NCBI GenBank assembly: GCA_030295235.1
Contig: AP026130.1
Location: 992,001 to 1,056,000 of the forward strand
Direction of reading: 5' to 3'
DNA from: Fistulifera solaris
Lineage: Eukaryota
DNA length: 64,000 bases
In this document: one piece after another, positions 1-64,000 of the stretch
Layout of the letters: each line of letters opens with the position of its first letter
How positions within the stretch are numbered: position 1 is the first letter of the stretch
Program-made: the position numbers and the translations under genes
The notes under the pieces: generated by a model
The model's input: only the letters and a program-made list of their open reading frames with translations
Told to the model about the DNA's origin: nothing
Database searches by the model: none

Positions 1-276
1 TTATCTTGAGTGATGAGAACCGTTGCAGCAATCGCGGCATTCCAAGCGACTGAGGTGCAAGGTGCAAATGCGCTTGTGCATCGCCGTTTTTTCTTCAATC
101 CTCATGCATCACTTGATGCTGTTCTTGTTGTGCAGTAAACACGCTTTGCTTACAGCTACAGATCATCCTTCTGAAATAACATCGCTAACAAGCTTCTCTT
201 GTAAGCGCGCGCCTTTCCACTTTGATACCGGTGTCCCGAAATTCTCCAATTAGTTCGAATTACAGAGGTCACAACA

Positions 277-2391
277 ATGCAGGGAAATACTCCGCAACCT
301 TCGGCGTCTTCGTCCTACTCGTTTGATAACATTGAAAGCATGGAAACATCCCTCCACGAACATCCCATGGGATCTAAATACGATCTTCCTGTTACGTCAT
401 CGGACGTTGTGGATACTGAAGCCGCTGTCGGTCCGGACATTGAAAGTTTCGAGGTAGACGGAGACACCAATCGCATGAACCCTTTCGCTGTACGAGACAG
501 CCGCACGCTGACATGGAGAAATGTGCACCTGACTCTGGTAAGAAAGTGATCTACTTCTCGCTCCGTTTCACCTACAAGTCTCACAACTCATGCTTTCGAA
601 AGGTCGGCACCAAGTATAGAGAAGAAAAGAAAATTCTCGATAATGTTTGTGGTGAAATTCCAGAGCGAAAGACAACAGCCATTATGGGAGCCAGTGGGGC
701 CGGAAAAACAAGTTTATTGAACGTGTTGGCTGGTCGATTGCAATCGAGTCGAGAATTGCGTGTCGAAGGAGAAATTCGCATCAACAATGAGTTGGTCGAG
801 CCCACCGATATCAATGTTCGCCGTCAGATTGCCTTTGTTGCACAAGATGATAGTCTGCAAGTCACAGCCACTCCCCGAGAGGCGATTCGGTTCTCGGCGC
901 GGTTGCGTTTGTCCAGAGACGTGTCCAAGGAAGAAATTGATCAATTGACGGACCGGATGTTACTCGAACTTGGATTGACGGATTGTGCGGATACTATCGT
1001 AGGAGGTGCTTTGATCAAGGGCATTTCCGGTGGAGAGCGCAAACGCACTAGTGTTGGTGTAGAGCTAGTGACAAGGCCGGGGGTTGTTTTCCTGGATGAA
1101 CCGACATCCGGCTTGGATTCGTACTCGTCTCTGCAATGTTGCAATGTGCTTCGCAAAGTGGCACAAGCTGGCGCTAGTGTACTGTTTACAATTCACCAAC
1201 CCTCCTCGGAGATTTTTGAGTCAATCGATCAACTCATCTTGATGAATAAGGGGCGGGTCATGTTTCAGGGAGCAGTAAAGGATATGCCTGCCGCCTTTGG
1301 GAAATTTGGCTATCCTATACCCAACAACTACAATCCAGCCGATTTTGTCATTGTAAGTACAACCTGCTATTAGATTGCTGATACGGTGCAATACAGGTTT
1401 GCTCACAAATTATTCAATAACTCAGGATCTTGCACAAACCGTCTCTATCACCGAACTGGAGAAAGCTGGTTTCTTTCAAAATGATTCATTGGATGGAAAG
1501 AAAGACGACGGCTTATGTCACAACAGTTTGAACACAGAAACTAGTGTTGTCGACGCACCGCCACCCGGAATCGCAACACAGAGCCGTTTGCTTTTTCTGC
1601 GTGAGCTTCACCACATGCATAGGGATTGGACTGTCACTTTCTCCAGAGTTGTGGTTAGCTCGGTCGTCGGATTGTTCCTGGGCATGCTTTTTCTCGATGT
1701 TGGAGATACAGATAGGAGTGATAGAATTCTTCTGCAAAGTTACCTGGGAGGTGTTATGATCATCCTTTGTGCCATGATGATCGTCCAGATGCAAGTTTCT
1801 ATGTTCGTCATCCCCGACGAACGACCCATCTTTCTTCGCGAGTTCAGCACAAATCATTATGCAGTTCTCTCGTACATGGTATCACATCTTTTGGCGGAAG
1901 CTGTGCTAACCGCAGTGCAGGTGTTTATCTTGCTTTCCTTGGTGTATTGGACGATGGGGTTGAGTGGCAGGTTTGTCGTTCACTTCTTGTCTACGTTTGC
2001 CTTCTCGCTTGTGACGGCAGCCCAGGCTGTTCTTGTTGGATGCTTGGCTGGTAACAACGTAAAGTTGGCGATTCAGATGCAGCCTCTCTTAATTGTTCCA
2101 CAGATGCTCTTCTCCGGTTTCTTCTTACCTACAGACATGATGCCTGATTGGCTTGCTTGGCTACAACATCTTTGCACTATGGTATACTCGGCTCGAATCA
2201 TGGTTGTGGAGGAATTTGAACACTGCAGCGATATTCCCGCGGAACAAGCGAATTGCGACGACATGATAAAAGCCACAGCTGCAGATCCCAACGATGTTTG
2301 GTGGTACTGGCTAGTGCTCGCCATGATGTATGTTGTGTATCGAACATTAGCTGTAGTCGTTCTCCGGAAGTCAGCCTTAAGATTCTACTAA
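277..2391 (+). CDS. ABCG (White-family) half-transporter, copy 1; introns 538-602 and 1353-1425
   Basis: Walker A GASGAGKTS, signature ISGGERKR, Walker B VVFLDEPTSGLD, C-terminal ABC2-type TM domain. GT..AG introns join the three ORFs in frame. Confidence 0.93.
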
Positions 2392-2992
2392 GATGTTAAT
2401 TTGATTAGAAACGACTGGTTTCGAGTACATTTCGACGGACGCGGCTGTTTTCTTTGTAGAGCTTACGCACTTCCTAGGTAACCTCTAGGTTACATATTTA
2501 TGCGCAATAGTTTGTTTCGTCCTTAGTTGGTGCAAGGGAAATCACCCCGTCACGCACGGTCATTAAAAAGGACATGCATACGTGGAATTTATCATTCGTC
2601 TACTCTAATTTCATATGGCTAATGACCATTATCCTCGAGCACTCGTATAAAAAGTACATAATTTATGGTTTTTTCCTAAGCAAAACTGCAGATGCGTCAT
2701 TCTTGCTCCTGACGTCTGTCGGATTTCAGAAACCGTTTCAGCCAGTCACACATCAAGTCACGACGATGCGCAAAATGCCCCTCATAAGTTTTCGCCCACA
2801 AAACTCAAATCATCGAGTCTCGGTTTCGCTTCCATCGGCGCCGAGCACAAATTGTACGAGAAGGGTGTCTCGTGCCCCAAGCATCTTCCATTCTACTCTT
2901 CTGAAGCATGGCGAACTAGAAAGCGTGTGAAACTTGGATTTGAAATAGAACGTTAAAAAGGAGAAGGCGACTGCATCAAGACCCAAGCTACA

Positions 2993-5063
2993 ATGAGATT
3001 ACGTAATTTCGAGGAATTCGACGAAAACAGATTGCCAAGCAAGCCGCACTATCATAATGATGAAAATCCGTCGCATTCTTCCAGTGGAGTCGAGATGGCG
3101 ATTGACTTTGAGGATCGAGCTACAAAACATGCCGACGGGTCCCAACTCATTGATGTCTATCCTAATGACGAGGAAATCCAAATAAAAGGCGCTATTACAG
3201 ACCCGTTTGCAATCAGAGAGGGCAGTACCCTTTCGTGGGAAAATATGAGTATGACTGTGGTAAGTGCTGTCGCTCCTACGCAACTCGATTTGTTCGCCCT
3301 TTTCCCACCACCAGTCGCAGAATGCATCGGGAAGGAAAGTTCTCGATGATTGCTCGGGCACAGTTCCGAAGCGCCACATGACTGCTTTAATGGGAATGTC
3401 AGGGACCGGCAAATCTTCCATCTTGAACATATTGTCTGGCCGGCAACGATCGACACGGGATGTTGCAATTCAAGCAGACGTCTTTCTTGATGACTACAAA
3501 TTAGATCCGACCAACATGATGGTTCGCCGTTCTATTGCGTTTGTGGCACAAGACGACTCACTGTTGGCAACGTCAACACCACGAGAGGCAATCAGATTTT
3601 CCGCCAAAATGCGACTTCCTCGGACGACTTCAAGTGAGGAACTACATCTATTAACGGATAGCATGCTGGAAGAGCTGGGTTTGATTAGTTGTGCAGATTC
3701 GTTAGTGGGCGGTCCTCTTATCAAGGGCATTTCTGGAGGAGAGAGAAAGCGTACTAGTGTTGGTATTGAGCTGGTGACGATGCCTTCAATCGTTTGTCTT
3801 GACGAACCAACCTCTGGTTTAGACGCGTTTTCTGCACTTCAATGTTGCGAAGTTTTGAGAAAAGTTGCCAATGCTGGAGCTAGTGTTTTATTCACCATTC
3901 ATCAGCCATCGTCCGAAATATTTGAAAGCTTGGATCATCTTATTTTAATGAATGGTGGGCGTGTAATGTACCAGGGTTCGGTGAAAGATGTTTCAGCTTT
4001 CTTTAGCGCCCGAGGTCACCCGGTTCCGAAAAACTATAACCCAGCGGATTGGCTTATCGTAAGTGGCCTGCTTGCATTCAACTCGCAATTTAATGTGTAT
4101 TGTCTCACGTTCGATTTGTAGGATGTTGCACAATGTGTGTCCATGGAGGACCTGATCGAAGCTGGGTACTTCAATTCTGAACAAAGGGTTAGAAGCTATA
4201 GAAAATCCGTTTGTTGTCTAAAAGATAACGATTCAATAAGTGCTGGTGAAGAAGTGGTAAATCTCTTTCGAAGAGAGCTGGTGAACCTGAAACGTGATTG
4301 GACGGCGCCGTTTAACAGAGTGTTTGTGATGGGAACCTTGTCACTTTTCATCGGGATGATCTTCTTCGACGTTGGAAATGCCGACAAGCTCGATCCTTTC
4401 ACCCTTCAAAGTCAGTTCGGTGCCATGATGATCGTGTTAATCACATGTATGATGAGTGCCGTGCAGTTGACAATGTTTGTTTACCCTGAACAACGACCGA
4501 TATTCCTTCGCGAATATAGCACAAATCACTATTCTGCCTTTTCCTACCTCATGGCTCATCTAACCGCTGAAGCAATTTTAGTTGCCGTGAAAGTCTTCAT
4601 GGTTGTCACGCCTATCTACTTCATGGTTAGTTTGTCGGGAAGTTACCTCATCTACATTCTGCTCACGTTTACACTATCCATGGCCATTACCGCGCAAGCG
4701 ACTTGCGCGGCGTGTCTCGGTGGCGATAACGTGAAGCTGGTGACTCAATTAACGCCTCTGATCTTTCAACCGCAGTTACTCTTCGCCGGCTTCTTCCTAA
4801 GCCCAGAGCTGATGCCGATCTGGATTCGCCCTATCCAGTTAGTGTGTACTATGACATATGCAACTCGAATATTGGTTGTGGAGGAGTTCCATGATTGCAG
4901 CAGCGATGCCAGAGAGAACGAAGCTTGTTCGAAAATGCTGGAGAGCACTAGGTCCGACCCGGATGACGTCTGGTGGAATTGGCTTGTTTTAGCTGGTATT
5001 TTTGTTTTCTTCAGGCTATTGGCCGTCTTCTTGCTGCAGCGATCAGCTAACAAATTTTACTAA
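2993..5063 (+). CDS. ABCG half-transporter, copy 2 (tandem paralog); introns 3260-3320 and 4059-4121
   Basis: GMSGTGKSS, ISGGERKR, VCLDEPTSGLD, TM domain. Same two intron positions as copy 1. Confidence 0.93.
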
Positions 5064-5094
5064 GCTGTTATTCCTGAAAGATGAATTCATTTCA

Positions 5095-5717
5095 TTAGTA
5101 CTTGTGCCGTTTGCGCTCTGTTTCTGATGGTCCTCCTGATTGCCGTTCCATTGTAGCTACGACACCAACTTTCGTACCTTCATCCTGGCTGGTTGAAAAG
5201 ATACTCTTGTCCTTAATTTTCCTTTTCTTTTGGAATGATTGCCAGGACTTCTGTTTCTTCTCCGACTCGATCTCCTTCATCTCCTGACGGTGTTTGCTTT
5301 ATCGCCCGACGTTTACGATTTTTCTCAGCTTCAGTGTCATTATCGCGAGGAATCAAGTGATCGGGTATTTGAAACTCCTTGACTTTTTTTTGATGTCTTT
5401 ATGAGTTCCGCTGGCTCACCTTCGGCTCGAGGGAAAGCATGGGTGTCCTGTTCGCCGAAATGTGTGCTAGATAGATCTGTTTGCCCAACTGAGGTCTCAA
5501 CTGCGGCTTCTAAAGCCTTTTCAAGAATATCCGGCTCAAACTTCGATGTTGATCTCTTTTCGGTCTCTAATGATTGTTTAGTAATAGAGAGAAGTTCCTC
5601 GAGGTCTGATTTCAGGGAAAGTAGAGCCTCGTCGGTCGGAGATGCCGCCAACAGCTGCTCTACATCGGCCAGCTGGTTCTCATATTCTCGAATTTGTTCA
5701 GCGATCGCTTCAGCCAT
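5095..5717 (-). CDS. SMNDC1: SPF30/SMNDC1-like splicing factor (frameshifted in assembly)
   Basis: N-terminal EYENQLADVEQLL..DEALLSLKSDLEELL helix pair, IPDHLIPRDNDTEAEKNRKRR, and C-terminal KQKSWQSF..KSIFST..KVGV resemble SPF30. Frame breaks near 5385 (poly-T) and ~5290. Confidence 0.7.
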
Positions 5718-7121
5718 GCCTGGTACTTCAGGTTGTAATGCTCGGTGCGCTTTTGATGAATAAGTTCTTTGCTTATTATAGATTGTTTAGTTCTTGTTTT
5801 TCGCAAGCAATGCATTGAAATGATAAAATGCACCGCGATCACCGATCAATCGATCACAGACGACGGTCAGACCAAAATCTGACAAACTACAAACTCCGGT
5901 CAACGTCAACGGTAAAGTTGGCCCTGACAATGCGTGTAGACCGCGTCTAAAACCGCATTTACTTTTTAAAAGCTATAGTAATGCGCGTTGCATAAAAATC
6001 TCGACGAGCATTTATCGCCAAGAATGCGCGCATCTCCGAAAAGCTCATTTATTTCGTTGCCTTTCAAAACAGTTCTTGATCATCACAATGATACCAAACT
6101 ACTTGATAGTTTCAAAAAAATACTTGTATCGATAGTCCTCATTATAAGCGGGATATGGAAGCTTCCGGGCCGATGGTTTGGTGACGCCAAATCATCAAAT
6201 TTTGAATTGCATTCATGTTACCTTGCGGATGCACGGCGATCACGTCCGAAACCCATTTTCATGCCAGCAATTCTTGGCTACCGACGGAAAAGAACGGTTC
6301 TTAGCTTGGAGATGGCAAGGCTATGTTATATTGAGTCAAAAGCTTCGTCGAGTGACCGTCAGAATATTCAACAATAAGCAACACACCCTTGATTGACGAC
6401 CGGCGAGACTTTCTTTTCGTGCAAAGTTCGGCGTGCTATGGAGTATTTTCTGGGAGTTAAACCGCTTTTTTCTCATAAAGGACAATCTACAACCCATATT
6501 GTATCAAAGGATTGAGTAAAGCACGCGAAGTGGGAGGGTAAATGACAGCAAACACACCAAGAACAATCCACAATTCGTGATCATCACACAACTGCGCGAG
6601 ACGACGGCGTTATTGGTCCTTACGGGAGCTACTTTGGCTTTCTTTGGTCTCTCTGAGTACATTGGGGTATTTGGGAGTGCGTCTGGTGCATTCTTAGCCA
6701 TCAGGGGGAGTTAAGATAAGCTAATTCGACACCATAATAATGCCGTAATCAACACTTTCAATGGGAAAAATGCAAAACCGTAGAGACATTTACCCTTATT
6801 TACTATCGTATTTATAGTAGAAGCCCAAATTTTACGTGTATAAGCGGCCAACTCTACCGTTGACCGGAGTTTGTATGTGTTAAGTCTGCATTTCCTGTTT
6901 CATAATATGTTCTATTTTAACCTGATGTTCAAATGTAGCTACTCACGCTGGTTACCCTCAAGCATCATTTCCTAAAATCCCTGCAGCGCGCACCACACAA
7001 GGCTATGGCCCTCTCTGGAGACCCCAGACCAAAGCTAGAAACCAGATGATGCGTGCGGGGATCTATGTCGATACAAAACTGTTTCCTTGCCTGACTTCTG
7101 TAAAAGCAAATTACAGCAAAC

Positions 7122-10100
7122 TTACAGAGCTAATACGGAGCTCGACTTTGCTCCCCTGTTAGTCCGCACAGCTCCTTTATCAGCCTTGCCATAAAAATAT
7201 CCTCTTCCGAAGAGCCAGTTCTTCGTTTTCGCAACCAAGCCCGTTCCTACTTTCGTGGCCACAAGCGAAGTTCCGTAATCGTCAGTGAATATCTTTGGAA
7301 AAAACAATTTACGCGCCGTGTCAAGCCAAAGGACTGTTGAGCTGAGCATTGCAATAGAGATGATATCCTTGCCGCTAAGTGCTTCCGTTTGAAATACCTG
7401 CTGAAATGGAGGCGCAAAGACAATTAAAAACTGCCCCACCATGCTCAAACCAACTGCCCAAATGAAAGCCATGTTCTTCAGTTTTGCAAGAAGTGCAACT
7501 TTAGGTGCCACATAACGTTAAACCTCCTCAAAACACGATAAATACTTACTCCAAAAATTGGAAGTTCGTAAAAGCACTTGTTGGCCGATCGACACACATA
7601 CGCATTAAAAAGATCGCAATTAACGAACGTCATGAATGTCATTGTCGTGTCTCGCTTCGAAACGTTACCGTCTTCCAATTCATGTGAGAAAACTGGCAAA
7701 GAAAAATCATTGTCAATGAGACGTGTGGGCCTGATGATCGCTTCCTGTTTGGCATCGTTTGTGAACACCTTACCTTTCAGCGTCAGAAACAGAATAAGGA
7801 CTGAACTTGATATAGCACGCAATAGTAATGCTCTCGTCACAATAGGATCATTAGAGCGTCTTGGTTTCGCCTCTAAAATGGCGTCAGAGACGGGTTCAAC
7901 TCCAAGGCTTTGGGCAGGAGGACCATCCATAACAACATTGATCCACAAAATTTGCATTGCATTCAAGGGCGGTGGCAAACCCAGCGCAGTAGCTATACCA
8001 GCGAGAGATAGTGCCGCGAAGGATGTGCTTAACTGGAAAGCAAGGAAGCAGCGTATATTGAAAAATATCCCTTTTCCCTCTCTGATAGCAGTCGTTATGG
8101 TGCTGAAATTGTCATCGGCAAGTACTACGTCGGCAGCTTCTTTAGCGACATCAGTGCCTTTTCCCATAGCTATTCCTACATCCGAGGCTTTTAACGAGAG
8201 AGCGTCGTTTACTCCGTCGCCGGTCATAGCTACGATTTCGCCACTCGTTTGCACTTTTCAAACAAGGTAAGAAATGGTCGAATTCAAGGGTTCACACAAT
8301 TTGCATCTCTACGTACATGCTCGAACAATGGCGAGTTTGTGCCGTGGAACAACACGGTAGAACACTCGCACATTCAAAATACTAAACGGCAGATTCTCTG
8401 GCGGTATCGCATCGAGTTCAGCCCCACTCAGCGACTCGGTGACGCCATTCTCGACATCGTTTGACGACAAAAGTAGATCACTCAGACCATCTACTACGTA
8501 CTCAGGGTCGACGTCTCCGATGATCCCACACCGTTTGGCGATTGCGATTGCTGTTTCCTTCGAGTCGCCGGTCACCATCATCACTTTTACGCCTCCCGCC
8601 CGTAACTTCCGAATAGACTCGGAGACTCCCTCGCGTGGAGGGTCCTCCATTCCCATCAGTCCAGCAAAAGTCAAGTGTCCCAGTGTTCGGCCGAATGCGA
8701 AAGCAAGAACCCGAAGTCCACTTGCGGCCATGCGTCGAGACTGAGAAAGCACAAGTGCTCTGTCGTCTTCGGCAAGATTGTCCGATGCGCCATTTGGGAG
8801 AACAAAGGAAACACACTCGCCCAAAACCTTCTCAGGCATCCCCTTGACAAAATAAAGACTTCCATCAGCAGACAACCGACTCCCTCGTTTTGGAGGTGTT
8901 TGCACGGAACACGCGTCTGTAAATGTTTCGCAAACATGAATTCCGTTCACCGGCCGAGCCCTAACTTCCATACATTTCCTATCACTTGTAAACGGCACTT
9001 CCTGAAGTCGATGATATTGAGGCCTAGGATCAGGAACACCAGCCTTAGCCGCCGCTACTAATAACGCCAGTTCGGTAGGTTGACCAGAAAGCGTACCGCC
9101 CGTGTGACCTTCAGCCTCAGCGTCAATGCACTCGACAAGTGTTGCGTTATTACACAGACAAGCAGTGTTTAAAAGAGCGCTCAGCGCCTTGAATTCGGCA
9201 AAGTCAATTTGCTGTGCTTTGTATGAAGCCGCGCGCTGCTCGCCGAGAGTACTTGAGCATGTCAACTTCCCAGAATCAACCCCATAGCCGACACCTGTGT
9301 AAGTGAAGTTGGTCTGAGGCCATGCAAGAGTGAACATACTTCGAACCGTCATCTCGTTTTGCGTGAGAGTCCCTGTTTTATCTGACGCTACGGATGTAAT
9401 ACAACCTAATGACTCCACAACGGGAAGCTTTTTCACAATCGCTTTGCATCGCGCCATTCTCAAAACACCCAAAGCCAACGTAACGGTGACGCAAATCGGA
9501 AGACCTTCTGGTATAGCAGCAACCGCAAGACTAACAGCCACCGTGAGCGTTTCCAACAGTGGTCGACCCTTCAGCCATCCCCACAGACCAATCACAATAA
9601 TAGCAAGTGAACTGAAAAATGCAAGTCTTTGTCCAAGCTCATCGATTTTTATTTGAAGAGGTGACTTTCGGCTAGCTACTTGACCCAGCTCCATTGAAAT
9701 CTTGCCGAACTCAGTGGAACAGCCGACAGCAAGAACGATCGCTCTGGCGCGACCAGATATCACCATGGTCCCAGCAAAGGCGACGTTCTCCTGTTGTGTC
9801 AACAGTGGATTTGGCGGTAATCGAAGTCCTTCACCGGTTTTGGCGACAGGGTGGTTTTCACCAGTTAGCGACGACTCGTCCACCATGAGCTCCACCGAGT
9901 CTACTATTCTACAATCGGCTGGTACACGACTAATGCGCGTTGAGACTAAGACAGAACATTTGAACGCAATCGCCGAACGAACTACTTACTCTCCAGTGGA
10001 TAAAATGACAAGGTCTCCAACCACAAGGTCAACGGCCAAAAAGTCGTCCATTACTTTTCCATCCCTCACCACGGTACATTCATGAGGAACCAAATGAGCC

Positions 10101-10570
10101 AATTTCTCTAGAGCTACGTCGGATCGATACTCTTGAATTGCAGCCACCAAGCTCACAATCATCAACGCAATAGAAATGCTGACAGCATCTGCCACATTTC
10201 CGAGAATCACAGAGATACCAGCCGAACCCAGAAGCATCAGTATAAGCGGCTCTTTAAATTGCGACATTACTCCCTCCACTATGGGCTGTATTTTCGAGAA
10301 CAAGCGCCCGCGCAAACCTCGCGTCGTTTCATTGTCTCCCTCGCTATCACCTTTCATTCGATTCGCACCGAACCGACGGCGCAACAAAGAAATTTGTCGC
10401 GACGGCCATCCATGACTGAGCAGTTGCGAAGTATTACTCGTTTCCTTGCTAAAGGCAAGTGCTGCTATGTGTCGTGCGACGTCTTCGGGCTGCCAGGAGC
10501 ATTCTTCGGACCGTGTGTAGGGATATTCTTCTTCCGTTGCGAGTGTCCTTTTGCTGTTTGTTGTTATCAT
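7122..10570 (-). CDS. PMR1: P2A-type Ca2+/Mn2+ ATPase, SPCA/PMR1-like; introns near 9931-9989, 8254-8316, ~7693-7773, ~7476-7549
   Basis: [14 protein letters not shown], phosphorylation motif [25 protein letters not shown], and [18 protein letters not shown] typical of SPCA/PMR1. Confidence 0.92.
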
Positions 10571-10830
10571 TGCCGACGCACCAAAAAGTATTACAATAAC
10601 GGACTTTATTTAGAATAAAGAGAGTGATGGCTTGAAAAATGCTTTAATTATTAACGTTTCCCTTTCTATGACTTCCTCTTGCGATTCGTTTCTGGCAAAA
10701 AGTGCGAGGCGGTTTATGATGAGAGTGTGAGAAATGTACAAGTAACTCGGGACTTAAATAGCAATGACACGGTCACGCACAATTCGACCCTCCTAAGAAA
10801 AGAAAAGTCGAAATTCTAGAAGTACAACAC

Positions 10831-12507
10831 CTAAGTTATTCCAAACGCTTGAAGGCTAAAACGTTCACTTATCTGTTTCCTTTTTCTTTTCGCTTTGAAT
10901 CTTTCAGCACCTTCCAAAGCTTCTGCGGCTTGCTGAAGAGCATTGCGGACTTCCTCATCGAGTGAGGACAAATCTCGACGTGTTGAGGAATCCTTCTTGT
11001 CGACCTTGTCAACTATAGCCTGTTTCGGCGGAGAAGGGGGTGCTTTCAATGAAGACTTCTTGACATCTTCCGATGCATTGGACTGATTTGAAGGTGGCGT
11101 AGGAGGGGGTAATGGCTTGTTCTTGGCGACAGGTGACGATGGTGGAGTTGGTTTCTGCAGAGCCGGAGTGGCCATTTTTACTTGTACCGACTGCTCTGCT
11201 TTGACTGTCATTCCTTTCTCGGCCGCGTTGGAACTCGTTTGCTGCTTATTCGAGTCCAATTTCTCGACCACGGCATTGTATGCAGCAGTTCCGACTGTTT
11301 TCCCAAGCCACCACGTTGCTTTCCCTGTCGTTTTCAACACGAATCCCGCTACTTTGAAAACAACATCGCTCGCTTTTGGGGGGAGTCGGAGGAGGTTTTG
11401 ACGGTGGTTTCGGTTTTGGCTTTTCCAGTCCCACCAACACTTTCACACTGGTGGCACCATCGTTCACTGTTTCAATGACTTTCGTGATCGTTTGCTTAGT
11501 TTCGTCGGCTTTTCGTTGTACAGTATTTGGTAAATCTCGGACGTCCGCCACGAACTGCTTTGTAGTCGACACGGTGCTTTCCACCTTGTTTTGGATGTCC
11601 TCTACAGTCTCCTTCGCTTTGACAGGTATAGCCTGCACTGTTTCAACTGCATCTTCTACCGTCTCCGGAATGGTTGCTGCAAAGCGGGCCGTCGATTCCG
11701 CGGCTTTTGAATTTCCCCAGGCACCGATCGCACAAAATCAACGAACGATTTGATACTATCGACTACCGAATAAACAAAATCCTTCACTTCCTCCACCTTC
11801 TTTTGAGTTTCTAGTCTCTGCAAGCGGATTCTTTCTTTGCCTTCCAATTGAACTAGTTCGACTTGGGCTACCAGCCGACTGAATATATTTCCCGACCGCA
11901 AGCGAGGCTCTAACTCAGCCAATACTTGGGGACTCAGCAAGCTACTCTTACTGCTCACTTCGGCTACCGATAGAACTGGTAAAGAGTTGACTCGCTTTGA
12001 TGGAACTTCGGCTGATGCCTCGGGCTTGTTTGTGATAGCCTTTCCGGCGAAATCCAGTGTTCCATAAAACACGCCTTTTATCTGATCGAACGGAGAATCC
12101 TTAATCGACTGAGTTTTATCTCCAGTGGCGAACAAAGAGACTGTAGAAGAAGGTTCAGCTTTTCCCAGAAGCGCTGCTTTCCGTTCGGAATAACCATCGA
12201 TGACTTTACTCTCTGCAGCAGCCTTTCCTTTGCCCAAGTTTTGAAGTGTATCGACACCGCTATAAATGGTTTTTTTAAACTGATCAAATTCGCTTATACT
12301 CTTTTCTTTCCTTATAGTTTGTTGCAGTGCTCGTTGAGCCGGAGTCAAGTTCCGTTTATCGTTGTTTTCGATTGCAAAGAGTTTCCCTTTAAATTTGCCG
12401 GACAGACTCTGCTGATTGTGTTTACAGTTTTGAAAAGCCTTCGAAATTACCACCGTTACAGCAAAGACGAATAAGCGAAACAATTTGAACCAGGGTCGAT
12501 CCAACAT
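10831..12507 (-). CDS. Predicted plastid-targeted protein with amphipathic repeats and Pro-rich segments (two frameshifts)
   Basis: Signal peptide ending ISKA-F. Three overlapping ORFs (11656-12516, 11246-11638, 10831-11340) have continuous coding-like composition. Confidence 0.6.
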
Positions 12508-12970
12508 GATCTTCAATAAATTTACGCGGCGGGACTTTTTCCGCTACCAGGTACAGACAAGAGGGATCGTAACGTCCAAGTTTCAAATCACTCGATTCAG
12601 AGAATCCTGTTGTTGTATTCTACTCCGTATTCGCATTTCGGAATGCTTTCGTCTTTTTCTGCGGGGAGCCGCTTTTCCCAGAATGTGCACGAAGATTTTG
12701 CCGGATCTTTCCTTCAAGAAAGGACGAGTTCTAGCAGTGCTTGTGCGACATTTACCATGACTAACTGAAATCCAGTCATGGCAAATGTCGTCTACACTCT
12801 GGTATTATAGTAAAACTTAGACTCAAGTAACGACCGTAGTTCATAGATGATAACATGACATTTTGTTTAAATGGCGTGTAACTATCGCTATTGATCAGTT
12901 TATCGACTAACATTCAGCTAATATCATGGAAAACCAGTGACAAGAATTGTGTCCCGTGTAAAATGTAATT

Positions 12971-15149
12971 CTATAGTGTTAATAGCTTACGTTTCTTGTG
13001 AGCTTTTCTCGAACATTTGGGATAAAGCAGATTGGAGTCGTGAGATCTAGCAAAAAGTAGGGCGAGAAGCTCCGAGGGAACGGATCCCATCGCTCCGTTA
13101 CCGCCCGTTTGATCCGACAATACAACGTGAAAGCACCGTTTTCGCGGATCGAAATTAGTCATCGGTGTCACCTGAAAAGAAATTATATGAGGAAATACCT
13201 ACCTAGTATATGTGACAGCCATAAAGCGCCTCTTTTTACTCACCGTCATGGAAAGCGGGAGCGAAACATTCTCAGCATTTCCTTTTCTGGGAAAACTGAC
13301 GCACGGTAACGTCAGGGCCGATTTTTCACTCAGTCGCTTCGTGCTCCCTTCATGCGACGGAGAAGAAGATCTTAAAGCTGTCGCAACAAAATCGAAAAGT
13401 TTAGCGAGCTCTCGTGATGGTACTAAACTGAAGATTGTCAATCTCTGTAATTCTTTGGGCTCGAGACCTGTGATAACCAAGAAGAAGGCATTCCCTGTTA
13501 CAAGACTGTGAGTAAGATAAAGTATGCACACATCGATGCCCAATCAGAACACCCTGATCACTTACATGCCACAATCTTTCCCGAATCGGTTGCTAACAAC
13601 TGAGGAATACTAGACTTGATAAATACCTCCTGAAAATCCAGATCAATGTTTCCAGTAGCGACATGTAAAGAGTTAATCCTCCTTAGCCGAGTGTTTCCAT
13701 TTGGGCACATAATCCCACCAGTACACGACGTTGTTGATTCTGTTATAGCCGTTCTTGCCTCATTTTCTACACCGCTGGAACCGGCAGATGATAGAGTAGA
13801 CTGGTGTGAAACCATTAACCGTTGTGCTTTTCGACTTTTTAGAGAATCTCCTATATCATCACCTACTCCACTGGCGGCTTTTGGTGGCATTTTAGCTGAA
13901 ATGGACGAATCAGTTAGATCAGATAACGTACTTTCTGGTTCGGAACGCTCTTGTTGTACCGATTCATCTTCTACTCGTAGTCGTCGGACCTCCAACTGAT
14001 TCTTGACATCTTGTATGGCTTTTTCTTTGAGCTCATTCGCATTTTTCATGTGCTTGAGATATCGAGCACACCTTAAGTCAGATTGGAGGCCTAGCTGTTA
14101 GTTAGTGTTGCTACAAAGCAAGCCATCCGGGCACGTTACTTACGAGGATAAAGTGTGAAATTTGCTGTTCACTTCAATCTTCCAACCATCCTTTTCCATT
14201 TTGACGCGCAACTGTTCAATCAGATTAGTTATTTGCTGAGCCCGCTTCTGTTCCTTTGCGTTTTTGACTCCTTTGCTTTCAGCAGTACACGCCATTGCCC
14301 CAGTCAGCCTCTTATTACCATGTTCGTGGTTGACGGCGAATTCCGGCATCGGGGCCCCGAATGAGAAAGCTTCAACACTCTGAGACGCATGTTGCGACGC
14401 GAGGAAATTGGCATACAACTCCGCGGAGCTACTTGGAACGACAGAGGCACTCTTCTCGTTGCTGAAGTATGATTGTGAAGAGGTTTCTTCCGCGTTCTTC
14501 AGTTGCCCGGCCTCAACTGCCGAGTTAAACAAAAGGGGCTCGCACCCCAGGCCGCAGCAAGACTATTGAACGCTACTTGTGCCATATTCAAAGCGTCATA
14601 GGGCGGACATGCAGCTGATGATTGTATACCTTGAGGATGCAACTGGGCAGCTGCTTCCGGTCTAAATACAAGTCTCGAGGAAGTATCATCGACATGATGA
14701 TTTTCATTGTCACTGCTGTTTATGAATTGCAACGGTTCGTTCGATGATCCAGTTTCTTCTGGTTGTCGAGTCGAGCCTTTCATTTTTTCGTTCCCATTTA
14801 AGTGGTCAAGTCCGTTCATTATATTCTCGCCCCGCTGCTCAGATTGGACTGACGATGTGGAACCTCCCGAGGTAAATCTTGTATTCGTCAAGGGCTTTCC
14901 GTCTACTTTCATTCCATCAACATTATCCCCATTGTCGTCATAATTTGTCATCAACGTGTACTCAAGATTATTCTGCTCCGTTAATTCCCTCCAGCCAGGA
15001 GTCCTATCTCGCCTTGAGCTTGAAAAGCCCGATTCATCACCCTCAAGCTTGTCGTTGCATTCGCCATCTAAGAACGAACAGAAATCGAGGTCCATCAGGT
15101 CCAATTTCCGCTCGTCATCTACATCGTTCGATGCTTCCGATGAAGTCAT
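12971..15149 (-). CDS. bHLH-PAS transcription factor (diatom bHLH_PAS class); three introns and one frameshift near 14530
   Basis: bHLH KEQKRAQQITNLIEQLR..SKFHTLSSCARYLKHM is restored by splicing. PAS region LDFQEVFIKSSIPQLLATDSGKIVAWNAFFLVITG..LTIFSLV..CFHVVL. Confidence 0.8.
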
Positions 15150-15829
15150 CCCTCGTTTAACTATTAAACTATTGGTTCAGCTTTGTCTCTGTTTGTTTTA
15201 AATTTGATCATTACTTTAGAAAAGGTTTTGTTTCGCATTGCGTTTTATTGATGTGCAACGACAACCTTCTTGTGCTTCACGATTTCACGAACAGAGAGGT
15301 GATGCGATTTTGCATTATTTTGCCATCTGTCAAAATCTCCACCCGTCAACCGTCAACCGGCTTCCGCTTTTTTCTTCTTGTTCGCTTTCAGAACTGGAAT
15401 TACTAAAAAGCATTATACCCGGAGAAATTTCGTACTGTTTGTTGCCGGATGTCATCTGTCGTGGATGTCACTTTCCTACATTCTTCTATAGAAATCAGAA
15501 GACCCGGTTGAAGTTTCTGGTTTCTGGACAGGTGGACGAAGGACGAAGGGCACAGCATCATAAATAATACTCCGTAATCATAATCAGCTAACGTTTCACC
15601 TTTCATGAAATAAGAAACTCTCTATTGAACAGGAACAAGGGTCGATTACGAATCCATATGGTATCCTCTTTCACAAGCAAGATACATCGCTTGAAAAACG
15701 ACGGAATTAAATGCAATATTCGTATTTCTAATGTAAAGGTCCAGCTAAATGCCAACTGCAATGCATCAACGGCGTGCAACATAACATGCTGGTAGGTTGT
15801 TCGGGTTGTTGAGCACATGCTACCTAACA

Positions 15830-17154
15830 CTAGACAACCAGTGATTGCTCTTCTTCGTCACCAGAAGAATCATTCTCAACGTATGCTTCCATGCCAGGTC
15901 CAAACGAAACAAGTAGCAAGTCACTTTGTGCGGCAATTGGGGAAGGAAACGTTACAACAAATGTCGTAGAGCCATCATCACTTGCACTTTCCCAAGTAGT
16001 AGTCGCGCCAAGAAACGGCAACTCGATGCGTTGTCGCAGAGCTTCGGGAATAGATAGTTCATCGTTCAATTGAATGCTTTCAGCGAACAACCCACTCTGT
16101 CTCGCAAAGTTTTCAGAGCTCAAAGGAAAGGGTTCCTTGACAGCATCGCTGAAAAGATGTTGTCTAATAGATTGCGGCAAAGGTTCAACGCCAACCGGTT
16201 TACACTCCATATCCCAAATATTGACGAGAAAGGTCACCCGAATGTCCGAGTAGCTTCTATTGTCGCCAACGCCAGGTCGCCGTAGTAAATAGTTTGCCGG
16301 GGCTCCATGAAGAAGTCGGCCATCAAAAACAAGATGATTCCCTTGTCGAGGGTAGCTCAAGAGCATCTCAGAGATAGTCTCATCTTCAGGCTGATCATAA
16401 CGTTTAGAAAAGACGACAGTTGGGGGCGCATTTCCAGAGTCCGTCAGATACGTGACAGTCGATATCAATGGAAAAACACCAATGCCAAACTTCTCGGCGA
16501 TGGTCTCATCTTTATCATAGTGTAAATCGACCGCTTCAGAGGTATTGTCTACCATTCGGTCCCCATTTGATCGTTGTGATGAAACATTTTTGACTTGCAC
16601 CCACCATTCGGCTCCACATCCTTTCAAACTATACCTTTGGCAGTGCCCATTCAAAATAGTCCAAGCAAGTAATTCAAGTTCACTTAATTCTATCGGATCG
16701 ATCGATGGATCTACCCAGAACGTTTCCTTAGAATGCTTCACTAGCGTTTGCGTCTGAAGCTGTAATCTGTCAGCGACTTCCTTTCCTTCAATCAGTGAAA
16801 AAGACGGCTGTCTTTGACAGAAGTCAGTGGTCGATTGGTCGATGGTTTCTGGCTAAGGCAGGGCCTGCCATTCAGCAATCGCTTCGCCTCTCGATCTGAT
16901 TCATTCACGATCCTGCAGCCGACCAGGATCTGTCTACAATCACAATAACATGGACCCATACCCACATACTCTAACCCATCATGATCGGCGTGACAATGGT
17001 CAGCGCAAGCTTGACAAAGGCAGAGCAGCTGGCCATCTTCGGGCGTACATGAGTGACACACAAAGATCGACTGAAAAACTGACTTGTTTTGTGTCAAAGG
17101 AAACGTGCAGTACTGGCACCTTTCATCAATTGCAGAGCCTTGATGATCCGTCAT
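15830..17154 (-). CDS. UBR-box zinc finger fused to 2OG-Fe(II) oxygenase-like domain (one frame break ~16800-16850)
   Basis: CTF..QSIFVCHSC..CLCQACADHCHADH..CYCDC (zf-UBR pattern). GAEWWVQ..LHYDKDE..STVTYL..FDGRLLHG..RVTFLVNIW (HxD..H..R). Confidence 0.72.
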
Positions 17155-17709
17155 AGCAAGGTGACTTTGTTTGTATAGTAGTTTTACGTCGCTATTGTGT
17201 AAATGCAAAAGGAATGTCATAATAATGTGATGCCACGGAAGAAAATGTTCTCGGAATACATCACGCATCGGAGGGAAACGGAAGAAAAAGTCGGAAATGT
17301 GACGAGTGGCGAAGCGAAGATTATGACGCCATACGTGCTTCGTACGTAAGATCTTGACGGTTTTTATATAAATAGCTTATTGATTCTACGACTGCAAACA
17401 CGGATTCTAAGTGCACTTTCGATGAGAACGAAGACAATGAACAAGTCACGCATATTTAGTCACGTGTTAGGTGTTAGGTAGGCATTCCAAAAATGCTACT
17501 TCAAGGTAACAAGCGAAGTATCGAATCTAGAAGTGCTACATCGGTTTCAATCAGGTCAACAAACTCGTTCAAATGCAATATCGATTCATCTTTTTCTGCA
17601 AGTGCGGCATGTTGGACAAGCGTGGCTTCCATTTCCATACACTACCAAGAACAGACCTAAAAAAATCAGAGCGTAGTATAAATATTGTGTTTATGAGCAT
17701 AACAACTAA

Positions 17710-19080
17710 TCAATCAAGCTGCCAGCACTTGATTGTTTGATCGACGCTTGCAGAGACGAGCACAGGGAACTTGTGATGCATGTCAATCGAAGCAATAAAA
17801 TGATCGTGTGCCTTTTCTATGGTCCGCAGACATCGTTCAGCCTTGATGTCAAACACTCGTATCGTTTTATCGTCTGAGCAACTTATTAGATAATTGCCAT
17901 TCGGATGAATGAGAACACTTTGAACCCAATTTTCGTGCGCCTTGAATACTGCTAAACAAGACCCTTCCGATACTTTCCACAAGCGTACGGTGCGATCTCG
18001 TGATGCAGATGCTAAATAGTCGCGAATGGTTTCTGTGTGTTTGTTTTCTCTCGTTCCGACTTTCAGAGGTTCCTCTGTAACAAAGGCCAACGACTCAATG
18101 ACGTGTTCGTGCCCTCGCAATTCGACCGAAAGCGTTTTCAATCCGTCGTAAACACAAATAACCTGATCGTTTCCAGCCGATGCCCAAAGAGCTCCATCCG
18201 ACTGCCGAACTGCTAAACAACGAACCCAGTTTGTATGATTCGAAAAAGTGTGATCGCAAAATCCAGTTTCAACATCCCACACTTTGACCGTATTATCTCG
18301 AGACGCAGAAATTAAATGCTTGCATCCCGCCATTGTGGCTTCGATACCTGTGGTTGTACTAGACGGTGATCCTCCTGCTGCAGTCAAATCGAGTGATGGC
18401 AAAAATCGTACACATGAAATGGTATGATCGTGTCCTCGCAAAGTTCGTAAGCAAGCGTGTGTTGTAAAATCCCAGAGCTTGATCGATAAATCTGTCGAAC
18501 ACGATGCCAGATGACCACCCTTAGGAGTAAAGCATACAGAATTGACAGTATTCGTATGTCCTTTTAACGTCTTCATATATTCACCACTCTCATGATCCCA
18601 GATCTGCGTTTTCGGTGTGTGAGACGAAGGGTATCAAAATATCACACAAACGACCATTTTTCCCCACTCACCTTGATGGTTCCATCTTCGGATCCACTGA
18701 CTACGACGGTATAATCGGGATGTAGTGCGATTGCTGTGACACCCATTGAATGACCCTTCAAGGTATGAGTCGGAGGAAATCTCGGCAACAGACGACGCTG
18801 TCCCCCACCGGCATCGACGCGATGTGCGTGTATTTTCACCGATTCGGCCGCCTGTCGCTCCAACTCTAGTACTTTTTTTCTGCAACCGCGGAATCGCGAT
18901 CCATTTCTTTTCCAGCAGCGGTATTTTGCTCGCGGACGACCCGTTGGTTTTGCCACAGGCTTCGGGGTCGCCCTCCGCGAGTGCGTCGGCCGCTTTCTGG
19001 AAGGCCTCGCCGGGTCTGCTCCTTAAGTATTCGTAGATTCCGGCATGTAAATCTGTTCTTTGTCGATCTGTTAAAACCAT
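17710..19080 (-). CDS. LIS1: Lissencephaly-1 homolog (LisH + coiled coil + WD40), dynein regulator
   Basis: [19 protein letters not shown] (LisH), LLEKKW..RLQKKVLELE, WD40 repeats. One intron ~18605-18671 and one poly-T frameshift ~18875. Confidence 0.92.
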
Positions 19081-19571
19081 AGCTTGTTATAATTATTTTA
19101 CAAGAGCTAAATGGAGTCTGGTATTGTCTGCTTGGTCTTGTAATGATTACTCATTCATGGCGGTCTCGTGGTCACGCACATTGGCGTAAGAAGGGCAGCG
19201 CGGTGCGGTGCGCAGGCATTCTCACTATGGAATAATCAGTAGTCTCGTTTGGCATTTTCTCCCCCACCTTGCAGTTTGGAAGTTCCAACCGAATCAATAG
19301 CCGTTGAGAAATTTTTATCTAGCAAAGTCGACACTCAGGGCCTGATCCTAATTAGACCAATGAATACCGAAGTCTCATTTTAGTTCCATGTCATGAAACA
19401 AGTAAATTAATGAATCAGAACTGCTGCGACACGTTCAATGCCTTTGAAACGTGCAGAGCATCAGATCAAAACGATCCTTGCGTTGCAATGCAATACGACA
19501 AATAATATCATCAAGTGAAAGCCTCAACAAACTTCATTTTCCCTTTTCCCTTCCAAGTTAACTACTCATTC

Positions 19572-21548
19572 ATGTCAATGACATCGAAGATGCGCAAACG
19601 GCTCATTTTAGCTCTTTTCTCTCTTATATTGACGGCTTCTGCTGACGACGAATGCGGCTTGTATCTCGCCATCTCGTCAACCGCCACAGCGGAAGAAAAT
19701 ACTTGGGGAGTCTACGCAGGGCGCGATATTCCAGCCCGCAGTGCCATAGGGTTTCCTGAGATTGGTATTAATATGCCTCACTTGAAAGCGAATACGTATT
19801 TTGCGGAAGATGGCGATGAAGAATCTGAGGAATATTTGGGGCAAATTGTGGATTTTCTCGAATCGAACATTTGGGTGCCCGGACCGGCGGGAGCCTTGTT
19901 CGAACTGGTCAAGGGACGAAGTACTTCGGCCATTCCGGGTGCAGGTGCATTGGCGGCTTTCAATACGAAGTTGACCAATGTCGAGTGGAATGCGACGGCT
20001 GCCTACATGAAGCCGTATTGGGGAGAGGAAATGGAAAAGACGCATTCCAATCGAGGTGCAATCTCTCCATTTTATCATGTCATGGTGCAAAGTAAGGTGG
20101 ATATACCGGCTGGTTCGGAGCTTTTCATGGATTGTAAGTCATTCAAAATGCGTATTGTGATGATTTCTAGACATCTTTCTTATTCCTGACGCTCACATCG
20201 TTTTCGTACTTTCAGATGGTGAAAACTGGGCCAATGACGAAGAAGAAGCCGATCTTCACGGCGAAGATTGGGACGAACTCGATCAAACTATTGACGATAT
20301 GATACAATTCTTTGACAAACACAAAGAGAAACTTGATGCTGACGCCAAGCTTCAAGTTTACAACTTTTGCTCAAGGATGTGATGAATGCCGCGGTCGGAG
20401 TCGACAAGGCGCATCGCATTACGAGTATCCTTCCCTCTCAACCAGACGATCTCAACCAGGTAAAAGAAGCTGGAGGTGCTCTTAAATACAGTGAGCCCGA
20501 CGTTTATCGCAAAATTGAATGGCTGAAACAATACGGCCGTTGTATGGATAACATTCGACCAGGTCCATCTACGATCCCAAATGCGGGTCGAGGAGCTTTT
20601 GCGAATCGCAATATTCCACAAGGTGGTCTCGTTGCGCCTGTCCCCTTGGTCCACATTCCGGATTCTATCATTCTCGATATGCATGATCTTACCCTTTCGG
20701 AGGACGGCGATTATATGCGCGAGTCCGACAATGTTGTGCACCGCCAACTACTTTTGAACTACGTTTACGGGCACCCAGAATCCAGTATGGTATTTTATCC
20801 AACCGGATCGATCGTTTCCTTTATTAACCATGCTGATGAACCGAATGCGAAACTGGTATGGTCCGATCACCCTAGCAATTCCAAAGTTTGGTTTGAAACG
20901 GAACCCGAAGATCTTATCTCCGAAGAACACCAACACATTGGCCTTTTGATGGAAGTTGTTGCTGTGAGGGATATCAAGGAAGGCGAAGAAATATTTATTG
21001 ATTACGGAAAGGAATGGAAGGAGGCATGGGAGGAGCACAACAAGAAGTTTGACCGATTGGTAAAAGATGGTAAAATTCCTTCTACATGGCCGGTTCGAGC
21101 CGTGGATATGAACAATAAGTACCAGTCAGTTGGCTACAGGACAAAAGAGGAACTTGCGAAAGATCCCTATCCAGAGAATGTCCGCTTGGCTGCGTTCATC
21201 GTCTTAAAGGGAGGTAAGCAGTCGGGTGCGATGGAAGAGAATGTTTACGAATGGGGCTTTGAGGAAGAAGAGGGTAGCTTTCACCATGATCAACTTCGTA
21301 CTGTTGAGATAGTGCAGCGTCGATCAGTAGAGGAATCGAAGTCAGCGGCTCCATACCTGTACCTCGTCAAATCGATCAGCAACAAGAAAAGAGAAGTTTT
21401 CATTGACAATGTTCCCCATGAAGCAATCGTTTTCGTCGACGCTCCTGGAACAAGCGATCAATTTTTCAACGATAGTTTTCGTCACTACATCGGTATTCCT
21501 GACGAAATTTTCCCTCAAGGCTGGCGAAATGCAGTTAAAGAGGATTAA
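19572..21548 (+). CDS. Secreted SET-domain protein methyltransferase (diatom-type), paralog A; intron 20134-20215
   Basis: Signal peptide LILALFSLILTASA. First SET-like unit CGLYLA..WGVYAG..ELFMDYG; second unit STIPNAGRGAFA..INHADEPNA..EIFIDYG. Confidence 0.85.
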
Positions 21549-21997
21549 TAGACTACTAGTCTAATGTTTCATGGTTAATGTTTGTAAGTGTCTAGTTCAG
21601 AGGAGAACATCTCGTTTCGCTAGTAATGGTGACGCCAGTATAAAAGGGAAGCATTAACAAGTTACCCCACAATCTAGACTGTTATATATCGGGATATCAA
21701 GGTGATGAGAAATCACAGTGTAAGAAGATGATTATTGATCATGTTGTGAGCATAGCCATAGCATCATCGTCGTTGATGGAGGTGCGCCTGTCAGCCGTCA
21801 ATCTCTTGCACACGTCATCACGACGAAGCCTTGCGATTTTCGTGAACATCTCGCCGCAATGTTGCATTTTTTGACATCAACGGCACACCTGTCATTTAAG
21901 CCATCGATTACCCTCTTAGTTCACGCTCATTGAGTGGGTATCAGTTTGCGTCGTTCCCGGTATTTAATTCGTAGAAAGGAAGAGTAATTAAGCAGCA

Positions 21998-22633
21998 ATG
22001 CAATCCGCATCATCCCTGTCGTCTTCATCAGCCGGCATCGCTGCCGAGAAATGCTCTCGGCGGCTGTGCAATTTACTATTCCTTTCTCTTGTTCTACTCA
22101 ATCTACTCTCGAAATGTCCTTGCAACGCTTTCATGCTCAGCGGAAGACACTCTCGTCGCAACCGAGCGTCAACTTTGTCAATGGCAGTGGGAAAAACAGG
22201 TAGCAAAGTTATCGAATCACCCGATCAATACTCCGAGATGGTGTCAACATCTAGCAGAACACGGCCCGTTCTTATTTTCTGGACTGCACCTTGGTGGTAA
22301 GTGAAAGAGGACGGAATACGTCTCTAGAAGGTGTAGAAATCGTTCTCATACTGCACATTATTTCTTTGTTGCAGCGGTCCTTGTCGTCTGAGTGCACCTG
22401 TTGTTAAGGAGGTCATGAAACAATTCTCCGGAGATATCGATGTTGCCGAAGTATGTACAGATGATTTACCAGAAGTTGCGGCAGATGCTGGCGTCGTTAG
22501 TATACCAACGATACAGCTGTGGTATGAGGGGAAGCTGAGAGACACGATTATTGGGTGTGTTGCAAAGAGCGTGTTGGCCACCGCAGTTGAGAAAGTACTC
22601 GAGGACACGACCCAGCAAAAGAAAAGCGTTTAG
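21998..22633 (+). CDS. Plastid-targeted thioredoxin; intron 22297-22374 splits the WCGPC site
   Basis: Splicing gives FWTAPWCGPCR; later SIPTI. Hydrophobic signal ending CNA-F plus a basic/Ser-rich transit region. Confidence 0.88.
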
Positions 22634-22730
22634 TAATCTAGTAAAGCTACAAGTAAAAACAATTTTAGCATGGACAATCCATTCGTCTGATTGCTTAACA
22701 AGAAACGCTAATTGTCGCTTGATCTTACAA

Positions 22731-24605
22731 TCACGGCCGGAGATCTCGCCATGCTTGTGGGAACATTTCATCTGGGATTTCAATCCAATGTCGGAATGCT
22801 CCAAATGTGTGCATATCTGACATATACGGCTTTTCAAGTAGAATAATGGCGGAATGGGGCACTCCTTTGACTTCCACAATGTCGGGGCTTCCTTTAAACC
22901 TAGTCAAAACGGTGTAGGTATAACCCGACGTTTCATCGCCTTGCGTACTTTGCAAATCACACACCATCAAACTCTGACCCTCAAAGTCTTCGTAACTATT
23001 GGGTCCGATCCACTGGAAAATTTCTTGGCCTTCGGCGTTATCTTTGGGTTCTCCATCTGCTACGGTATCTGTCTCGAGAAAGCATGCTGTAAACGAACTT
23101 GGTGGGTACGGGATTTGCTTCCTTTTTATATCCGTCGGGTACGGTTTGTTTTTGAATTCTACTCGAGCATCTTCTGACCTTCGTGGCCATACGTCGCCGG
23201 ATATATCCAAGTATTCATCAAAGCGTATGAGATGTTCTTGCCATGCATTTTCCCAGCTCGGTCCGTAGTCAATGAATATTTCTTCTCCTTCTTGAATGTC
23301 TCGGTCAGCAATCAAAAGGAAAACGAGCTGAGGATCTACTTCCGCCATGTTCCACTCGCGGAAGTCGATATCATGTATTCCATGATCAAAGCCTACATGG
23401 TCATGAGATGACCACAGAATGCGTGCGTTTGGATATGGCGCGTGATTGATCAGGTTTACCATGGGACTTGTGGGTACCATGAGAAGACTCGACTCGGCGT
23501 GTCCGAAAGCATAATTCAATAACAATTGCTGGCCTATGGGTCGTTCACGGTCGTAAGTGAGGCCTACCTGGCCGTCTTCGTTGGTGTATTCTGTGATCAT
23601 GAACATGTCGAGAATATCTTCGGCCAGGATAGGTATCATCGGCATGGGGGCGATCACATCACCTTCTTTGAAGGAACGACTCGCAAATGCGCCCCGACCA
23701 GCATGCGGGATCGTACTTGTTCCACTGCGTAGATAGTCTACGCACAGCCCATGTGTTTCCAACCACTCGATCGATTTAACTAAATCCTGATTGCGGTACA
23801 TGAATGCGCCGCCAGCTTCAATGGCTTTTCTCACTTTGGCTGGTGTTTGGGGAAGTAGCGACCTCAGCACTTTACCACGTTTTCCACCCACTTCTTCGAC
23901 CATTGTATCGAGAATAAAATCCAAGACATCTTGTTGAAAGCTTCCTTTCATTTCTTTTTCGTATTTGTTCATAAATGTTGCAATCTTCGCCAGAATATCT
24001 TCAGCCTCGTTATAGTCCAAACGAGTGATGCGATCCTGATACAAGTCTTCACGGTCGTCATCGAAAACGTCGCCTAAATTCGCAAACAGTTCCATTCCTG
24101 CTGGAATATTTTGTGCCGCCCGCATCGTAAGATTGTAATAGTTGGTAAAGGCGCCTCTCCCCGGCGATGCCTTGCCCTCTTCGACGACACCATCTTGACG
24201 CTCGCGGAGCAAAACTCCGGGTTGAAACCAGTCAATATTGTAATATCCTGAATGATGATTCGCGATGGTAGCAACTCCCGGACTAAAGAGTGTTGTCGTG
24301 TGATTCCCTTCCCACTGCATGCCCGCAAAGGACGACATCCAAACCTTTCCCTCGAGGAACTGGATGATGGCATTGTACAGCTCAAATTTATCCTGATCGA
24401 CGTAATTGCCTACCGCTATATCCACTAGTGGTATTCCGATCTCTGGATTGGGAAGAGTCTCGTTTTGTTGAAAGTCAACACCGGCAAAGAGCCCAAATTT
24501 CGGATTGTCGTCTCGGTAGAAATGCGACTTGGCAATGTAGAGGCGGCATGTTTCTGCGACAGCAACGGGAAGGAGCAGCAGTCCCGCAGCTCGAGAAAGC
24601 AACAT
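22731..24605 (-). CDS. Secreted SET-domain protein methyltransferase, paralog B (intronless)
   Basis: Signal MLLSRAAGLLLLPVAVA; CRLYIAKS..FGLFAG, ANHH, STIPHAGRGAFA, INHAPYPNA, EIFIDYG, C-terminal FRHWIEIPDEMFPQAW like paralog A. Confidence 0.87.
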   Translation of the reverse strand: MLLSRAAGLLLLPVAVAETCRLYIAKSHFYRDDNPKFGLFAGVDFQQNETLPNPEIGIPLVDIAVGNYVDQDKFELYNAIIQFLEGKVWMSSFAGMQWEGNHTTTLFSPGVATIANHHSGYYNIDWFQPGVLLRERQDGVVEEGKASPGRGAFTNYYNLTMRAAQNIPAGMELFANLGDVFDDDREDLYQDRITRLDYNEAEDILAKIATFMNKYEKEMKGSFQQDVLDFILDTMVEEVGGKRGKVLRSLLPQTPAKVRKAIEAGGAFMYRNQDLVKSIEWLETHGLCVDYLRSGTSTIPHAGRGAFASRSFKEGDVIAPMPMIPILAEDILDMFMITEYTNEDGQVGLTYDRERPIGQQLLLNYAFGHAESSLLMVPTSPMVNLINHAPYPNARILWSSHDHVGFDHGIHDIDFREWNMAEVDPQLVFLLIADRDIQEGEEIFIDYGPSWENAWQEHLIRFDEYLDISGDVWPRRSEDARVEFKNKPYPTDIKRKQIPYPPSSFTACFLETDTVADGEPKDNAEGQEIFQWIGPNSYEDFEGQSLMVCDLQSTQGDETSGYTYTVLTRFKGSPDIVEVKGVPHSAIILLEKPYMSDMHTFGAFRHWIEIPDEMFPQAWRDLRP

Positions 24606-24923
24606 TTCTGTTTGGTTATGGGGTTTTCTGCTTTTGTTTTTCAAAAGCAAGGATTGTTTGCTTCATCAAAGATCATCGACCTCTTGCTCGGTAGGGAGTA
24701 TTTTCGAGCCGTTTGAAAAAAAAAACGACCGTTTCGCAGTCCCGAGGTATTTTGTTCCCGAACGGACGTATGTACTGGCAGACAGTTGCCCTTATTCTCC
24801 CCTTTTCATCTGCGTCATCGGATGGTCCACTCTTTTTCTCGTCAATTTTTTTTTCTGCCTTTTGTTGTTGCAACAATATTTTCCATCCATCCAACCCTCC
24901 TTTCTATTCGCGTTAAATACATC

Positions 24924-25164
24924 ATGAAATCGACATCCATCGCCATCTTTGCTGCTGTTTGCGCCACGGCGCAGGCCTTTTTCTGCCCCGCCCGCGTTTG
25001 TACGAACGGCTTTGACCAAGCAACTCTTTTCAGAGCCCAACAATGAAGAAGAGGAAGGTGGCTTGGATTTGGATTTAGGAGAAATGTTTGAAATGTTCGA
25101 AGCGGCGGACAAGGAGGAGAAGTTCGATGATGCTATCAAGAAAGTCAAGAAGGGCGACAAGTAA
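24924..25164 (+). CDS. Small plastid-targeted acidic protein (~79 aa; one extra T near 24980)
   Basis: MKSTSIAIFAAVCATAQA-FSAPPAF bipartite presequence; mature part SEPNNEEEEGGLDLDLGEMFEMFEAADKEEKFDDAIKKVKKGDK. Confidence 0.7.
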
Positions 25165-25319
25165 ATTATATAGAAATTCTATAAAACTGTTGCGTCGACG
25201 AGTGCTAAAATATTGCTTTCACATTTGCTTGATAAATAAAAAGCTGGTTAATTTATTATAGCTTTCTCCCGAGTACATTTATTTGCGTATTGCATACTGA
25301 GCGCAACTAGGTTTTGTTT

Positions 25320-25734
25320 TTAATTCATTTCCACCGGGGGCAGCATATCGGCCGGAATGAATTCACGAGAAATCATAAAGGGAATCAAAAATAGAACCGG
25401 TAGTAACGAAATGAGTGTGTAAAGAATAACCCGCGCTTGTTTGGGGTCCGATAAATCCGGATTGAGCACGCCTTCGGCCAATTCTTCACCTTGACTGATG
25501 AACGGCGCAACGACTTTTTTTACTCTTGGTTTCGTCTTCCACTGTATCGTCTCCCAATTCCACTACAGCTTCTTCTTTGTCACTCATAGACAGTGGTGAA
25601 AGCTGGAAATTTTTGCTTTGTGATCGTTGTACAAATGATAGTTGCGAAACCGAGTGCCCGTTCGTGAAGCCGGCGACACTATGTTCTGCAATCAGACAGA
25701 TGAAGGCTGCCGCGAAAACGGATAATCGCTGCAT
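25320..25734 (-). CDS. Small plastid-targeted single-pass membrane protein (poly-T frameshift ~25518)
   Basis: Signal ending SVAG-F. The corrected frame reads ..LNPDLSDPKQARVILYTLISLLPVLFLIPFMISREFIPADMLPPVEMN*. Confidence 0.68.
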
Positions 25735-25987
25735 TATTCTGTGTTGGCAAAACGATTTACTTCAATGAAACTGAAGCGATCACTTTTATCTTTCTTTTGA
25801 AGTCAACGTATCATCGTCCATCTGACGATGTCCAGCTCACATCAAACAAAAATCGTGTTCCGTCGTCTTTAATTTTTCCTTCCATGCGAATGACGTACGA
25901 AACATCAGTCAACACCCTATCCCAGTCCCTAATAATTTATGTTACATCATTAATCATTATCATGTACTATATTTTCCGCTTGTCGGA

Positions 25988-27029
25988 TCAATTATAGACT
26001 AGGGAACGCCATCGATTGATATCCAAAGGCTTGCTCACCGCATTTTCTTCTATTATGCGACCGGTTCGTGCATCCAGAACAGCCAAATGAGGAATGCCTT
26101 TGACACGAATGTAGGACATGAGTTCTTCTCGTGTGTCCTCCTCGTGAGCCACCGCTAGCCACGGCATGTGACTGTAATAGCTTTTGAAACTATTCGCATC
26201 GTGATCCGCCGATAAAAAGACGACTTCAACCGTTTTGTTCGGACCAAGCGAATTGTACCATTTGCTTAACTTCGGCGTGAACTGCCGACAAGGACCACAC
26301 CACGATGCCGATGCATACAGCAAAACAAACTCCTTTCCTCCGAGGGCATCGACGAGAGGAATACCCGACGAGCTGGAAGAATCTTTTAACAACGTCCCAT
26401 TCTCCAGAGATCGAAACAAGCGCTTGATACCGTCCGAAAGTCCAATGGCCGCGACTGGAGTGGACGGACTGGAATAGGGCAATCCCTCCAGATTGGGCCG
26501 GACACGAAACTGATAGCCCGACGGATTACTTAAATTTTTCTTTTCACTTGCGTATTGGAAAAGTTGCTCGCAATCGTGACCCATTCACTTCCTCCAATGT
26601 TTTCTCTCATTTGAACGGCATAATCCGTAGCACCGTCGTGGGGTTTCCAGGAAATAATTAAAGCATCATTCGCACCGGCGAGAGTTACAGTGGGCGGGTG
26701 TGGTCGGGATGTTTGAGCATCACTGGTGAGCAATTCGAAAGCATCCGCGTGCGTGATCCACGTGGTGGGAAGGGATGAACTATCGGACCCCTGGAGGAGA
26801 GCACCCACACGGAAGAAATACCGACCGGAAGTTTCGTTCGTTCCGGATGTTAAGTTCTTCTTTTGGCTTGCGTTGACGTGAGCTTGTCACTCAACGTCTC
26901 AAAATCAGAGTTCGCATTGTTATCGCTGTCGGCTTTGCAATACTGCAACACGTAACGGTCAGCATCTTTCACGGCAGTCCAAGAAATCGTTATTGAGTCA
27001 TCCGTTGCATCAACAAGCGTAATTGTCAT
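25988..27029 (-). CDS. Two fibronectin-III-like domains + nucleoredoxin/tryparedoxin-type thioredoxin domain (two homopolymer frameshifts)
   Basis: Repeated SITISW..YVLQY..KKNL..YFFRV and ALIISW..YAVQM..KKNL..YQFRV; then VLLYASASWCGPCRQFTPKL..EVVFLSAD..MPWLAV..GIPHLAVL. Confidence 0.82.
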
Positions 27030-27195
27030 CTCTGCCCTTTAAATTGGATTATAATCAATGACGTAAGAAAGGTGTGCGATACCATCAAGACAAGCACATG
27101 AGATTGTGAATGATGAAGAATGAAAATACGAATGAATGAGAATGTTGGCGGGGAGACGAAAAACTGTCGCATCAAGCTACTGTAAGGTTAGTATT

Positions 27196-27252
27196 TCATG
27201 ACTGAACCGGAGTCTTGGTAAAGTAGAGTAACACTCTAGACCTATAGTAAAA
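27196..27252 (+). repeat. Representative copy of a dispersed ~55-bp hairpin element (others 12755-12815, 36662-36718, 36891-36945, 44923-44978)
   Basis: Shared pattern CATGACTGAA-n-AGTC(A/T)TGG(T/C)AAA-n9-CACTCTGG-n-TATAGTA. Confidence 0.6.
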
Positions 27253-27334
27253 CGAAAAACAACGCTCGGCAAGGTCAATGATTTGTGCCTCGCACATGCT
27301 TCTGATCGCAAACATTTCCATTACTATAATTAGA

Positions 27335-28330
27335 TTCCAGAAATTCTGGAAAGTTTGTACTTCGTCATAGAGAAAATTTGTGTGTTTGGTCCAGAAATTC
27401 TGGACCAGGTGAATTTCATCATCAAACCCTACCGTACAGAAGATATTCTGTGTATTGTGTATATTTCCAAAATCATACAGATATTCTGTGTTTCTTCCAG
27501 AAACTCTTGAGGCGGTGTATTTCATCGTACAGCAATTTTTTGTGAGTTCCAGAAATTTCGGAATTGGTCTATTTCATCATACAGAAAATCTGTATATCGT
27601 CCAGATATTTTGGACCAGATGTATTTCATCATTATGCCCTGCAGAAAGTATTCTGTGTTTGTTCCAAAATCATGCTATTATCCTGTACTCGTTCCAGCAA
27701 CTCTGGATACAGTGTATTTCACAGTACAGCAATTTTGTTTAATTTCCAGAAATTCTGGAAAGAGTGTATTTTGTCATACAGAAAATCTGTGTGAATGGTC
27801 CAGAATTCTGGACCAGGTGTATTCCATCATCCAACCCTAGACTACGGAAGATATTCTGTGTTCATTTCCAAAATCATACAGGTTTTCTGTTCTCGTTCCA
27901 GGAACTCTGGAGATGGTGTATTATTTCATCCTACAGCAATTTTGTGTGAGTTCCAGAAATTCTGGAATATTTGTCTACTTCGTCATACAGACAATCTGTG
28001 TGTATGGTCCAGAAATTCTGGACCACCCTATACCGGTACAGAAGACATTCTGTGTTTATTTCCAAAAACATACAGATACTCTGTGTTTCTTCCAGAATCT
28101 CTGGATACGGTGTACCTTAGTACTTCATCGTACAGCAATTTTGTGTGATTACCAGAAATTCTGGAAATTGTGTACTTCTTGATACAGAAAATCTGTGTGA
28201 ATGGTCCAGAAATTCTGGACCAGGTGTATTATTTCATCATCCTACCCTACCGTACAGAAGACATTCTGTTTTTGAAAGAAAAAGCATACAGATACCTGGT
28301 ACCGGGTACTCTGTTCTCCTTCCAGAAACT
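27335..28330 (+). repeat. Tandem array, ~5 copies of a ~205-bp higher-order unit built from CCAGAAATTCTGG / ACAGAAAATCTGT quasi-palindromes
   Basis: Unit starts (ttccagaaattctggaa-like) at ~27335, 27547, 27744, 27951, 28150; units are moderately diverged. Confidence 0.9.
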
Positions 28331-29061
28331 CATTCGTGACAGAAACACCATTTTTATTTGCTCGTCGCGTAATGTTCGTGACCAACCTTCACAAGGGACT
28401 GGGGTTCTAGTACTGTACGGCATAATAAGGATGACGTTTTCCTCCATTATCCACTATAAACAGGAATGTACAGCGAAAGTTGACGCCCAACAAGAATTCA
28501 GAATTTTGCACTCGGAATTTCGGAAAGAACAAAGGGACGTTAAAATTCTGCCTCTCAGTACAAATTTCTACGTAGCGCCTACGGCGAGGCAGAATTTTAA
28601 CGTCGTTTCCAGCCGCAGTCACAAAGTCACACAGCAAGCCGATGTTACAGTCATAATAAAATCAGACAAGTTCACCGTTAACTGTCTTCTATTAAGAAAA
28701 CAACAAACATTTCTTGTTTAGTAATTGGAGTACCGTAAAGGTGCCTGAGCACGAGTTGTATTTAGTGTTTTGTCGCTGCGACCTTCGAACAGAAAAAGAA
28801 GTTCCGCGTCGCGTGTTTGACGGGGTTTTTGACGTGACACCAAAGAGTCTTTGTTCGCTCTGCCGAGTTTGTTCTCATTCTTCACATTCGCAGAAATTTG
28901 TTTTTAACCGCAACAACCACCGAATATAGAAAAGACAGACCTTGAGCTTCCAATTCATAGTCTTTATTGGAAACATCAACCGCAGCGACCAGCAAGCTAA
29001 ATCGAAAGATACATTCTTGAAAATTACGACTCCATCGAATCACAAAACCTCTCACTCTGAC

Positions 29062-29310
29062 ATGATGCACTCCACGATTGAAAGACATGCACTCTCTTCC
29101 GAAGAACCTACCTTTATCATTAACCCACAACGCAAGCAAACTGTCTGGAGTGGTCGATACAGTCCGGGTGTAACAGGCAGTCCACGAATGTCGTCTTGCA
29201 GCGACGTGATGAAGATTTACGAGGCGTGCAAGTTAGACCCGACCGAAAGCATGTGCAAGTCCGCCGCGAGCTACTTCCGCATTTGCGCGAATGGTTTGAT
29301 AGATGAGTAA
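29062..29310 (+). CDS. Small twin CX9C (CHCH-fold) protein, probable mitochondrial intermembrane-space protein
   Basis: C-SDVMKIYEA-C-KLDPTESM-C-KSAASYFRI-C gives two exact CX9C motifs in an 82-aa ORF. Confidence 0.65.
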   Translation: MMHSTIERHALSSEEPTFIINPQRKQTVWSGRYSPGVTGSPRMSSCSDVMKIYEACKLDPTESMCKSAASYFRICANGLIDE

Positions 29311-29812
29311 GTTGATGATGAAGGGCGTTTTGTGCCACTGTTCCGGTTCGAGTTGTGGCACCGCTCGCGTTCTTGACACTTGCACAGTTTTTCGAGCCAG
29401 CTCATGCTATCATTAGATCCATTAAACTTATAATCATCGTCGACCCTTGTTATAGTAAACTCACCTTTTGATAGAATTTGTGGCATAATAGTCAATGTTC
29501 CCCTCTATTACAGTAACTACTTTGCTCTTGTTCTTTTCTCGTGCTGCTTTGAGTGCTAAATGTCAACAATATTTGCTTGACTGACGTCACAAGGTCGTTC
29601 GGAATGCAATTCCAGAATTTCTTTCGGGAAAAAACCTCGTCCGCACAAAATGAAATCGGCGTCTGTGATGGTTGTAAGGTTAGAAAAGATTACCATCTGT
29701 CTTCTTACAACCGAGAGCAAATTGAAAAAGCAAGCTAACAAGGAGCACTGGGCTTGCATTGTCACGACAAAGAAAATTTGACAGATCGAGAGAAACTTTG
29801 TATCGTACCTCA

Positions 29813-31385
29813 ATGGGGAAGCCCTGGACACTTGTTCTTCTTTTACTCAAACTCTTTGCAGTGGCAAAATCGTTTCGGGGGCCCCGTAATTACCAACGCC
29901 GTGCCCCACTTTCGTCGAATGGATTGTTTGTATCGGCTTCTACGGATAGAGAAGTCTCAAGAGATACTCTGGCCGAGGATTACGACACAATCATACATCT
30001 TTCGGAAACAGCACTTTTAAATCCAGGACAACCAAGTTGTTTGCGAGCGTTGGAAACTCTCAGCCAGTTGTGTCGTCAACGCAAACCATATCGTTTCTCG
30101 AAACAACTTAATCAATGTCGCGACGGCAGTCTCCTCGAGAAAATCGAGCAGCTGATTCCTACCGAAACGACAGAGAAAATATTTCAAATAGTGAAAGGAA
30201 TGCAAGAGAATGGATGGCTCAGCACGAATCCAGACTCTGTCGACGGTCTCCTAGCTTTCATCTCAATCTCATTAGCTCAGGAAAGAACATTGTCGACGAC
30301 GAACCCTCAGAAACAGGCAACACAGTGCCATCATTCGAACATGATGTTGAGGCATTAATACGGCTCGTTTCGCCGTATGTCTATGAACACCTTCTACCTC
30401 TGGTACAGCAGCGACTGGCTACCAAAGATATCCAAGTCTCTGATGTTTTTCTCCGTCGATACGGAAATAATATCATTGACGGTCAGTCTCGCCATGGAAT
30501 TTCGGCGCATTATGACGTCTTTTCTAGAGCCACTTGTGTGATAGCCTTGGATGATACAGCAAAGGATGGGCGAAACGGGCTTTTTACGACACAAGAATCT
30601 TGCCGTAGTGATAGGACGTGTTCTAATCATTGCTCGCTGCGTCGATTCTTCACTTTGTCATGTGGCGATGCCGTTCTTCACACGTGGGACGTACTGCATG
30701 GCGTTGATGTCGAGCCAGGCGTCGACCGAACTAGTTTGATTGTCTGGTTTACCTCCGAAGAAAACACAGAAAATCAGAGTGCGGTACCCTGGCTCACAAA
30801 TCGATATGATTTGAAGACAAATCACGTAGCTCAGTTTGTTTTAGCGAGCAGCCTTGAAAGCAGCGAAGAAAATATTCTGGGTGCAGAGGCCCATGACCTG
30901 TACCTTCAAAGTGCTGCGCGCGGCAACCTGTTTGCGATAACCAGACTAGGAAGTCTTTGTGAGAACGATGAGCTAGCCGGCGATGAACAAGATCGGATTA
31001 GAATGCTGTTGACAGCGTTAGAGAAGGGACATAATGCTCTCCCAAATCAGTTTCTTTCAAATGAACGGGATTCAAACCTAGATTTGGCGAAACGTCTTTG
31101 GTGGCAAGGATCGCTACGTGGCGATCCGATAGCTCAAGTTGCACTTGCAGATGAGCTGATGGCAACTGCAATGTCTCAAGAATGTGTTGATGTTGAAAAT
31201 TATCTTGAAACGGCAAGTGTTCTTTTGCCTTAGCCGCTCAGCAGGGCAACGATCATGCAATTCAATCGTTGCATCGCATACAAGCTTTGGAAGCCGCTCT
31301 CCGGGAAATGGACAATTCTCCTGAACTCAATCTACTCGTCACACGATCGATACAAAAGTCGGCATTAGTAGCTTCCATAAAATAA
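29813..31385 (+). CDS. 2OG-Fe(II) oxygenase (prolyl/lysyl-hydroxylase-like) with C-terminal Sel1-like repeats; N-terminal signal; two frameshifts
   Basis: VFLRRY..SAHYD..GDAVLH..LHGV..RTSLIVWF; Sel1-like YLQSAARGN, WWQGSLRGDPIAQ, LAAQQGND. Confidence 0.75.
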
Positions 31386-31413
31386 GATTATAACAGTACG
31401 TATTAAGTAAATC

Positions 31414-32540
31414 TTAACGTTTGTATCCTGCAGCCTTTTTGTTCTTCTGACGGATCTCGTCGTCTTGCACATTGTGAATGAATATCTCGTTACCGGGTTG
31501 TACATTGGTGCTGCCCTTGCTCCAATCATAGCTGCTAGCATATGCAAACAGATTGCCTTGTGCGTTGAACGCGGCGCAAGGTATCGTGCGTTGCGTCGCA
31601 TTGAAGCCTTTGAGTCTTTGCTTGTTGTCTTTGTCCCAGAAGTTCACCACGCCATCACTTCCTACCGTCGCAAATGTTCCATGTCCCGGGTGAAACGCGA
31701 TACCATTCACGGAATAAACAGAAGAATCTTGGCGATGACATTTAAACGCAAAGCTTTCTTTTCCGGCCACTTTTTGTAGATAGTGGATGCCGACGCGTCC
31801 CTCGATACTGCCGACAGCAAATCCGGTAGAATCGGGGAAGCAAGAGATACAGCGAGATTGATACTTAAGAGGCGATTCTCTGCGCGAATGCTCCCGGGGC
31901 TGACCCGAACAATCGTACGCGATAATGTGTCGACCTGCCGTTGCAACTACCAAAAGGTTCTCATGGACATCGAGATCGTACACTCGTTCGGGCAAGTCAA
32001 ACACTCCCACCGGTTGTTGTTGTCGCTGGTCCCAGAACTTCAGTTTCGAGTCCCAACCTCCGCTGACGACTAAATTGGACGACCGAATGTATCCTACACC
32101 TTTGACGGGCTGATCATGTGCTCCAATTTGATTAGGGACATTATTCGGAGGTGCTTGTCCTAGCTGATACATGCGCACGGCCTTGTCACAACCTCCTGAG
32201 AATACCTTTGTACCGTCCGCACTGAAACATGCACTCAGAACAGGTGCATTATTTTGGTGATTGACTAGAATAAGGCGAAAGCAATGAGTCCGGCAATGAA
32301 AACGATATCAAAACACCTCGTTCTCTTACCTTGAGCTGCGGGCATTGCCTGAATTTGCCCTCCTTGTTCTTGCACTTGCCAGCAGCGAAGACCGCCGTCC
32401 CAATTTCCTGAAACGAGAATATTCGCGGTAGGACTCCATTTCAAACAGGAAATACCATCATTACCTGGCTGAGGCACGCAGCAGTCGCCTGGCGTTAGAG
32501 CATTCGGATTACCCGCAGGAGGAGCACCGAAGGTTGACAT
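31414..32540 (-). CDS. RAE1: mRNA export factor Rae1/Gle2 (WD40); intron ~32265-32329
   Basis: SPLKYQSRC, GSIEGRVGIHY, FAFKCHR, TVGSDG..FWDKD..RLK, AYASSYDWSKG. Confidence 0.93.
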
Positions 32541-33049
32541 TTTGCGGAGCTACGGTGTTTTCAACCTGTCAATAGAAGCTATTTGAAATTCTGGAGGAGC
32601 AAGAAGCGTTGAAGGTCGTCACATAAAAGATCTCATCAACGTTATGTGGCGTGCTGCAAAATGAAAAAAGGAGAAGCGGTTTGGTGCAACAAAGGACGCA
32701 AAAAAAATTATTTGACCCATTTGTGCTTAGCGTACGTACGGCGTACGTAATTTCCCCCCTTCCTATTTCCTACAGCCTACAGTTTGCCGAGTCTATTAGG
32801 GTCTCTAGAATTTCTAGTCGAATCTCTATATTATTTGTCTAGGGGGTCTAGCCTAGTCTGATCTAACGAAGGAATAGGAGAATCGCTGAGGCTACTCAGT
32901 CGACTCTACTAGAAATCGCGCGAAATATCCGTGAAAAGATATAATGCATTCGAAAAAGGAACACAGGCTAACGGATGGTAAAATAACTAACCGTTGTTTT
33001 GCCAAAAATAGGACATTCAACTATTCATTGTTCGACTGTCAACGAAACG

Positions 33050-33685
33050 CTACTTTGTTGGAGCTGTCTCCTCGTCCGATTCATCCAAATGAGGCGGTAT
33101 GTATTGCTTTTTCCACGAGCTGTAATGAGATGTCTTCTTCCACATGTAGTAGAACTCTATCACTTCTTTGGTTGTTTTGCTACCAATTTCACTTTGCACT
33201 TTTTCAAATTGTTTGCCGTGTTGTATTAAGGCAGCTTCGAACACGGCGATTTCATACGGCGACCATTTTTCGATCACGAGCGGCCGACGCAACGGGCTTT
33301 TCAAATATCCTAGGGCGGAAACGGCTTCTAAGGGGAACTGGAGTTTGTTGGGGTCGTAGCCGTACGATCCAAATTCGGAAATGGGCGTTAGCATCAGATT
33401 GCTCGCAAAATCTACATACTCTTCTGTCAGACGGTGGACTTGAGGGGGGAGCAAAGATGCGACTGTGAGCCTTCCTTAATGAAGGTTGTACTTCTGTAAG
33501 AAAATATGCAAGAAATTACCTTTCCACCGCGTACGTTCGACGGGTGTACTTTTATCTATTGATGATTCATCGGATTTCATTCGTTTCTGATCAATTCCTT
33601 GTTCGTCATTTCCTAGTGTACGGCCCCGTTTGTTTGTATCGTGTTCTTCCAATGTAGCAGCTTTTTTATTATCAGAACTTGGCAT
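33050..33685 (-). CDS. SANT/Myb-domain protein (ELM2-SANT/MIER-like SANT); short intron with donor at 33519
   Basis: EKWSPYEIAVFEAALIQHGKQFEKVQSEIGSKTTKEVIEFYYMWKK. Confidence 0.8.
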
Positions 33686-34619
33686 GTTTATCGCTGCTTC
33701 GTAGATATGTTTATGCACTTAAATGTTTTTACGGTTTAAGCAAACTTCTTCTGTAAAGCAATATTGCTTTGTTTCTTCTCTAGTGTTAGTGTCTTCGCTT
33801 TTGTCATTCTCAAGGTTCGAGGTCAGCCGAAGGCCGAAAAAAGGAGGCGGGGGGAGTAAATAGATGACGCCGGACGAACTAAAGACTATTTCCATTTATA
33901 TCCCTTTAGTCGTGACAGCCATATTTAGTATCCACAAAACCTGTTTCAATACCGGTACTCCATGAGTTCCATAGTAGAAAGTATGTTGCCATTCCTTCAA
34001 CGTGCAATAACCAACAACAATAAACTCGAACCAAAAGAAGTGAACGACAACAATAAAACCTAAGCATTTCTGCTTTATTTTTGACCATCAGCTAACTCTT
34101 TTCTTTGTTTTCATGGCTTTTGTAAATATGACGACACTGGTAAGTCCGCCGGGCCTGGTTTTTTCAAAGCGTGTTGTCTGTTGACTTGAGGGGAATAGTT
34201 GCGGCATTGTCGAGGTTCCGCAATGATTTGCCGGCTCCAGGGCAAGTACATGGGTTGTGTTTCGCTGGATGCATCTACTTTGTCGTGAAAAATACTGGAA
34301 ACATTTTTCATCAGCGCAGTTAGTGATTAATCCAACATTTGATCGGGAGAAATATTTTTGATGCTTCCGACGAAAATGACGTCTCTTTCGGTGGGAAAAC
34401 ATGGAATTGGAATGGGAGAAAAGCGATATTAGCGGCAATGTTCTCGTTCCGTTCGACAAATGTGATAATTACTGCAAGTACTGTCTTATCGATCTTGTTG
34501 GCGTTAAATATTTCCGTTCATTTCCTTTTCCTGATACTCTCTGGCTGCCTATATCTTTCATTGTCGAATTTTTGATTTAACTCACCTTATGTTTACCTGA
34601 TTGACAAATAAATAACATC

Positions 34620-36394
34620 ATGCAGATGTCTGGAGATAAATCTTCTGATTTAATCATACAAAATCTTCTGGGCGAAGGATCCTTTGGCGCCGTGTACAAG
34701 TCGATTCACAAAGCCACGGGAGCGGTTGTTGCTGTAAAAATCATCCCCAACTCCACCATTGAGGATGAAAAGATCAAGGGCGAAATCGACATTTTAAGCC
34801 GCTGTGATTCGCCTTATATTGTGGGCTATTTTGAATGTATTATTCGTCCCCCAACAGATAAGCCTGGTGAATTATGGATTGTGATGGAATATTGCGAAGG
34901 CGGCAGCATGACGGATCTACTGGAAGCGAGTAGTGGATATCCATTGCCCGAGGATTCTATACGAGTTGTGTGCGCTTCGGTTGTACTGGGTCTTGAATAT
35001 TTGCATGGAGTAGCCAACGTTTGTCATCGTGATATCAAATGGTAAGAGTTTGAAGTTGTTTGTTGGATGATGGCCTGACTTTGACTCATATATTTCTTTG
35101 CTACTTGCAGCGGTAATGTTCTGCTGACCGAGGATGCACATGTCAAACTCGCCGATTTTGGTGTTTCCGCGGAATTGAGCAACACATTGAACAAAAGAAA
35201 GACAGTTGTAGGTTCACCGTATTGGATGGCGCCAGAAGTCATCCGAGAATCGCATTACGATGGTCGTGCGGATGTTTGGAGTCTCGGTATTACAGTCATT
35301 GAAATGGCGGAGGGCGCACCGCCACATGCAAACTTGCATCCACTTCGAGCTATCTTTGTGATTCCGACAAAACCTGCCCCTACTCTAGCTGATCCTGATA
35401 TTTGGTCACCAGATATGTTGGATTTCGTTCGCTGTTGTTGTCGGAAGGAACCAAGTCAGCGATATGATTCAGCTCTTCTTAGTTCGCATCCTTTTATTAA
35501 GCAAGAAGTCATTGCACTTCGGGAAATGTATCGTATCGAGACTGAGCATTCTACCGCAAATGGAGACGCGAGGGCAAAGTACACACGAATGGCAGAAGCT
35601 CATCAACGACCGCCTGGGCTGCCGGCACTTCGACGTGTTTGTGAGGCGTTGACAAAGCGAATGAGCGCTGTGAAAGATAAGAGAGGTAAAGAAAGAAGCG
35701 ATTCATCTGCAAAGGATCCTGACTTTTCAGTATTTCCCAAGTCACTTGGTACCAATCCGGATCTAATGAACCAAAGCGCAGCAAGCGGAGAACCTCAAAC
35801 GCCTATAGAAGATGGAACATTTCATGTCGGACAGTCCGGGCAGCCAGCTTCGGTAGCAGGGACACATCGATCGGCTCAATTTGATGGGTTAGAGTCGGAT
35901 ACTTTTCTTTTTCTGCCCTGAACATTGACGACGATCCAAACCTAGCAAATGATTCAAAGCTACGAGAGGATCTTAATACACTATCTGAGGCGTTTCAAGC
36001 TCGTAAGAATGCATTGTTGGTTGCCTTTAAGATGGCTCAGCAGCAGCTGATTGTTGAGGCACAAGGACGAAACATGTTACCAGTTGATGTGGGAGAACTC
36101 ATGTCAGCCGCTGCGTCCCATCATGAACTCAATCAGCAGGCAGTTGCGGCGATGGAAGAAGCGGCGAAGCTTCCGGCAGTAGCAGACATCATCAGCAAAG
36201 TAGAGGACAAATCATTTCCAGATTCACTGGCTGATGAGATAGCCGAATTCATAGCATTGGAGCAATATGATTCAAAAACTGACGGTCAAAATGGCGTATC
36301 GGTAGAAAGTGCGAAATATGCGTCCACTGAATCAATGTTGGCGCCCATTGAAGAAAATGAAAACCAACAACCTCTGGAGGCAGCATCAAGTTAG
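34620..36394 (+). CDS. STE20-family (MST/Hippo-like) Ser/Thr kinase; intron 35042-35110; frame break ~35900
   Basis: GEGSFGAV, VAVK, HRDIKCGN (after splicing), DFG, RKTVVGSPYWMAPEVI, HPLRAIFVIP. Confidence 0.88.
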
Positions 36395-37056
36395 TGACTA
36401 TAGCATCCAAGTATTGCGGTTCTCCTGGTCTTGGCGGCTTTGAGAACCGCTATGTACTTGATTGATAAGTAATAACATGTTCAACAAATCGTAGTGATGC
36501 ACATTACGGTAAAACTATCGTTTCGTTTGCACTTTTTAGCATCTCTTCGCTAAGATTCGCGACACAAGGAATCGAGGCATGCATTAAAGACAAAGACTCC
36601 GAGTATAGCTTGTCAAGTTATGTGAAAATTTGGAGCTAAGTTGGGCTCGGATGAATTTTGTTCGTGACTGAAAATTCAGTCATGAAAAAGGTAATCTTCA
36701 CTTTGGGGCTATAGTAAATAAGAAAGACTACAATTCGCAAGCCTTTTCGACATCTTACATCGATCCGTGCTTTGCAAATGCTGTCTAAAGGTAGGTCTAA
36801 TTTTTCGTGACAGCAACAAATGCAGCTCAATAAGCTAGTTGAATCAACAGAGATTCAAGGCTATCATTTCGACTTGACTGGATAACAGACTCATGACTGA
36901 AATGCAGTCTTGGTAAAGTTGCTGGACAGTACTGTACATTCTGGGACAATAATGCAACATACAACACTAAGCTCTTCGCGCGTTGTCCGAAAAATTTTTT
37001 ACGTTCATTTAAACGAAAATGGATCCGTGATGTGTTATACATTCGATGCAATTAAA

Positions 37057-38252
37057 ATGGACAGTTCAGACGAGCTTAAGAATGAAGTTCACATCGATGG
37101 GTCTACGTTAGAGGGCGGCGGACAAATTCTGCGGAACGCGATCTCGTATGCCAATCTGTTGCGCAAAAGCCTCACAATCGACAAAATTCGATTCGATCGC
37201 CCCCGACCTGGTTTGGCGGCACAGCACGCTGTGTCTCTTCAAATTGCAACCAGCATTTGCGGAGGAAAGCTTTCCGGTGATTCAGTTGGGTCTACGGAAA
37301 TTACATATGAGCCTCAGCGTTGTTTAGGCCACGGCTTGGCGGCCGAACAGAAAGAAGTTGTGGGGGATACCGGTACCGCTGGATCCATTTGTTTGCTGCT
37401 ACAAGCTGCCCTTCCCTGTGCACTTTACAATCAGCACCCCTCTAAGCTCATTTTGAAAGGAGGAACGAATGCTACCATGGCTCCTCAATTTGATTACTGG
37501 GAAAAGTATTTTGGCCGACTCTGCGATATAGATGTCAGCTCGATCCAAGTCACGTCGAAGCAACTGTCATCCGAAGAGGTTACTATCCCTGTGGTGGCGG
37601 TGAAGTTCATGTACAAGTGAAACCACTGAAACGAAAATTGGCTCCTATTCGAATAACAGAACGTGGCGACATTAAGATCGTACGGATACGATGTTTTCAT
37701 GCCGGAAAGGTACCACGATATCTGGGAGAGAAAATGCTTCAAGCGGCGAAAACAGAGTTATTAAAGAACAACTTGGGTTTGAAAATGGAGCAAATGGAGG
37801 CTATGGTGGTGAAAGAAAGCAATGCAGTTGGGAATGGTCTTGGCTTGATGATAACAGCTGAAACGACTACAGGTTGCTTCTTTGGAGGATCAGCTTTGTG
37901 TGCTCCAAAGAACGATGCCAGGTCGGTGGCAAGGGGTGCTGCGCAAGAACTGATTGCATCTTTGGAAGGCGGAGCTTGTGTGGATCTTTGGTTACAAGAT
38001 CAACTTATTCTTTACATGGCCCTGGCGGATGGTGTATCGGAAATCATAACGGGTCCATTGACGCAACACACACGAACTGCTATTTGGGTGGCCGAATCCT
38101 TAACGGATGCTCGATTTGAAGTGACGAAGTTGGATGATAGTGATTTGCAACCTTCTGCGTTAGTTGATGGAAACTACGGATCGAAGGGTCAAATATCAGG
38201 AAAGCATCGAATTCGTTGTAAAGGGATCGGCTGTGAACCACATATAAACTGA
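37057..38252 (+). CDS. RTCA: RNA 3'-terminal phosphate cyclase (frameshift ~37505)
   Basis: IDGSTLEGGGQILR, RPRPGLAAQH, TAGSICLLLQ, GGTN, VDLWLQDQLILYMALA, TQHTRT. Confidence 0.9.
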
Positions 38253-38618
38253 AGGTCATAAATTGTTTTGAATAAAAGAGCTTTTGTTGTCAAATGCTCC
38301 GTAGTTATTATTATTTGTAGAAATTGTTTCCTGAAAAAGTATCGACGACCCTACCATAGCTCCTCCTTTTTAGTGACGGGAATGAACGACGAGATGATTC
38401 ACGAACGTACCGTACGCCGTACGTCGAGGTGTACGTCAGTTTTCTCCCTCCATCTCCATCCGGGTTCAAAGAACGTCCACGTGCGTTTTCTCTGACGGCA
38501 AAGCGAAGAATAAAACACACGACGAAGCCACCGACCACCGACATCAACATTGCTTCGCTGGATGTAAAACAGTCTGATTGTTTCTGTTTCGCTTACGACC
38601 CAAGAAGTGCCTTGCAGT

Positions 38619-40482
38619 ATGATGAAACTCGTTTTACTTCCTCTTTTGTTCGGCTCCGCGACTTCGTTTGCACCCACACGACCTTCCCTTTGGACACCCA
38701 CCAAACTTGCGAGCACCACCGCAGATGCGACGTTTACCTCCGATGGCGCCAAGAGTCAAATCGGCAACAATTCTTTCTTGAATGAAGATTTGATGGCGCG
38801 AGCACAGAAAGGACCGGGCAAGAAAAATAAAGAGAAACTAAAGATCGGAATTGTCGGTGCTGGCCTGGCTGGAATGGTGGCCGCGATGGATTTGGCGGAT
38901 GCGGGGCATGACATTGAAATGTTTGAAGTACGACCCTATGTCGGTGGCAAAGTAAGCTCTTGGAAGGATAAAGACGGAAATCACATCGAAATGGGTCTTC
39001 ACGTTTTCTTCGGCTGCTACTATAATTTGTTCGGTATCATGAAACGCACCGGTTCGTTCGATACAGCGCTGCGCATCAAAGAACACACTCACACATTCGT
39101 CAACACCGGAGGAAGACTCGGTGCGCTCGATTTCCGCTTTCCCATTGGTGCTCCGGTCAGTGGTTTGCAGGCGTTTGCTCGTACAGAGCAGCTCGATTTG
39201 GCAGATAAGGCTGACAATGCCCTGCGTTTAGCGATTTCCCCATTGTTCGAGCACTTGTTGATTTTGATGGGGGTATGGATATGGTTCGAGAGCTGGATGA
39301 TATTACATTTACGGAATGGTTTACTGCTTTGGGAGGAAAGCGAGGAAGTCTCGATCGGATGTGGGATGCCATTGCTTACGCTCTCGGCTTTTTGGATTGT
39401 GATAGTATCAGCGCACGATGCATGTTGACTATTTTCATGCTCTTTGCTATCCGAACGGAAGCCAGTGTCTTGAGAATGCTGGATGGCAGTCCCCAAACTG
39501 GTCTGCATGATCCCATTATCAAGTATTTAGAGGACCGCAATGTGAAGATCAATTTGAGTACTCCAGTGCGAGATGTTGTTCACGACCTGGACCCGAAAAC
39601 GGGTTTGCCCACCCGAGTGCGAGGAATCAAAGTAGGACCCAGTGAATCCTTCCGCGAGTTCGATGTCGTAATTGCTGCCACCGATGTTCCAGGTATCAAA
39701 AGCTTCTTCCAGCGACCTTCCGACAGTACGAATTCTTTGACAAAATCTACAACTTGGATACGGTCCCCATTGCTACAGTCCAGGTTCGTTTCGATGGGTG
39801 GGTGACGGAGCTACAAGATGAGAAACGCATGATGGACGTTTCCGGTGATCAGAGCGATGGACGTGGAGCAGGAATTGACAATTTGCTGTACAGTGTGGAC
39901 ACGGAATTCTCGTGCTTTGCCGATTTGGCTCTCACGAGTCCAGGAGAGTACTACAAACCGGGAGAGGGCAGTCTCATCCAAGCTGTTTTTGATGAACGCG
40001 CATTCAAGCGCTCCAATGAACAGTTAGTAGAGGACTGCATCAAGCAATTGAACGACATCTTCCCTTCGTCACGCAAATTAAAGTGCACGTGGAGCTCCGT
40101 CGTCAAACTCGGCCAGAGCTTGTACCGCGAAAAACCTGGTCAGGATAAGTTCCGCCCGAAACAAGCCACTCCCATCCCGAACTTTTTCATGGCTGGCTCT
40201 TATACCTATCAGGATTATCTTGACTCGATGGAAGGCGCGACTCGCTCTGGACTCATGGTGGCCAACGAAATTATCGACCGAGCCGATGGCCCTGATGGAT
40301 TAAAGGCCCTGTCCGCAAAAAGCCAAGGAAACGGATCTATTCTTCGTAAGCTAACTAAAATACCTAAATACATATCTCGTTACGTCTTTTACTCTTCGCT
40401 TTGTTATGTACGATCGACGATCTCAAGAAGTCCATCGCATACATGGTCCGCCCTGTCGTCCCGTTCCTTACCTAACCGATAG
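38619..40482 (+). CDS. ZDS: Zeta-carotene desaturase, plastid-targeted (homopolymer frameshifts ~39240, ~39700; true stop may be 40354)
   Basis: ATS-FAP presequence; [59 protein letters not shown]. Confidence 0.93.
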
Positions 40483-41069
40483 GAGATAATTTATTTTAAT
40501 CAATCATTTTCTGACTTGATGTACGTTTCGTTGTCGTTAAATTGTTTTAGAATACAAGAAAAGAGGGACGAAAACAAAGATGCTCCGAGCTGAGAATTTT
40601 TCCTTACAACCCCCTTGCAAAATGTCACGGATTTTACTTATGAAAATGGAAGATTTTTCTCGGACTTTTTCTCGGATTACATTTAGCAAAATAAATCCAT
40701 AAAAGTAATATAAGTATTTATGTACCCTTGACATCTATAATCGAAGTTTGTTTTCGCAGCCACCCTTAAGGTTATGCAGCTTTTAACTGAGATAACCTTA
40801 ATTCATTTTTTAAATCGTTGGCCCTTTATGGTTTTCAACTTACACCTTTGACCACAGTGCGGAAGCGGCTTCAAATCATTAAATACAATTCGTGCAAGAC
40901 TACAAGTCAGCGTAGAGTGTAATCCGTGAATTTTCCAAGGTCTAAGGCAAAATTATTGAGCCTTTTTTTATTTCGCTTTCGACGACAATGAAGAGGGAGG
41001 TCGACGCAGGCTTCATACAAGAAACAAGACATCTCAACGTTCAGCAATAATCAACTACGCTTTAGAAGT

Positions 41070-41918
41070 ATGGGTAAGACGAGAAAAGGAAGTGAGGATC
41101 TCAGTAAGAAGCGAAACAGTCGTCAAGTCGTTCAAAATGGACCATCCGCGGATGGAGATCGTGATGAAAAACCAAAGAAGTTGAGATCGCGAATAACAAC
41201 CGATCGGTCCAGCAATATAGTTATTGACAGGAATGATCCGCTTTTGGAAGATGGTAGAGACAAACCACCCTTGGACGAGACTCCGGACGCGGAGACGGCG
41301 CAAGATGGAGCAGTTTGTGACAATGATGTCAATGAAAGTAGCGATGTCCGCGACGGTAAAGCACAGATAGGACACTGGGACCTCGATGATGCTCTTCGTT
41401 ATGTTGCATCTATGGGTGATGGATGCAAAGAGCCGCTTTCTAAAGATTTATATCTTTCGTTTCGTGTCGGTCATTCCGGCGACGTTTCCGCAATCGAAAA
41501 CTGCTACCGAATTGCAGACGGAAAGTCACTCAAAATGTTCGAAAAACCAAATGTTGAAGAACAGGAAATAAACAATGCAAACCAACAATCAGCAAGTTTC
41601 TCAAGCGAGGAGCTCCAAGCACATTTGATCAAGGCGCTGGGCGACGAAGTCAATCCTCCGTTTGTATTTGCTTTACTCGCGGAGGTTTCGTCCTCCGTCG
41701 ATGTTACCGCTCCAAGAAGCATCGCAGCAGCCGCATTACTTTCCAGTGAAAGTGTGCTTTCTATTATTCGTGTAGAATGGATGTATATTGATCAAGAGCT
41801 TGAAATTGCGGCGCTATTGGAGCGCAGACTTTGGTTGCGATTGTGTGCGCTCTCCGTTCTCATGTCGTGTGATTTGGTGGGTGCAACTCTCCCGAGAATC
41901 GACTTCGACAAGAAATAG
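41070..41918 (+). CDS. Hypothetical protein, possibly degenerate GNAT fold
   Basis: 282-aa ORF with a basic N-terminus; FRVGHSGDVSAI..FALLAE..IRVEWMYID..LERRL pattern reminiscent of GNAT strands. Confidence 0.55.
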   Translation: MGKTRKGSEDLSKKRNSRQVVQNGPSADGDRDEKPKKLRSRITTDRSSNIVIDRNDPLLEDGRDKPPLDETPDAETAQDGAVCDNDVNESSDVRDGKAQIGHWDLDDALRYVASMGDGCKEPLSKDLYLSFRVGHSGDVSAIENCYRIADGKSLKMFEKPNVEEQEINNANQQSASFSSEELQAHLIKALGDEVNPPFVFALLAEVSSSVDVTAPRSIAAAALLSSESVLSIIRVEWMYIDQELEIAALLERRLWLRLCALSVLMSCDLVGATLPRIDFDKK

Positions 41919-42043
41919 AAAACGGGGTGAGCGGATGACTAGAACTACGGCAGTAGACTACGACAGGATAGGAACGCGGAGGAAGCTGCATTTCCTATTC
42001 TATTGTAGTTTAAGAAGGTGAAAGGCAGAAGATGATCTTATTT

Positions 42044-43088
42044 TTATACAGGAGGAGTTCTGTATTTCTTTCGAGACATGAGAAACACGTCGTCCGGATC
42101 TTGTTCACCCAAACGCTTCGCGACCCAAGGATTGGGTACAACGCGAATCTCTCGCATACCCTGGTATCTATCTAGCTTGACAACGGTCTTGTCGCTCCCG
42201 TCGTCGTATTTCCCTATCACAATTCCTGTGCGTCCCTTATCGGGACCTTTGATTAACACAACCAAGTCTCGCACCAACGGCACATCTTTCTCTGGATCCG
42301 CATACACCAACGTTTCATCGGAAATTCCCTGAAAATACGTTTCCAACGATATTGTGTTATCATAATACGTGTAAATGCCTCCTACTCGTATATAGCGATC
42401 AAAGTGAAGTGACATTTCGGAATACGCGATATACGCAGCATCCAGTGACCGTCGTTGCACGGCTCCCTTGAATCGTTCGAGTGAAGCGAAAAATCGTCCC
42501 ACTTCATAGCGCAATGCCACCCGGAGACCCTTGTCCGTGGGAGCATCGGTGGGAAAGGCGGCATCGGTATATGTCGTAAATACGGGTACATAAGATCGTA
42601 AGACCGCCGGATACTTTTCGACCAAATCCCATCGTTCTTGCATTAAATCTCGTTGCAATTCGTCCTTTTGTAAAACAGTGAGTGACAAAGAAAACAAGAT
42701 TATAGAACAGTGTAGGAACGGAACGTACCAGTACAGTACCAATCGATCTTATTTTCGCGACGAGACCGGAATTTCGTTTCGTTCGGGGTCCATAAGGATC
42801 CATGATATTATTGTTCGTTGTCGTTAATTTGGTGTCGGATACGGCAAGAGCATTCGGCGCCGATAAAACAAATCCCATACAAACCATTTGCGAAAAAAGA
42901 GTTCTTCGGTTTAAGGAAAAGTTCGGTAGAGATGAAACAGGATCTTTATCTTTGATTCGTAGATGCTTCGGATCGGCGTGAGGATGATGATTCGTCGACG
43001 ACTCGGCCCAACTTTGCACAGTGGGTATGCCCAATGTTAATAGTATTGTTGCAACATGTACCAGTTGCGATCGACACATGATAATCAC
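42044..43088 (-). CDS. Predicted thylakoid-lumen protein, PsbQ-like helical bundle plus C-terminal KOW-like domain; intron ~42665-42728
   Basis: Signal (TVQS-W), twin-Arg LNRRTLF..APNALA; helical region ..FFASLERFKGAVQRRSLDAAYIAYSEMSLHFDRY; DLVVLIKGPDKGRTGIVI (KOW). Confidence 0.65.
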
Positions 43089-43386
43089 GAGATTGTTTCT
43101 TTTGATATATCTATGAATAATGGTCTTCTCTTGTTCTTAAGTCGATTACAACAAAAAGGATTCTTGATTCAAGAAGCAAATAATGTTTCTGAAAGAAAGA
43201 AAAAAATATTTGTGCCAAAAGAGAAAAACCAGTGGAAAATTCAGTCAAATGTCGAAAAAGCATCCGCATTTCAGGAAAATTAGGAATAAATATTTAACAA
43301 TAAAGAAGACTTCTTTCAAATGAAAAAAAAAAAATAATGTGTGTGTGTCAATAACGCAAAAAATCCGATCCCTCTTTTGGTCCACA

Positions 43387-43400
43387 CGATGACGTCATCG
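43387..43400. promoter_or_regulatory. Perfect 14-bp palindrome CGATGACGTCATCG (CRE/bZIP-type site) in a divergent promoter
   Basis: Seen directly between the two plastid-protein genes starting at 43088(-) and 43516(+). Confidence 0.45.
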
Positions 43401-43515
43401 AGGACGAGCTGACGCGGCCGCGCGAGAGATCGCATTCGCTCTCCAGCTGCGACAGAATTCGTTTGCGTTTATTATTCTTGTTGTTGATGATGACTCAAAA
43501 TACTAGATACATACC

Positions 43516-44139
43516 ATGAGAAATCCTTCGTTGACAATCTACTTCATCACAGTATTACTGTATGTTCTTCAGTCCGGCGTTACGGCTTGGATTCAACACC
43601 AGCGACCATCCTCGATCCGATCGAAAACAACACCATGGATGACTTCGGTCGAAACACCCACCATGCTCCCTCCACGCGTCGTTTCAAGACGAGTCTTCCA
43701 AAACGACCAACGCCCCGTCGTATTGTTTGATGGCGTGTGCAATCTCTGCAACAATGCCGTCAATTTGGCACTGGACTGGGATCCGCAGGGACGGTTGCGG
43801 TTTGCCGCCTTGCAAAGTGCGGTCGGTCGATCCTTGTTGCAAACCCACGGTCGTCAAGCGGATGATATCAGTAGCATTGTTCTCGTCAATGCCGATGGCG
43901 CGTACATCAAATCCGATGCCATTCTCAAAATCACCGAAGCACTGTCTCCTCCCTTTCTGCCGGCCCGGGAAGTGGCGCTGTTGGGTCGTTTCCTGGTGCC
44001 GGCGGTTGTACGGGATTTGATCTACGATCAAGTCGCAGATAATCGGTATCAACTCATGGGAAAACGGGATGTTTGTCGTTTTGATGCGGATAATGAGTTT
44101 GCGGATCGATTTGTTTCAGATAGTTTGGCGTATGAATGA
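43516..44139 (+). CDS. DCC-family (DUF393) thiol-disulfide oxidoreductase, plastid-targeted
   Basis: VVLFDGVCNLC (DxxCxxC), RFAALQS, VRDLIYDQVADNRY; signal ending VTA-W. Confidence 0.9.
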   Translation: MRNPSLTIYFITVLLYVLQSGVTAWIQHQRPSSIRSKTTPWMTSVETPTMLPPRVVSRRVFQNDQRPVVLFDGVCNLCNNAVNLALDWDPQGRLRFAALQSAVGRSLLQTHGRQADDISSIVLVNADGAYIKSDAILKITEALSPPFLPAREVALLGRFLVPAVVRDLIYDQVADNRYQLMGKRDVCRFDADNEFADRFVSDSLAYE

Positions 44140-44189
44140 ATGAATGAAATAATAAGCAACGGATAAGTACTTTAAGACTAATGCTGAGC

Positions 44190-44924
44190 GTAACGGGACC
44201 CGAAAACATCCAAAGGATCAACAATGCAACGCTTGTAATATTTCTGCCTCCAGAACTCACGTAGGCCTCGGTAAGGAAATTTATCGACAGAGGGGGAACC
44301 CGGAAACTCAAGAAGTTTGACCAATCCATTTTTCGGGTCTCATTAATAGCGGCATCATTATTTCTGACATCGCCAACAGTGTAAATGCATATTGCTAGCT
44401 TATATTGGAGTGCAACGGGACCCGAAAACATCCAAAGGATCAAAAATGCAACGCTTGTAATATTTCTGCGTAGAACTCACGTAGGCCTCTGTAAGGAAAT
44501 TTATCGACAGAGGGGGAACCCGGAAACTCAAGAAGTTTGACCGATCCATTTTTCGGGTCTCATTAATAGCGGCATCAATTCTGACATCTCCAACAGTGTG
44601 TATGCATATTGCTAGCTTAGGGTATATGGAGCGCAACGGGAGCCGAAAACATCCAAAGGATCAAAAATGCAACGCTTGTAATATTTCTGCGTAGAACTCA
44701 CGTAGCCTCGGTAAGGAAATTTATCGACAGAGGGGGAACCCGGAAACTCAAGAAGTTTGACCGATCCATTTTTCGGGTCTCATTAATAGCGGCATCAATT
44801 CTGACATCTCCAACAGTGTAAATGCATTTTGCTAGCTTATATGGGAGCGCAACGGGAGCCGAAAACATCCAAAGGATCAACAATGCAACGCTTGTAATAT
44901 TTCTGCGTAGAACTCACGTAGGCC
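44190..44924 (+). repeat. Tandem array, ~3.3 near-identical copies of a ~220-bp unit
   Basis: aacggg..ccgaaaacatccaaaggatc starts at 44192, 44414, 44635, 44851. Confidence 0.95.
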
Positions 44925-45629
44925 ATTGTCTTTAGTAAGTCGTGGCGAAATACGGACAACCACTCTGGACTATAGTAGTAAATGATGTTGCCTTTATTGG
45001 AAGCAGACGGATTTTCTGAATGAAGAGAGCTTTTTTTGAAGCAGCCGCAAAAATGTTGAGATCCTCATTATTATTGCTGTCAAACGATTGATTATTCTCG
45101 AGCTTCTTTGCATCTTTTGCCTTGCCTGGCTTTTTTTATTATCTCACAACGACTATTGAAAATGCGGTGGGATGTGCAATCGGATTTTGCATTGTTAGAT
45201 GCTGCACTCTTGACACAAACGTCAGATACCGCAGATCGCCAGCGATCAAGCAGCAAGGCGTCCGTCAATTCTTACGTGTCGCCGTTAATTGCCATTCATC
45301 AATCAATTCGAAGGAAAAATCCGGTTGCTGCTGCGGCCGCGTCGACACCAGTGGTCCGAATCAACTATTTATGAACGATGATTTGCGAGCGGATGATTTG
45401 TCTTCTTCGGATCTCTTTGATTCGACTGATCCGTGGGAGTCTACATTATCGCCGTCGCGCGCTCCGAAGTATACAATCAAGACTCTAAGTGAAGAGAACA
45501 TCGTGGATTCGGAAGGAATGGGAGACGAAAAATCAATTGAGGAGTGTTCTTGTCGATACATTGGCCGTCGGAGTAGTATCCAAGGAGGAACGTCAGATAT
45601 ATGCGCCCATTGTGGGGAAACGACGGACG

Positions 45630-48600
45630 ATGTCGTCGGGTGAACTACGGCGACATCGATCTGTCAGCGTATCTCAGCAGCTACAAACCCATTTGTCGCA
45701 ACTGCAAAAGGAAGCCATGCGGCAAGATCCACAACACGCACAGGCCCTACTCCAGACGACGCCACAACTTCGATTCATCTGCCCGGCATCCACGGATATG
45801 CAAGCCGCTGGTCACTTGAGCGACATGAATCTGCTACAACGCTCGCTCATCCCACTGGTTCAGTTGATGGACGGGCAGGCGGATGGTTCGAGTATGGCCC
45901 GGACGCCAGGATCTCCATTGATGCCGGGAATGTCGGAATACAAAGACAGTTTGCTCCGTGATCGCGCGAATCATCAAGCAGCCTCCGAGCTCGCGTCTCT
46001 TATGTGGGTATTGGCTCACGAGATGAGCCAAGAAGATTTCTTTGCCGTAGAGTCTCAAGTATTTACGGAAGTCTTTGGTCTGGTTCATTCATCGGACAAG
46101 CAACTTCGAATGGCTGGATTGGCCGCCTTGGATGCTCTTCTGGCGGCCCCGTCTGCAGATGAAGAGAAGAAATCGATCAAGTGTGCCAATACCTTGTCGG
46201 CGGGACTGCGAGCTGCCAATGGTGACTTCGAATACCTTTCGGCGGTTTCGCTTGCTCTGGGGCACATGGCAACACGCACCGCGAACGTTGATTTGGTCGA
46301 GTGCGAAGTGTCACGTGCATTGGAGTGGTTGAGTTCGGAGCGCTCGGATCGAAGGTGAGTCAAATCGTCATGGCGACGTGAATGCGATAGCTCTTACATC
46401 TTCATTTGTCGGTCAGACTTGCGGCTTGTCTTTCCTTGAAACAATTGGCGATCAATGCTCCAACTACTTTTCATTCCAAGACAAGTCAGTCTACGTTAGG
46501 TCAAGGAGGTTCCAACGAATTCTTGGATCAAATTTTCCAGGCCATTCGCGATCCACAGCCTATTGTTCGTGCATGTGCAGCGGATGCGCTTTCTCAATGT
46601 CTAAAAATCATTGTCGAAAGAAAGCATTTTTCGATGACGGGATTGCTTTGTCAGGTATATTTTGCTTTAATGGAAGGATTGGATCAAGATTTTACCCGCA
46701 AGAAACGACCTCGACAGGCTGTCATGGCTGCTGAGGCATCTCAGCACGGTTCATTGCTGGTGGTCTCTACGATGCTCACATTGACAGGCGACTTCATGTT
46801 ACCCAGGTATGAAGAAGTATGCCGGGCGGTACTCGCGTGTCGCTATCACGACAAAGCGTTGATCCGCCTTGAGGTTATTCGTTTGCTTCCTCGTCTTGCC
46901 AACGCAAATCCAAAAGTTTTTGGTAGACGTTTTCTTGAAGATGCCCTTACGTTCTTGATCGAGTCCGCTTCGAACCCAACTGCCCCTCGCGTTGGAGTTG
47001 ACGTTCGTCCATCGGCTTATAAAGCGATTGGGGAACTCATTCTGGCAATGATGGACGAGGAAACAGGACAGGTTATCGGATCCTTAAACGCACCCACAAT
47101 CAAAATGATATCTGATCCGAAAGGTCCGGCTTCGGGGACGATTGTTGAGTTGAAGGCTCAGGGGATAGTGTACGAGAAGTTGCCTGATATTTTCTATCTC
47201 GTTAAGGCTGGCCTGAAATCTTCTTATGATATACCGGTTAGTTCGCAGACGATGAAGAAGGGTGATTCGTTAAAGCTTTCTCTAAGTCCGGTTCTTCATT
47301 GTGCTGCAAATCTTGTGGCTGCTTTGGGTGATTTGGCCAAGCCTTATGTTCCGGATTTAATTGATGACATGTTCCGAGCAGGGTTGAGCAACGACTTGAT
47401 TCGTTGTTTACAATCCATAGCCCAGTGTGTCCCTGACCAGCAAGAGGTTATTGAGGACAGAATGCTCCAAGAAGTTTCCATTTGCTTAGCTGGATTAAGG
47501 GATGTTTATGACCCCCTCTCGTCGAGTATCATCTCCGGATCAAATTTTCCTCTTACTATGCAAACGTCAAATGGGAACAGAATGAGTGCACCAGGCAAGG
47601 GAACCGACAAAATTCAAATCCAAATGTCGGGCGAGCCTGCTGTTGTGCATTCTTTGGTCCTCAGTCTGCAGACACTTGCTTCGTTTGGTGGGACGATTCG
47701 TAAGACAAAAGCATCAGGCAGCGCCGTTCCTCTCCCTTCCCTTTGTGGAAAATGTAGCTTCCCGTTATCTTGCTCATCCATCGAGTGAAGTTAGGAGAGC
47801 AGCTGCGCTGACTTGCTGCGCTCTTCTACTGCCATTTGAACTTGCATATAAAAGCCGACTTGGAGGGCATACCGGTGTCATTGTTGATAACGTACTTGAA
47901 AGTTTGCTCAGGGTGGCTGTGTCGGATCCCTCTGGATCGGTACGAATATGCGTTGTCCAGGCGCTCGATTCGCGCTATGATTCATTCTTGTGTCAGCGAC
48001 ACCACCTCTCTGAACTCTTCGTACTGTTGCAAGACGAAAACTTCGCTGTACGCACGGCGGGTCTCCGGCTCCTTGGACGTCTTGCTGCAATCAATCCTGC
48101 TACGATACTCCCAGTTATGCGCCGCTTTCTAATCGACTCGATCGTTGAAATGCAATGCGGAATCTACAGCGGTAGAGGAAGAGAAGAAGCCACGCGTTTA
48201 TGCGTTGTATTTTTAAAGGCCAAACCGCTGCAGCGACTAGTACAACCTGTGCTGCCGTCGCTGATAGATGCCTTGCCATTCCATGGCGCCGCTCCGCCAC
48301 GACTAGCTTCGGCTTCTTTGGAAGCTCTTGGTGAGTTAGCCTTGGCGAGTGGCGTTGCCCTAAAGCCATGGTTAAAAGATCTTGTTCCTCGTGTCCTTGA
48401 GATTATGGAGGACCAAAGTAGTGCAAGCAAGCAAAGGACAAGTCTAAGAACCCTGGGTCAAATCGCAAGTGCCACAGGATACGTTATCAAGCCTTATTTG
48501 GATCACCCGGGGCTTTTGCTACAAGCGACAGACATTTTGCCTGCAACAAAGAGAGCCCCTTGGTCGCTTCGTCGAGAAGTTATTCGTACACTAGGAATAT

Positions 48601-51600
48601 TCGGAGCGTTGGATCCTGACATGCAGTTAAGCGCTGCATCAAAGGCGAGAAAAGGGGGAGCTGTTGGAGGGGCTTACTTCGAGGAAGCGGACTTTCGCGA
48701 TCAAGGACAAATGGATCAGGACGAAGGAAATGATCACTTGTCGCCCACGAACCCGGAAGAAAAACAACGGATAAATGGTACACAAGAATATCTCATCGAA
48801 AACGACGAGAATCTCCCCGCGTATCTATTCATGCACGAACAGTATGCCATGTTTGCCCAACCCATGTCGGAGCTTATTCCTGCCAAACGCATATCACCAG
48901 CAGATGAAGACTTTTACCCGACAGTTGCTGTACAAGCTTTGATGAGAATATTCAAAGATCCCAATTTAACTGTTCACCACAGCTTGGTGATTCAAGCTGT
49001 CATGTATATTTTCAAATCGATGGGACTTGGATGTGTTTCCTACCTTCATAAGGTTGTTCCTCACATGATCTCGTCGATCCGAACATGTGTTTCAAACAGT
49101 CTGAGAGAGTCTATCTTAAAGCAGCTTGCTAGGCTCAGTCTTATTGTTCGAGAACATCTCAGACCCTACGTAGCAGACATCTTCGATGTGGCTGAAAGCC
49201 TGTGGTCATCACGACATCTTGCCACAGTCTTCAACTTAATTTCAAATATTGCAGTAGGAGTTCCGGATGCTTTCCACAAATTCATACCCAGGCTAATTCG
49301 GAGGTTACTGTCTACTTTTGATGATTTGCAGGTGGCTGACTGGACCGAAAGTGAAAAGCGAAACCCGTTGAATAGAGGAAAAGAAGGGACCGAGCGCCTA
49401 CAACTGCTCCTTTTCAGTCTCTCAAGTTTGAAGGGGGTGCTTAGCGACTATCTGCATATTCTCATTCCAGCATTACTCAAACTAGCCGATGCTTTGGCGT
49501 CGCTTGGATTAAATCTCGATGCGGGCATTCCTGAAAAAACTCTCAACGATCTTTCCGTTATGGCATTTCGTACTATATCAATTCTGATTGAGAGCAAGAA
49601 CGCTGCGAACAACAGGGTACCTTCAACATACAAAGGCCATAGCCAATATGATGTCAGGTTTCGAGAAAGTTCGGAGAAAGGATTGCCTTCCCGAGTCGTA
49701 CAGCCAATCACCCGACTCCTCAGAGACAAACCTCCTCACAGCATCCCAGTCTGTTTAGTCATGGTTGAAACATTGTGTGTGTGTGCGAGACTCATTGGTG
49801 TATCAACGTGGTTGAAGCTTTACGACAAGGAAGTACGCCATGCGCTTTTTGAATGGCAAGTTGGCTATCGCATTGCTGCTATGAATCTTGCGACTTTCAC
49901 CTTGGATGTGGTCGGAGATGATCACCCTCGGTGCCTTCAGGTGTATGACGACTTTCTGCAAAGTTTTAAAAACATCGACGATCGATCAGCAGCAAATGCC
50001 TTTAATTTTGCAACGAGATTTACTTCGACGCCGAACGCAATATACATTTCAAGCATCGACGACACGCCTGAGGCTTATGAACAGCAAATGATTCTGTCAA
50101 GCCCCGCTGGGGCAACGAAACACAAAGTGAATCAACGCAATCTTCAACGAGCATGGGACGTCTCCCAGCGGTCATCTCGTGATGACTGGGACGAATGGAT
50201 GCGTAGATTTTCCATTCAACTCCTACGAGAAGCACCCGCTCCCGCATTAAGAAGTACAGCTAGTTTGGCCCAAGCATATCAGCCACTAGCTCGGGAACTC
50301 TTCAGTGCTGCGTTCGCTTGTTGTTGGAACGAGCTCAGCAATCCGTTTAAGGCAAATCTTGTACATGCACTGAAAACAGCTTTCGTTGCTGACGTTTCAC
50401 CTGAAATACTACAAGCACTCCTTAACCTGGCTGAATTTATGGAATACGATTCTTCTGGTGGACTTCCAATTGAAATACCAGTTCTTGCGGATTTGTCTTT
50501 GAAATGCCGTGCTTATGGCAAAGCACTTCATTACAAAGAACGAGAATATTCTCAGGGTGGAGGTTCTTCTTGCATCGAATCTTTGATCAGCATCAATAGA
50601 AAACTAGACTTGCACGGTAAGTTTACTGCAAAGCAATTCCGCTTTTTACCATTAACAATACATTCACCGTCACAATGCAACAGAGGCCGCTCTGGGTATT
50701 CTAAAAGCGTCGACTATGAAAGACGTGCGTCCCGATGACATACCCTCGACAAGTTTATCTACGAGATTCTCACGTCATCACGCGCGCGATATGTTCTACT
50801 CTGTTATTTGGAGCACTGAAGAACACCAACAGTCGAAAACAGATGCTGCGGATATGACAGCAAAAGAGGAGTTGTGGTTAGCCAGGCTTGGTTCATGGAC
50901 CGATGCTTTAGCTGTTTACGAAAATAAGTTGAGCAGGAATCCAAACGACCCCGAAGCAATTTTAGGTTGCATGCGATGCCTAGGAGCAGTTGGTGAGTGG
51001 AGAAAGGTGCTTGAGCTAGCGCATGAGAACTGGGGTATAATGAGTGGTACATTGAACAAACTTGGAGACGGTGTTGGGCATGCTCATACGAACCCGAGAT
51101 CTAAGCGAAAAGCTTTGAGAATCTGCGCTCAATCTGCCTGGAGACTTGGACAATGGGACAAACTTGAAAAGTTTGCCACACAACTTGTCGGAAGTTCCAG
51201 TCATCAGCCACATCAACCAATTTACTCTTCTGTCGACTATGATGGTGCCTTCTACAGTGCTGTGTTACACGTGCATCGAAAAGAGTGGGGCCCCGCCGCC
51301 GAAGCGATTGATGGGGCCCGAAAAGCTATGGACAGCAGGCTTACTGCCTTAATGGCCGAGTCGTATAGTCGCGCCTATCCAAGTATGGTAACAGCTCAAA
51401 CCCTAGCGGAAATGGAAGAGATAATAGAATTCCATAAGCTCGAGGAACATGCTTTGTCAAGCGACAATCAGCATCCTGCAAACCGTCCTGATGCAGAAAG
51501 AGCCCGAGCTCGCTTATTATCAGTTTGGAGGGATCGACTCGCTGGATGTCGTATGGATGCTGACGTACATGCGTCTATACTTGCTGTTCGGTCGCTCGTC

Positions 51601-54600
51601 GTGAGACCGGAGGAGGAAGTTGAGGCCACTCTTACTTTGAGTAATCTCTCAAGGCAGGCTCAACAATTTAAATATGCCGAAAGAGTGCTTCTAGATTCTC
51701 TAGAGGCGCTAAATGCCGACCTCGATGGACCCGTCTTTGGTTTGGGCCTTCCTCCGTCTCTTCGCACCTCGCACGATTATTCGTCTGTTCCCGCAGCTGC
51801 GTTACCGAACATTGTCGACAATCTACTTGCAGGTGACTTCAAAAACATCGTTTTAAATTACGGGTCGACACACGAACAATGGAGCAAAAGTTAGTAGCTG
51901 AAGCTGGTGGGCTACAGCGGTGAGTTCGTTTCCTGTAATATTGGTCCAACTGATATCGTTTACTCATTTTCCCACACAGACTTGATATCCAGCATCGTCT
52001 CTATTTCGCTTACGTAAAACACCTTTGGTACACCGAAAGAAAAGATGAAGCCATGGCAAGGCTTTCTTGCTTTTGCGACGTTTTGGAAATGATTTCGAGT
52101 TGTGAGCAGGTCACTGATTCATCGCTTCGTGTTGCCAGCTGGCTAGAGCTTGGAGAATGGAAGCTTTCACAAGAAGCACCGCCTGCCCTTCTCAGCAGAC
52201 CACTGCAGCTTGACACATTGACCATCTTTAGGCGTGCCACGACGCTACACAATTGTGGTTACAAGGCCTGGCACACCTGGGCTCTCTTGAACCTCCGAAT
52301 CGTCCTAGAGCAGCGCGAGCGGGAGAGCTCTGGCAAACTGTCCGTAACACATTTAGGAAGAAATCTGAGGAATCACGTTGTTGCAGCTGTGAAAGGATTT
52401 GTCAATGCAATTAGTTTAGGGACTAAGAAATGGAGTGCATCCGTTCAACAGGATTTGCTGAATGTACTTACCTGCCTATTTCAGTATGGGAAGCTTGAAG
52501 ACGTTGCTACTGTGATTAACGAATGTATTGGCAACGTAGCTATCGAAGCTTGGCTAGGTGTCCTTCCACAGCTATTGGCTCGCATCCATATTGTGGACCC
52601 TTCGATTAGGGCGGTTCTCCATCCCTTGCTCATCAGGCTTGGCGAAAAACACCCTCAGGCATTGATGTACCCTCTTTCCGTTCTTCTCAACAGCCCCGTC
52701 GCCGAAAGAAAAGCATCAGCTGAAAATCTGATGAATTCGGTAAAAGCTCATTCAAGTGCTTTGGTGGAAGAAGCCCAGATGGTTTCTTCCGAGCTTATTC
52801 GAGTTGCAATCCTGTGGTTGGAAATGTGGCACGAGGGCCTGGAAGACGCATCTAGGCTCTACTTTGGAGAAGGAAACGTAACAGGGATGTTGGACCTTTT
52901 GTTCCCATTACACGAAATGCTTGAAAAGGGAGCGGAGACACGAAAGGAAATAGAATACCTGAATAATTTTGGGCAGGACTTGTCAAAGGCCTTTTCTTAT
53001 ATTAAAGAGTACAGTCGCTTGGCGTCAATGGATGGAGAAGATCCGTCTCGTCGTGCTGGCGGTAATGCCCGAGTAAGCGACGAAGCAGAGACTGCGATGA
53101 ACAGAGCCTGGTAAGTTGATTGAGGATGTTGGTTGCTTGTATAGCTTGTATAGCCTGTGTTTTACTGATAAAGATTCGTCTCAATGAATCCAATATGACG
53201 TAGGGGTAAGTGTGCAATTTTGCGTTTGGTCCACCGGTCAACTTGGGTGCTCTAATTTGTTTATTATTAAAGATATCTATTATATTGTCTTTCGCAAGAT
53301 CAACAAACAGCTTCCTGCTTTAACGAAGCTGGAATTGAATCAGTGCTCACCGGCGCTGAGTAAAGCACGGAATTTGGAGCTCAGTGTACCTGGAACTTAC
53401 AGGATAGACGGTTCCTATATCAAGATCGATAGAGTGCAATCGGAGGTCGAAGTCATTACAAGTAAGCAGCGACCGCGAAAGATCACGATGAGAGGAAGTG
53501 ACGGAAAAAATTATCTATTTCTACTCAAGGGACACGAAGACTTGAGACAGGATGAGCGTGTCATGCAATTGTTTGGGCTAGTAAACGCTTTGTTGGTCCG
53601 TGATTTGCAGACGAAAAAACATGATTTGAAGATACAACGTTATGCGATTTCTGCGCTCTCTCATAATTGCGGTGTCGTTGGGTGGGTTCCGCACTCCGAC
53701 ACTCTTCACAGTCTCATCAGAGACTACCGTTTAAGCAAAAAGTTACCATTGAATATGGAAAACCGAGAGATGGTCCGCATCGCTCCAGACTATGATTTGT
53801 TAACCGTGATGCAAAAAGTGGAAGTTTTTCAGAAGCACTGAGAAAGACACCTGGTGGCGGCAACGACTTGGGTGAGATTTTATGGCTGAAAAGTACAAAC
53901 AGTGAAGAGTGGCTTGATAGAAGGACGAAATTCACAAGAAGTTTGGCTGTCATGTCGATGGTCGGATATATCCTTGGTCTCGGAGATCGCCACCCATCTA
54001 ATCTCATGTTAGACAAAGTGTCCGGCCGTATTCTACATATTGATTTTGGGGACTGTTTTGAAGTTGCGATGAATCGCGAAAAATTTCCAGAGAAAGTGCC
54101 TTTTCGACTTACAAGAATGCTTATCAAAGCGATGGAAGTGTCTGGAGTGGAGGGAAGTTATCGCTCGACTTGCGAGCGCACCATGTCAGTTCTTCGCGAC
54201 AGCCGAGATTCTCTGGTCACAATGCTTGAAGCTTTCGTTTATGATCCATTGATTAGTTGGCGTTTAGCAGATTTGTCGAATAGTGGCTCTTCGCATAAGC
54301 CATCGACTCATCATACTGGGGCCGAGATTGGACCAGGATCGCTTAGTGACGGTGTACCACTGGAAATGATTCGTACAGGCAGACCAAGAGTGCAATCCAT
54401 TCGCGAGCTAGCAGATGAAGACATTGACGACGACGATGTTTATGGTATAGACCAACACGCGCGAGGATCTTTTCAAACGACCCAACCCAAAACAACAATG
54501 ACGCACCGGGCAGAAGTCGAGCTCGATCCATGCAGATGTATGCTAACATTCAGAACTGGGCAGCAAGTTTGACAACGGATGCTAGGATTGCTAGTATCGC

Positions 54601-54907
54601 CGCAGAGCGATCTGAACAAGCATCAGTCGAGGGGTCTCTTGCGCGTTCTCGAATCGAAAGAAGCATGAAGCAACGCGAAATACTAAGTCTATTACACGGG
54701 AACGACGGAGTAGCTTTAGAGGAGGTGTTAAATGAAAAGGCTTTGAAAGTTATTCGACGCGTACAAGACAAGCTGACTGGAACTGATTTTCCGGACTGCG
54801 AAGGGGAGCCCCTAGACGTTGCTGACCAAGTGCAAAGGTTGATCGTCCAAGCTACTAGCTGTGAAAACCTGTGTCAGCTTTTCATTGGATGGTGTTCATT
54901 TTGGTAA
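45630..54907 (+). CDS. TOR: Target of rapamycin kinase (HEAT-FAT-FRB-PIKK-FATC); introns 46355-46416, 50617-50683, 51920-51979, 53111-53203, 53206-53272; several frameshifts; start may extend to 45372
   Basis: [37 protein letters not shown] (FRB), [41 protein letters not shown] ..[14 protein letters not shown]. Confidence 0.97.
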
Positions 54908-55177
54908 ATACTCGGTTGTTCACTGTGCTACGCGAGTCAAGTAGTATTCCTGGAAGGCTGCTGTGTGAAAAAAGTGCAAGGCTTAATGGCAGGTTACTGC
55001 TTGAAGAGGAGCTGCGATGAAAAATTGTCATACTTCAAAGCAACGATTCCTCAGTAATGAAATGACCGTGCGAAGGCATAGAATGGAATCAGGAAATTTG
55101 AGTTAAGAATTTTCGACTAGGCACTTAAACTATTTTACGCATGTAATAGTTACTGTATATGTTAAACCTGGTACGCA

Positions 55178-55730
55178 TGTCCAGAATTTTTGGAAAGTCC
55201 ACAGCATTTCGGTAGGATCGAAAAAACTGGTCCAGAATTTCTGGACAACCACAGAATTTCTGTATGACAAGCAATAACGTGTTTCCAGAATTTCTGGAAC
55301 GTGCACTTTCTTTCGATACGATCAAAACACAGTTTCCGGAGTTTTTGGAGCGCGCACGTTCTTTTGTCATGATCCAGAACACCGTGTCCAGAATTTCTGG
55401 AACGTCCGCAGCATTTCGGTAAAAAGCGAAAAAAACTGGTCCAGAATTTCTGGAACGTGCACTTTCTTTCGATACGATCAAAACACAGTTTCCGGAGTTT
55501 TTGCAACGCGCACGTTCTTTCGTCATGATCCAGAACACCGTCTCCAGAATTTCTGGAACGTCCACAGCATTTCGGTAAAAATCGAAAAAAAAACTGGTCC
55601 AGAATTTCTGGACCACCACAGAATTTCTGTATGACAAGCAACAACGCTTTCCAGAATTTCTGGATCGTAACATGCACCGTTTCCGGAGAGTTTGGAACGC
55701 GCACTTTCTTTCGTCATGATTCATGATCCA
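55178..55730 (-). repeat. Array of 11 CCAGAATTTCTGG-type quasi-palindromes spaced ~52 bp with four recurring spacer types; related to the 27.3-28.3 kb array in opposite orientation
   Basis: Palindromes at 55181, 55232, 55285, 55336, 55388, 55441, 55492, 55544, 55599, 55651, 55683. Confidence 0.92.
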
Positions 55731-56330
55731 AAAACCCTGTCCATAGTAAATGCAGTCTTCATATCCGGGACTGAGCTGATTGATGATGATTGATGATTAC
55801 AACTTGTACTCCGTATTTGGTTTTTTCATACGTCTAGACGAGAGTCTACATGTTGCTTGATACTGAAATCCATCTCTATAGCTTCAATCGTAGGCCAGCT
55901 GCCCCCATGTCCAAACGGATCCCGGATCAACAAGCGAGTGATTTGCACCCAGAAACCAGACGGTAGAACCAGCTGCTCTCTACTCACAAATGTATACAGA
56001 AGGATTTGTTTTTCTGTCTTGTTTACTCATTGATGTTGAGCGACAGATGGCCAAGTCTCTGGAGAGAACACAATGGGAGAAATGGCGAATGAAATGATTG
56101 CTGGTACCGGTACCTGGTACACTGTTGTTGTTCGCGTCAAGGTGTCGATCGGCTTTGATGTTTTTCCACCCTTTGCATTTCGTTTGCAGTCGCGGTGAAC
56201 AAGAACAAAGACCGTGCTGTTATGGTCCATGTTCCTTGATGGATTGGTTGCCTTTTTCTATTCGACTCATTACCAATCGCAAAGCAACAATTATTCTTTT
56301 TGATGTCTGTAAAAATACCAACTTATAGCA

Positions 56331-58581
56331 ATGCAAAACAACAATTCACAGTCGAGAGATACAGGGCAGTCTTCTGATTGCCTACCGGTGCAAGTACAAG
56401 ACAATGATATGAACGTTTCATCAAACGCGGCCCAACCACAAACGTCTCTTAGACCATTAACGGCTACTTCGCAGAGCAATAGCAGCAATATTCAAAGTCT
56501 ACAACAACAGCAACTGCAAATACTGGCGGCTTACAATGCCGCGACTGCATTTGCAAGCCATCAGCTTCAAACGCAAGGAAGTAACACTGGGGCTTCGGGA
56601 ACATCGAACCTTCCTTCGATTGCACCGTCGGTCGCCAGTGCACCTATCCCTCCGGCATTCATGATGAACTACCTCATGGCTGTCTCTGCTATGGGATTTA
56701 CTTCTGGCTTGGGAGCGGGAATGAACCCTTCATTTCCCCTTACTGCATTAGCTTCTGCACATAAACCAAAGCCCGTGCCTCACACTCCTGGAGTTTTTCA
56801 AAATTGCAGTCTGCGAAGTGGGAAATGGATCGAGGAGGAAGAAAAGTACGCTGCCTTGCTCATCGAACTCTTCGAGAAGGGTAAAATCCCACAATGTGAA
56901 AATGGAAGCACCTTACGATCGTTCTTGAGTCAAAAGTTACACTGCCCGAAAATGAGAATTAGCAAGAAGTATGCCGGACGTGGCATTGGCAAGCTTGTAT
57001 ACACGGACCAAAGCAAAGTAGCCATGACCATGGAAGAAGAAACCGAGCACAAAAACCTTGTGGCGAAAGTGTTGGAGGCCCAGGAAAAGTTCCATCAAGC
57101 CGCATTGCCTAGTCGGAATGCGTCGACGGTACGTTCGATCGATTGCAAAATCGTTCTCTTTGCTTGCATAGAGGATCGCTCTCACTTTATTTTCAATCCG
57201 GCACTACTAAGGCTACGATGAACGGGTTCGGGTCACTTTCTGCACCTTCTTTGATACCCGGCTTACCGCCGACATCATCGTCAAATCTTGGTACGCCATT
57301 CACCCTGATACAACCTTCATTACCAATTAGTTCACAAAGGGTTCATTCATAGCCTCGCAAGTAAGCAGCGATGTACCGAAGATTACGGCACCAACAACTA
57401 CTTCCACAGAACAGAACAACGTCTCGAGTGAAGACGCAGCCAAGAATTTACTCGAAGAATCGGCGAAATTGTTACGCCAATCATTCTTGGCGGCTTTCTA
57501 TCAGTCAGATGCGCCGAATACGACTTTGAATGCTCAAAATGGTTTGGAAGTGAAATCTGATGTTCAATGTTCGACTACACAGCAAAACAATCACGCCTTA
57601 TCGGCCAAAACGCACAATAGTAACATTTCAGGAGGACGAATGAGTCAGCTTTCAGAGTCACCCAACCTTGCGTCGCCTTTCGATCTGAGTGGGGCAAGCA
57701 CTTCCTTGGCCAAACATAATCGAGGAAGCCTTTCCGAGAAGGAACACTCTGCAATCACGAGCCGATCCTACAATGAATTTCAATTTCCCACTGGAAATGG
57801 CCATCTGTTGGGTGGAAAGGTTTCCGCTTCAGGTGTCTACAACATGACATCGCCTGATGGTTCAAAGAAGTCGGCCAGGTCTGACGCAAGCTCAAATCCT
57901 CTTTTTACGGCTGAATCCTACGCGATGTTTGCCGTTGAGTCAGCAATGGAAGCAAGCCAACATGACGCTTATCTACCATGTTCTAGGATCTTGAGTGGGA
58001 CGGGAGATGATCAACAGTGTCAAATCGTGCTGCGCTCGAATTCTATCGATAACATCGATGGAGTGGTAAATCTTCTCTCGAAACAATCAACTCAAAAAGA
58101 GCAAGAAGTGCCGTTGGAGAAGGATAAATCCCGAGACAGCAAAATGCGTGGTGCTTTAATAACGGAAAGCAATAATCACGGGGCAGGTGGTAACGAACGG
58201 AAGATTTCCTACGACACACTATCCACGCAACGGGATTTAGGATACACAGCAACGTATGAAGCAATGAATATCAAGCCGACATACGTTAGCGCCAGCGAGC
58301 GTTCCTGTAACCCTAGCACGGAATCAGAATCCTTTTCGGCGTTGGAATCCTTGCGTGGTTCGACGAATAGTGAGAATACGGAGTCGAGTGCTTCCGACGG
58401 CGGCAGCTCTTCGGAATCGTCTGATTGCGGTCATAGCGTACGGAGAAAGCGAGATCATACTGAAGGCGAACCGAGCACCAAGTTACCTAGTAGAGACGCA
58501 AAGCGAACTCGAAAAGAAATGACAATGGCCAAGGAGGACGCCTCTTCGACGTCTTCAAATGACTTGAGAACGACGTCGTAA
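56331..58581 (+). CDS. Putative transcription regulator with a Myb-like stramenopile domain in a low-complexity protein; intron ~57129-57211
   Basis: LRSGKWIEEEEKYAALLIELFEKG..GSTLRSFLSQKLHCPKMRISKKYAG; Q/S/A-rich flanks; basic NLS-like RRKR near the C-terminus. Confidence 0.65.
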
Positions 58582-58739
58582 CCTTTTTACACCATAACAT
58601 CATCACTCCCTTGACTTTGCTTGTCCCACAGTTTTGTGTGCGAATACCTTTTACGCCCGAAGACATGAGTGTTTGCAATAAGCTGTAAAGTATAGAGGAA
58701 TGAATGAAACGAACAAAACTGATTGTTTCTTTATAGATT

Positions 58740-61121
58740 TCATTTAGTTGCTGCGCCAAGAGTGGCGAGAGCCCTGCTTTTTCTGGCTACGTTTTCGCCT
58801 TCGACTACGAAACGAATGTTGTGTCGTGCTCGTTGCTTGTCAGCATAAAGATGTTCTACACCATAAACACCGACAGTTGCGTGTGTCTTGCTATAGTGTT
58901 CATGAGCCTTTGCATCATTTTCGTTGTCGTCTTCTACTAGCTTCTCCCTATCATTTGAATCGGGAAGATCTGTGGCTGCTATAACGACATTGCTTTCCAT
59001 TAAAGTGAAGCGGTGCGCACCCATATCCCACTTATTTTGATTGAGTAGAACGATGCGACCGGGGACGCGATAGGAAGGATCATGGTCCTCGGTGCCAACC
59101 GTAACAAAAGAAGTGCCATCGGATGCCTTCTGTCGCTCAGCAGGATCGTTCCAAGGATTAATTTCTCCTGGACTCAATGGCTCTTGACCGTGGCGACCTA
59201 AAACTCGATTTAGTGTGGATCCTAAAGAGCATGGCCCAGAAGTCCACAGAGTGTCAAAAGCATGTAAGATAGATAGTTCAGGATCAGGACAGAAGGTAGC
59301 ATCTACGTCTACAGAAGTATACCGGTTGCGAACTTGATTGACCACTGTCTCAATGACCTTGGCAAGAATAGGGTGACCTGGAGCAACAGCCATCAAACCA
59401 TTCCATAAACACATTTGGTGGTCTACTGGTTTGCCCGGCTGTAGAGATAGCCCATGAAACAAAAGGATAAGGGCACTGCGTGGGCAGCGAGTTTATGAAG
59501 CATATACCGATGAACTTACCTCATCTAATGGTACCATAAAACCCACATCATGAGGAATTGAATCGAGAGACGTTTCTAAAAGAATATCAACGTCAGCATA
59601 GACTCCGCCATAAATGAGTAGAACGCAGTACCGGAAAAGATCCGCTTTGAATGCGCCGGGATTGAGCGCATCGTAAGCTTCGCGTACTGCGGGCGGGAAA
59701 TGGGCGTCCAGGAAAACAACTGAATCCTCGTCACTGTAAAACTTGTACTCCCACCCCGATTTGCGAAACGATTCCGTCAGGCGGCTCATGTTCGGATATT
59801 TCTCTCTGTCGTCTTGAAGGGGTTCAAACCAAGTTTGGTGGACGATTCGAGGAATCAAGCGTCGCGAATCACGGGCATAAACGGGTGGCGTTATATAGTA
59901 CGTAGTCGTGTCGAATTCGGGTGGATCGAGAGTACAGAGCTTCGCACAGAAGCACTTGCACACGGCTCCGCATGATTTGCAATCCGCTCCAGCTTTGTCG
60001 CGAAGACACTTGGAGCAAGCTGTTTCCAGAACCTTGGGTGAGCATTGTTTCTGAAGCTTCTCGTATATCGTCAGGTCCGATCCCTGTTCAGATTTCTTTT
60101 GGGTGTTTCCTTCTTTCAAAGTAGTAATGTAAAGTAATTCATTTTCCGACCACGAGTTAGAGTTCAGCGGTTTCGGCAAGGAACTGATTTCCGGAATTCG
60201 AACGACGGGCAATAGCGGATAGCGAGACACTGAGACCGTTTCTGTCCCATCGTGAATATAACAGCAGAATCCTGTTCCCATAGGGCAGTCATAAAGCAGT
60301 CTATCATTGGAAAGCTCCTTGTTCGTTGATCGATGCATTTTTGGGCAAGAACTTTTCAGAAACGTCCATGATTGCTCGGTGCTCTTTTCCCCATCAATCA
60401 ATTTAAATAGCATTTTGGGAATATGAAGAGGGCTAATCAACAAAGTATCAAGTGAAGTGTCGAGGAGCACTTTCAGCATTTGCTGAGCGATATCACGTTG
60501 TTGCCGGAGAACAACCAGGCCCGTTGTGATTGCATCCTTTCCGAACAATTCTTCGTCCGCCCTCACCAGAATACTCGAGTCGGCCCGAGCAATAGTATCA
60601 TGTAGTCGCTGAAGTAGCGGACTGGCTGCATCCATATAAACAGAAACATCGGCTTGCGATAATGCACACCACTTGAAGACTTCTACCGCCAAGAACTCTT
60701 GATCCTGCGCAACAAACTCATCAAAACGGGCCGTCGCTTCGTGGCAATTTTGCTGAAAAAATGATTGTTGTTGATCCAGAGTTAACGCATGAACTTGAAA
60801 ACGGACTTTGTCGGTCTCTATGGTCTGTTGGAGTCCATGAATTTGCTTTTTGACCGTGAGAGACGTGCGCTCCGGAAGGTGAATGTAAACTGGAACTGTT
60901 TCGATATCATCCAAGAGTCGTCGATGATGAAGTTCCGCGGAATAAATGTCGTTGGCGACTGATGGAATGGAGAGTGAATTGAGAAAGAATGGTGCAGCAT
61001 CGCCACTTCTCGTGTAATGCAATGCCGCACTCAACGTCAAAATGGAGATGGCTGTAAACAGTAAGGTTGATTTGGAAGTAAACCAGTTCCCAGGACTTCG
61101 TTGCGGCGACGCCTCATCCAT
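58740..61121 (-). CDS. Glycosyltransferase family 32 (DXD, OCH1/SUR1-like), type II membrane; intron ~59441-59520
   Basis: N-terminal TM; IPRIVHQTW..WEYKFYSDED..KADLFRYCVLLIYGGVYADVD; NGLMAVAPGHPIL..SGP. Confidence 0.87.
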
Positions 61122-61584
61122 TCTATTGCTTCTTGTGTATTATTTTGAGCTTTCGAGTCGGCTATTGGTATTAATCTTACAATTATTCTCGTCAATGACA
61201 AGCCTCAATGATAAAAGCAAATGACAAGCAATCAAATACAACGGCTTTCTGTTAACCCAGTACAAGTAAAAAAGTAATCTACTTTCTTATCGATAATAGC
61301 AGTACCGTAACGACTTCAATCTTTATAAGAACGGTTGACGGTTGACTGCGCGCTATGTTGCGCGGTGTTTTATTTTGGCGTCATCATGGTCACGCGACAA
61401 CGCGAGACGACGAGCGACGATCGAGATGTTCATCTGCATCGACAGACCGACGATAGACTAGCGAATGCCTGACATTGCAACAACACTTCTTTGTGTGACC
61501 GCAAACGTTGTCCCCTTTCCCTTTTTACTTTTTTTTTTGATTCATCTCATCTAAGCCTTATTGAATATCACATTATAAAATAGC

Positions 61585-63669
61585 ATGTTTAGCTGGGCTA
61601 CAAGTCATTTGGAGAAGCTAGCGAGTACAGTTGCGCCTCAACCTACCGACCCTCCCGGTCGTTTCATCTATGCATGCAAAAATGGAGACGAGCAAGGGGC
61701 AATTGCTTTGCTAGCCGAGTTAGCAGGAGTTGAGTACTCGGTTGATACTCAAAAGGACAGACACCGTTGCATTTTGCGTGCTTGTACTCTATGTCGACTT
61801 TAATGGAGCAGATCCTCTCGATGCTGCTGCAAAGACAGATCGACGGTTTGTCGGTGATGGATGTCGAGGGAAATACCGCTCTTCATTTTGCATCCATGTC
61901 GAAAAAGCCAAATGCACTCGACATGGTGAAAATCTTGGTGACTAAGTACGGAGCGTCTGTCTTGGCCAAGAATTCGCAAGGTCAAACGGCGTATGATGTT
62001 GCATCCATTCCCAGTCTTCGGCAGTATTTGCTTCCATTGCAACTTCAGGAAGAAACTCGTATTGCTCTTAACAACGGAGGTGTAGGATTGATTCCAGGAA
62101 TGGATTTGGGAGGACTGAAAGTAGCAAACTCGCATCTGCCGCCTCCTCCTACAGTACCCGGAAGTTTCCCTCTTCAGGAGCAGCAATTCACATCTCCTAC
62201 CGGTGTTACACAGCAACAATCACAGGACCCAGCTTTTACTCCCACCGACACCGCAACCTCATTTTCTTCACATTATCTACCTCCACCCCCGGTCATGACC
62301 TCGTTAGCATCGTCTACTTCGCCGGATAGCGGCGCTCCTCCTTCGGGTTCTTCTGCTGGCTCTATCCCAGCGGCTCCTTCTTCGGCAAATCGTGACTACT
62401 CTCTCCGAGGATACTCTTCTGCGGCTATCGACATCAAAACGAGTGACGGACGAAGGGTTTTAAAACCGGATGGGTTCCATTCTTCGAGCTCCGACAAACG
62501 ACTCCAGCAAAAGTACGGTCATCAATCGGGAAATCGTTACGCGAACTTACCTCCTCCACCACGATCCGGAGAACAAGTCACGCCTCCGGTAACGAGTCCG
62601 GCGTCCGGTGGGGTTTCCGGTGCTCCTTTGAGCGCCAACAGTAACCCTTTGCGGGAGGACGACAACAACTCGTTGGTGTTCGCCCGTCGACTCGATACGT
62701 TGCCGTGGATCATGTCACAGGTCAGCCAGCACCACCGGCAATCAGTGGACACCCGACTCCGTATACCACCCCAGTGGCAGCGAATCATCCCGTGCCTTCC
62801 TTCTCGACATTTCAACCTACTCAATTTGCCGGCAGCCAACAACAGGTGAATGCCCCCGTGCCGATGGTTCCGCAGCCTGCACCGATAGCACCAATCACCT
62901 CGTCGCCCGCGCCCGCCTTTCAACCCCCGCCTCAGCTGATTCAAGTATCCAATACACCCGCCACTGCCGCGGGTCTCTTTGCCACACCGTCACCGGTTCG
63001 ACAACTAGGACAACCCGATCAGAACATCTTCAGTCCGCAACAGACGATGGATCAAACGCCATCGGCAACCCTTACTACCCCGGGAGCCTACAAAGTTTCT
63101 CCTGCCCCAAGAAGCGGGGAAAGTCCTTTTTGACTGCTTCACCGACGAGGGCATCCAAAATGTTTTCCGCACCGCCCGAAAATTTACAAACCTTGGCCAT
63201 TGAGACACCGCAAGAAACACAACAAAGTGTCACGGCAGTGAAGGCAGAAGTCACGCCAGCAACGAGCGTTGACGACGCTGCCGCAATGTTTGCTTCTGCT
63301 GCAACACTCTCCGACTCGTCTACGGTTCCCATAGCAGCTGAACCATCGCCAGTTGTTACTACTCATCTGGAAGCAACGTCAACGAGTAAAGGTAGTCCGT
63401 TTGCACAGGCTTTGAGAGATTCCTCAACGGCATCGGATCTGTTCGCGAGTCCACCCAGCAATGTCACAGAGGAGTCACCGCAAACCGAAACGGTGACTGC
63501 TACAAGAGACGAGCAGTCCCAAGCGCCACCGCAAGCGACGGAAGAAGACGAAGTCTTGGACGAAATTCCTTTATCCCCAACGAAAACATCTACGATGCAG
63601 CCAGAAAATGGTAAGGATGGTCTCTACCAGGCGATTGGCATGCCACCACCGCCCATTTTACGAAAGTAG
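61585..63669 (+). CDS. Ankyrin-repeat protein with a long Pro/Ser/Thr-rich tail (several frameshifts)
   Basis: GQTPLHFAC (after frame fix), GNTALHFAS, GQTAYDVA ankyrin motifs; four overlapping ORFs of continuous composition. Confidence 0.75.
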
Positions 63670-63762
63670 AAGAAAAAACCAGCTGCATTCGTTAACACGT
63701 AAAGCTATTCATCCTATTTTTACATTCAGTGCTCTCGTAGCAGTACATCTACTAGCGAAATT

Positions 63763-64000
63763 CTATAATTCGGAGTCCTCTAACCAGCGGACAATGGCAG
63801 ACACTGTTTCGTCTGCCTCGGTATAGCGCAGCCCTTCCTTCGCCGCATCGGCGCCCAAAATATCTTCTATTCGTTTTGCCAGCTCTAGCGGTGGCGCAAT
63901 CAGAGGCGCAGCATGCCCTCCTAGTAAATCTCGCCGTTGTACGTCGATATCAACCATCATTGGCCGCTTCATGGCAGCAGATTTGCCCGGCTGCTTGTAG
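63763..64000 (-). CDS. C-terminal fragment of a gene running off the window, possibly an alpha/beta-hydrolase
   Basis: Open frame to the window edge; LLGGHAAP motif then a terminal helix ..VSAIVRWL. Confidence 0.45.
   Translation of the reverse strand, partial: YKQPGKSAAMKRPMMVDIDVQRRDLLGGHAAPLIAPPLELAKRIEDILGADAAKEGLRYTEADETVSAIVRWLEDSEL

Follow-up and report, generated by a model that had tools for sequence, protein, structure and literature searches.

The FRB-coding part of the target of rapamycin (TOR) gene is interrupted, in the 64-kb stretch of DNA analysed here (the window), by two complete GT-AG introns with only 2 nt between them. These letters, GG, probably form a constitutive 2-nt exon, which would complete a tryptophan codon and begin the following aspartate codon (TG+GG+AT = TGG GAT). 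If spliced in this way, GG would be among the shortest exons described, and this is the first such report that we have found for a diatom or for TOR.

The TOR gene and its twin introns

The gene was identified as TOR by Pfam matches, all above cut-offs, to mTOR_dom, HEAT, FAT, FRB, PI3_PI4_kinase and FATC, which follow one another in this order (Table 1). Four sequencing runs were compared with the assembly, one DNA-like (X1) and three RNA-like (X2-X4), the RNA nature of the latter being a guess. The reading frame is broken at 47734, 53824 and 54469 by 1-nt homopolymer differences, each of which the runs correct; after 53824 and after 54469 all four runs have an extra T, so that three overlapping ORFs become one frame. 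With the read-supported indels applied, the rest of the 2,400-codon TOR gene is open, and the RNA-like runs cover its exons at no less than 99% identity. The exon that carries the first part of the FRB domain follows a 60-nt intron (51920-51979), its start being read from the frames, and the FRB match covers profile positions 1-76 of 99 and stops at the exon end.

This exon ends in AAC AGA GCC TG, and GTAAGT follows directly at 53111-53116. An AG at 53202-53203, the GG and a second GTAAGT at 53206-53211 stand next to one another, a closing AAG reaches to 53272, and exon sequence starts again at 53273 with ATATCTATTATATTGTCTTTCGC (ATATC..). Each intron has its own full set of signals and a normal length, namely GTAAGT..CTGAT..TAG over 93 nt and GTAAGT..CTAAT..AAG over 67 nt. 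Every splice element of the original prediction is present where it had been placed, and its statement that both introns are of typical size agrees with the other TOR introns, which were read from the frames as 62, 67 and 60 nt. The 67-nt intron among these is confirmed by a spliced X3 contig that joins 50615 to 50683 (GT..AG), and the boundaries are GT[AG]AGT..AG in all five TOR introns read. The twin introns gave no Rfam match at E up to 1 and no stable fold (z-score -1.27; 24 of 200 shuffles folded as well or better). The intron interior was shuffled 200,000 times: AG-GG-GT flanked by introns of no less than 40 nt each turned up in 2.7% of the shuffles, and requiring a GTRAG or a GTAAGT donor lowered this to 0.05% and 0.01%, respectively.

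Table 1. Features of the TOR gene and its twin introns (positions in the window)
Feature	Position	Strand	Basis or remark
TOR (target of rapamycin) gene	45489..54907, approximate coding extent	+	ORF chain, Pfam domains
Exon: end of FAT and FRB profile positions 1-76	51980..53110	+	..GCC TG at its end, TG being bases 1 and 2 of the Trp codon
Intron 1, 93 nt, GTAAGT..GACGTAG, phase 2 in the Trp codon (position A)	53111..53203	+
CTGAT, branch-point-like, 34 nt before the AG of intron 1	53165..53169	+	motif match only
Putative 2-nt exon GG (Trp codon base 3, Asp codon base 1)	53204..53205	+	enumeration, shuffles, X1 contig letters
Intron 2, 67 nt, GTAAGT..TTAAAG, phase 1 in the Asp codon (position B)	53206..53272	+
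CTAAT, branch-point-like, 16 nt before the AG of intron 2	53252..53256	+	motif match only
Exon(s): rest of FRB, kinase domain, FATC	53273..54907	+	ORFs, Pfam

Joining the exons across the FRB helix

Homologous proteins hold the sequence ..AWD[IL]YY.. without a gap where the two introns lie, and TOR mRNA must therefore read TGG GAT. A gap-free AW[DE]x[YF][YFHW] is present in 97 of the 120 longer homologues, and eight of the remaining 23 differ in residues but share the join. Across the whole alignment, W and D are contiguous in 137 of 176 rows, and the other rows read through an intron at this point or end inside it. The junction Trp, which we take to be the rapamycin-contact residue of the FRB helix (human mTOR AWDLYYHVFR), is at least 90% conserved. 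Joining 53110 directly to 53273 without GG gives GCC TGA, so that removal of 53111-53272 as one intron does lead to the stop codon foreseen for it.

Enumeration of the possible introns gave 92 single introns (GT/GC-AG) that keep the frame open, of which none restores the W-D join, and exactly one canonical two-intron solution that restores ..AWDIYY.., the proposed pair. The arrangement has two marks of an ultra-short microexon: flanking exons out of phase that no single canonical intron can join, and AG/GT bounds with separate signals for each intron. The original prediction held that a 2-nt exon is required for functional TOR; the need for GG is borne out by the homologues and the enumeration, and its inclusion in the mRNA is what we infer from them. 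Just one single-intron solution of about the right length keeps the frame open; it runs from the donor at 53111 to the AG at 53209-53210, and would turn intron 2 into coding sequence, replacing Trp with Cys and adding 20 residues to the FRB helix. This solution is highly improbable, as it loses the conserved Trp and adds its residues where those 137 rows are free of gaps; furthermore, the piece that it keeps has the composition of an intron (T 40%) together with a perfect donor, the CTAAT motif and an acceptor.

A single non-canonical intron, 53112-53271, would also yield exactly GCC TGG GAT ATC with no microexon, the upstream frame already reading TGG at 53109-53111 and the downstream frame GAT at 53272-53274, a feature that the original prediction did not mention. 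Mature mRNA alone cannot separate this 160-nt skip from the 2-nt exon, because the product is the same. Its ends, however, would be TA..AA, which to our knowledge is no known spliceosomal boundary pair and which departs from the boundaries of all five TOR introns read. Two perfect GTAAGT sites, each matching an intron position of relatives, would be left unexplained, and we give this alternative almost no credence.

The genomic letters bear on whether two introns are needed at all. If two bases were missing from the assembly, such that TGGGG, for instance, preceded the first GTAAGT in the true genome (the contested letters are CCTGGTAAGT and TTAAAGATATC), one intron would suffice, and eight 1-nt homopolymer indels do separate the assembly from the runs elsewhere across 10.5 kb; four lie within or next to TOR coding sequence, and a GGGG run at 45614 holds one. 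Nevertheless, a 415-nt X1 contig is colinear with 52809-53223 without a single mismatch or gap, and since it spans both the first donor and the GGGG run between the twin introns, it confirms the letters on which the original prediction had asked for accurate reads. None of the four runs has an indel listed within 53100-53290 (X1 coverage of 53224-53290 being inferred from bin depth, with no listed contig), and the extra G bases that would have spoken against the microexon do not appear. Moreover, two missing bases would be needed instead of one, the closest relative (P0199) also reads TGG TAY GT with no added G, and the perfect internal site has the 0.01% chance given above. We consider an assembly error very unlikely.

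It is also conceivable that the main product skips GG by pairing the donor at 53111 with the acceptor at 53272, in which case the window would hold a decaying or non-functional allele, or a regulatory balance of productive and unproductive forms. In favour of this, donor 1 and acceptor 2 are strong sites, and 162 nt is no great length for an intron. In addition, none of the four runs has a contig that bridges 53110 to 53273, and neither a GG-containing mRNA nor an intermediate was seen in them; one X3 contig aligns from 53272, preceded by two unaligned letters. The RNA-like runs have zero depth over 53111-53271, which is weak evidence for removal of the introns because the final 38-50 nt of the upstream exon are missing from these runs as well. 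Protein searches returned no transcripts or proteins of the species itself, the best identities being 66%, 79% and 87%. Against skipping as the main outcome, the rest of the gene is open and its exons are covered as described above, and no allele without intron 1 appears as a joint in X1. TOR is, moreover, generally essential and single-copy in diatoms. Skipping of GG is therefore unlikely as the main outcome, but quite possible as a minor by-product. The on/off splicing switch that had been suggested alongside the microexon finds no support in anything observed.

Intron positions in related diatoms

The intron states of relatives were taken from peptides in which gene callers had read through introns, and one related locus (L013) was read from DNA. 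With a slash marking the splice boundaries, L013 reads TGG G/GTACGT..CCAG/AT ATC, an 89-nt intron at position B in the same GGG/GT donor context as in the window. Position B is occupied in at least 35 related diatom proteins: 35 of 36 B-labelled rows continue with 'W G[KTAERMV]..' (GK 20, GT 7, GA 2, GE 2, GR 2, GM 1, GV 1), and several run into the next exon out of frame, matching the prediction from an AG/AT acceptor. The intron at position A is absent from these 35 relatives and from L013. P0199, which is 87% identical to the window protein, continues with 'W YVYY stop', corresponding to TG/GTAYGT, and thus has a position-A donor. The more distant P0310 has a single intron at A: its peptide runs through 64 nt and enters the next exon in the frame that TG/GT..CAG/GGAT predicts, if its Gln codon is taken as CAG. 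The TG/GT donor of the twin arrangement is therefore shared by P0199, and the other relatives carry only one of the two introns. Both positions are thus found singly among relatives, an evolutionary context that the original prediction did not include. None of the 75 metagenome loci includes a contig of P0199, P0310 or P0201.

Phylogenetic trees place the window and P0199 as sisters (SH-aLRT 100), nested in a starred eight-row clade with five B rows, and a second tree gives the same placement. Because the window is nested in a clade with the position-B intron, the 93-nt intron looks like the later gain. The trees and the intron states of relatives suggest that intron 2 dates further back in this diatom clade, and that intron 1 was probably inserted between TG and GG in a common ancestor of the window organism and its closest sampled relative. 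The AU test (22 rows, LG+G4) rejects a grouping of the window with P0199 and P0310 in one clade (p = 1.2e-6). Position A is thus found in two separate B-bearing clades.

Underneath these states, the window could be the two-intron intermediate of a 2-nt 'intron slide', in which the old intron at B gained a neighbour at A and loss of B would lead to the A-only state seen in P0310. We put this forward tentatively, together with the possibility, raised by the two clades with position A, that new introns may be directed to sites immediately upstream of a 5' splice site already in place, perhaps through reverse splicing by a spliceosome that has formed on it. As a sign of an introner or transposon-derived intron, copies of intron 1 were sought in the 64-kb window and in 75 related loci, where no match longer than 12 nt was found. 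The sole direct repeat, GGTAAGT at 53110 and 53205, is the donor consensus itself; as a target-site duplication it would predict GCCTGG before the first copy, where the window has GCCT, and this explanation was rejected. If directed gain is true, the long-debated mechanism of intron gain becomes testable in diatoms, and the twin state, if spliced as proposed, offers a concrete gain-then-loss route to apparent intron sliding.

Proposed splicing and comparison with known systems

The acceptor AG of intron 1 sits within the U1-binding region of the intron 2 donor, and for this reason the two introns would be removed one after the other and not simultaneously. Either order would leave a normal substrate. 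Removal of intron 1 first would restore the ancestral donor context CTGGG/GTAAGT (intermediate GCCTG/GGGTAAGT), and removal of intron 2 first would give TAG/GGATATC (intermediate GACGTAGGG/ATATC). The junction of the GG-containing mRNA would read GCCTGGGATATC, 160 nt shorter than the genome, whereas pairing of donor 1 with acceptor 2 would skip GG and give the dead-end product GCC TGA with the junction GCCTGATATC. Published exons of 1 nt and 9 nt offer an analogy that makes a fixed splicing order, also part of the original prediction, plausible. In the FRB helix, TOR would be truncated or frameshifted by standard gene finders and read aligners.

Ultra-short (1-nt) exons are already known in plants and fungi, and GG of TOR would join that class. 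In the accessible literature we found no natural 2-nt spliceosomal exon, and there is none in the main text of the plant microexon papers, supplements aside. APC11 of Arabidopsis has a 1-nt constitutive exon (Guo and Liu 2015, PMC4674806), and 1-nt exons of APC11 and VPS55 occur across land plants (PMC8831610). Like these, GG is too short for exon definition, lies between canonical introns, is needed for the frame of a conserved protein and escapes annotation. In the Arabidopsis study the authors favour intron definition, with the introns removed one after the other (PMC4674806). Unlike the plant exons, which were proven by RT-PCR and reporter assays, the TOR exon is 2 nt long, occurs in a stramenopile and is read from DNA; the plant microexons are also ancient and conserved, whereas GG looks lineage-specific.

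Among fungi, Fusarium CYP621A P450 genes have a 1-nt exon, AG-G-GT, documented by SRA reads and at least 20 orthologues (PMC12940212). In both cases a conserved motif is split between out-of-phase flanks, the exon is made of G, and orthologues without the arrangement served for comparison. The Fusarium authors propose base loss followed by cryptic-exon rescue (PMC12940212), whereas the TOR relatives suggest that a complete intron was added next to an older one. A further fungal case is the DHA1 antiporter gene with its stwintron-mediated 1-nt intron shift (Fekete et al. 2017, PMC5587772), where discordant canonical introns also lie a few nucleotides apart in orthologues and are attributed to alternative loss from a two-intron intermediate that survives in some species. 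In a stwintron, however, the inner intron interrupts a splice signal of the outer one, with no exon letters between the two, whereas TOR has complete introns, two exon letters and a shift of 2 nt. We rejected identity with a stwintron, since both TOR introns have intact GTAAGT donors and AG acceptors and 2 nt would stay in the mRNA.

The ratchet points of recursive splicing (AG/GTAAGT, a zero-length exon removed in two steps; summarised in PMC4674806) likewise bring acceptor and donor into near-juxtaposition in one stretch. GG in TOR lies between the AG and the GT and is required for the frame, so that a ratchet point was also rejected; unlike there, 2 nt would be kept and are needed. Finally, near intron pairs in Drosophila are old and new positions less than 32 nt apart in orthologous genes (Lehmann et al. 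2010, PMC2891723). The literature on such pairs treats joint occupancy as very unlikely; the TOR window shares the closeness of old and new positions with the Drosophila pairs (PMC2891723), but has both of them, 2 nt apart, occupied at once.

The FRB junction of the TOR gene

The Pfam domains of the TOR gene follow the order mTOR_dom with HEAT repeats, FAT, FRB, PI3_PI4_kinase and FATC. The original prediction, made from the sequence alone, placed a 2-nt exon within the FRB domain, between introns of 93 nt (intron 1) and 67 nt (intron 2), and all the elements it listed are present (table). Three other introns of the gene have GTGAGT or GTAAGT donors. Intron 1 also contains the 9-mer GCTTGTATA in perfect tandem duplication (two copies, 53135-53152).

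Features of the TOR gene and sites of length difference in the window
Feature	Position	Strand	Basis or remark
TOR gene	~45.5 to 54.9 kb	+	Pfam domains
TOR intron, 62 nt	46355-46416	+	read from frames
TOR intron, 67 nt	50616-50682	+	frames and spliced contig in run X3
TOR intron, 60 nt	51920-51979	+	read from frames
Exon with FRB profile positions 1-76 of 99	ends 53110	+	terminal AAC AGA GCC TG
Intron 1 donor GTAAGT	from 53111	+	sequence
CTGAT in intron 1	53165-53169	+	motif
Intron 1 acceptor TAG	ends 53203	+	sequence
Exon letters GG	53204-53205	+	sequence
Intron 2 donor GTAAGT	from 53206	+	sequence
CTAAT in intron 2	53252-53256	+	motif
Intron 2 acceptor AAG	ends 53272	+	next exon opens ATATCTATTATATTGTC
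1-nt indel sites, window versus runs	45048, 45131, 45347, 45614, 47734, 51885, 53824, 54469

The frame 5' of the junction ends ..AETAMNRAW. Of 120 longer homologues, 97 carry AW[DE]x[YF][YFHW] without interruption and eight of the remaining 23 make this join with variant residues; in the tree set, Trp-Asp (W|D) is contiguous in 137 of 176 rows. Because homologues are contiguous at W|D, the mRNA must read GCC TGG GAT ATC. An enumeration of every single GT/GC-AG intron in the region compatible with an open frame gave 92 candidates. Each fails at the join, with losses of 2 to 90 residues or gains of up to 20; the closest one, which pairs donor 53111 with the AG at 53209-53210, replaces Trp by Cys and lengthens the protein by 20 residues. 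With two introns, exactly one combination in the enumeration restores W|D, namely 53111-53203, GG and 53206-53272, and joining 53110 straight to 53273 gives GCC TGA, the stop expected from skipping GG. The sequence observation is confirmed. When the intron interior was shuffled 200,000 times, a usable AG-GG-GT arose by chance in 2.7% of the shuffles; the share was 0.05% with the donor restricted to GTRAG and 0.01% with GTAAGT.

A point missed by the original prediction is that the genomic sequence already contains TGG at 53109-53111 and GAT at 53272-53274, so that excision of 160 nt with TA..AA ends would produce an mRNA identical to the 2-nt-exon product. Since both routes yield the same mRNA, use of the inner sites is provable only by partly spliced molecules or lariats. 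Of the readings considered, a 2-nt exon explains the FRB junction best by a wide margin and is probably correct.

Genome accuracy and transcript cover

Four public sequencing runs, all from one study, contain the stretch. X1 is DNA-like, with 30 of 30 bins covered and contigs colinear across introns; X2-X4 are RNA-like, with patchy cover, and X3 has a GT..AG joint from 50615 to 50683. At eight places, each within a homopolymer of 3 to 7, the window and the runs differ in length by 1 nt; the differences include an extra T behind 53824 and behind 54469 in all four runs, an extra A behind 51885 in X1 and X4 (a frame shift just 5' of an intron), and one base fewer at 47734 in X1. Homopolymer errors seem to have been left uncorrected in the assembly, and the earlier worry on this point was fair. 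False frame breaks at 47734, 53824 and 54469 account for the overlapping TOR ORFs, and other apparent frameshifts of the window therefore need care. Between 53100 and 53290, no indel is listed in any of the four runs. A 415-nt X1 contig matches 52809-53223 with 0 mismatches and 0 gaps across the first donor and the GGGG run, confirming those letters in one run; X1 cover of 53224-53290 comes from bin depth only. X1 may be the source sample of the assembly, though it corrects the assembly elsewhere. Just 3' of TOR, 55179-55500 has a summed X1 depth of ~1300 versus ~20-45 elsewhere, with many loose ends and odd joints, and looks like a high-copy repeat.

No contig in X1-X4 bridges the junction. 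The X2-X4 depth in bin 53073-53423 is fully explained by contigs starting at 53308, 53272 and ~53384, so the introns are uncovered, but the upstream exon end is equally uncovered. One X3 contig starts its alignment at 53272 behind two unaligned letters. A de Bruijn graph that forks between ..CTGGGATATC and ..GTAGGGATATC would produce this pattern, which counts only as a hint.

Intron positions in relatives and origin of the two introns

The protein matches are diatoms, with sources including Amphora, Cylindrotheca, Chaetoceros, Attheya and Corethron, and their intron states were read from gene-caller read-through of introns. Position B, that of intron 2, is TGG G|GT..AG|AT in phase 1 of the Asp codon. 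It holds an 89-nt intron at the DNA level in metagenome locus L013, and it is also seen in 35 of 36 B-labelled proteins, where 'W G' leads on to K (20), T (7), A (2), E (2), R (2), M (1) or V (1), the translation of GGT plus AAG, ACN and so on; the remaining row reads 'RK' and is ambiguous. In several B tails the reading passes into the following exon in the wrong frame, just as expected from an AG|AT acceptor. Position A, that of intron 1, is TG|GT in phase 2 of the Trp codon. It occurs in P0199, the closest relative (87% identical), where 'W YVYY stop' corresponds to TGG TAY GTN, and in P0310, whose tail runs 21 codons before the next exon shifted by one base; this tail would fit one intron of 64 nt, TG|GTATGT..CAG|GGAT, provided that CAG encodes its Gln. 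Among the relatives, P0199 shares the position A donor, and otherwise each position stands singly, B in L013 and 35 rows and A probably in P0310.

Among 75 related metagenome loci, W|D is contiguous in 57 and, on inspection, in 3 more, intron B is present in 1 (L013), an intron lies 5 nt further on in 4 (L068-L071), and 10 are without the region. For some contiguous loci the contig is 20 to 114 kb long, which makes them genomic, so intron B is not universal among diatoms. At least four further intron positions seem to lie in the ~40 nt around the FRB Trp codon in different diatom TOR genes (after ..NK, after ..AET+G, inside the Leu codon of WDL|YY and after ..YYTV; carriers P0003, P0227, P0209/P0220/P0229/P0230 and L068-L071, ~5446-5710 in L068), which suggests a local hot spot for intron turnover. 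Locus L023 has a lone in-frame TAG (~2505-2507, AEAALN*AW) versus Gln in relatives, with ~400 codons otherwise open. Possible explanations are a sequencing error, an allele or a codon that is read differently.

Trees were built from as many as 386 residues preceding the Trp, in the window and in 175 proteins taken from 199 (P0001-P0079, P0199-P0318) by requiring the anchor motif and >=240 upstream residues. FastTree (176 rows) paired the window with P0199 (99) within a starred 9-row clade containing 6 B rows. A quick IQ-TREE analysis of 53 of these rows (47 from the 53-row clade, after omission of P0281 with its long branch and of five rows nearly identical to retained ones, plus 6 outgroup rows) agreed: the window and P0199 are sisters (100) in an 8-row clade, also at 100 (5 B rows, 1 contiguous), and P0310 falls in a separate clade of 7 rows (99), of which 3 are B. 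A single group of window, P0199 and P0310, chosen after the tree had been seen, was rejected (AU p = 1.2e-6; 22 rows, LG+G4).

We infer that intron 2, whose donor context GGG|GT is the same as in relatives, is the older intron of the clade, and that intron 1 entered between TG and GG on the lineage shared by the window and P0199. Removal of intron 1 would leave a pre-mRNA with the ancestral CTGGG|GTAAGT donor, and precise loss of intron B from the twin arrangement would give an A-only state like that of P0310 (AG|GGAT). Because this A-only state is the expected remnant, the window may hold a surviving intermediate of a 2-nt intron shift. No further copy of intron 1 was found in the window or the metagenome loci, the introns matched no Rfam family, and no unusual fold was detected (z = -1.27). 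The GGTAAGT repeat at 53110 and 53205 was dismissed as an origin clue, being just donor consensus.

Splicing order and known ultra-short exons

Positions -4/-3 of a donor fall within the stretch paired by U1. The intron 1 acceptor AG occupies -4/-3 of the intron 2 donor, and because of this overlap the two introns would be removed sequentially, either order being workable on paper. Skipping of GG would lead to an immediate TGA, and its use for regulation carries little weight. The authors of the Arabidopsis 1-nt exon also favour sequential removal (PMC4674806), and cite a potato invertase 9-nt exon whose downstream intron is removed first.

A two-intron intermediate has been proposed for a 1-nt intron shift in fungi (PMC5587772), and coexistence of near intron pairs in one gene was argued to be very unlikely in Drosophila (PMC2891723). 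Phrase searches of the literature found neither a natural 2-nt spliceosomal exon nor a paper linking microexons with diatoms; '2-nt' is absent from the main text of two plant microexon papers, whose supplements may list some. The predicted TOR exon has 2 nt, whereas 1-nt exons are described in Arabidopsis APC11 (PMC4674806), in land-plant APC11 and VPS55 (PMC8831610) and in Fusarium CYP621A, there termed the second example (PMC12940212). It would belong with these ultra-short exons, an already known class, and its evolutionary setting is unusually clear.
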